A stretch of DNA of 32,000 nt, taken from the NCBI RefSeq assembly GCF_036323395.1, contig NZ_AP028907.1, positions 1,290,001 through 1,322,000 of the forward strand. Reading direction: 5' to 3'. Within the stretch, counting starts at the first letter, position 1. Each line of letters begins with the position of its first letter. This document shows positions 1 through 32,000 of this stretch, one piece after another. Under the pieces are notes generated by a model, which searched no databases, was not told the DNA's origin, and saw only the letters and a program-made list of their open reading frames with translations. The translations under genes and the position numbers were made by a program. The stretch is from Pyrodictium abyssi (GTDB lineage: Archaea; Thermoproteota; Thermoprotei_A; Sulfolobales; Pyrodictiaceae).

Positions 1-214
1 CTCGCCGCATACTCATATCGCTTATAGAGAAGGAGGTGCTCGAGCCGAGGCTCTAGCCCGCCGGGCACCCACGCCCCGGCCCCTCTTTCTCCACCGCTAC
101 CGCGTACACCCTCGGCTTGCTTGGTGTTGGCACTGGGCGTCCCGGGGGCGAGTAGGTTCGGGTGCGTGTAGCTAAGGCTATAGCTTAGCCGCCCCGTCTC
201 CCGGGGCTACTAGG

Positions 215-985
215 GTGTATCCCCCGCCCCTGTTCTCCCAGCAGCCCACCCGAGGGCAGCGAGACCAGAGCGCTGGGGCCATGATAGTGTTGAGGAGCCG
301 CCGGCTCGACGAGTACCTTAGAGAGCTAGGCGCCGCGGTTAGGAGCAAGCAGGTAGACGTCGAGGCGCTCGTGCGCCGCATAGTCGAGGAGGCTGTCCGG
401 GAGGCTGGCTGCGGCGCCAGCGGCTCCCTGGACCCGGGGCTGCTGGAGAGGCTTGAGCGGGTAGAGCAGCGGCTCGAGAGGATAGAGCGGAGGCTAGAGC
501 AGCTGGAGCGGCGCGGCGCCAGCCTCTCCAGGAGGGATGTCGACGAGCTGGCCCGCGCTATAGCCTCGGCCGTGGCGGCTGCTGTCAGGGCCCAGGCGGG
601 GCACCAGCGTGGCCAGAGGGATGAACCGCGGTGGCTACGCGCTATCGTGGAGCGGCTACGGGGCCGGGGCTACGTTGTGCTGCACGAGCTGCCGCCCGAC
701 GTGCGGGATGGCTTCGACCCGGAGGAGGCCAGGCGCCGGGGACTAGTAGTGGCCAGCCTCGGGGGCCAGACCGTGGTTATGACGAGGCAGGGGCTGCGAG
801 ACTTCATGGAGAAGCTGCGGGGGCTCCGGGCGAGCGACGAGTACGAGGCAGAGACCCAGCTGGGGCGCTACAAGCTGCTGTTCCGGCTCCTCCGGGAGGA
901 GGGCCTCGTCTACTACGCCGGGCCCAGCAGGGGCTGGGTGGTCCAGGGCCAGCTGGAGAAGCTAGCCCATGAACACCTTGTATAG
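215..985 (+). CDS. hypothetical protein with central Arg/Glu-rich coiled-coil segment
   Basis: 771-nt ORF. The GTG start lies about 35 nt downstream of a TATA-like palindrome, GCTAAGGCTATAGCTTAGC (171-189). An alternative in-frame ATG is at 281. It contains the heptad-like LERLERVEQRLERIERRLEQLERR. No family motif recognised. Confidence 0.5.
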   Translation: MYPPPLFSQQPTRGQRDQSAGAMIVLRSRRLDEYLRELGAAVRSKQVDVEALVRRIVEEAVREAGCGASGSLDPGLLERLERVEQRLERIERRLEQLERRGASLSRRDVDELARAIASAVAAAVRAQAGHQRGQRDEPRWLRAIVERLRGRGYVVLHELPPDVRDGFDPEEARRRGLVVASLGGQTVVMTRQGLRDFMEKLRGLRASDEYEAETQLGRYKLLFRLLREEGLVYYAGPSRGWVVQGQLEKLAHEHLV

Positions 986-1510
986 CAGGAGGCCTGCCAC
1001 TGTCTTGCCGTCGCGTATCTCGCCGCGCCTTATCATCTCCAGGGCCTCGTCTAGGGGGATCCAGAGGGTCTCTATCAGCTCGTCCTCCTCGGGCCGTGCC
1101 TCGGCCTCGCGTAGGTCGCCGGCCGCGTATATGTACATGACCTCGGTGGAAACGCCGGGGCTCGTGTAGAACCTGGCTAGCAGGCGGAGCCAGCCGGGCT
1201 CGTAGCCGGTCTCCTCGACCAGCTCCCTGCGCGCCGTCTCCTCCGGCTGCTCCCCGGGCTCGAGAGTGCCAGCTGGTATCTCGTAGAGCCACTCGCCCAC
1301 ACTAGGGCGGTACTGGCGCTCTAGCAGGACCCTCCCCGCCTCGTCCACGGCTACTACTGCTACCGCGCCTGGGTGGCGTAGCGTGTCGTAGACCTGCCTC
1401 CGGCCACGGATCAGCGCCTCTATCTGGCCGAGGGCGAAGCGCCGGCCGCGGCACAGCTCCCGGTACCCTAGGATACGTGGCTCAGCATCCACGCCGGGGC
1501 ACCCGCGCAC
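962..1510 (-). CDS. NUDIX hydrolase, ADP-ribose pyrophosphatase-like
   Basis: Nudix box GX5EX7REUXEEXGU is seen as GTLEPGEQPEETARRELVEETGY. The N-terminal part (GRRFALGQIEAL...HPGAVAVVAV) is typical of ADP-ribose pyrophosphatases. GTG start. The 3' end overlaps the convergent ORF by 24 nt. Confidence 0.88.
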   Translation of the reverse strand: MRGCPGVDAEPRILGYRELCRGRRFALGQIEALIRGRRQVYDTLRHPGAVAVVAVDEAGRVLLERQYRPSVGEWLYEIPAGTLEPGEQPEETARRELVEETGYEPGWLRLLARFYTSPGVSTEVMYIYAAGDLREAEARPEEDELIETLWIPLDEALEMIRRGEIRDGKTVAGLLLYKVFMG

Positions 1511-1567
1511 CCCGAGGAGGCCCTGGCGGCGTAGAAGAGGGTAGCGGGGCCCAAGGCCCCATTAGGA

Positions 1568-1578
1568 GGGTATATAGG
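1568..1578. promoter_or_regulatory. single TATA box (GGGTATATAGG) shared by the divergent NUDIX and pilin-like genes
   Basis: This is the only AT-rich element in the 106-nt divergent intergenic region. It lies about 41-46 nt upstream of GTG 1617 (+) and about 60 nt upstream of GTG 1510 (-). Archaeal TATA boxes are quasi-symmetric. Confidence 0.5.
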
Positions 1579-1616
1579 AGCATTATCTGCCTACTACATG
1601 TCATGGTGGCGCCCCT

Positions 1617-2411
1617 GTGAGGGGGCTCTCGCAGACCACAGCAGTAGCGCTCCTCACGCTGATAGCCGTAGTGTCGGCCGGGATACTCTACATGTGGTAC
1701 TCCGGCTTCACCGGCGGCAACGAGCCCAGCGCTTCTAGCGGCTTGGCCGCTTTGCGTATAGTGGCTGTCTCGCCGCTCTATAGCGGCAACAGCGAGTACT
1801 GCTACGGCGTATCCGTCGCCGTAGCCAATATAGGCGATGCTCCTGTCACGCTGGGCAACGTATCCAGCATCATACTGGGAGATGCTAGCGGCTCGACGGT
1901 GCCGTGCATAGGGCTCTGGGACGGCGATACCACGATACCCCCTGGCGAGATTGTAGAGTTGACGGCTCTGCCTATGGGGCAGCTGTCTAGCGCTAGGACC
2001 ATGCAGGTAAGAGTAGTGTCCACTGGCGGGGCTGAGGCCTCGTCGACGCTGCGCACGATGTGCGAGAGGGTGGCCCGCGGCTACGTGGTGCGCCTACCTG
2101 CCCTGGACGGGTACACTACCACGATAGACGCTGGCGGCGTGAACGTGACGCTGGCCGTAGAGCTGTACGACGCCACGTATAACACGTACAATGTGTCGTA
2201 CAGGGTGGATATGCCTGACGGTGTCAGGCTAGCCTACGCCAGGCTAGAGATACTGAACTCCACCGGCGGCCACCCCCGGTGGGCTGCCAACCCCGTCGTG
2301 GAGCACTACGACGTACCCGGGCCAAACTATGCGGCTAACTACTGGCTGCCGGTAGGCCGGGACGAGTTCCCGGTCACAGTGCTGGCGTCTCTCTACACCG
2401 AGCGGGGCTAG
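1617..2411 (+). CDS. archaeal type IV pilin-like protein (class III signal peptide), secreted/glycosylated
   Basis: The N-terminus MRG|LSQTTAVALLTLIAVVSAGILYMW matches the prepilin peptidase (PibD/FlaK) pattern: [KR]-G followed by a hydrophobic helix. Several N-x-S/T sequons are present (NVS, NVT, NVS, NST). GTG is the first in-frame start after a TAG at 1575. Confidence 0.65.
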   Translation: MRGLSQTTAVALLTLIAVVSAGILYMWYSGFTGGNEPSASSGLAALRIVAVSPLYSGNSEYCYGVSVAVANIGDAPVTLGNVSSIILGDASGSTVPCIGLWDGDTTIPPGEIVELTALPMGQLSSARTMQVRVVSTGGAEASSTLRTMCERVARGYVVRLPALDGYTTTIDAGGVNVTLAVELYDATYNTYNVSYRVDMPDGVRLAYARLEILNSTGGHPRWAANPVVEHYDVPGPNYAANYWLPVGRDEFPVTVLASLYTERG

Positions 2412-2500
2412 GCTACACGCCGACGGGGCACGCGCGCTAGACCCTACCACATAAAGGGGGCCTTATAGCTGCTTCACGGCCCCTGGGGCTGGCCGCGGCC

Positions 2501-3037
2501 TTGGCTAACCGGGTTCTCGTGCCCTTCCACCTTGCCAGGCTGGGTGACAGAGTAGTCGGCATGGACGCGTTCTTCTGGCCAAGCCTCGAGAAGAGGTACC
2601 GGGTTGTACTCCTAGTGCACCCTGCTGAGAGGCTCGGCGGCACGCCCGCCGGGGCCTGTATGCTCCCCGTACGCGTGTCAGCCGAGGAGCAGGTAGAAGA
2701 GGTGCGTAGCATAGCCCGCCGGAGGCCGGAGAAGCCGCGTATCCACCGGGCCCCTCTATGGCGGAGAATAGCCTGGCTCTTCATGCCTATGGGTGTGCTC
2801 CGCGACGGGCAGGAGGACATCCTCGAGCTCTCCGAGGAGCTGCAGGCTGTGGGCCTCGCTAGGGCGCTCCGCGGCCTTGAGCCGCTCGGCGAGACGCGCT
2901 ACGCCGTCTTCGAGCACGTGGAGGCCGAGCAGGGCGGACTACTCCTCCCCCTGGACGAGTCTATGAGGAGGATATACCTGGAGCTAGCGCGCCGCGACCA
3001 GGGCTACCAGCAGGCGCTAGAGGATGCCCGCTGCTAA
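2501..3037 (+). CDS. hypothetical protein
   Basis: 537-nt ORF with a TTG start about 36 nt downstream of a TATA-like CCTTATAGC (2461-2469). An internal ATG (MDAFF...) is an alternative start. Codon usage resembles its neighbours. No motif recognised. Confidence 0.45.
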   Translation: MANRVLVPFHLARLGDRVVGMDAFFWPSLEKRYRVVLLVHPAERLGGTPAGACMLPVRVSAEEQVEEVRSIARRRPEKPRIHRAPLWRRIAWLFMPMGVLRDGQEDILELSEELQAVGLARALRGLEPLGETRYAVFEHVEAEQGGLLLPLDESMRRIYLELARRDQGYQQALEDARC

Positions 3038-3316
3038 GCACCCGAGGGCAGGAGCGCTGGAACATAGTGGCGGGTCGGCCAGCAGCCCCTAGTCGTCACT
3101 AGCCCGGGGCCCGCAGCCCCCGGGGACCCGGCTGCGGAGCCCCTCCGCTTTGCTACATGTCCTCATACCCGCCACGGCGACGTGCAACGCGTCGCCGAAG
3201 CTATATCTCCTACGCCTGACCATCTACACCGGGCCATTGGGCTCTATTGCTGCTAATGACTCTCTCCGTCCAGCGCTAGTGTCATCACAACTACTGCCCT
3301 AGACCCTAGCCAAGGC

Positions 3317-3326
3317 CTTTATATAT
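3317..3326 (+). promoter_or_regulatory. TATA box (CTTTATATAT) upstream of the GH114-like gene
   Basis: A strong AT-rich box about 40 nt upstream of ATG 3363. It is followed by a second AT-rich stretch, TTCTTATACTATAC. This is consistent with a short-leader or leaderless transcript. Confidence 0.55.
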
Positions 3327-3362
3327 GCCGTTATTCTTATACTATACTACACGGGTGCTGTA

Positions 3363-4064
3363 ATGCACTATGCTAGAAGGCCTGGAGGCATGAGCAACTA
3401 CGTAATACCCGCCCTGCTAGCACTGCTCATACTCCTCATAGTCCTTGCCTCCCGGGCAGGCCTGCCTCGCACCCCTTCCATGACCACCACGGCTACCGCC
3501 GCCAACACTGCAACTGTCTATGAAACCACATCTGGTACAAGGACGACTCCGCAGGAGAAAACCGCGGCAAGGGCGCCGGGGGTTACAGAGACGCGGACTA
3601 TAGGAGCCATAGCCGCTGTAGCCGCTGCGACGGCCACAGAGACTACAGAGACTACTAATGCCTCCGTCTGGTGTAGTATCACTTGCTACTATCTAACAGG
3701 TATCGAGCCAGAGTCTCTACTAGCCAGGTACTGGGCTGCAGCAGTGATAGAGCCGGACGAGGCAGATGACACAGTTATAGCTGAGGCGAGGAAGCACAGC
3801 GGCCCCGTCCTAGCCTACTTGAACGCCGGGTACGCCGAGGAGTGGAGAGACTACTGGAACGCCATTCGAGACGAACCCTGGGTCCACGGCGCTACCGTGT
3901 ATGAGGGCGAGTACTACGTGGAGTACTGGCGCCCAGAGTGGAGGGAGACACTCATAGAGCTGGCGGAGAGGTACCTTGCTAGGGGCTTCCAGGGCGTCTA
4001 TCTGGACAACATAGATGCTGCTAAGCTGCTCGCCGAGAAACACCCTCCTGGGCCCAGGGGGTAG
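3363..4064 (+). CDS. N-terminal part of a membrane-anchored GH114-like (TM1410/endo-alpha-1,4-polygalactosaminidase family) glycoside hydrolase; frame broken at 4062
   Basis: N-terminal TM helix (VIPALLALLILLIVLA), then a Thr-rich linker, then TIM-barrel motifs typical of PF03537-like proteins (LAYLNAGYAEEWRDYW, GFQGVYLDNIDA). It stops right after the DNID motif. Alternative start ATG 3390. Confidence 0.6.
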   Translation: MHYARRPGGMSNYVIPALLALLILLIVLASRAGLPRTPSMTTTATAANTATVYETTSGTRTTPQEKTAARAPGVTETRTIGAIAAVAAATATETTETTNASVWCSITCYYLTGIEPESLLARYWAAAVIEPDEADDTVIAEARKHSGPVLAYLNAGYAEEWRDYWNAIRDEPWVHGATVYEGEYYVEYWRPEWRETLIELAERYLARGFQGVYLDNIDAAKLLAEKHPPGPRG

Positions 4065-4078
4065 ACCCGCGGGAGGCC

Positions 4079-4480
4079 ATGATAGACCTCGTCTGCGGCG
4101 TGTCCCACGCCGTGAAGACCCTGGACCCGGAAGCAAGGGTCTACATCAACATCGGCAGCGCCATGAACATGCTCTACGACGAGAGGCTCCTCAGCTGCAT
4201 AGACGGGGTCCTCCGGGAGGAGCTGTGGAGCCGCCTGGGCCCCTCGGGGCCCGAGCCCCAGGACCCCCGGGAGACCGTGGAGGCCCTAGACGCGCTCGTC
4301 TATGCCCATAGCCGCGGCAAGACTGTGCTCGTAGCCGACCCCGTCGCTGGCAGGGAGGAGGCTGAGGGCTTCTGCAGGAGGGCATGGAGCCATGGCTTCG
4401 TGCCTATCCCTCAGCCCGCGTGGGCTGCTGACTATAGCGTTCCGCCTCCGCGGGACTGGTGCCGCTGCAGCCAGGGATAG
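4079..4480 (+). CDS. C-terminal part of the same GH114-like hydrolase, in another frame
   Basis: This frame is open from 4025 and continues the family pattern (VYINIGSAMN..., VLREELW, AHSRGKTVLVAD). See the finding on the G5 run at 4057-4061. The two pieces are probably one gene, a pseudogene, or a sequencing error. Confidence 0.6.
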   Translation: MIDLVCGVSHAVKTLDPEARVYINIGSAMNMLYDERLLSCIDGVLREELWSRLGPSGPEPQDPRETVEALDALVYAHSRGKTVLVADPVAGREEAEGFCRRAWSHGFVPIPQPAWAADYSVPPPRDWCRCSQG

Positions 4481-4523
4481 GCGCCATGGGCTCTGGGCGT
4501 ATTTAGCCCCGGGTCTTGGCGCT

Positions 4524-5861
4524 ATGTGTCCCGGCGTGCCCGGGGGGAGGGTGGCGAGGACGAGTAGGGAGGGTAAGCTCAGCCTCTGGGAGGCTACAGC
4601 TATAGCCGTAGGCGTTATCATAGGCGCTAGTATCTTCTCCATACTGGGCGTCGGCGCAGAGATAGCGGGCAGGAACCTGCCGGTAGCTTTCATCCTAGCC
4701 TCTCTCGCCGCTAGCCTCGTGGCGTACTCCTACGCTAAGCTTGGTTCCAGGTTCGTCTCTAACGCTGGGCCTATAGAGTTCATCCTCAGGGGTATCGGCG
4801 ACAACATCGTGACCGGTGTGCTCGCGTTCATGCTCTGGTTCACCTACGTCGTGTCCATATCCTTGTTCGCCAAGACGTTCGCGGGCTACTTCCTAGCCCT
4901 AGTCGGAGCCGAGCTATCCCTGCTCAACACAGCCGCCGTGGAGGTGCTCGTCGTAGCCTTCTTCACCGCGCTGAACATCCGCGGCTCCAAGGCCGTGGGG
5001 AGGGCTGAGAGCCTCATAGTCGCCGCGAAGCTCGCAGTGCTAGGCGTCTTCGTGACCGCTGGCCTCTGGACTGTGAACCCGAGCTGGGTGGCGCCAGACC
5101 TCAGCCCGCGCCGCCTGGCGGGCGCCGTGTACGCTATGACGCTCTTCTTCCTTAGCTACACTGGCTTCGGCTTGGTGACCAACGCCTCGGAGGACGTTGA
5201 GGAGCCGGAGCGCAACGTGCCCCGCGCAATATACCTTAGCCTCGCGATAGCCACGCTAGTCTACGTCTCCATAGCCGTCGTGGCTGTGGGCAACCTGCCC
5301 GTAGAGAGGCTCGTAGAGGCCGAGGAGTACGCGCTAGCCGAGGCCGCTAGACCGTTCCTAGGCAGCCTAGGCTTCACTCTGGTCTCGCTTGGCGCTCTGC
5401 TCTCCACGAGCTCAGCTATCAACGCTACGCTCTACGGGGGCGCCAACATAGCCTACGCGCTAGCCAAGAAGGGTGAGCTGCCGGAGATCTTCGAGAGGAA
5501 GAAGTGGTTCGGCGAGCCAGAGGGCCTCTACCTGACAGCGCTCCTGGGGATGGCTTTCGCGCTCCTCCTGGACCTGGGCGGCGTGGCTGCCGTCTGCAGC
5601 GCCACGTTCATAGCCGTCTACCTGGCCGTGATAGTATCCCACTATAGGCTCGCAGACGAGACCCGGGGCAACAGGCTAGTCATAGCCGTCAGCTTCGTGG
5701 TGGTCCTGGCCATACTGGTGCTGCTCCTCTACTACCAGTGGCGCAGCAACCCCCGCGCGTTCTACACCATACTCCTAGTCTACGCCGCCGCCGTCCTCGT
5801 GGAGGCCGTGTACCGTAGGCTGTCTAGGCGTAGCTTCCGGAGGGCGCTACGCGCTGGCTAA
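4524..5861 (+). CDS. amino acid permease, APC superfamily
   Basis: About 12 predicted hydrophobic helices. The N-terminal signature KLSLWEATAIAVGVIIGASIFSILG is typical of APC transporters. The ORF is open from 4392, but that extension overlaps the upstream gene. ATG 4524 is chosen; GTG 4536 and 4551 are also possible. Confidence 0.8.
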   Translation: MCPGVPGGRVARTSREGKLSLWEATAIAVGVIIGASIFSILGVGAEIAGRNLPVAFILASLAASLVAYSYAKLGSRFVSNAGPIEFILRGIGDNIVTGVLAFMLWFTYVVSISLFAKTFAGYFLALVGAELSLLNTAAVEVLVVAFFTALNIRGSKAVGRAESLIVAAKLAVLGVFVTAGLWTVNPSWVAPDLSPRRLAGAVYAMTLFFLSYTGFGLVTNASEDVEEPERNVPRAIYLSLAIATLVYVSIAVVAVGNLPVERLVEAEEYALAEAARPFLGSLGFTLVSLGALLSTSSAINATLYGGANIAYALAKKGELPEIFERKKWFGEPEGLYLTALLGMAFALLLDLGGVAAVCSATFIAVYLAVIVSHYRLADETRGNRLVIAVSFVVVLAILVLLLYYQWRSNPRAFYTILLVYAAAVLVEAVYRRLSRRSFRRALRAG

Positions 5862-5951
5862 GCGTGGCCGGCTAGTCCACGCACATAGTAGGCCTCGGCT
5901 AGGATAAATACTGGACCCCTGGTCCAGGCCTTGCCGTGAGGTGGGCGAGCC

Positions 5952-7082
5952 GTGAGAAGAGCAGAGGCCATGGCCGTAGTAGCCGTGGCAGCCATCCTGG
6001 TGGCCGGATACCTGGCGGCAGACCGGGGAGGAGCACAGCCAGCCACAGCCACCGTGACCGTTAGAGCAGCCGTCACCTCCACAGTGACCACTACCACGGT
6101 TGAGACAGAGACCGCCACCGTGACGGCCACCGTCCCAGAGACGGTGACGACCACGGTCGTAGAGACCCATACGCGCATCGAGAAGCGGGTCGTCCTCGTC
6201 GACGCACTCGGCAGGACAGTGGAGCTAGAGAAGCCCGCCGAGCGGGTGGTGGCCCTAGCGCCGTCGATAACTGAGGATGCGTGCAGCCTAGGGCTCTGCA
6301 GCCGCCTAGTAGGCGTGGACAGCTTTTCCAAGAGCCTGCCAGGCGTCCCCAGCGAGGCCGCGGATGTCGGTGGCTACTGGCAGCCCAGTAGCGAGTCCAT
6401 CGCCGGGCTGAAGCCGGACCTCGTGCTGGCGTGCAGCGGCGTCCCCGCCCAGGAGCAGATGACCCGGCAGCTCGAGGGCCTCGGCGTCAAGGTGTTCTTC
6501 CTCCGCTGCGACAGGGCCCGCAGCCTGGACGACATCTACTGGGACCTACGCGCGGTAGCCGCCCTGCTAGGCGAGCCCCAGGCCGCCGACCGCGTCATAG
6601 AGTCGATGCGGGAGCGGATAGCCCTGCTCGAGAAGAGGCTAGCGAACACCACTAGGCCTAGCGTAGCGCTGCTGGTCTACCTTCAGGAGAACGGCGCCTG
6701 GGTAGCAGGCGGCGGCACGTTCCACGACACAGTGGTAGCGCTCGCCGGCGGCTCCAACGTGTTCCACAGCCTCTATGGCTGGCAGATGGTGGGCTACGAG
6801 GAGCTGGTCTCCCGGGACCCCGACTACATACTTGTGACCGGTATGACCCAGGCCGACTTCAACCGGACCATAGAGCTTATAGAGAAGACGCCGCTGCGCG
6901 AGGCCAAGGCGTTCCGGGAGGGCCACGTATGCGTCCTCTACGGCGCCGCTACAGACGCGCTCAACAGGCCCTCGCCGGGGATAGTGGACGCGGCCTACCT
7001 GCTAGCCTCGATACTCCACCCCGGCGCCGTTGAGCCGCCCGAGAGGCTAGCCGGCAACTATACCTGCCTCGGGCAGGGCTAG
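5952..7082 (+). CDS. ABC transporter substrate-binding protein, Fe-siderophore/cobalamin type (Peripla_BP_2-like), N-terminally anchored
   Basis: TM helix, then a Thr/Val-rich linker, then VVALAPSITEDACSLGL...LVGVD and KPDLVL motifs typical of BtuF/FhuD-class binding proteins. SD GAGGTGG lies 8 nt before GTG 5952. FecCD permease and ATPase genes follow. Confidence 0.8.
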   Translation: MRRAEAMAVVAVAAILVAGYLAADRGGAQPATATVTVRAAVTSTVTTTTVETETATVTATVPETVTTTVVETHTRIEKRVVLVDALGRTVELEKPAERVVALAPSITEDACSLGLCSRLVGVDSFSKSLPGVPSEAADVGGYWQPSSESIAGLKPDLVLACSGVPAQEQMTRQLEGLGVKVFFLRCDRARSLDDIYWDLRAVAALLGEPQAADRVIESMRERIALLEKRLANTTRPSVALLVYLQENGAWVAGGGTFHDTVVALAGGSNVFHSLYGWQMVGYEELVSRDPDYILVTGMTQADFNRTIELIEKTPLREAKAFREGHVCVLYGAATDALNRPSPGIVDAAYLLASILHPGAVEPPERLAGNYTCLGQG

Positions 7083-7117
7083 AGGGGCAGCGAGCACCAC
7101 TGGGGGCGCCCGGGGCC

Positions 7118-8092
7118 GTGCACACCCGGCGTGTTTTTACAGCGCTCGCGGGCACCATCCTCCTGCTCTTCCTCGTCAGCCTCGCCGTGGGCCCTGCTGG
7201 GCTCCGCAACCCCCTAGAGCCGGGGCACTGGGACCTAGTGCTCCGCCTTAGGCTGCTACGGAGCCTCCTCGCCCTGGGTGTCGGTGCCGCGCTAGGCGCC
7301 GCCGGCTCATTCATCCAGTACAGCGTCTCGAACCCGCTGGCGAGCCCCAGCATCCTAGGGGTAGCGCCGGGCGCGCTAGCAGCATCCGTGCTGGTTGTCC
7401 TAGCCTGGGGCGGCTCACCCCCGCTCGGAGCCCCCCTCCTCGCGGGGACACTGGGCGGGCTAGCAGCCTACCTGGCCTCGGCTGGCATAGCTGCGCGGCT
7501 CGGGTTCACCCGGGTAGGCCTAGTCCTGGCGGGCGTAGCCGTCTCTAGCACGCTCTCCGGGCTCTCGAGCCTCCTACTCCTTCTCGCCGAGGCGCGGCTC
7601 CGCATACCCGCCTCGCTGACCCTCCTCGGCAGCTTCGCCTACGCTACCCCCTCCAGCGTCTACATAGCATCGGCCGCCGCCGGGACAGGGCTGGTGGCCG
7701 GGCTGGTGCTCTCCCGCGGCCTCGACGCCGTCTCCTACGGCGACGAGGCGGCCGCCGCCATGGGGTATAGCCCCTCCCGTGTGCGGCTCGCAGCGAGCCT
7801 AGCCTCGGCCGCGCTGACATCTGTCTGCGTCTACGCCGCTGGCATAGTCGGGTTCGTGGGCCTCGTGGCCCCCAACGCCGCCCGGCTGCTCGTGGGCGGC
7901 CACCCCCGGGTCAGCCTGCCCGCCTCCCTGCTACTCGGCGCAGGCACCGCACTGGCCGCTGACCTGGCTGGTAGGCTTGCCGCGCTAGTCCTGGGGCTCG
8001 GCGAGGTGCCGGCGGGCCTCGTCACGAGCAGCGTCGGCGGCCTCTTCCTAGCCTACATGCTTCTCCGCGGGGCACTGGAGAGGGAGGCGTAG
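7118..8092 (+). CDS. ABC transporter permease, FecCD/BtuC family
   Basis: Polytopic Gly/Ala/Leu-rich membrane protein of 324 aa. Its size and pattern fit FecCD family permeases (…GVGAALGAAGSFIQ…, …VGGLFLAYMLLR). It lies between the binding-protein gene and the ATPase gene. Confidence 0.8.
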   Translation: MHTRRVFTALAGTILLLFLVSLAVGPAGLRNPLEPGHWDLVLRLRLLRSLLALGVGAALGAAGSFIQYSVSNPLASPSILGVAPGALAASVLVVLAWGGSPPLGAPLLAGTLGGLAAYLASAGIAARLGFTRVGLVLAGVAVSSTLSGLSSLLLLLAEARLRIPASLTLLGSFAYATPSSVYIASAAAGTGLVAGLVLSRGLDAVSYGDEAAAAMGYSPSRVRLAASLASAALTSVCVYAAGIVGFVGLVAPNAARLLVGGHPRVSLPASLLLGAGTALAADLAGRLAALVLGLGEVPAGLVTSSVGGLFLAYMLLRGALEREA

Positions 8093-8094
8093 GC

Positions 8095-8880
8095 ATGGCG
8101 GCCGAGCCGCTGAGGGCTCTGAGCGTGTACGCCGAGCGGGGCGGCAGCCCCGTGCTCCGAGGAGTGACGCTGGAGGCGCCGCCAGGCGAGGTGACGGTAG
8201 TGCTCGGCCCCAACGGCGCCGGGAAGACCACGCTCCTCCAGGTGCTGGGGGGCCTCCATAGGCCTAGCCGGGGGCGCGTCCTCCTCGGAGACCTCGACGT
8301 CCACGCCCTCGCGGCCCGGGACCGGGCCAGGCTCATAGCCTACGTGCCCGCTGTGCTAGAGGCGCCGGGCCTCGGCCAGAGGGTCGAAGAGTTCGTCGCG
8401 GCTAGCCGGTACCCTCTCCACCGGGGGCTCGGCCTAGGCCCCGAGAGAGAGGACCTCGAAGAGGCGTGGCGCCAGCTCAGCCGCGTCGAGGCAGACCGGC
8501 TGGCTGGGAGGAAGCTCAGCGCGCTCAGCAGCGGCGAGAAGCAGAGGGCACTACTAGCACACGCCCTGGCGCGGGGCTCACGGGTGCTCCTAGTGGACGA
8601 GCCTACGAGCTTCCTCGACATGCGGGGTAAGCTGCTTGTCTACAAGCTTCTCCGCGAAGAGGCGCGCCGCGGCCGAGTAGTAGTCGCTGTGACACACGAC
8701 ATGCTCCTCGCCGGGCTCTACGCCGACCAGGTGGTGCTCCTCTCCGAGGGGAGGGTTGTAGCCCAGGGTACGCCCACAGAGGTACTCAGCCCAGAGCTCC
8801 TAGAGAAGGTGTTCCACGTGAGGGTCGAACTCCTCCGACTTGGAGGCAGGGTTGTACCACTGCCTGTGGACACCGCGTAG
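8095..8880 (+). CDS. ABC transporter ATP-binding protein (FepC/BtuD-like)
   Basis: Walker A GPNGAGKTTLL, signature LSSGEKQR, Walker B LLVDEPTSFLD, H-loop VTHD. The ATG is 2 nt after the permease stop. Confidence 0.9.
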   Translation: MAAEPLRALSVYAERGGSPVLRGVTLEAPPGEVTVVLGPNGAGKTTLLQVLGGLHRPSRGRVLLGDLDVHALAARDRARLIAYVPAVLEAPGLGQRVEEFVAASRYPLHRGLGLGPEREDLEEAWRQLSRVEADRLAGRKLSALSSGEKQRALLAHALARGSRVLLVDEPTSFLDMRGKLLVYKLLREEARRGRVVVAVTHDMLLAGLYADQVVLLSEGRVVAQGTPTEVLSPELLEKVFHVRVELLRLGGRVVPLPVDTA

Positions 8881-8927
8881 AAGGGGCAGAGAGAAGCAGG
8901 TCCTACGTTGGCCTCCGGAGGGGCCGC

Positions 8928-8932
8928 AAAAA
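8928..8932 (-). terminator. oligo-T (T5) tract downstream of the peptide-binding protein gene
   Basis: On the minus strand the sequence reads CCTGGTTTTTGCGG, 37 nt after the stop at 8969-8971. Oligo-T tracts are the known archaeal termination signal. Confidence 0.45.
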
Positions 8933-8968
8933 CCAGGTAAAGGGCCTGGGAGGGGGAGGCTACAGAGG

Positions 8969-11194
8969 CTACTTGACCTCTACTGTGATCTCGCTGAACC
9001 TGGTACCGCCGTATAGTAGCGGGCCAGCGTAGTTGTCTGGGTCTAGGTAGTCGGGCGCCCAGCCGATGATGTAGACGTCGAAGTCACCCTTCTCGGTCTT
9101 ACCTAGTAGTGTCGGCCAGTTGAGCGCCTTCACTGTTATCTTGAAGCCTAGCTGGCCCCAGGTCTGCTGCAACATAGCCGCTATCTTCTCGCGCTGGCTG
9201 TTACCCTTGTTATACCATATCTCTATCGTGTAGTCTGCTGGGTTGATGCCGCTCTTCTGTATCAGCTCAGCAGCCTTGGCGGGATCGAAGGTGTACTTAA
9301 TCACTATGTCGTCGTTGTGGCCTGGGAACCCGGCGGGTATCACGCCGTAGAGCCTCTCTAGGTACCCAGCGTACACGGCGTCCTTTATCTGGTCGAAGGG
9401 TATCATGTACATTAGCGCCTGCCTTACCAGGGTGTTGTCGAACGGCTTCTTCATCGTGTTGAGCACTATGTAGACGATTGTTGGCTCTAGGCCGCCCTCC
9501 TCTACCTTTATCTCGAAGTCAGTGCCCTCCATCTTGTAGCCACGTACATCCTTTAGCCTGTCTAGAGGAATGGCACCAGTGTCTGCCTGGCCGGACTTCA
9601 GTATCTCTATCCTAGAGACAGCGTCGTTGTTTATCAGGTAGATTACTGTCTTGTGGCTGGGCACGCCGTTCTCGCCGTATGGTGGCTGGTTCCATAGAGT
9701 CTTGTTCCAGTAGTAGGGGTTGTACTCGAGGATTATGTAGCTGTTCTCCTTGTACTCCTTGACGTAGTATGGGCCGGTGCCTACGGGCTTCTTGTTGAGC
9801 AGTAGGTGTGTCGGGTCCTGGTCGCCGGGCTGTATGTAGGCTGCCCATGCCTCCGGCTTCTTGCCGTTCTCGCTGGCTGCTAAGGCCTCCTTGTACTTGC
9901 CCTTCAGCTGGTCAACGTTGTCGAAGAGGTACTTCATGGGTATTACGCTTAGGAATGGGTCGCTCAGTATGCTGAGTATAGCGCTGTAGGGCTGGTATAG
10001 CTTGAGCTTTACTACGCCGGCTGTCTCGCCGCTATAGCCGAAGAACTTTAGCAGCTCGTCTAGGCTCTTAGCCTCAATTGTCTTGCCCTTGTAGTCGGCG
10101 TAGATACCGCCGTTTGCTAGTATCTTGTTAAACTCGTCCTCTGTCAGCACGCTGGAGGCGTTTACGTCTATGAACTCTGTCACCATCCAGCTTGGGTCGA
10201 GGCCTAGCCTGGCTACACGCCATATGCTGAACAGTACGTCGACAGCGCTTATGTCATAGGTCTTCTGGTTCCAAGGGTCATAGGCTTTAACACCGCCCCT
10301 TATCACGAAGTACCACTCGGTGCCGTCCTTGTTGTGTGCCCAGGCTACTGCTAGGTCTGGGCTTACCTCCTTAGTCTCATCCTTCCAGAAGGTCACTAGG
10401 GTGTCGCCTATGTTGTGCCATATGGCCCAGCCGAAGGTCTCGTAGTCCGCAGCGGGGTCGAAGGTGTCAGGCCAGCCTATAGTGACTATCACGTATGTGC
10501 TGGGGTCGTTCTTGTAGCCTCCGAGGCCCAGGTCTACGCTGGGGGCGTTCTTGTCCTCCCATAGCAGGTCGTAGCGCTCTGCTAGGGTCGGGTGGTAGTA
10601 GCGGCCGTGGAGCCAGCTCCACTGGGTGCGTACTAGCTTGTACTGGCCTAGCCAGAGGGTTGGGACCTCGTAATTGCTCAGCTTGTATACTGCCTCGTAT
10701 AGTATCTCGCGTATCTCTGGGTTTGTCTCCTTACGGGCCGCCATTATGAGCGCGTCTATCGTCTCGTTGCGGTAGAACGCGGGGTTTATGTCGCTGAAGG
10801 CGAGGGATTTTTCAACTGGCTTGGTCTTCTCCTTGTCTACCACGTACCTTACTACTACCAGCTTCTTGCCGCCCGTGCTTATCTCTGGTATCTCGACGCC
10901 CTTGGGCGCCACCACTACCACTGCCTTGCTGGTCTCGATGACCTTCACCCCCTCGGGCAGCTTAGCCGGCTTAGCCGCTGTGGTTGTGGCGGCTGTCGTC
11001 TGCTGGGTTGTCGTTGTTGCCAGCGTTGTAGCTGGAGTGGCCGCCGTCTCTGCTGCAGATGTGGTAGTCTGCGCGGTTGTTATCTGCGTAGCTGTTGGCG
11101 TCTTCTCGCCGCCGCGGAGGGCTATGAAAGCGCTCGCCACAATGAGGATTAGTACTAGCACACCTATGAGGGCCTTGTTAGAGACCATGGTCAT
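8969..11194 (-). CDS. ABC peptide/oligopeptide substrate-binding protein, family 5 (DppA/OppA-like), N-terminally anchored, apparently circularly permuted
   Basis: TM helix plus Thr-rich linker. Family 5 motifs present: VGTGPYYVKEY...ILEYNPYYW, FDNTLVRQALMYMIPFDQI, GWAPDYLDPDNY. SD AAGGTG lies before the ATG. The gene is divergent from the matching BCDF genes. See the finding for the domain order. Confidence 0.85.
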   Translation of the reverse strand: MTMVSNKALIGVLVLILIVASAFIALRGGEKTPTATQITTAQTTTSAAETAATPATTLATTTTQQTTAATTTAAKPAKLPEGVKVIETSKAVVVVAPKGVEIPEISTGGKKLVVVRYVVDKEKTKPVEKSLAFSDINPAFYRNETIDALIMAARKETNPEIREILYEAVYKLSNYEVPTLWLGQYKLVRTQWSWLHGRYYHPTLAERYDLLWEDKNAPSVDLGLGGYKNDPSTYVIVTIGWPDTFDPAADYETFGWAIWHNIGDTLVTFWKDETKEVSPDLAVAWAHNKDGTEWYFVIRGGVKAYDPWNQKTYDISAVDVLFSIWRVARLGLDPSWMVTEFIDVNASSVLTEDEFNKILANGGIYADYKGKTIEAKSLDELLKFFGYSGETAGVVKLKLYQPYSAILSILSDPFLSVIPMKYLFDNVDQLKGKYKEALAASENGKKPEAWAAYIQPGDQDPTHLLLNKKPVGTGPYYVKEYKENSYIILEYNPYYWNKTLWNQPPYGENGVPSHKTVIYLINNDAVSRIEILKSGQADTGAIPLDRLKDVRGYKMEGTDFEIKVEEGGLEPTIVYIVLNTMKKPFDNTLVRQALMYMIPFDQIKDAVYAGYLERLYGVIPAGFPGHNDDIVIKYTFDPAKAAELIQKSGINPADYTIEIWYNKGNSQREKIAAMLQQTWGQLGFKITVKALNWPTLLGKTEKGDFDVYIIGWAPDYLDPDNYAGPLLYGGTRFSEITVEVK

Positions 11195-11418
11195 ACACCT
11201 TTAATCACTCTTTGAGTTTTGGGCTAACCGGTTACCATGTCTACGAGTCGTGATGCCAACTGAGGGGCTTTATAACCCTAGTGTGCTCTGAAGGCTCTGT
11301 TTTACGTTTAACTATGTGGAACAACGTTCCCGCAAGGGTTATTCAAGGGGCGCCGCAGCCCCCGGGACAACAGCCGGGAGGGGCGCTGGCGGGCCCAAGG
11401 GCTGCCAGGTGAGCTTCT
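11195..11418. promoter_or_regulatory. divergent promoter region of the peptide ABC locus
   Basis: 224-nt AT-rich intergenic region with TATA-like CTTTATAAC (11268-11276) and GTTTTACGTTTAACTA (11299-11314). A GC-rich stretch follows, then SD AGGTGA before GTG 11419. Confidence 0.5.
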
Positions 11419-12417
11419 GTGGCCGACCTTAAGCGCTTCATAGTGCGTAGGCTCATAACCTTCGTACCCACTATTATAGGTGTGACGCTGCTAGTCTACG
11501 TGATCGCCGCCATCATCCCTGCGAACCCTGCTAAGCTGTGGGCGGGTGGCCAGAAGGCCTCCCCGGAGGTCGTGGAGAGGCTGATCAAGGAGTACCATCT
11601 CGACGAGCCCTGGTACGTCCAGTACTACTACTTCATGAAGAACCTGCTCTTCGGGAATGCCGTGAGCCCTGTGACGCACAACAACGTCTGGGAAGAGATA
11701 ATGGACCGGTTCCTCACCGTTACTCTCCCGCTCACGTTGCTAGCCTTCATAATGATAATTGCTATAGGTATTCCTCTAGGCATTATAGCCGCGATTAAGC
11801 GCGACACCATAGTAGACATGGTTATACGCGGCTTTGCCCTGATAGGCCTCTCTACGCCTATATTCTGGCTCGCCTACCTCATGATATTCCTCCTCTACCC
11901 GCACGGATTGATAACACTGGCCGGTATACCCACCCCGCCGTACAAGATAACGGGTGTGCCTCTGATAGATGCCCTGCTTAAGCTCGACTTTGGCTACCTG
12001 GCTATGCTGCTTAAGAGGCTCTGGCTGCCAGCGCTGATGCTAGCCTATGGCGGTATAGGTTTCATGACCAGGCTTGTGAGGAATAGCTTCCTCGACGCCT
12101 ACACTAGGGACTACGTTGAGTTCATGGAGGCCCGTGGCTTCCCCCGGATGAGGATATACCGGCATGTGCTCCGCAATGCGCTGGCGCCTATAGTGACTAT
12201 GCTAGGGCTGCAGTTCGGCGGGCTCCTAGCAGGCACGCCGATAACCGAGACGGTGTTCGGCCTGCCTGGGCTAGGCCTCTACATGATGCAGGCCATAGAC
12301 AACTTTGACTACATGTCTCTCACCGCGGGTGTGCTACTCGTAGCCTTCATATACACGTCGATGAACCTCATAGTGGACATACTCTACGCTATTATCGACC
12401 CAAGGGTCCGGTACTAG
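11419..12417 (+). CDS. ABC peptide transporter permease (DppB/OppB-like)
   Basis: BPD_transp_1-type permease. The N-terminus RFIVRRLITFVPTIIGVTLLVYV and C-terminus DILYAIIDPRVRY are hallmark DppB/OppB ends. Confidence 0.9.
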   Translation: MADLKRFIVRRLITFVPTIIGVTLLVYVIAAIIPANPAKLWAGGQKASPEVVERLIKEYHLDEPWYVQYYYFMKNLLFGNAVSPVTHNNVWEEIMDRFLTVTLPLTLLAFIMIIAIGIPLGIIAAIKRDTIVDMVIRGFALIGLSTPIFWLAYLMIFLLYPHGLITLAGIPTPPYKITGVPLIDALLKLDFGYLAMLLKRLWLPALMLAYGGIGFMTRLVRNSFLDAYTRDYVEFMEARGFPRMRIYRHVLRNALAPIVTMLGLQFGGLLAGTPITETVFGLPGLGLYMMQAIDNFDYMSLTAGVLLVAFIYTSMNLIVDILYAIIDPRVRY

Positions 12418-12450
12418 AGCAATAATCCGTCCATACTCCGTCCCGGAGGC

Positions 12451-13650
12451 ATGGTCGTGTTGCCGGGCGAGGTGTACGAGAAGAAGCTCTTAGACCGCGT
12501 GGCTGACGCGCTAGTGGCGGGTTTCGCCGCTATAGCTGACCGGCTGAGCCCTGGCTGGAGCACGAGGAACCGGGGCCGGCTCGACGAGTGGAGGCTGATG
12601 CTCTACACGCTGAACAGGTCGCCCCTAGGCCTAGCAGGAGTAGCGCTCGTGACGTTCTTCCTCTTCCTCGCGTTGTTTGGGCCGCGCATAGCACCTCTCA
12701 GCTACGATAGCCAGATATTCCTATGCGACCCGGATGCACGTCTTGCGCCGCCAGGAACTGTGGTAAACATCCCCGATAACCCGTTCTGCCGGCAGCTCGG
12801 GCTGAAGCCCGGCAACTTCACCATGCTCCTCGGCGGCGACGACTATGGCAGGGACCTATGGAGCCGTATACTCTACGGCGCGCGTACGAGCCTCATAGTG
12901 GCTATACTGGTGATGCTTGTCGGGCCGTGGATAGGCATAGCGCTGGGCCTAATAGCGGGCTATTACGGGGGCATGATAGACGAGCTAATAATGAGGATAA
13001 CCGACGTATTCTTGGCGTTCCCCGGCCTCATCCTGGCTATAGCATTCTCAGCCGTCCTCCCGTACAGGCTCCAGGACTTCATGGAGGCGCACCCGCTCGT
13101 AGCCGACGTGCTCCGTGTACTCTTCGCAGTGAAGCCCAAGGACGAGCCCGCGCTAGCCAGCCTACTGGCCGTGATAGTAGCGCTCTGGCTAGTCTGGTGG
13201 CCAAGCTACGCTAGGCTTGTCAGAGGCATGGTGCTCAGCGCCAGGGAGAACACATACGTTGAGGCGGCCCGGGCCCTGGGTATACCGACGTGGAGGATAC
13301 TCGCCGTACACATACTCCCGAACATAGCGGGCCCGATACTAGTGATGCTCACCATAGACTTTGGCGGCGTCATACTGACCGAGGCTGGTCTGAGCTTCCT
13401 AGGCCTCGGCGCTGTGCCGCCGCTAGCCGACTGGGGCCGGATAATATACGACGGCTCCCAGTACTTCCCGGACAGCTGGTGGCTAGTGTTCTTCCCAGGC
13501 CTCATGATATTCCTCACTGTTTTCGGCTTCAACCTGCTCGGGGACACGCTCCGGGACATACTCGACCCCAAGATACGTAGGAGCATCGAGTTCAAGGTGA
13601 AGAAGACGAAGGCCAGGCAAACAGCGATGACGGGGGAGGTGACACAGTAG
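12451..13650 (+). CDS. ABC peptide transporter permease (DppC/OppC-like)
   Basis: OppC_N-like segment (GLAGVALVTFFLFLALFGPRIAP), GGDDYGRDLWSRILYGAR, EAARALG, and C-terminal GDTLRDILDPK. GTG 12457 has better spacing from SD GGAGG, so the start is uncertain by 2 codons. Confidence 0.88.
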   Translation: MVVLPGEVYEKKLLDRVADALVAGFAAIADRLSPGWSTRNRGRLDEWRLMLYTLNRSPLGLAGVALVTFFLFLALFGPRIAPLSYDSQIFLCDPDARLAPPGTVVNIPDNPFCRQLGLKPGNFTMLLGGDDYGRDLWSRILYGARTSLIVAILVMLVGPWIGIALGLIAGYYGGMIDELIMRITDVFLAFPGLILAIAFSAVLPYRLQDFMEAHPLVADVLRVLFAVKPKDEPALASLLAVIVALWLVWWPSYARLVRGMVLSARENTYVEAARALGIPTWRILAVHILPNIAGPILVMLTIDFGGVILTEAGLSFLGLGAVPPLADWGRIIYDGSQYFPDSWWLVFFPGLMIFLTVFGFNLLGDTLRDILDPKIRRSIEFKVKKTKARQTAMTGEVTQ

Positions 13651-14660
13651 TGGCTAGGGAGCTCCGCTGCAAAGACCCCATAGTGGAGGTGCGGGGTCTC
13701 TACGTCAACTTCTACACCTACGCCGGGGTAGTGAAGGCTATAGAGGACGTAAGCTTCTGCATCGAGCGTGGCGAGACCTACTGCCTCGTCGGCGAGACGG
13801 GCTGTGGCAAGAGCGTCACTAGCAGGGCCCTGACGAGGCTTATCCGGCCTCCGGGCCGGATAGAGAGGGGGGAGATAATCTACTACCCGGAGCCCGGCAA
13901 ACCCGTGGACATTATGAAGCTGAGCGAGGAGGAGCTCAACCGGATACGTGGCAACGAGATAGCCTACATATTCCAGGACCCTGGTGCCGCGCTCGACCCG
14001 CTCTACGTTATAGGCTACCAGGTATCGGAGACTATGCTCGTCCACGGCAAGATAAGGAAGCTGAAGGAGGGAATCGGGCGCGCAGTAGAGCTGCTAAGGA
14101 GGACACTGATACCAGACCCAGAGTCGCGTGTGAAGGCCTACCCGCACGAGCTGAGCGGCGGCATGAGGCAGAGGAGCGTGATAAGCATAGGCCTGGCTAA
14201 CAAGCCAAAGCTCCTGATAGCCGACGAGCCGACAACGGCCCTGGACGCTACCGTCCAGGCCCAGGTGATGGAGCTACTCCGCCGCCTCAAGCGGGAGGAG
14301 GGGCTCACGCTCCTCCTCATAACCCACAACATGGGCCTCGTGGCCGAGATGTGCGACCGGGTCGCGGTGATGTACGCGGGCCACATAGTAGAGGAGGCTC
14401 CTGTGGTGGAGCTGTTCCGCCGCCCCATGCACCCCTATACGCGGGCGCTTCTCCGGGCCGTACCCGACCCCACCAGGAAGATCGAGAAGCTAGAATCAAT
14501 ACCAGGTACTGTACCGAACCTTGTCAACCCGCCGCCGGGCTGCAGGTTCCACCCAAGGTGCCCCCACGCTATGCCAGTGTGTAGCCAGAGACGCCCGCCA
14601 TACACGCGCGTGAGCGAGAGCCACTACGTGGCCTGCTGGCTATACCCCGAGAAGGCGTGA
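13650..14660 (+). CDS. ABC peptide transporter ATP-binding protein (DppD/OppD-like)
   Basis: Walker A GETGCGKS, signature LSGGMRQR, Walker B LLIADEPTTALD. C-terminal oligopeptide-transporter domain with Cys motif GCRFHPRCPHAMPVC...VACW. GTG overlaps the upstream stop (TAGTG) and is preceded by SD GGAGGTGA. Confidence 0.92.
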   Translation: MARELRCKDPIVEVRGLYVNFYTYAGVVKAIEDVSFCIERGETYCLVGETGCGKSVTSRALTRLIRPPGRIERGEIIYYPEPGKPVDIMKLSEEELNRIRGNEIAYIFQDPGAALDPLYVIGYQVSETMLVHGKIRKLKEGIGRAVELLRRTLIPDPESRVKAYPHELSGGMRQRSVISIGLANKPKLLIADEPTTALDATVQAQVMELLRRLKREEGLTLLLITHNMGLVAEMCDRVAVMYAGHIVEEAPVVELFRRPMHPYTRALLRAVPDPTRKIEKLESIPGTVPNLVNPPPGCRFHPRCPHAMPVCSQRRPPYTRVSESHYVACWLYPEKA

Positions 14661-14677
14661 GAAGGGGGTGACGGGCT

Positions 14678-15730
14678 GTGCTCCGTCCCGCGCAGAAGCG
14701 CAGCGAGCAGGACCAGGGCTACAGGGAGGCCCTGGCCGAGCTGGGCAGGATGTTCCCCGGCGAGGAGCCCCTCGTGCTGGTGCACCATCTCCGCAAGTAC
14801 TTCCCGGTGAAGGGCATCTTCTTCACCCGGGACTGGGTGCGCGCGGTCGACGACGTCTCCTTCATGATACCGAGGGGCAAGACGCTGGGGCTCGTGGGCG
14901 AGAGCGGCTCGGGCAAGACTACTATCGGTAGGCTGGTGCTCCGCCTGATAGAGCCAACCTCTGGTAGGGTGTTCTTCGAGGGCCGCGACATATTCAGGCT
15001 AGGGAGGAAGGAGCTTAGGAGGTTCCGCCGCGAGGCGCAGATGGTGTTCCAGGACCCGTATGGTAGCCTTAACCCCCGTATGACCGTGTATGGCCTCATT
15101 ACAGAGGTGCTCCGGGTACACGGTATAGAGGTTGACGACCCGTATAGCTACGTGGTTAGGCTGCTAGAGGAGGTAGGGCTCAACGAGACCCACGTCTACC
15201 GGTACCCCTACGAGTTTAGCGGCGGCCAGCGCCAGAGGATAGCTATAGCCCGTGTGCTAGCCCTGCGCCCCAAGTTCATAGTCCTGGACGAGCCCACTAG
15301 CGCGCTCGACGTGTCCGTGCAGGCCCAGATACTCAACATGCTCCGAGAGCTGCAGGCCCGGCACGGGCTTACCTACCTCTTCATAAGCCACGACCTGGGC
15401 GTCATACGTTACATGAGCGACTACATAGCAGTCATGTATCTCGGCAAGATAATCGAGCTTGGGCCCGCCGAGGAGGTGTTCGAGAAACCCCTCCACCCGT
15501 ACACGGAGATGCTGCTGGCCTCGATACCGGTGCCGGATCCGGAGAAGGCCCGGGCCCCGAGAAGGATAGAGGTGAAGGGCGAGCCGCCTAGCCCGATCAA
15601 CCCGCCGCCGGGCTGCAGGTTCCACCCAAGGTGCTGGAAGCGCGTGGAGAGATGCGGCCAGGAGGAGCCGCCGCTCGTGGAGGCCGAGAGGGGCCACTAC
15701 GTGGCCTGCTGGCTCTACGCCCGCCGCTAG
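14678..15730 (+). CDS. ABC peptide transporter ATP-binding protein (DppF/OppF-like)
   Basis: Walker A GESGSGKTT, signature FSGGQRQR, Walker B IVLDEPTSALD. C-terminal GCRFHPRCWKRVERC...VACW. SD GGGGGTGA lies before GTG 14678. ATG 14750 is an alternative start. Confidence 0.9.
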   Translation: MLRPAQKRSEQDQGYREALAELGRMFPGEEPLVLVHHLRKYFPVKGIFFTRDWVRAVDDVSFMIPRGKTLGLVGESGSGKTTIGRLVLRLIEPTSGRVFFEGRDIFRLGRKELRRFRREAQMVFQDPYGSLNPRMTVYGLITEVLRVHGIEVDDPYSYVVRLLEEVGLNETHVYRYPYEFSGGQRQRIAIARVLALRPKFIVLDEPTSALDVSVQAQILNMLRELQARHGLTYLFISHDLGVIRYMSDYIAVMYLGKIIELGPAEEVFEKPLHPYTEMLLASIPVPDPEKARAPRRIEVKGEPPSPINPPPGCRFHPRCWKRVERCGQEEPPLVEAERGHYVACWLYARR

Positions 15731-15749
15731 GAGGGCCGCGTAGGCCCCT

Positions 15750-16673
15750 ATGGCCCTTGTCTGCGTGGAAGCTGCGTGGATGGACCTCGACCTCTCCATG
15801 TACCCTAGTTTTGTCTCCTCGTTCTACAGCTATGCTGGGCCCGGCCGTTGGGCCAAGACCCTGGGGCATGGCAGGGGCCACGTGGTCGAGAAGCTGGGCA
15901 CGAGGCTCTGCTGCCGCGGGCCCGGGTGCAGCGTTGAACTCCTCCACTACCTGTCGGGCCGCTGGTGCCTAGAGAGCTGCAGGCTCCTCGCCCCGGGCCC
16001 CGAGGAGCCTGCTCTGCTGTATCCGGGGCTGGTCGTGGCGGCTTCTCAGCCCCGGGACCGTCTCCTCGCCGCAGCCGCCGTGGCGCTGTCGTGGAGGACG
16101 CGCTACGCCACCAATGTGAGGCGCTGGATGCGCATAGTCTTCGACGGCGTTGTCGACGAGGAGACCGGGGAGGTGGACATAGGCAGGGCCGTGGAGAGGG
16201 CTAGGCGGCTCCCCAGCCCGCAGCCGCGGCGGCTAGCCCGGCTCCTCCCAGCGCTAGCCGAGGCTCTCGGGGACTGGGGCGACCCGGCCGCTCTCCGGAG
16301 GAGGCTCCTAGAACTGCCCGGCGTCGGCCCCAAGACCGCTGACGCCATACTACTGTTCACGGGGGCTTCGAGCGCTGTGGCTCCGGGCGACGTGCATCTC
16401 CAGCGCTTCGCGGCCGAGGTCCTCGGGCTCCGGGGCCTCCGGCCCGCGTCTAAGGACATGTGCCTACGCGGGGGCGCGTGGTGCTCCGCGTGCCCGCTGC
16501 GCGCCGAGTGCCTCCAGGGCCGCATAGTGGAGGCCTACGGCGGCGCTGCTGGCCTCGTCCAGACAACCGCGTACGTGTACGGGAGCCTCGGCAAGGGGGA
16601 CTGGCGGGCTAGGCTCCGCCGCCTGCTGGAGCGGTTCTACACTAGCTCCGGCGGTACCTCGCCTGGGCGGTAG
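15750..16673 (+). CDS. HhH-GPD superfamily DNA glycosylase with endonuclease III-type [4Fe-4S] loop
   Basis: Helix-hairpin-helix LPGVGPKTADAILLF, with a Lys at the EndoIII K120-equivalent position. The catalytic-Asp region reads APGDVHLQR. The C-terminal CLRGGAWCSACPLRAEC has the C-X6-C-X2-C-X5-C spacing. Start uncertain (ATG 15750, 15780 or 15796). Confidence 0.75.
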   Translation: MALVCVEAAWMDLDLSMYPSFVSSFYSYAGPGRWAKTLGHGRGHVVEKLGTRLCCRGPGCSVELLHYLSGRWCLESCRLLAPGPEEPALLYPGLVVAASQPRDRLLAAAAVALSWRTRYATNVRRWMRIVFDGVVDEETGEVDIGRAVERARRLPSPQPRRLARLLPALAEALGDWGDPAALRRRLLELPGVGPKTADAILLFTGASSAVAPGDVHLQRFAAEVLGLRGLRPASKDMCLRGGAWCSACPLRAECLQGRIVEAYGGAAGLVQTTAYVYGSLGKGDWRARLRRLLERFYTSSGGTSPGR

Positions 16674-17437
16674 GCCCTCCTGGGCCGTAGCCCGGTGCGG
16701 CGGAGCAGCTCCTCCACGTGCCGGTAGAGTATCACGTACTCGGGGTCGATGTTCCCCGCGAGGGCTGGGTGTATGCGGCGTAGCCTCTCGCGTATCCTCT
16801 CGGCGCCGTGCTCGTCTGTGAAGCTGAGCATGACAGCTGGGTACACTTCCTCGCCGGGCTCTAGCCCGTAGGCTACTAGCAGCTCTAGCGCCCGGAGCTG
16901 GAGGCTCCAGGCCTCGGGCCGGGCGCCTGTGAGCATCGTGAACTCCTCGGGGCTCGTGCCCTTTATCGAGACACGCACCTCTATCCCCGCGCCGTGGAAC
17001 GAGGCTAGTCTACGGGCGTACTCCTCCCGGGCCCCTACGAGGATTCCGTTGGTCTCCAGCACGAAGCGGACACCCTCGGAGGTAACGGCCTCCATCACCT
17101 CGACGAGGTGGGTGAAGCCTAGCGTCGGCTCGCCGCCGCTCAGCCTAGCCTGCCTCACCCTTGCCCGCCGCGCCAGCTCGGTGAGCCTCTCCGCCGCCTC
17201 GCTGGGCGTGAGCAGCTCCCCGGCTCTGGGGTTGCCCCAGGTGAACCTGTAGGCCCAGCAGAACTCGCACCGGAGGATACAACCAACCACGTCACCCGTC
17301 ACTATGCCCCCGTACCACCGGTCCCGGCGGAACCTGTAGTAGCGGCGTAGCTGCACGCCGCCGCGCCAAGGCGCCACGACGGGCTCGAGCCTCTCCGCCA
17401 TCTTCACAGGGTCGTAGCCTCCCACGCTGCGGGCCAC
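16637..17437 (-). CDS. radical SAM protein, QueE/NrdG-activase-like small family
   Basis: CX3CX2C motif GCILRCEFCW, preceded by YYRFRRDRWYGGIVTGD. SAM-binding-like LSGGEPTL and VLETNG. SD GAGGTGG lies 10 nt upstream of GTG 17437. The 3' end overlaps the convergent glycosylase gene by 37 nt. Confidence 0.8.
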   Translation of the reverse strand: MARSVGGYDPVKMAERLEPVVAPWRGGVQLRRYYRFRRDRWYGGIVTGDVVGCILRCEFCWAYRFTWGNPRAGELLTPSEAAERLTELARRARVRQARLSGGEPTLGFTHLVEVMEAVTSEGVRFVLETNGILVGAREEYARRLASFHGAGIEVRVSIKGTSPEEFTMLTGARPEAWSLQLRALELLVAYGLEPGEEVYPAVMLSFTDEHGAERIRERLRRIHPALAGNIDPEYVILYRHVEELLRRTGLRPRRAYRPGEVPPELV

Positions 17438-17568
17438 GGCCCTGGAGCCACCTCGTATGACCTTATTCGCTCCCCGGGCGGGCCGCCGGAGGAGCGATGT
17501 GGCTGACCCTAATTGTGCCCGTTATTGTTCCGGCCGGGCGAGCCTCTTATTAGCATAGCATCCCCTGA

Positions 17569-17613
17569 GGGATGATAACTCTGGGGATGATTACTGCAGG
17601 GATTATTCGTTGA
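17569..17613 (+). repeat. 3 x 15-nt imperfect tandem repeat at the 5' edge of the ATPase gene
   Basis: Units are GGGATGATAACTCTG, GGGATGATTACTGCA and GGGATTATTCGTTGA, starting at 17569, 17584 and 17599 (exact 15-nt period). The first two units each carry an ATG. Confidence 0.8.
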
Positions 17614-17719
17614 CCGGGACCGGGAGCTTAAGGCCCTCCTGGACGAGGCGGCGGCGCCGGGGCTACGCATAGCAATAGTCTATGGCCGCCGGAGGATAGG
17701 CAAGACCTGGCTAGCGCGG

Positions 17720-18943
17720 ATGCTGCTACGCCGCGTGAACCGTGGGGTCTACGTGTTTATCCCGGAGGCTGAGGAGCGGCTACTCCTCCGGCTACTGCGC
17801 TCCAGGCTCTCCACGCTATGCGAGGGCCTCTCCGGCTCCTCGTGGGAAGGGCTGCTCACTGGCCTAGCGGAGTGCGCCGAGCAGCGGGGAGAACTGCTGC
17901 TCGTTATCGACGAGTTCCAGAGGCTAGGGCCGGGGTTTATCTCACACCTGCAGCTACTAGCCGACACGCTGCCCGATAGCCCGCTTAAGCTCGTCCTCCT
18001 CGGGAGCGCTGTGTCCGTAATAGACCGTATAGCCGGGGCCCTCGGGCCCCTCTACGGGCGCTGCGTACTGGTTAAGCTGGCCGGCTTCCGCTTCCTAGAG
18101 GCGTTCGTAATGCTACGGGAGAGGCTCGGCGCGTCACCGCTCCAGGCGTTCGAGACCTATAGCGTGTTCGGCGGCTCCCCGTACAACTTGTCGCTGGTCG
18201 AGACACTCGACTGGAGGAGGGAGGCGAAGAGGCATATACACAGCGTCTATGGCCGGCTCTACGAGGAGCCGCTCCACGTGCTCTCCTCCGAGACGAGGGA
18301 GCCGGGGGTCTACGCCTCGATACTCGAGGCTATAGCTCGGGGTAGGAGGAGCTTCAGCGAGATAGCCCAGGTAGTACACCGAACGAGCCTGGTGAAGTAC
18401 CTCGAGGTTCTCCGCAACCTAGGCATAGTGGAGCGCGTGGTCCCCGCGGGCGAGAACCCGCTCCGCACGAAGAAGGCGCAGTACGTCATAGGCGACCCGT
18501 TCTGGGACTATTGGTTCAAGATGGTGTACCCCCGGCGGGATGAGGCCGAGCTTAGCGGCGAGGTTGGCCTAGACGAGGAGGGGGTCAGGCTGCACATGTC
18601 TGAGTGGTTTGAGAGGGTAGCACGGGAGCTCGTGTCGAGGCTGTACGGGGTAAAGGCGTCGCCGTGGTGGAGCAGAGAGGTGGAGATAGATGTGATCGCG
18701 CCCACGTCCCGCGGCGCATACGTCTTCGAGATCAAGTATAGGGAGGTGGACTCCAGCGAGGCTGAGCGGCTTCTGAGAAGCCTAGAGGCGAAGACAACCA
18801 GGCTCCCCATGAAGATGGCCGGTGTGGGCCTCATAGCGCTCCGCGCCGAGCACCCTGGGGGAGACTACATAGTCATGGGGTTCGACGAGCTTGTAGAGGC
18901 TGCCCTGGCGAAGTCTAGCGTGCGTGTTGAGAGGCTAGCGTGA
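17720..18943 (+). CDS. archaeal ATPase (Arch_ATPase/ATPase_2) with DUF234-type C-terminus; 5' end anomalous
   Basis: The first canonical start in frame is ATG 17720. The same frame is open from 17591 and encodes the family N-terminus FVDRDRELKALL and Walker A IVYGRRRIGKTW upstream of that ATG. Walker B LLVIDEFQ, a wHTH-like segment (SFSEIAQVVHRTSLVKYLEVLRNLGIVERV) and a PD-(D/E)xK-like EIDVIA...FEIKY motif lie downstream. Confidence 0.7.
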   Translation: MLLRRVNRGVYVFIPEAEERLLLRLLRSRLSTLCEGLSGSSWEGLLTGLAECAEQRGELLLVIDEFQRLGPGFISHLQLLADTLPDSPLKLVLLGSAVSVIDRIAGALGPLYGRCVLVKLAGFRFLEAFVMLRERLGASPLQAFETYSVFGGSPYNLSLVETLDWRREAKRHIHSVYGRLYEEPLHVLSSETREPGVYASILEAIARGRRSFSEIAQVVHRTSLVKYLEVLRNLGIVERVVPAGENPLRTKKAQYVIGDPFWDYWFKMVYPRRDEAELSGEVGLDEEGVRLHMSEWFERVARELVSRLYGVKASPWWSREVEIDVIAPTSRGAYVFEIKYREVDSSEAERLLRSLEAKTTRLPMKMAGVGLIALRAEHPGGDYIVMGFDELVEAALAKSSVRVERLA

Positions 18944-19153
18944 GAGGGTATATGGGGCCGCGCTCTGCAGCTATGGTACCGGCTAGGCGCCCCTGGCGGG
19001 AATGAAGACCGGGCTACCAGCCCGGAGGCCCAAGGGCGGCCGGTGCGGAGGAAACCTCGGGGGCGACCCGCCGGGGCCAATGCGGGCGCCGCGTTTATCA
19101 GTAGAAGGCGGCGCAGACCGTGCCTTGGCAGGGAAGCGGGACTAGGGAAGCGG

Positions 19154-19531
19154 ATGTGCGGGGTGCTGCCAGGAGTGCCATTCCGTGTACGGGCCTGCAC
19201 CGGGTTCTCCGCCGCTCACCGCATCGAGGGGCACCCGCGCTGCGGTAGGATACACGGGCACAACTACCGGGTATGCATAGTGCTCCGCGAGGACAAGCCC
19301 ATGGGGATAGACCTGGACGAGCTCGAGGAGTGGCTCCACGAGAACGTCTTCAAGAGGTTTGACCACCAGTACCTCAACCGGCAGCTCGCCGGCGCCGGCG
19401 AGCTGCCGACGGTCACTAGCGAGGACCTGGCCAGGATGATAGCGGGCTGGCTCGAGGAGAGTTACCCGGGGAGGGTTGAGCTTGTCGAGGTCTGCGAGAC
19501 CCCCGAGCTCTGCGTCGAGTACATCCCCTAG
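19154..19531 (+). CDS. queD: 6-carboxy-5,6,7,8-tetrahydropterin synthase (QueD / PTPS family)
   Basis: FSAAHRIEGHPRCGRIHGHNYRV (Zn/His and Cys active-site pattern) and FDHQYLN. The ORF is open from 19043, but the extension is Arg/Gly-rich and non-homologous. ATG 19154 is chosen; GTG 19163 is also possible. Confidence 0.85.
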   Translation: MCGVLPGVPFRVRACTGFSAAHRIEGHPRCGRIHGHNYRVCIVLREDKPMGIDLDELEEWLHENVFKRFDHQYLNRQLAGAGELPTVTSEDLARMIAGWLEESYPGRVELVEVCETPELCVEYIP

Positions 19532-19538
19532 GCTCCGC

Positions 19539-20195
19539 GTGGTAGAGGTCTTCGCTAGCCTGCAGGGCGAGGGCCCCTTCACGGGGAGCCGTAGCGTCTT
19601 CATAAGGCTCGCTGGCTGCGATCTGCGCTGCCCCTTCTGCGACACCGTGTACAGCCTCGACCCTCGGGCCGGGAGGCCTGTGGACGTTGAGGAGCTGGCA
19701 AGAGTGGTCGAGGAGGAGAGGCCGAGCCTGGTCGTGGTCACCGGGGGCGAGCCGCTGCTACAGAGGAGGGGCGTCAACGAGCTAGCCAGGCTCCTAGCCG
19801 GGCGGGGGTACCGGGTCCAGCTCGAGACTAACGGCACACTCCCAGCACCAGAGCCGGGGGAGCCGCTCTACCAGGTGTACCACGTCGTCTCCCCGAAGGA
19901 CGTGCCAGTAGCCGTTGAGGGGGCTAGGCTCCACCCATCCTGGGTGGAGGCCTCGCGGTCCACGGGCAGGGTATGGTTCAAGTTCCTCGCCTCCAGCGAG
20001 GAGCATGTAGAAGCCGTGGCCAGGTATGTAGAGGAGAAGGGTATACCCTGGGAACGGGTCTACGTGATGCCTCTGACCAGGGAGGGCATGTCACCCGAGG
20101 AGCTGCTCGGGCTCCACAGGAGAGTGGCGAGACTAGCGCTGGACCACGGGTTCAACTTCAGCCCCCGGCTCCACCTTCTCCTCGGGCTCCGCTAG
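19539..20195 (+). CDS. queE: 7-carboxy-7-deazaguanine synthase (QueE), radical SAM
   Basis: EVFASLQGEGPFTGSRSVFIRLAGCDLRCPFCDT (QueE N-terminal signature with CX3CX2C), VVTGGEPLL, LETNGT. GTG 19539 is 7 nt after the queD stop and gives the canonical N-terminal length. ATG 19476 would overlap queD by 56 nt. Confidence 0.85.
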   Translation: MVEVFASLQGEGPFTGSRSVFIRLAGCDLRCPFCDTVYSLDPRAGRPVDVEELARVVEEERPSLVVVTGGEPLLQRRGVNELARLLAGRGYRVQLETNGTLPAPEPGEPLYQVYHVVSPKDVPVAVEGARLHPSWVEASRSTGRVWFKFLASSEEHVEAVARYVEEKGIPWERVYVMPLTREGMSPEELLGLHRRVARLALDHGFNFSPRLHLLLGLR

Positions 20196-20992
20196 CCACG
20201 GTAGACCGGGTAGCTGCCGAGCACGTGGAGGAACAGGCTCCGCGCCTTCGCCTCCTCCAGCGCCTCCGCGACGCGGTTGTCGAGCCTGCTACCCTCCAAG
20301 TCTATGTAGAAGTTGTAGTGCCAAGGCTTCCCCTGTATGGGCCGCGAGTATATCATCTTCAGGTTGACCCGGTGGCGGGCGAACGGCTCTAGGAACTTGT
20401 AGAGGCTGCCCGGCTCGTCGGGGAACGCCGCTATTATGCTCGTCCTCTCCGCGTTCTCCGGCTGGTCACGCCAGGCTAGCACTATGAACCTGGTGTAATT
20501 GGGGCCGTCCTCCAGCCCCTCGGCTATCACCTCCAGGCCGTACGCCTCGGCCGCGCGGCTGCTACAGACGCAGAGAGCACCCTCCTCGGCTGCCCGGCGG
20601 GCCGCATGGCTCGTGCTAGGCGTGGGGACAAGCTCGGCCCCGGGTGCCAGCTTCTCTAGGCTCCGCGCCGCCTCACGCAGCGCGTGAGGGTGGCCGTAGA
20701 CCTTTCCTGCGCCTCTGCGGCCCGCGAGGACCAGGGTTATCCTCATCTCCAGGGCCGCGTACACGTGGAGCATGGTAGTGGCGAGGTTGTCTAGGGTCTC
20801 GCCGACAGGGCCCTCGAGGCTGTTCTCCACCGGGGCCACACCGTAGTCTGCATCGTAGCTCTCTACCAGCTGGAACACCCTGGTTATGCTGCTGCAGGGA
20901 ACCAGCTCCGCCCCGGGGAACAGCTTCTCGGCCGCCATGTGTGTGAAGCTGTGCTCCGGGCCTAGGAAGGCGACGCGAACAATCACTCCCAC
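20192..20992 (-). CDS. pheA: prephenate dehydratase (PDT plus ACT domains)
   Basis: N-terminal VAFLGPEHSFTHMAA, then TRFIVL. The ACT region reads TSIIAAFPDEPGSLYKFLEPFARHRVNLKMIYSRP. The stop shares the tetranucleotide CTAG with the queE stop. Confidence 0.88.
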   Translation of the reverse strand: MGVIVRVAFLGPEHSFTHMAAEKLFPGAELVPCSSITRVFQLVESYDADYGVAPVENSLEGPVGETLDNLATTMLHVYAALEMRITLVLAGRRGAGKVYGHPHALREAARSLEKLAPGAELVPTPSTSHAARRAAEEGALCVCSSRAAEAYGLEVIAEGLEDGPNYTRFIVLAWRDQPENAERTSIIAAFPDEPGSLYKFLEPFARHRVNLKMIYSRPIQGKPWHYNFYIDLEGSRLDNRVAEALEEAKARSLFLHVLGSYPVYRG

Positions 20993-21138
20993 CCCCTAGC
21001 CCAACTCACGCTATGCGCAGCTACCCGGGGCCGGCCTCTATAACTGCTGCCCGGGGGCCGTGGCACCGGCTGACCACGGTCTATCGGAAAAGGTTTAGCC
21101 TGGCGAGACTATTCTTCGGGCATCCAGGTGCAGCAGCC

Positions 21139-22194
21139 ATGCAGACCAATGGGAAGAACACGACCGGCAGTAGTGAGCCAGAGAGGCACGACGTAGTCAT
21201 AGTGGGCGCTGGTATAGCGGGGCTTACTGCTGCCCTCTACCTCGCGCGGCAGGGTGTAGACGTGCTGGTCGTGAGCAGGGACTTGGGCGGCCAGCTCCTC
21301 CAGGCGCCACTGATAGAGAACTATCCGGGCATAGAGGCCATCAAGGGAGTCGACCTGGCAATGCGGGTAGAGAGGCAGGCCAAGACATTCGGCGCCAAGG
21401 TGAGGTACGGCGAACAGATAATCCGGGTAGAGAGGCTAGACGACGGCACCTTCCTGCTGGAGAGCAGCCGGGGCCGCCGCTACCACGCCGAGGTCGTGAT
21501 ACTCGCGTTCGGCAAGACCCCGAAGAGGATGGGTGTACCGGGCGAGGACGAGTACGACGGCCGCGGCGTGAGCTACTGCACTATCTGCGACGGGCCCCTC
21601 TACCGGGGCAGAAACACGGCCGTCGTGGGCATAGGCGACCAGGGCCTGGAGGCCGTTGCGCTACTAGCTGGGCTATGCCCCCGGGTTTACTACGTCACAC
21701 CCACCAAGCTCTTCGGCGACCCCGACCTCGTAGCCAGGGTCCGTGGAGCAGAGAACGTGGACATCCTGGAGAACCACGAGCCCGTACGCGTCCTGGGCGA
21801 TGGGCGCCGCGTCACAGGGCTAGTGGTGCGGGACAAGAAGACCGGCGAGGAGAAGACACTCGAGGTAGACGGGGTGTTCGTAGAGCTTGGCTACGAGGCT
21901 AAAACCGAGTTCGTAAAGCACCTCGTAGACCTAAACGAGAACGGCGAGATCATAACCGACAAGATGGGCAGGACAAAGACTCCAGGCCTCTTCGCCGCCG
22001 GCGACGTGACCGACATACCGTTCAAGCAGGCTGTGATCTCTGCCGGCGACGCCGCTAAGGCCGCTTTAGCCGCGTTCAACTACCTGCAGAAGAGGCGCGG
22101 CAAGAGCGTAGAGATACGGGGCGACTGGAAGAAAACCGGCGCCGTGAAGCCGAAGACACAGCTCCGCCTCGGCCTCAAGAAGAGGAAGGGATAG
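21139..22194 (+). CDS. thioredoxin reductase-like FAD-dependent disulfide oxidoreductase (atypical)
   Basis: FAD motif DVVIVGAGIAGLTAALY, redox-active CTICDG, and C-terminal FAD motif GLFAAGDV. The ORF is open from 21013. ATG 21139 gives the canonical N-terminus. A basic tail of about 35 aa is present. Confidence 0.8.
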   Translation: MQTNGKNTTGSSEPERHDVVIVGAGIAGLTAALYLARQGVDVLVVSRDLGGQLLQAPLIENYPGIEAIKGVDLAMRVERQAKTFGAKVRYGEQIIRVERLDDGTFLLESSRGRRYHAEVVILAFGKTPKRMGVPGEDEYDGRGVSYCTICDGPLYRGRNTAVVGIGDQGLEAVALLAGLCPRVYYVTPTKLFGDPDLVARVRGAENVDILENHEPVRVLGDGRRVTGLVVRDKKTGEEKTLEVDGVFVELGYEAKTEFVKHLVDLNENGEIITDKMGRTKTPGLFAAGDVTDIPFKQAVISAGDAAKAALAAFNYLQKRRGKSVEIRGDWKKTGAVKPKTQLRLGLKKRKG

Positions 22195-22198
22195 CCGG

Positions 22199-22654
22199 CT
22201 AGAGGCCCTCCTCTTTCCGTATCTTTTCCGCGTACTGCTCCGGGGTGAGCAGCTTCTCAAGCTCCTTCTCGTCGCTGATCCTTATCTTGAACATCCAACC
22301 CTCGCCGTAGGGGTCCTGGTTCACGAGCTCCGGCTCGTCGTAGAGCCGCTCGTTGACCTCGACGACCTCTCCCGAGACGGGCGCGTATATGTCGGCGGCC
22401 GCCTTCACGGACTCTATGCTGCCGACGGCCTCTCCCGCGCTGACGCTGGAGCCGGGCTCAGGCAGCTCGACGCCGACCACGTCGCGTAGCTTCTTCTGGG
22501 CGTAGTCCGTGATGCCTACTACCACTACGTCGCCCTCGCGCTTCACCCACTCGTCGCTCTCGGTGTAGAGCCTGTCCTTCAAGACTATGTAGTCGCCTAC
22601 ACGTATCTGGTCTGTCAACTCCCTGAACACACCCCGCCCGAGGGGATCCTCCAC
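22199..22654 (-). CDS. gcvH: glycine cleavage system H protein (lipoyl carrier)
   Basis: YTESDEWV...[11 protein letters not shown], then [24 protein letters not shown] (lipoyl-Lys motif ESVKA), then [14 protein letters not shown] start with an N-terminal extension of about 25 aa. Confidence 0.88.
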
Positions 22655-22735
22655 GCCCCCTTCTAGGGGCTGGGGTACACTAAAGACCTCCTGGGCTAGA
22701 CGGGTGCCCCCAGGCCGGCAGCGGGCTGGGAAGGT

Positions 22736-23422
22736 TTGAGGCGGCGAGCCCTCATCAACGGATGCAGCTCCAGGCGTCTCGTTGGCGCTGCTCTGCTTGC
22801 CGCCGTGCTGGCTGTACTCATTGTCCTGGAGTACCTTGGCCTACTCTCCGGCGTCGACTCCATGGTGTTCCAGGCCGTGGCCCGGCCAGGCCTCGTGGCT
22901 GCCGAGCTAGTGTCTGCCACAGCCAGTATACCAGCCTTCGCGGTGTACGCGGTAGCGCTCCTAGCGTACGATGCGGCTAGGCGCGGCAGGGTGAGCCTAG
23001 GGACAGTCTCGCTAGGAGTATCCCTGGCCGTGGCCATGGTTCACGTGGCTGTGTTGAAGGCCTCCCTGCAGGTGCCTCGGCCCGGGGAGCAGCCGCTCCA
23101 CCAGCCGCTCCTGGAGGCCCTCATGGCCGCCGACTACTACGCCTTCCCCTCGGGCCACACGGCGCGAGCCGTGGTAGCAGCGTACTACCTGTCCAGGGGC
23201 AGGAGGGGCCCGGCAAGGCTGGCTCTCTGGGCCTGGGCGCTAGCAGTAGCCGCTAGCCGGGTGCTGCTAGGTGCGCACTGGTTCAGCGATGTAGCAGCCT
23301 CTGTGGTGCTTGGCCTCTTCGTAGCGCTTGTCGTCGAGTGCACGGCCCCGGTCTGGCTCCGGGTGTACAATGCTACGCTTGGCAGAATCGAGGTTCTCCG
23401 GCCAGCCCCTGCAAAGCGTTGA
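22736..23422 (+). CDS. PAP2-family membrane phosphatase
   Basis: All three PAP2 motifs are present: KASLQVPRP (KX6RP), FPSGHTA (PSGH) and [14 protein letters not shown] (SRX5HX3D). Multiple TM helices. TTG start. Confidence 0.8.
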
Positions 23423-23478
23423 CCTATTCCGTTTATCATACAGGCCGCTGCGTGGAGAAGAGCGCTCCGCCGGGGAAC

Positions 23479-23488
23479 CCTATAAAAT
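23479..23488 (+). promoter_or_regulatory. TATA box (CCTATAAAAT) upstream of nuoA
   Basis: Strong consensus-like TATA about 80 nt upstream of the nuoA start, within a 142-nt intergenic region. Confidence 0.55.
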
Positions 23489-23564
23489 CCCTCTAGAGCG
23501 GGACACTAGTCAGTGACGCGTCCAGGCGACATCAAGACAGCTGCTGACCGCCACAGCGGGGGCC

Positions 23565-23936
23565 GTGGCCATGTACGACGCCATTGTGGCTATGGCTGTG
23601 GTTCTCGTCGTTGTTCCCCTCACCCTGCTTCTCGTGTACGGGTTCCTTTCGCGGGCTACTAGGGGCCCGGGGCATGTCTACAAGAGGCTCCGATTCGAGG
23701 CCGGTAACCCGCCCCGCGGGGCTGCACGAGTACCGACTATATACCAGTACTTCGGCTATATAATGATATTCGTGGCGCTTGACCCGATATTCATGCTCCT
23801 CTTCGTCCTACCCGCCGCCGGGAGCCAGTGGCACAAGATAATACTCCTAAGCATGGCCTCGGTGGCAGCCATACTCCCGCCGGTAGTCTACGCCACAAGG
23901 TATGCCCGGCGGCGGGAGTACTGGAGCCTCAACTAG
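23565..23936 (+). CDS. nuoA: NADH-quinone oxidoreductase subunit A (ND3-like)
   Basis: Three TM helices. FEAGNPP corresponds to the conserved (Y/F)ECG loop region, followed by YFGYIMIFVALDPIFMLLF. GTG 23565 or ATG 23571. Confidence 0.8.
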   Translation: MAMYDAIVAMAVVLVVVPLTLLLVYGFLSRATRGPGHVYKRLRFEAGNPPRGAARVPTIYQYFGYIMIFVALDPIFMLLFVLPAAGSQWHKIILLSMASVAAILPPVVYATRYARRREYWSLN

Positions 23937-23952
23937 AGGAGGGCGTGCAGTC

Positions 23953-24585
23953 ATGGCCTACGGGGATTGGCGGCGCGGGCTCATACTCGTAGGCAGCCTA
24001 GAGGAGGCCGCTGAGCGGGCCGCACGCTGGCTCGTCGAGAAGACGCCTATAAGGACGCTGCGCGACTGGGCCACCAGCTTCAGCCTCTGGCCCGTGCACC
24101 TCACCACCAGCTGCTGCGGAGCCGAGTTCGCCGCCCTCTACGCCCCGAAGTACGACGCTGAGAGGCTGGGTAGTCTCCCCTTCACACACGCCCGTAACAC
24201 AAACCTGATACTCATAGAGGGGACGCTGACGAGGAAGATGGCGCGGGTCGCGCGCGTGACGTGGGAGCAGATGCCCTGGCCAAAGTTCGTCATTGCTATG
24301 GGGGCGTGCGCGTTCACTGGCGGCCTGTTCTACAACAGCTACAACATAGTCCTTGTACAGGACGTGCTCCCCGTCGACTACTATGTGCCGGGCTGCCCGC
24401 CGCCGCCCGAAGCAGTGGCCGATGCACTGATAAAGCTCCAGCGCAAGGTGCGGGAGGGCCGTTGGAGGCCTCGCGACGTCGAGGATAAGAGGAAGCTAGA
24501 GGAGCTGATGCAGCCTCTATACCGGGAGGCCGGGGACTATCAGCGAGCCGTAGCGGAGTGGAGGCGCCGTATCGAGGAACTGTAG
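23953..24585 (+). CDS. nuoB: NADH-quinone oxidoreductase subunit B (20 kDa, N2 cluster)
   Basis: SLWPVHLTTSCCGAEF, GACAFTGG and VPGCPPPPEA provide the cluster-N2 Cys ligands. The ORF is open from 23902, where it would overlap nuoA, so ATG 23953 is chosen. A helical C-terminal tail of about 45 aa is present. Confidence 0.9.
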   Translation: MAYGDWRRGLILVGSLEEAAERAARWLVEKTPIRTLRDWATSFSLWPVHLTTSCCGAEFAALYAPKYDAERLGSLPFTHARNTNLILIEGTLTRKMARVARVTWEQMPWPKFVIAMGACAFTGGLFYNSYNIVLVQDVLPVDYYVPGCPPPPEAVADALIKLQRKVREGRWRPRDVEDKRKLEELMQPLYREAGDYQRAVAEWRRRIEEL

Positions 24586-24630
24586 GCCGGGGGACTGTCC
24601 TGCTGCACGCTGATGACCGGGCAAAGACGG

Positions 24631-25155
24631 CTAGGAGTTGTCCTTCGCCGGCTGCTCTTCGGGCTTGAGCTCGGGCTTTAGCACCCATACCGGCTTGCTC
24701 TGCTTTGTCGTAGTGAACGGCTCCTCGACTACACGGAAGTCCTTGCGGAGGGGGTACACGTTCTCTGGCCAGTCTTCGGGCAGCAGTAGGTGGCGGAGGT
24801 CGGGGTTGCCCTCGAAGACTATGCCGAGCATCTCGTGCTCTTCTCTCTCCTGGAGCTGGGCCGCCGGGTAGACGTCGGATATCGTGGGTACGCGCGGGTT
24901 GTCGCGGGGCACGTGGACCTCCAGGGCTACTAGGTCTGAGGGGTTCTCGGCGCGGGTGAAGTGGTATACTACCCTTATCCTGCCCTGTTTCGGCTCGTCT
25001 ACGCCGCTGATCATTAGGAGGTAGTCGTACCCTGCGTCGCGCAGCGTCTCTGCAGCCTCCCGGAGGCGCTCCGGCTGGACGATAGCCACCGTGACGCCTT
25101 GCCGCTCCTCTATCCTGGCAGCTATGCCGCCGAGCAGCTCCTCGAGGCTAGGCAT
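24631..25155 (-). CDS. nuoC: NADH-quinone oxidoreductase subunit C (30 kDa), encoded on the opposite strand
   Basis: Complex1_30kDa pattern: VVYHFTR...VYPAAQLQEREEHEMLGIVFEGNPDLRHLLLPEDWPENVYPLRKDF. SD-like GAGGGGG lies upstream of the ATG on the minus strand. Confidence 0.88.
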   Translation of the reverse strand: MPSLEELLGGIAARIEERQGVTVAIVQPERLREAAETLRDAGYDYLLMISGVDEPKQGRIRVVYHFTRAENPSDLVALEVHVPRDNPRVPTISDVYPAAQLQEREEHEMLGIVFEGNPDLRHLLLPEDWPENVYPLRKDFRVVEEPFTTTKQSKPVWVLKPELKPEEQPAKDNS

Positions 25156-25248
25156 GCCTGCCAGCCCCCTCAGCTCTAGGGACGCGGGCTAGCGCCCCTC
25201 TATACGGGTTTGTTCGGCCGCTGTCGAGCAGCGTGAGTTTCAGGCAGG

Positions 25249-25260
25249 GTATAATATTTA
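25249..25260 (+). promoter_or_regulatory. TATA box (GTATAATATTTA) upstream of nuoD
   Basis: The most AT-rich element in the 243-nt nuoC/nuoD divergent intergenic region. A second AT-rich box, TAATATAC, is near 25308. A minus-strand TATA-like CCCGTATAGAG (25198-25208) lies about 45 nt upstream of nuoC. Confidence 0.5.
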
Positions 25261-25398
25261 ATGCCGTGGCCTCAGCGGGTTTTGTCTCTGAGGATACGTG
25301 CTCGATGTAATATACTGCTCTCGTCGAGCTGCGTCGAGCCGCTGTTTCGTCGATCGTGCAAAGGTGTGTCCGGCGTGGCGGCGCTAAAGCTGCCGGGC

Positions 25399-26583
25399 AT
25401 GATTGCTAGGGATACTGGCAGCCGTGAGGGCTACCGGGTAGTAGAGCTGTTCATCGGGCCGCAGCACCCCGCCTCTGGGCACATGAGGCTCATAGTGTAC
25501 CTGGACGGCGACGTAGTGGTGAGGGTTGACCCGGATATAGGGTACGTGCACCGCACTATGGAGAAGCTTGCCGAGCAGAGGGAGTACGTGCGGGTTATAA
25601 GCCTCCTGGAGCGAATGACCATTATAGACGCGTGCAACGTGACACTCCCCTACGTCGAGGCCGCGGAGAGGCTCCTCGGCGTAGAGCCGCCTCCCCGGGC
25701 GCGCTACCTCCGCACGATCCTCTGCGAGGTAAACCGCATAGCTAGCCACCTCTACGGCCTCGGCATAGGCGGGATATTCCTCAACCACTCCACCATGTAC
25801 ATGTGGGCCTTCGGGGACCGAGAGGTCTTCGTCCACCTCGCCTCCATGCTCACCGGCTCTAGGCTCACCCATACCTACCCCATACCCGGCGGTGTCCGGC
25901 GGGACCTCCCCCAGGCGTTCAGGGACGAATTCGAGAAGGCTAAGCGCTACATGCTGCGCCGCCTCCGAGAGTACGACAAGGTGTTCTTTAATAACCCTGT
26001 GGTCCGCGGCAGGCTCGAGAACGTTGGCGTGCTTCCCCGGCACCGCGCAGTAGCCCTAGGCGTCACGGGGCCAAACCTCCGCGCCAGCGGAGTACGCTAC
26101 GACGCAAGGCTCCTGGGCTACGCCGCCTACAAGGAGCTAGGCTACGAGCCGGTGGTCGGAAGCGAGAGCGACGCGCTGGAGAGGGTATGGGTCCGCCTCC
26201 GCGAGATAGAGGCAAGCCTCGAGCTGATAGAGAGGGCCCTCAGGGAGATGCCGGAGGGCCCCATAATGGCTGAGCAGTATACACGCGCAGTCCCGCCGGC
26301 TATGAAGAAGTGGTTTGAGAGGGGCAGGGTGAAGCTGCCCGGCGGCTATGTGAGGCTGAAGACCCGGCCCGGCGAGACCGTGTCGCGCGGCGAGATGGGC
26401 CGGGGCGAGATAACGTACTTCCTCGTCAGCGACGGCGGGATGAAGCCGTACCGGCTGCGTGTCGTAACCCCTAGCGCCCGTAACGTGGTCTTGTTCGACG
26501 CGCTAGCCCGGGGCCACACGCTGATGGACCTCCCGGCGATCTACGCTAGCATAGACTACTTCCCTCCCGAGGCAGACCGCTAG
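25399..26583 (+). CDS. nuoD: NADH-quinone oxidoreductase subunit D (49 kDa)
   Basis: LFIGPQHPASGHMRL near the N-terminus, ERMTIIDACN, and C-terminal TPSARNV...IYASIDYFPPEADR. The ORF is open from 25261 and covers the TATA box, so a later start is needed: ATG 25399, or GTG 25375 preceded by GGTG. Confidence 0.88.
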   Translation: MIARDTGSREGYRVVELFIGPQHPASGHMRLIVYLDGDVVVRVDPDIGYVHRTMEKLAEQREYVRVISLLERMTIIDACNVTLPYVEAAERLLGVEPPPRARYLRTILCEVNRIASHLYGLGIGGIFLNHSTMYMWAFGDREVFVHLASMLTGSRLTHTYPIPGGVRRDLPQAFRDEFEKAKRYMLRRLREYDKVFFNNPVVRGRLENVGVLPRHRAVALGVTGPNLRASGVRYDARLLGYAAYKELGYEPVVGSESDALERVWVRLREIEASLELIERALREMPEGPIMAEQYTRAVPPAMKKWFERGRVKLPGGYVRLKTRPGETVSRGEMGRGEITYFLVSDGGMKPYRLRVVTPSARNVVLFDALARGHTLMDLPAIYASIDYFPPEADR

Positions 26584-26595
26584 GAGGGGCTCGGC

Positions 26596-27612
26596 ATGGT
26601 GTTCGAGGCGGTAGCAGGCCTGCTAGGCGCGCCGGAGTGGCTCGTACGGGCTGTGTTCGCGCCCCTAGTCTACCCTGGGCTGCTCACCTTCACGTTTATG
26701 GCTCTCTTCCTGATCTGGGCCGAGCGTAAGATAGCCGCTAGGGTCCAGATGAGGGTCGGCCCATACTACGTGTCGCCGCGCCTCCACGGCGCGCTGCAGA
26801 TGATAGCTGATGGCGTGAAGTTCGCCTTCCAGGAGATAATAGTGCCCCTGGAGGCCGAGAAGTGGAGCTTCATACTCTCCCCGATACTGGCCTTCACCAT
26901 AGTCGCGCTCTCGTTCACAGTGGTGCCCGGCGGGCCCGGCGTCTACGGGTTCCAGACAGAGTTCAGCATACTCGTGGCATACGCCCTCATAACCATAGCG
27001 CCGATACTCACCATAATAATGGGCTGGGCGTCGTCCAACAAGTTCGCCTACATAGGCGCCGGCCGCGAGGCACTGGTCTCCATCACCGGCGAGGCCACGA
27101 TACTGGCCTCGATGCTCGCCGCCGCTATGATGTACGGTGTACTCGACTTCACATCGGTAGTAGAGAAGCAGATCAGCACCGGCGTCATCGGGCTCGTGGC
27201 CAACCCTATAGCCGCGCTACTCTTCTTCATAGCCGCACTCCTGGCCACAGACCGCGTGCCCTTCGACCTGGTGCTAGGCGAGCAGGAGATCGTGCAGGGC
27301 CCCTACACGGAGTACAGCGGCCTACTCTTCGCGTTAACTATGGCGATAGACTATGCTAAGCTCTACGTGCTCATGCTGATGTTCACGCACCTCTTCCTGG
27401 GCGGCTGGATGCCCTTCACAGACCCTCTGCTAGGCAGCCTGGCCGTACTAGCCAAGACCACCTTACTACTGCTGCTGGCCGTGTTCCTGAGGGCCGTGTA
27501 CGCTAGGATGAGGCTAGACCAGGTAGCCGCGTTCTTCTGGGCCCGCCTATTCCCCCTCGCACTCATAGCCTTCGCGGTCTCGGCTATAGTCCATCAGCTC
27601 TATGCGGGGTAG
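26596..27612 (+). CDS. nuoH: NADH-quinone oxidoreductase subunit H (ND1-like)
   Basis: AERKIAARVQMRVGP, DGVKF, and FDLVLGEQEIVQGPYTEYSG (conserved PFD..E.ESEL-like loop). About 8 TM helices. SD AGGAGGGG lies before the ATG. Confidence 0.9.
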   Translation: MVFEAVAGLLGAPEWLVRAVFAPLVYPGLLTFTFMALFLIWAERKIAARVQMRVGPYYVSPRLHGALQMIADGVKFAFQEIIVPLEAEKWSFILSPILAFTIVALSFTVVPGGPGVYGFQTEFSILVAYALITIAPILTIIMGWASSNKFAYIGAGREALVSITGEATILASMLAAAMMYGVLDFTSVVEKQISTGVIGLVANPIAALLFFIAALLATDRVPFDLVLGEQEIVQGPYTEYSGLLFALTMAIDYAKLYVLMLMFTHLFLGGWMPFTDPLLGSLAVLAKTTLLLLLAVFLRAVYARMRLDQVAAFFWARLFPLALIAFAVSAIVHQLYAG

Positions 27613-27620
27613 ACCGTGCC

Positions 27621-28136
27621 TTGGCCCCTAGGCTCACCGAGCCCCGGAGGAGGCGGCCCCGGGTAAACCCGGTACGGGGCCACCTAGAGGCCATACTAGC
27701 CGCTGCTAGGCAGATGCTACGGCCCCCAATCACGCTGAGATACCCGGACGTAGAGGAGGCCCGGCCCGAGCACTACCGGGGGATAATACTCTTCGACTAC
27801 GACAAGTGCATAGGCTGCACACTATGCGCCCAGATATGCCCCTCAAGGGCCATCAAGATGTACAGGGTGCCCGGCGACAAGAGGATGCGCCCAGGCTATG
27901 ACATAGGCCGCTGCATCTTCTGCGGCTTATGCACAGACATCTGCCCCACGGACGCCCTGGAGACGAGCATCGTGCACGACAAGTCCTTCGAGGACGTAGA
28001 GTCTATGGACCTTGACCCCGTGGACTGGGCGCTCTACTCCAGGAAGCTCCGCGAGGAGATAGCTAGCCCCCGTAAGCCCCGCGTAAAACCAGTAGTAGAC
28101 GAGGAGGTGGGGCTCCGCTATGAGCCTGCAGGCTAG
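27621..28136 (+). CDS. nuoI: NADH-quinone oxidoreductase subunit I (2 x [4Fe-4S] ferredoxin)
   Basis: Two CxxCxxCxxxCP motifs: CIGCTLCAQICP and CIFCGLCTDICP. TTG start. ATG 27714 is an alternative. Confidence 0.85.
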   Translation: MAPRLTEPRRRRPRVNPVRGHLEAILAAARQMLRPPITLRYPDVEEARPEHYRGIILFDYDKCIGCTLCAQICPSRAIKMYRVPGDKRMRPGYDIGRCIFCGLCTDICPTDALETSIVHDKSFEDVESMDLDPVDWALYSRKLREEIASPRKPRVKPVVDEEVGLRYEPAG

Positions 28137-28638
28137 CCTCTTAGACGCGGCTATAGCCACGTCGCTAGCCGCCGTAGCCGCCGGCTCTGTCGGCGCCGTC
28201 ATCGCCAGGAAGACTGTGCATAGCGTAGCATGGCTCGTCATAGCATCGCTGGGCGTAGCCTCGATATTCGCCCTACTGGGCTACGGCTACCTATCCGTCT
28301 TCCACATAGTGGTCTACGTCGGCACCAGCGTGACGCTACTAGCCATAGTGGTGATGATGCTCGGCTGCAGCATGGAGCCGAGAGTCTGGAAGCCTGGCAG
28401 GCTAATACTAGCGTTCTTCGCCGCTGCTGCGCTCGAGGCACCGCTAGCGCTCCACGCGCTCAGCAACCCGGTGAGCACCAGCGAGATAGCTGGCAGGGGC
28501 CTCGGCTTCGAGAGGGCCTCAAAGATGCTCATCGACTGCTGGATATGCACGCTACTCATGATAGTGACTGTGGCCGCTGTGCTGGTCGAGGCCATAGCTA
28601 TAGCTCGGGGCCGCTGGGCTGGGCCCCGAGGCGAGTAG
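28120..28638 (+). CDS. nuoJ: NADH-quinone oxidoreductase subunit J (ND6-like)
   Basis: Hydrophobic 172-aa protein with ARKTVHSVAWLVIASLGVASIFALLGYGYLSVFHIVVYVGTSVTLLAIVVMML. SD GGAGGTGG lies 10 nt upstream. It overlaps nuoI by 17 nt. Confidence 0.8.
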   Translation: MSLQASLLDAAIATSLAAVAAGSVGAVIARKTVHSVAWLVIASLGVASIFALLGYGYLSVFHIVVYVGTSVTLLAIVVMMLGCSMEPRVWKPGRLILAFFAAAALEAPLALHALSNPVSTSEIAGRGLGFERASKMLIDCWICTLLMIVTVAAVLVEAIAIARGRWAGPRGE

Positions 28639-28711
28639 CACCCGCCCGCTGCCTGTAGCGTAGGGTTTTTCGCCCACACCGCAGGGCCCGGTGCAAGACC
28701 ATCCACGGAAG

Positions 28712-29038
28712 ATGGTGGGCACAGTGGAGGGTACGACGCTGGCAGTACTCGTGTACCTAGCTGCGCTGGTCTCCAGCATGGCCGGGATATACGGCGTGAT
28801 GACAGCCCGTAGCATAGTTAAGCTCCTCATATCGATAGAGATACTCTTCAACTCTGTCGTGCTCACCGCGTCCTACATAGGCGTAGTCACTGGCGCGGAC
28901 CCCGGGTTCTATAGCCTCCTCCTCGCAACCATAGTCCTCACTATAGCCGAGATAGCCATAGTCGCTGCGCTCCTCATCCTCGTGTACCGCGAGAAGAAGA
29001 ACCTCAGTACAGACCTCCTCACAGAGATCAAGGGGTGA
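28712..29038 (+). CDS. nuoK: NADH-quinone oxidoreductase subunit K (ND4L-like)
   Basis: Three TM helices, with LLISIEILFNSVVL matching the conserved E-containing helix of NuoK. ATG 28712 is chosen; GTG 28691 is also possible. Confidence 0.8.
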   Translation: MVGTVEGTTLAVLVYLAALVSSMAGIYGVMTARSIVKLLISIEILFNSVVLTASYIGVVTGADPGFYSLLLATIVLTIAEIAIVAALLILVYREKKNLSTDLLTEIKG

Positions 29039-29045
29039 AGACGCC

Positions 29046-30554
29046 GTGGAGGAGTACGTGCTCGGGTTCCCACTGCTATGGGCTAGCGTCCTAGCACCCC
29101 TAGCCTCGGGTGTAGTCAGCGGTATCTACGCCGAAAGCCTCGGGAAGAGGAGCCAGGTGCTGCTAACCGCTGCTAGCTGGCTGGCATCGCTGTTGTTCCT
29201 CGCGCCGGCTGCCGCTGCTGCACTGAACGGCAGCATAGTCGTCGACCCCGTCTGGGCCAGGGTACCCGGCGTCGGCGTGTTTAGCATGTTCCTCGACTCT
29301 GTGGGGGCGGTGCTCGCGCTCACAGTGGCGGCTGTGAGCCTCCTCGTCGCGCTGTACTCTGCACCGTACATGGAGCACCGGTTCGAGGAGATAGGCGCTA
29401 GCGGGAAGAGCTGGGGCATCTACTACCTGCTCTACCAGCTCTTCACCGCCGGCATGCTCGGCTCCGTGCTGGCCGGTAACGGTGTGCTCTTCTACCTGTT
29501 CCTCGAGCTCACGCTGATACCCAGCGCGCTCCTCATAGTCCTCTACGGGTACGGCGACAGAATACGCGTGGGCCTAATCTACCTCGTGTGGACCCACGTC
29601 GGCGCCCTCCTATTCCTGCTAGGACTCTTCCTCGCCAAGGCCTACGACTACTACGTGCCCGGGGCAGGCTACGCTGTGGGCGCTGGCGGCGACAGGCTTC
29701 TGCCCCTAATACTCGTGGTACTCGGCCTCGGCATGAAGTCCGCGCTGGCTGGCCTACACCTCTGGCTCCCATACGCGCACGCCGAGGCCCCGACGCCGGT
29801 ATCGGCGCTGCTGTCCCCACTCCTCATAGGGATAGGCGGCTACGCCATGCTGCGTGCTGGCCTCGGCCTATTCCCCGAGGCGTGGCGCGAGCTAGGCATG
29901 GCGCTCTTCATCTGGGCTGTCGCCACCATGCTCTACGGTGGCTTCCTCGTACTAGCCCAGAGGGACGTGAAGAGGCTATTCGCCTACAGCAGCATCTCGC
30001 AGATGGGCTACATGCTGCTCGGCCTCGCCGTGGCCAACCCCCTGGGAGAGGCCGGCGCCATGCTGCACTACGTCGCGCACGCTCTGGGGAAAGCCATCCT
30101 CTTCGGGGTAGCCGGCGTCTTCATAGTGGGGCTGGGCACGCGGAAGCTGGAGGACCTAGGCGGGCTCCTATCGCGGATGCCATACACCGCTGCTGTCTCG
30201 CTGCTAGGCTTCATGCTGATAGCCGGTCTGCCGCCTACGCTCGGCCTGTGGAGCGAGGTCTACTTGGTCTTCGGGTTCGCCGACTGGGCTAAGGCCTACG
30301 GGCCCGGCGTGTTTGTGCTACTAGCAGCTGCCACCGCTGCTGCTATGACGCTTACCGCTGTCTACAGCTTCCTAGCGTTCAAGAACATGTTCCTCGGCGC
30401 ACCTGGGCCGGCTCATGAACGTGCCAGCGAGGTCCGCGTGGGAGGGCTGCTAGCGCCGCTACTTGTGATGGCCGTCCTGGGCGTCGTGTTGTTCCTCGTG
30501 GTGGGCGCTATAGCCGGCCCGATGCTGGAGACTATGAAGCTTGTCTACAGCTAG
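29046..30554 (+). CDS. nuoM: NADH-quinone oxidoreductase antiporter-like subunit, NuoM type
   Basis: GLHLWLPYAHAEAPTPVSALL (WLPDAHVEAPT pattern of NuoM/ND4), GGYAMLR, AYSSISQMGYMLLG. SD GGGGTGAAG lies before GTG 29046. Confidence 0.75.
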   Translation: MEEYVLGFPLLWASVLAPLASGVVSGIYAESLGKRSQVLLTAASWLASLLFLAPAAAAALNGSIVVDPVWARVPGVGVFSMFLDSVGAVLALTVAAVSLLVALYSAPYMEHRFEEIGASGKSWGIYYLLYQLFTAGMLGSVLAGNGVLFYLFLELTLIPSALLIVLYGYGDRIRVGLIYLVWTHVGALLFLLGLFLAKAYDYYVPGAGYAVGAGGDRLLPLILVVLGLGMKSALAGLHLWLPYAHAEAPTPVSALLSPLLIGIGGYAMLRAGLGLFPEAWRELGMALFIWAVATMLYGGFLVLAQRDVKRLFAYSSISQMGYMLLGLAVANPLGEAGAMLHYVAHALGKAILFGVAGVFIVGLGTRKLEDLGGLLSRMPYTAAVSLLGFMLIAGLPPTLGLWSEVYLVFGFADWAKAYGPGVFVLLAAATAAAMTLTAVYSFLAFKNMFLGAPGPAHERASEVRVGGLLAPLLVMAVLGVVLFLVVGAIAGPMLETMKLVYS

Positions 30555-30585
30555 AGCCCCATGGGCTGGCTCGGGGTGAAGCGCC

Positions 30586-32000
30586 GTGGAGGCTGCTGGG
30601 CTGGCGGCTGCTGCGGCCGTGGCCTCCGGCTATGCCGCTGCCTTCCTAGCGCTGGTGCTGACGGTCCTCGGCGCCGGGTGGAGGACGATAGCGTGGACTG
30701 GTGTAGCGGGGACCGCAGCTGCCGCCGCTTTCTCCTGGCTTGCGCTCCTCCAGGGCGAGGGTAGGGTGGCCTACCCGTGGGTGCCCGGGCTTGGGGTCGA
30801 CCTGGCGCTACGGGTCGACATGCTCTCGGGGATCGTGGGGGCTGTTGTCGCTACTCTTAGCCTGCTCATAGCGCTGTACAGCGTGGAGTACATCGGGGAG
30901 TGGGGTGCTGCGAGGTACTGGCTCTTCTACAGCTTCTTCGTAGCCAGTATGCTGCTCCTAGTATACGCCGACGACCTGGTGGTCATGTTCATAGGCTGGG
31001 AGGGCACCGGGCTCGCTAGCTGGGCTCTCATAAGCTTCTACTACGACGACCGGGAGGAGGCCTGGGTAGGCGACCCTGGGCGTAAGAGGCTAGGCGTGCC
31101 GATGTGGTTCACTCCGACGCATAGCGGGCTCCGCGCCATCTCGTTCACAAGGGTAGGCGACATGGCTATGCTGATAGGCATAGGCCTGGTGGCCGCCGTG
31201 TTGGGCTCTACTAGTATCTCCGCTATGGAGGAGCGTGCCTCCTGGCTGCTCTCTGAGCTCAACATGAGAGGGCTTGTCGCCGCCTGGATAGCGTTCTTCT
31301 ACCTAGGCGCGTTGGCGAAGAGCGCGCAGTTCCCCTTCCACGAGTGGCTCGTGACGGCTATGACTGGCCCGACGTCTGTGTCTGCGCTGATACACGCCGC
31401 CACCATGGTCAAGGCTGGTGTATACTTCGCGCTGAGGTTCACCCCGGCCGTAGCCGCGGAGCTCGCGCTCCTCCACGGCACAGGCCTCGGGGTCTACGAG
31501 GCTATGGCGTGGATAGCCCTGCTCACCGCGTTCTCGACAGCATCCATGGCCATAGTGGCTAGGGAGCTGAAGCTTATACTAGCCTTCTCCACTGCTAGCC
31601 AGCTCTCCTACATGATGGCCGCCGTCTTCGCGGCAGCCGCTGCGGGCGACCCCAGTCTAGGAAGCCTCGGCGGCCTAGCCCACCTCGTCTCCCACGCCGT
31701 GTTCAAGGCCGCGCTCTTCCTCGCCGCTGGCGCCGTTATACACGAGGTGCACAGCCGCTACGTGACGGACATGGGCGGCCTACGCCGCTACATGCCCTAC
31801 ACGTTCGCCGCGATGCTGCTCGCCGGGCTGAGCCTAGCCGCTCTGCCGCCGTTCTCCGGCTGGTGGACAAAGGACCTAGCCGTCCAGGCCATCAGCCTGC
31901 TCGGCGGCAGGGCGAGTATGGTGGCGCTAGCCACGGCCGTGCTGACAGGGTTCTACACCATAAGGATGCTGTACTACGTCTTCCTCGCCCCGCCGAGGCG
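30586..32000 (+). CDS. nuoL: NADH-quinone oxidoreductase antiporter-like subunit, NuoL type (3' partial, runs off the window)
   Basis: Absent from the ORF track because there is no stop in the window. My own translation from GTG 30586 stays open to 32000. It contains GWEGTGLASWALISFYY, KSAQFPFHEWLVTAMTGPTSVSALIHAATMVKAGVY and AFSTASQLSYM, all NuoL/ND5 hallmarks. The same SD/start context as nuoM is present. Confidence 0.85.
   Translation, partial: MEAAGLAAAAAVASGYAAAFLALVLTVLGAGWRTIAWTGVAGTAAAAAFSWLALLQGEGRVAYPWVPGLGVDLALRVDMLSGIVGAVVATLSLLIALYSVEYIGEWGAARYWLFYSFFVASMLLLVYADDLVVMFIGWEGTGLASWALISFYYDDREEAWVGDPGRKRLGVPMWFTPTHSGLRAISFTRVGDMAMLIGIGLVAAVLGSTSISAMEERASWLLSELNMRGLVAAWIAFFYLGALAKSAQFPFHEWLVTAMTGPTSVSALIHAATMVKAGVYFALRFTPAVAAELALLHGTGLGVYEAMAWIALLTAFSTASMAIVARELKLILAFSTASQLSYMMAAVFAAAAAGDPSLGSLGGLAHLVSHAVFKAALFLAAGAVIHEVHSRYVTDMGGLRRYMPYTFAAMLLAGLSLAALPPFSGWWTKDLAVQAISLLGGRASMVALATAVLTGFYTIRMLYYVFLAPPR

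Follow-up and report, generated by a model that had tools for sequence, protein, structure and literature searches.

The window analysed here, a 32,000-nucleotide stretch of the Pyrodictium abyssi genome, contains at 8969..11194 on the minus strand an open reading frame of 741 codons plus a stop whose product matches PF00496 with 211.3 bits (cutoff 32.4) over residues 276-730, which places it among the family 5 solute-binding proteins. The reading frame, its coordinates and the sequences quoted for it were as the initial annotation of this stretch had given them. Its stop codon lies 88 bp from the next gene, which is convergent, and on the other side a divergent intergenic region (11195..11418) separates it from a transporter block on the plus strand (11419..15730) that comprises, by Pfam, dppB-like (11419-12417), dppC-like (12451-13650), dppD-like (13650-14660), and dppF-like (14678-15730) genes. 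The domains found were BPD_transp_1 with either BPD_transp_1_N or OppC_N, and ABC_tran with oligo_HPY; the neighbours are OppB/C-type permeases and OppD/F-type ATPases carrying oligo_HPY, as expected of a family 5 system. A tRNA scan of the window returned none. Linkage to dppBCDF was seen in the window, in Pyrodictium occultum with the same arrangement, and in Pyrobaculum ferrireducens with the Pyrobaculum-type form of the protein described below. From the divergent position of the binding-protein gene relative to dppBCDF, the product is predicted to be the receptor of an ABC importer, probably one for peptides.

The window protein is 93% identical to its homologue P0001 and 84% identical to a protein of P. 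occultum. At its N-terminus is a predicted membrane anchor, residues 8-26 (11117..11173, minus strand, as are all the parts that follow; ALIGVLVLILIVASAFIAL), which is the top-scoring 19-residue Kyte-Doolittle window (mean 3.07) and the sole strongly hydrophobic segment of the protein, and which aligns with hydrophobic sequence in every full-length relative. The Thr/Ala-rich stalk of residues 31-79 (10958..11104), with 21 Thr and 13 Ala among its 49 residues, varies in length and sequence between relatives and gave only weak, mucin-like Pfam matches. Residues 80-132 (10799..10957) are defined by conservation and the AF2 model as the N-terminal part of a family-specific insert ('ins') and contain three β strands. 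The initial annotation had the next segment following the Thr-rich linker directly, but this conserved, β-rich piece of 53 residues intervenes. That segment, residues 133-215 (10550..10798), consists of two helices and a long strand and is, by the canonical and segment profiles described below, a transplanted canonical C-terminal tail. Between the two matches of the canonical profile, residues 216-233 (10496..10549; NAPSVDLGLGGYKNDPSTY) form a linker that connects the former C-terminus with the former N-terminus and that AF2 models as a short hairpin; every permuted type has a short linker, and most of them share a motif resembling N-(A/P)-x-x-P-D-T. The canonical N-terminal half, made up of the first lobe and the extra domain, occupies residues 234-513 (9656..10495; DppA 32-124 onward, profile positions 31 to ~230), and the canonical second lobe occupies residues 514-728 (9011..9655; DppA 203-447, profile up to position 438) and contains Asp715 within a GWAPDY motif. 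Residues 729-741 (8972..9010; GGTRFSEITVEVK), which form the C-terminal portion of the insert, close the chain, and their strand in the AF2 model is the last of the protein.

As read from its sequence, this is a family 5 protein in which the last ~80 residues of the canonical chain are encoded first, followed by the 18-residue linker and then by the canonical N-terminus, and it thus departs from the canonical order of first lobe, extra domain, second lobe, and a tail that returns to the first lobe. The chance that this order stems from faulty assembly or annotation, such as a mis-join of two adjacent binding-protein genes, or from a pseudogene in decay is negligible: the exact window protein is absent from the public collection and many relatives derive from metagenome bins, but 95 of the 120 homologues closest to it have the same order, isolate genomes and the complete ones of Hyperthermus, Staphylothermus, Thermococcus, and Pyrococcus included, the synteny in P. 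occultum is identical, and the reading frame is uninterrupted, with a proper N-terminal anchor and a highly confident AF2 model. The window-type order was also present at 49 of the 80 loci kept from a species-genome scan, and by these comparisons of gene products the permuted arrangement is conserved across hyperthermophilic archaea. Neither this conservation nor the existence of several arrangements within the family had been noticed in the initial annotation.

The rotated order was evident with a canonical full-length profile, built from 71 canonical-order relatives, of which positions 444-522 matched residues 134-212 with 55.5 bits (a score that may be inflated, since the tail profile of the family itself had served to label those relatives) and positions 31-438 matched residues 228-728. 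The C-terminus of the profile therefore matches ahead of its N-terminus, without overlap and with nothing lost at a clean break between positions 438 and 444, whereas none of 20 shuffled-tail controls was matched (best, -0.9 bits). This was the profile check that the initial annotation had proposed, and its outcome was the one predicted there. The reading frame ends at profile position ~438-444, the point from which canonical proteins continue into the tail.

A search of all PDB sequences with a segment profile, the alignment of an un-permuted construct, and scoring with NCBIfam models are free of the labelling weakness. The segment profile, made from 36 sequences over residues 133-215, gave 19 matches in the PDB at E<=1, of which 17 were to family 5 binding proteins, and all 17 fell in the last 60-80 residues of the chain (for instance 2wok 488-549 of 562, E=3e-4; 1uqw 431-497 of 509; and 5f1q 468-532 of 543). 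The same profile matched the C-termini of ~100 canonical-order cluster representatives, immediately behind the second lobe, with E values from 1e-3 to 1e-17. When the segment was returned to the C-terminus, alignments of this un-permuted construct to solved DppA, GsiB, DppE, and AppA structures crossed the junction and nearly reached the chain ends (5f1q 204-505, 1uqw 177-496 of 509, and 8ay0 190-520 of 521). Full-length NCBIfam models likewise reached their own ends on the construct and scored higher than with a shuffled tail, the GsiB model giving 86.3 bits compared to 70.0 for the shuffled control.

In a different reading there is no permutation at all, and residues 80-215 are an additional N-terminal domain, unrelated to the fold, on a binding protein whose C-terminus is truncated. 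This reading draws on the coverage of PF00496, which is limited to residues 276-730 with nothing reported in 80-215, and on a single-sequence PDB search with residues 117-233 that returned E values of 0.1-0.6, which are suggestive of similarity to solved structures but not significant. However, PF00496 is blind to the tail because it models only the middle of the fold, the profiles that do contain the tail match the segment where no shuffle was matched and break cleanly, and the segment profile finds C-termini only, in family 5 structures as well as in canonical relatives. We consider an unrelated domain highly improbable. A circular permutation of the DppA/OppA fold, as the initial annotation had proposed, is instead upheld both by the rotated profile match and by the gain in score on un-permuting.

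Our modelling of residues 80-741 with AF2 gave a single globule with a pLDDT of 95.3, a pTM of 0.91, and no low-confidence segment. The top Foldseek matches were DppA, GbpA, and OppA (probability 1.00, target-normalised TM ~0.68), with 6ofq, 3m8u, 5f1q, and 1dpp matched at probability 1.00 and target-normalised TM 0.68-0.69, so that model and matches together give the two-lobed DppA/OppA fold with its extra domain. The new chain ends lie inside the family-specific insert, a β-rich element of ~65-75 residues that divides the second lobe from the tail and whose first strand comes from residues 729-741 and the other three from residues 80-132. In model numbering the strands of the insert are residues 5-8, 12-18, and 32-40 (pLDDT ~89-97), with 654-661 as the last strand of the chain. 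Residues 80-132 are kept in 95 window-type and 25 Pyrobaculum-type relatives, and in the latter their counterpart follows the second lobe unbroken, with the strand of residues 729-741 leading through a helix into the strands of residues 80-132. A model of the Pyrobaculum-type protein aligned over ~370 columns to the same DppA/OppA structures in Foldseek, an indirect reading from aligned lengths that fits a second lobe, insert, and tail in canonical order. Homology, the confidence of the AF2 model, and the continuous Pyrobaculum-type chain together suggest that the tail of the window protein would sit in its canonical place with the two chain ends touching. No credible relative of the insert was found in the PDB or Pfam, and neither the 120 closest homologues nor the 149 cluster representatives included a canonical-order protein that carries it.

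The uninterrupted chains also bear on the C-terminal motif RFSEI and the N-terminal motif AFSDI of the window protein, which the initial annotation had taken for two copies of the junction left by duplication and then truncation. Their common part is only F-S-[ED]-I, and a single continuous Pyrobaculum-type chain carries both, one on either side of the insert; we therefore rejected them as relics of such an event.

Family 5 (cluster C) binding proteins belong to the largest and most thoroughly studied groups of transporter receptors. By its profile scores the window protein is a member of this family but not an orthologue of any named equivalog, with the best NCBIfam equivalog, DppA_dipep (NF043070), giving 118 bits against a cutoff of 1005 and SapA, GsiB, NikA, and OppA falling far under theirs. 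It shares with DppA of E. coli and Yersinia and with other cluster C proteins (1DPP, 5F1Q, 3M8U, and 6OFQ; OppA 1OLA) the fold, a sequence similarity of E 2.5e-34, partner genes of the dppBCDF type, and a conserved Asp in a GW..D motif. It differs from them in the rotation of its chain, in the insert, which is present in no solved structure, and in its tethering by the N-terminal anchor and Thr-rich stalk, whereas DppA is free in the periplasm. Anchoring as such has precedent in crenarchaeal Opp-type binding proteins of Sulfolobus solfataricus and in OppA of Aeropyrum pernix, family 5 members that a transmembrane segment, preceded by a stretch rich in Ser and Thr that is probably glycosylated, keeps at the membrane (PMC3387779). 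In those proteins the N-terminal signal is cleaved and the anchor is C-terminal (PMC3387779), which suggests a canonical chain order, whereas in the window protein the anchor and stalk are N-terminal, the chain is rotated, and the C-terminus is the strand ending in FSEITVEVK.

Natural permutation has a precedent in another class of binding protein. TpMglB-2 (Tp0684) of Treponema pallidum is the founder of 'cluster Bc', a group of binding proteins with circular permutation, and has kept its ligand binding; the cluster occurs mainly in organisms with tethered binding proteins, and tethering was suggested by those authors as the driver (PMC4990184). The window protein resembles cluster Bc in being a naturally permuted ABC-transporter binding protein with its fold retained, but it is not a member: TpMglB-2 is a cluster B sugar binder, a class with the type I glucose/galactose-binding fold and sequence kinship to MglB, while the window protein matches only cluster C in sequence and in fold, and one topology was described there while the window family has at least six chain starts. 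The several forms of the window family and the 84%-identical pair described below bear on the proposal, made for TpMglB-2, of tethering to the membrane as the driver. Periplasmic binding proteins have also been circularly permuted by engineering for biosensors (for instance PMC6335823), and these are laboratory constructs in other classes, unlike the natural, conserved, and repeated permutation seen here; the natural break points could serve as ready, thermostable insertion sites for sensor design. The initial annotation had known of no described permuted family 5 binding protein, and the full-text literature on circular permutation and binding proteins likewise yielded no report of one.

With respect to function, the window protein is very probably the receptor, tethered to the membrane, that takes up substrate for an ABC importer of the Dpp/Opp type, and it has the family 5 (cluster C) DppA/OppA fold and a circularly permuted chain. 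Its binding cleft, hinge, and permease-docking surfaces would be those of an ordinary DppA-type protein, and its chain ends would lie next to each other after folding. The cleft would bind a ligand, probably a short peptide, and then close, and the ligand would be handed on to DppBC with ATP hydrolysis by DppDF. What the permutation would change is the attachment point of the N-terminal anchor and Thr-rich stalk, which would join the insert on the outer face of the second lobe instead of the first lobe.

A real permutation combined with an oligosaccharide or other non-peptide ligand, as in several archaeal and Thermotoga proteins of the Opp/Dpp family, we regard as unlikely. Many members of the Opp/Dpp family in archaea and Thermotoga do bind sugars, the Arg that binds the peptide carboxylate in DppA aligns with Asn662 of the window protein, and no NCBIfam equivalog reached its cutoff. 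Set against these points, Asp715 aligns with Asp436 of DppA (precursor numbering), which we take to be the residue that binds the peptide amino group in DppA structures, and its conservation across the family is no lower than 90% (A3 column D636). Furthermore, the nearest solved relatives by both sequence and fold bind a dipeptide, glutathione, and an oligopeptide, the Pyrobaculum gene is flanked by genes for a tricorn-type protease and a PfpI-family protein, and no glycoside hydrolase was found among the window neighbours examined.

On the ring shared by the family there are at least six chain starts, of which the window form has one, and in three of the other chain-start types the rotated order is visible with the curated Pfam model. 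The 25 Pyrobaculum-type proteins have a common start, K-x-F-H-K-x-V-I-Y, and for most of them the last residues are L-Y-G-[FY]-K-P or nearly so, with a short extension in two. A separate case was found in another lineage of family 5, where the permuted protein P0129 and the canonical protein P0130 are 84% and 83% identical in two rotated blocks. The first 12 residues of the pair agree at nine positions, a stretch too short for significance alone (E = 10). Around P0129 no leftover duplicated coding sequence was found, only the gene itself and a divergent paralogue at 26-30% identity. No tandem-duplicated intermediate of the window family was found, and tandem family 5 fusions are present elsewhere. 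The neighbour-joining tree of all family 5 is too weak at depth for counting independent events outside the close family and was relied on only for P0129 and P0130, which were confirmed by direct comparison.

The number of events within the close family can be read in two ways. One or two permutations followed by gene conversion between paralogues of the same genome would mean that forms interleaved in the tree are not separate events. The Pyrobaculum-type proteins do occupy five tree positions despite sharing their start and mostly their end, and the tree is neighbour-joining only, with low bootstrap at several deep nodes. But the six different break points were observed directly and independently of the tree, the insert helix is N-terminal in window-type proteins of Thermococcales and C-terminal in those of Desulfurococcales, and P0129/P0130 represents a separate recent event in another lineage. 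Few events with gene conversion appear somewhat improbable, though a real contender. The chain starts of the family would have arisen through recurrent rounds in which the mature coding region was duplicated and trimmed while the signal anchor was retained. A bolder reading, which we regard as possible though at less than even odds, is a natural permutation series in which a single three-domain fold of 500 residues has had its start shifted to six or more of its loops. Family 5 proteins outside the family would have undergone permutation anew at roughly the same two loops of the second lobe, in one instance recently enough for the permuted and canonical proteins still to share 84% identity. 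If a series of this kind took place, it would imply an easy genetic route to permutation in tethered archaeal binding proteins, through in-gene duplication of the mature region with both ends trimmed, and selection on the site of stalk attachment relative to the permease-docking face.

The window protein indicates that the DppA/OppA fold tolerates a new start in the second lobe and its relatives indicate the same for no fewer than five further sites. Together they amount to an experiment provided by nature, which tells where a large hinge-bending protein can have a loop opened and still function. With the 84%-identical canonical and permuted pair and the several forms within one family, ideas on how natural permutation comes about can also be tested on real intermediates. 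Pipelines that assume collinear homology may model permuted forms wrongly, an example being the label 'DNA-binding protein', which several family members carry.

The window protein gene (8969-11194, minus strand) is a 741-codon ORF whose product matches PF00496 (family 5 solute-binding proteins) in Pfam over residues 276-730 at 211 bits, has Yersinia and E. coli DppA as its nearest solved relatives (E 2.5e-34) and falls below every NCBIfam equivalog cutoff. A hydrophobic anchor (residues 8-26) and a stalk with 21 Thr and 13 Ala among its 49 residues (31-79) are followed by a conserved beta-rich piece (80-132), the segment in question (133-215), an 18-residue linker and the body of the protein, which aligns with DppA from the mature N-terminus onward. 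The initial annotation had the segment directly after the N-terminal helix and Thr-rich linker; the order stands but "directly" does not, since residues 80-132 intervene.

The proposal that this segment is the canonical C-terminal tail placed ahead of the rest of the protein is borne out by several comparisons. Searched alone, the segment gave weak matches to solved structures (E 0.1-0.6), the binding proteins among them being matched at their C-termini. A segment profile (A2) built from 36 diverse family members and searched against every PDB sequence gave 19 matches at E<=1, of which 17 were family 5 binding proteins, all of them matched within their last 60-80 residues, including 2wok (488-549 of 562, E 3e-4), 7kz8 (418-459 of 491), 4qfk (456-507 of 541), 1uqw (431-497 of 509), and 5f1q (468-532 of 543). 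The family alignment was also split into separate profiles for insert, tail, N-terminal half, and second lobe, and these four were run on 149 proteins, each representing a 50%-identity cluster, from an exhaustive search of 1.84 billion proteins; the tail profile matched the extreme C-terminus, directly after the second lobe, in about 100 canonical-order proteins with E-values of 1e-3 to 1e-17. In the reverse comparison, a check that the initial annotation had suggested, a canonical profile of 524 positions, made from 71 canonical-order relatives, matched with its C-terminus ahead of its N-terminus: positions 444-522 fell on window protein residues 134-212 (55.5 bits, a score that may be flattered by the use of the family's own tail profile to pick the canonical set) and positions 31-438 on residues 228-728 (335 bits). 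The break was clean, with no loss and no duplication, and in 20 versions of the protein whose residues 133-215 were shuffled this profile found no tail match (best -0.9 bits).

Two further tests are free of that selection weakness. With the segment moved to the C-terminus by hand, alignments passed straight through the junction in 5f1q (up to residue 505), 1uqw (177-496 of 509), 8ay0 (190-520 of 521), and 1xoc (179-506 of 520). Full-length NCBIfam models likewise reached their ends on this un-permuted construct, the GsiB model scoring 86.3 bits on it, 80.9 bits on the native order, and 70.0 bits when the tail was shuffled. We regard homology of every part of the window protein to the canonical fold, and its rotated order, as demonstrated; the observation of a rotated chain is confirmed and its interpretation as a circular permutation is supported.

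The initial annotation also described the ORF as ending abruptly. Its final residues are ...GGTRFSEITVEVK, and a convergent ABC ATPase gene begins just 88 bp from the stop, so that no missing C-terminus is encoded downstream. In Pyrobaculum-type chains, ...YGGTRFKTLDVVE leads through a short helix into strands equivalent to window residues 80-132 and on to INPAFYRN..., and this uninterrupted chain identifies window residues 729-741 and 80-132 as the two halves of one insert, about 65-75 residues long, which links the second lobe to the tail and has no relative in the PDB or Pfam. On these alignments the window protein chain is opened inside the insert, which accounts for the "abrupt" end, residues 729-741 being the insert's first half. 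The motifs RFSEI and AFSDI had been taken for duplicated relics of the junction, a reading we rejected because both occur in uninterrupted Pyrobaculum-type chains, where they form the strands that lead into and out of the insert.

An AlphaFold2 model of residues 80-741, made from a 96-sequence alignment, had a mean pLDDT of 95.3, a pTM of 0.91, and no segments below 50, so that insert and tail are modelled as parts of a single rigid globule. The tail is predicted as helix, helix, and long strand, which we take to be the pattern of the DppA C-terminus. The best Foldseek matches in the PDB were liganded DppA, GbpA, and OppA (probability 1.00), aligned over about 520 columns with a TM of about 0.68 normalised to the target, which should be roughly what a collinear aligner returns if the last sixth of the target is unmatchable in order. 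P0113, a Pyrobaculum relative in which second lobe, insert, and tail follow one another in the canonical manner, offers an indirect check: its model aligned to these structures over 350-385 columns, more than either half could supply by itself and in keeping with second lobe, insert, and tail combined (P0113 residues 98-467).

Among the 120 closest homologues, the window order, with the tail encoded first, was found in 95 and the Pyrobaculum order (second lobe, insert, tail, N-terminal half) in 25, with canonical order in none. A species scan with one genome per species, from which 80 loci were kept, gave the window order in 49 (Pyrodictiaceae, other Desulfurococcales, Acidilobaceae, Aeropyrum, Staphylothermus, Thermococcus, and Archaeoglobus), the Pyrobaculum order in 19, a start in the second lobe equivalent to window residue ~555 in three (Thermoplasmata and Methanobacteriota bins), a start equivalent to residue ~651 in one (an Asgard bin), a start later in the insert in three (Staphylothermus, Ignisphaera, and a Thermoproteota bin), and partial genes in the remaining five. 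Window-order proteins fall into sub-forms, the insert helix being N-terminal in Thermococcales, C-terminal in Desulfurococcales proteins, and absent from Pyrodictiaceae, including the window protein. In all, the chain begins at six or more different points of one ring, with breaks at canonical-profile positions of about 440, 230, 275, and 366; the curated Pfam model independently gives the rotated order in three of these permuted forms. The tail-to-N-terminus joint is common to all chain starts, with a similar short linker in most.

All 25 Pyrobaculum-type proteins start at the identical position, and most finish with L-Y-G-[FY]-K-P or a close variant, yet the window and Pyrobaculum forms were interleaved on a bootstrapped neighbour-joining tree of re-ordered sequences, so either window-like forms evolved repeatedly from an ancestor resembling the Pyrobaculum type or paralogues were homogenised. 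Some permuted forms (P0121, P0122, P0127, and locus L060) are hydrophobic at both ends, with N-terminal and C-terminal anchors, and such receptors may be tethered to the membrane at both ends. Several family members (P0002, P0071, P0075, P0084, and P0111) bear the public-record name "DNA-binding protein", probably an annotation error spread among these atypical sequences.

Beyond the window's family, permuted and canonical proteins lie side by side on a neighbour-joining tree of all of family 5. Permuted P0129 (locus L001, 8001-9749) and canonical P0130 (L002, 8001-9692) are 84% identical across a block of 352 residues and 83% across one of 160, the two blocks being in rotated order; nine of the 12 N-terminal residues also match, a stretch too short for significance alone (E = 10). 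P0129 is encoded in a two-receptor cluster, next to dppBCDF and another, divergently oriented binding-protein gene; P0130 is the first gene of a dppBCDF operon of its own, and no leftover duplicate DNA was found flanking P0129. These two are beyond doubt a permuted/canonical pair and mark a very recent permutation. Permuted family 5 proteins that are more distant and lack the insert (P0132, P0141, P0155, P0156, P0228, and P0269), several with a PGF-CTERM-like or lipobox anchor, were dispersed among canonical ones on an approximate tree, and their breaks fall in the two second-lobe loops also opened in the window's family (profile positions ~275 and 366), which suggests preferred break sites.

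We favour an origin in which the mature coding region was duplicated behind a retained signal anchor and both ends were then trimmed, because every permuted form still starts with a signal or membrane anchor and also because tandem family 5 fusions exist. P0172, P0186, P0189, and P0153 contain at least two tandem family 5 units (N-terminal half and second lobe repeated), with lengths up to 4308 aa, and could be duplicated intermediates of the kind trimmed into permutants; no such intermediate of the window's own family was found.

A full Dpp/Opp-type gene set (11419-15730), consisting of two permeases and two ATPases with the oligo_HPY region, is transcribed divergently from the window gene. 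The same gene order occurs in Pyrodictium occultum, including the adjoining FecCD-type transporter and amino-acid permease, and the window protein is 84% identical to the P. occultum protein and 93% identical to a metagenomic one, which places the window in a relative of Pyrodictium; an exact look-up gave no record of the window protein itself. The single-globule model is confident, and linkage to dppBCDF and conservation are established. In relatives the two chain ends correspond to adjoining parts of an unbroken insert, and so they would lie close together in the fold; the cleft, hinge, and docking would be as in the canonical protein, and in practical terms permutation would transfer the anchor and stalk from the first lobe to the insert on the second.

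The ligand is probably a short peptide, because Asp715 aligns with DppA Asp436 (precursor numbering) and is kept by 90% or more of the family, the window protein's closest relatives of solved structure are receptors for di- and oligopeptides or glutathione, and the Pyrobaculum-type gene of Pyrobaculum ferrireducens (CP003098, locus L086) has a tricorn-type protease gene (3912-6965 of that locus) immediately upstream and is followed by transporter genes and then a PfpI/DJ-1 family gene (13304-13867), a setting that hints at peptide use. A sugar is the less likely alternative: the DppA Arg that holds the peptide carboxylate is replaced by Asn662 in the window protein, and sugar-binding members of this family are common in hyperthermophiles. 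The window protein reads as an ordinary transporter receptor in function with an unusual topology. Sequence, fold, and gene context all place it in family 5 (cluster C), from which it departs in chain order.

A naturally permuted ABC binding protein is already known, Treponema pallidum TpMglB-2, for which a "cluster Bc" subclass was proposed and membrane tethering was put forward by its authors as the cause (PMC4990184); that protein is of another structural class, with one topology described. Crenarchaeal Opp-type proteins have a C-terminal anchor (PMC3387779), whereas that of the window protein is N-terminal. Full-text literature searches turned up no permuted member of family 5, and such proteins are likely, but not certain, to be previously undescribed. 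The family's repeated re-permutation is of interest for protein evolution and for binding-protein engineering.

Elsewhere in the window, the FecCD-type ABC importer (5952-8880, plus strand; Peripla_BP_2 binding protein, FecCD permease, and ATPase) is convergent with the binding-protein gene and is preceded upstream by the amino-acid permease gene (4392-5861, plus strand), the block being present also in P. occultum. A 138-codon ORF (10788-11204, plus strand) runs antisense to the Thr-rich stalk region, and its Val/Ala/Thr-rich product mirrors the ACN/GCN codons of the opposite strand, with no sign that this ORF is a gene. The 10001-12000 bin, which takes in the 5' portions of the two divergent genes (binding protein and dppB) and the intergenic region that separates them, has a G+C of 0.554 and an AT skew of -0.20; in the other 2-kb bins G+C is higher, at 0.61-0.69.
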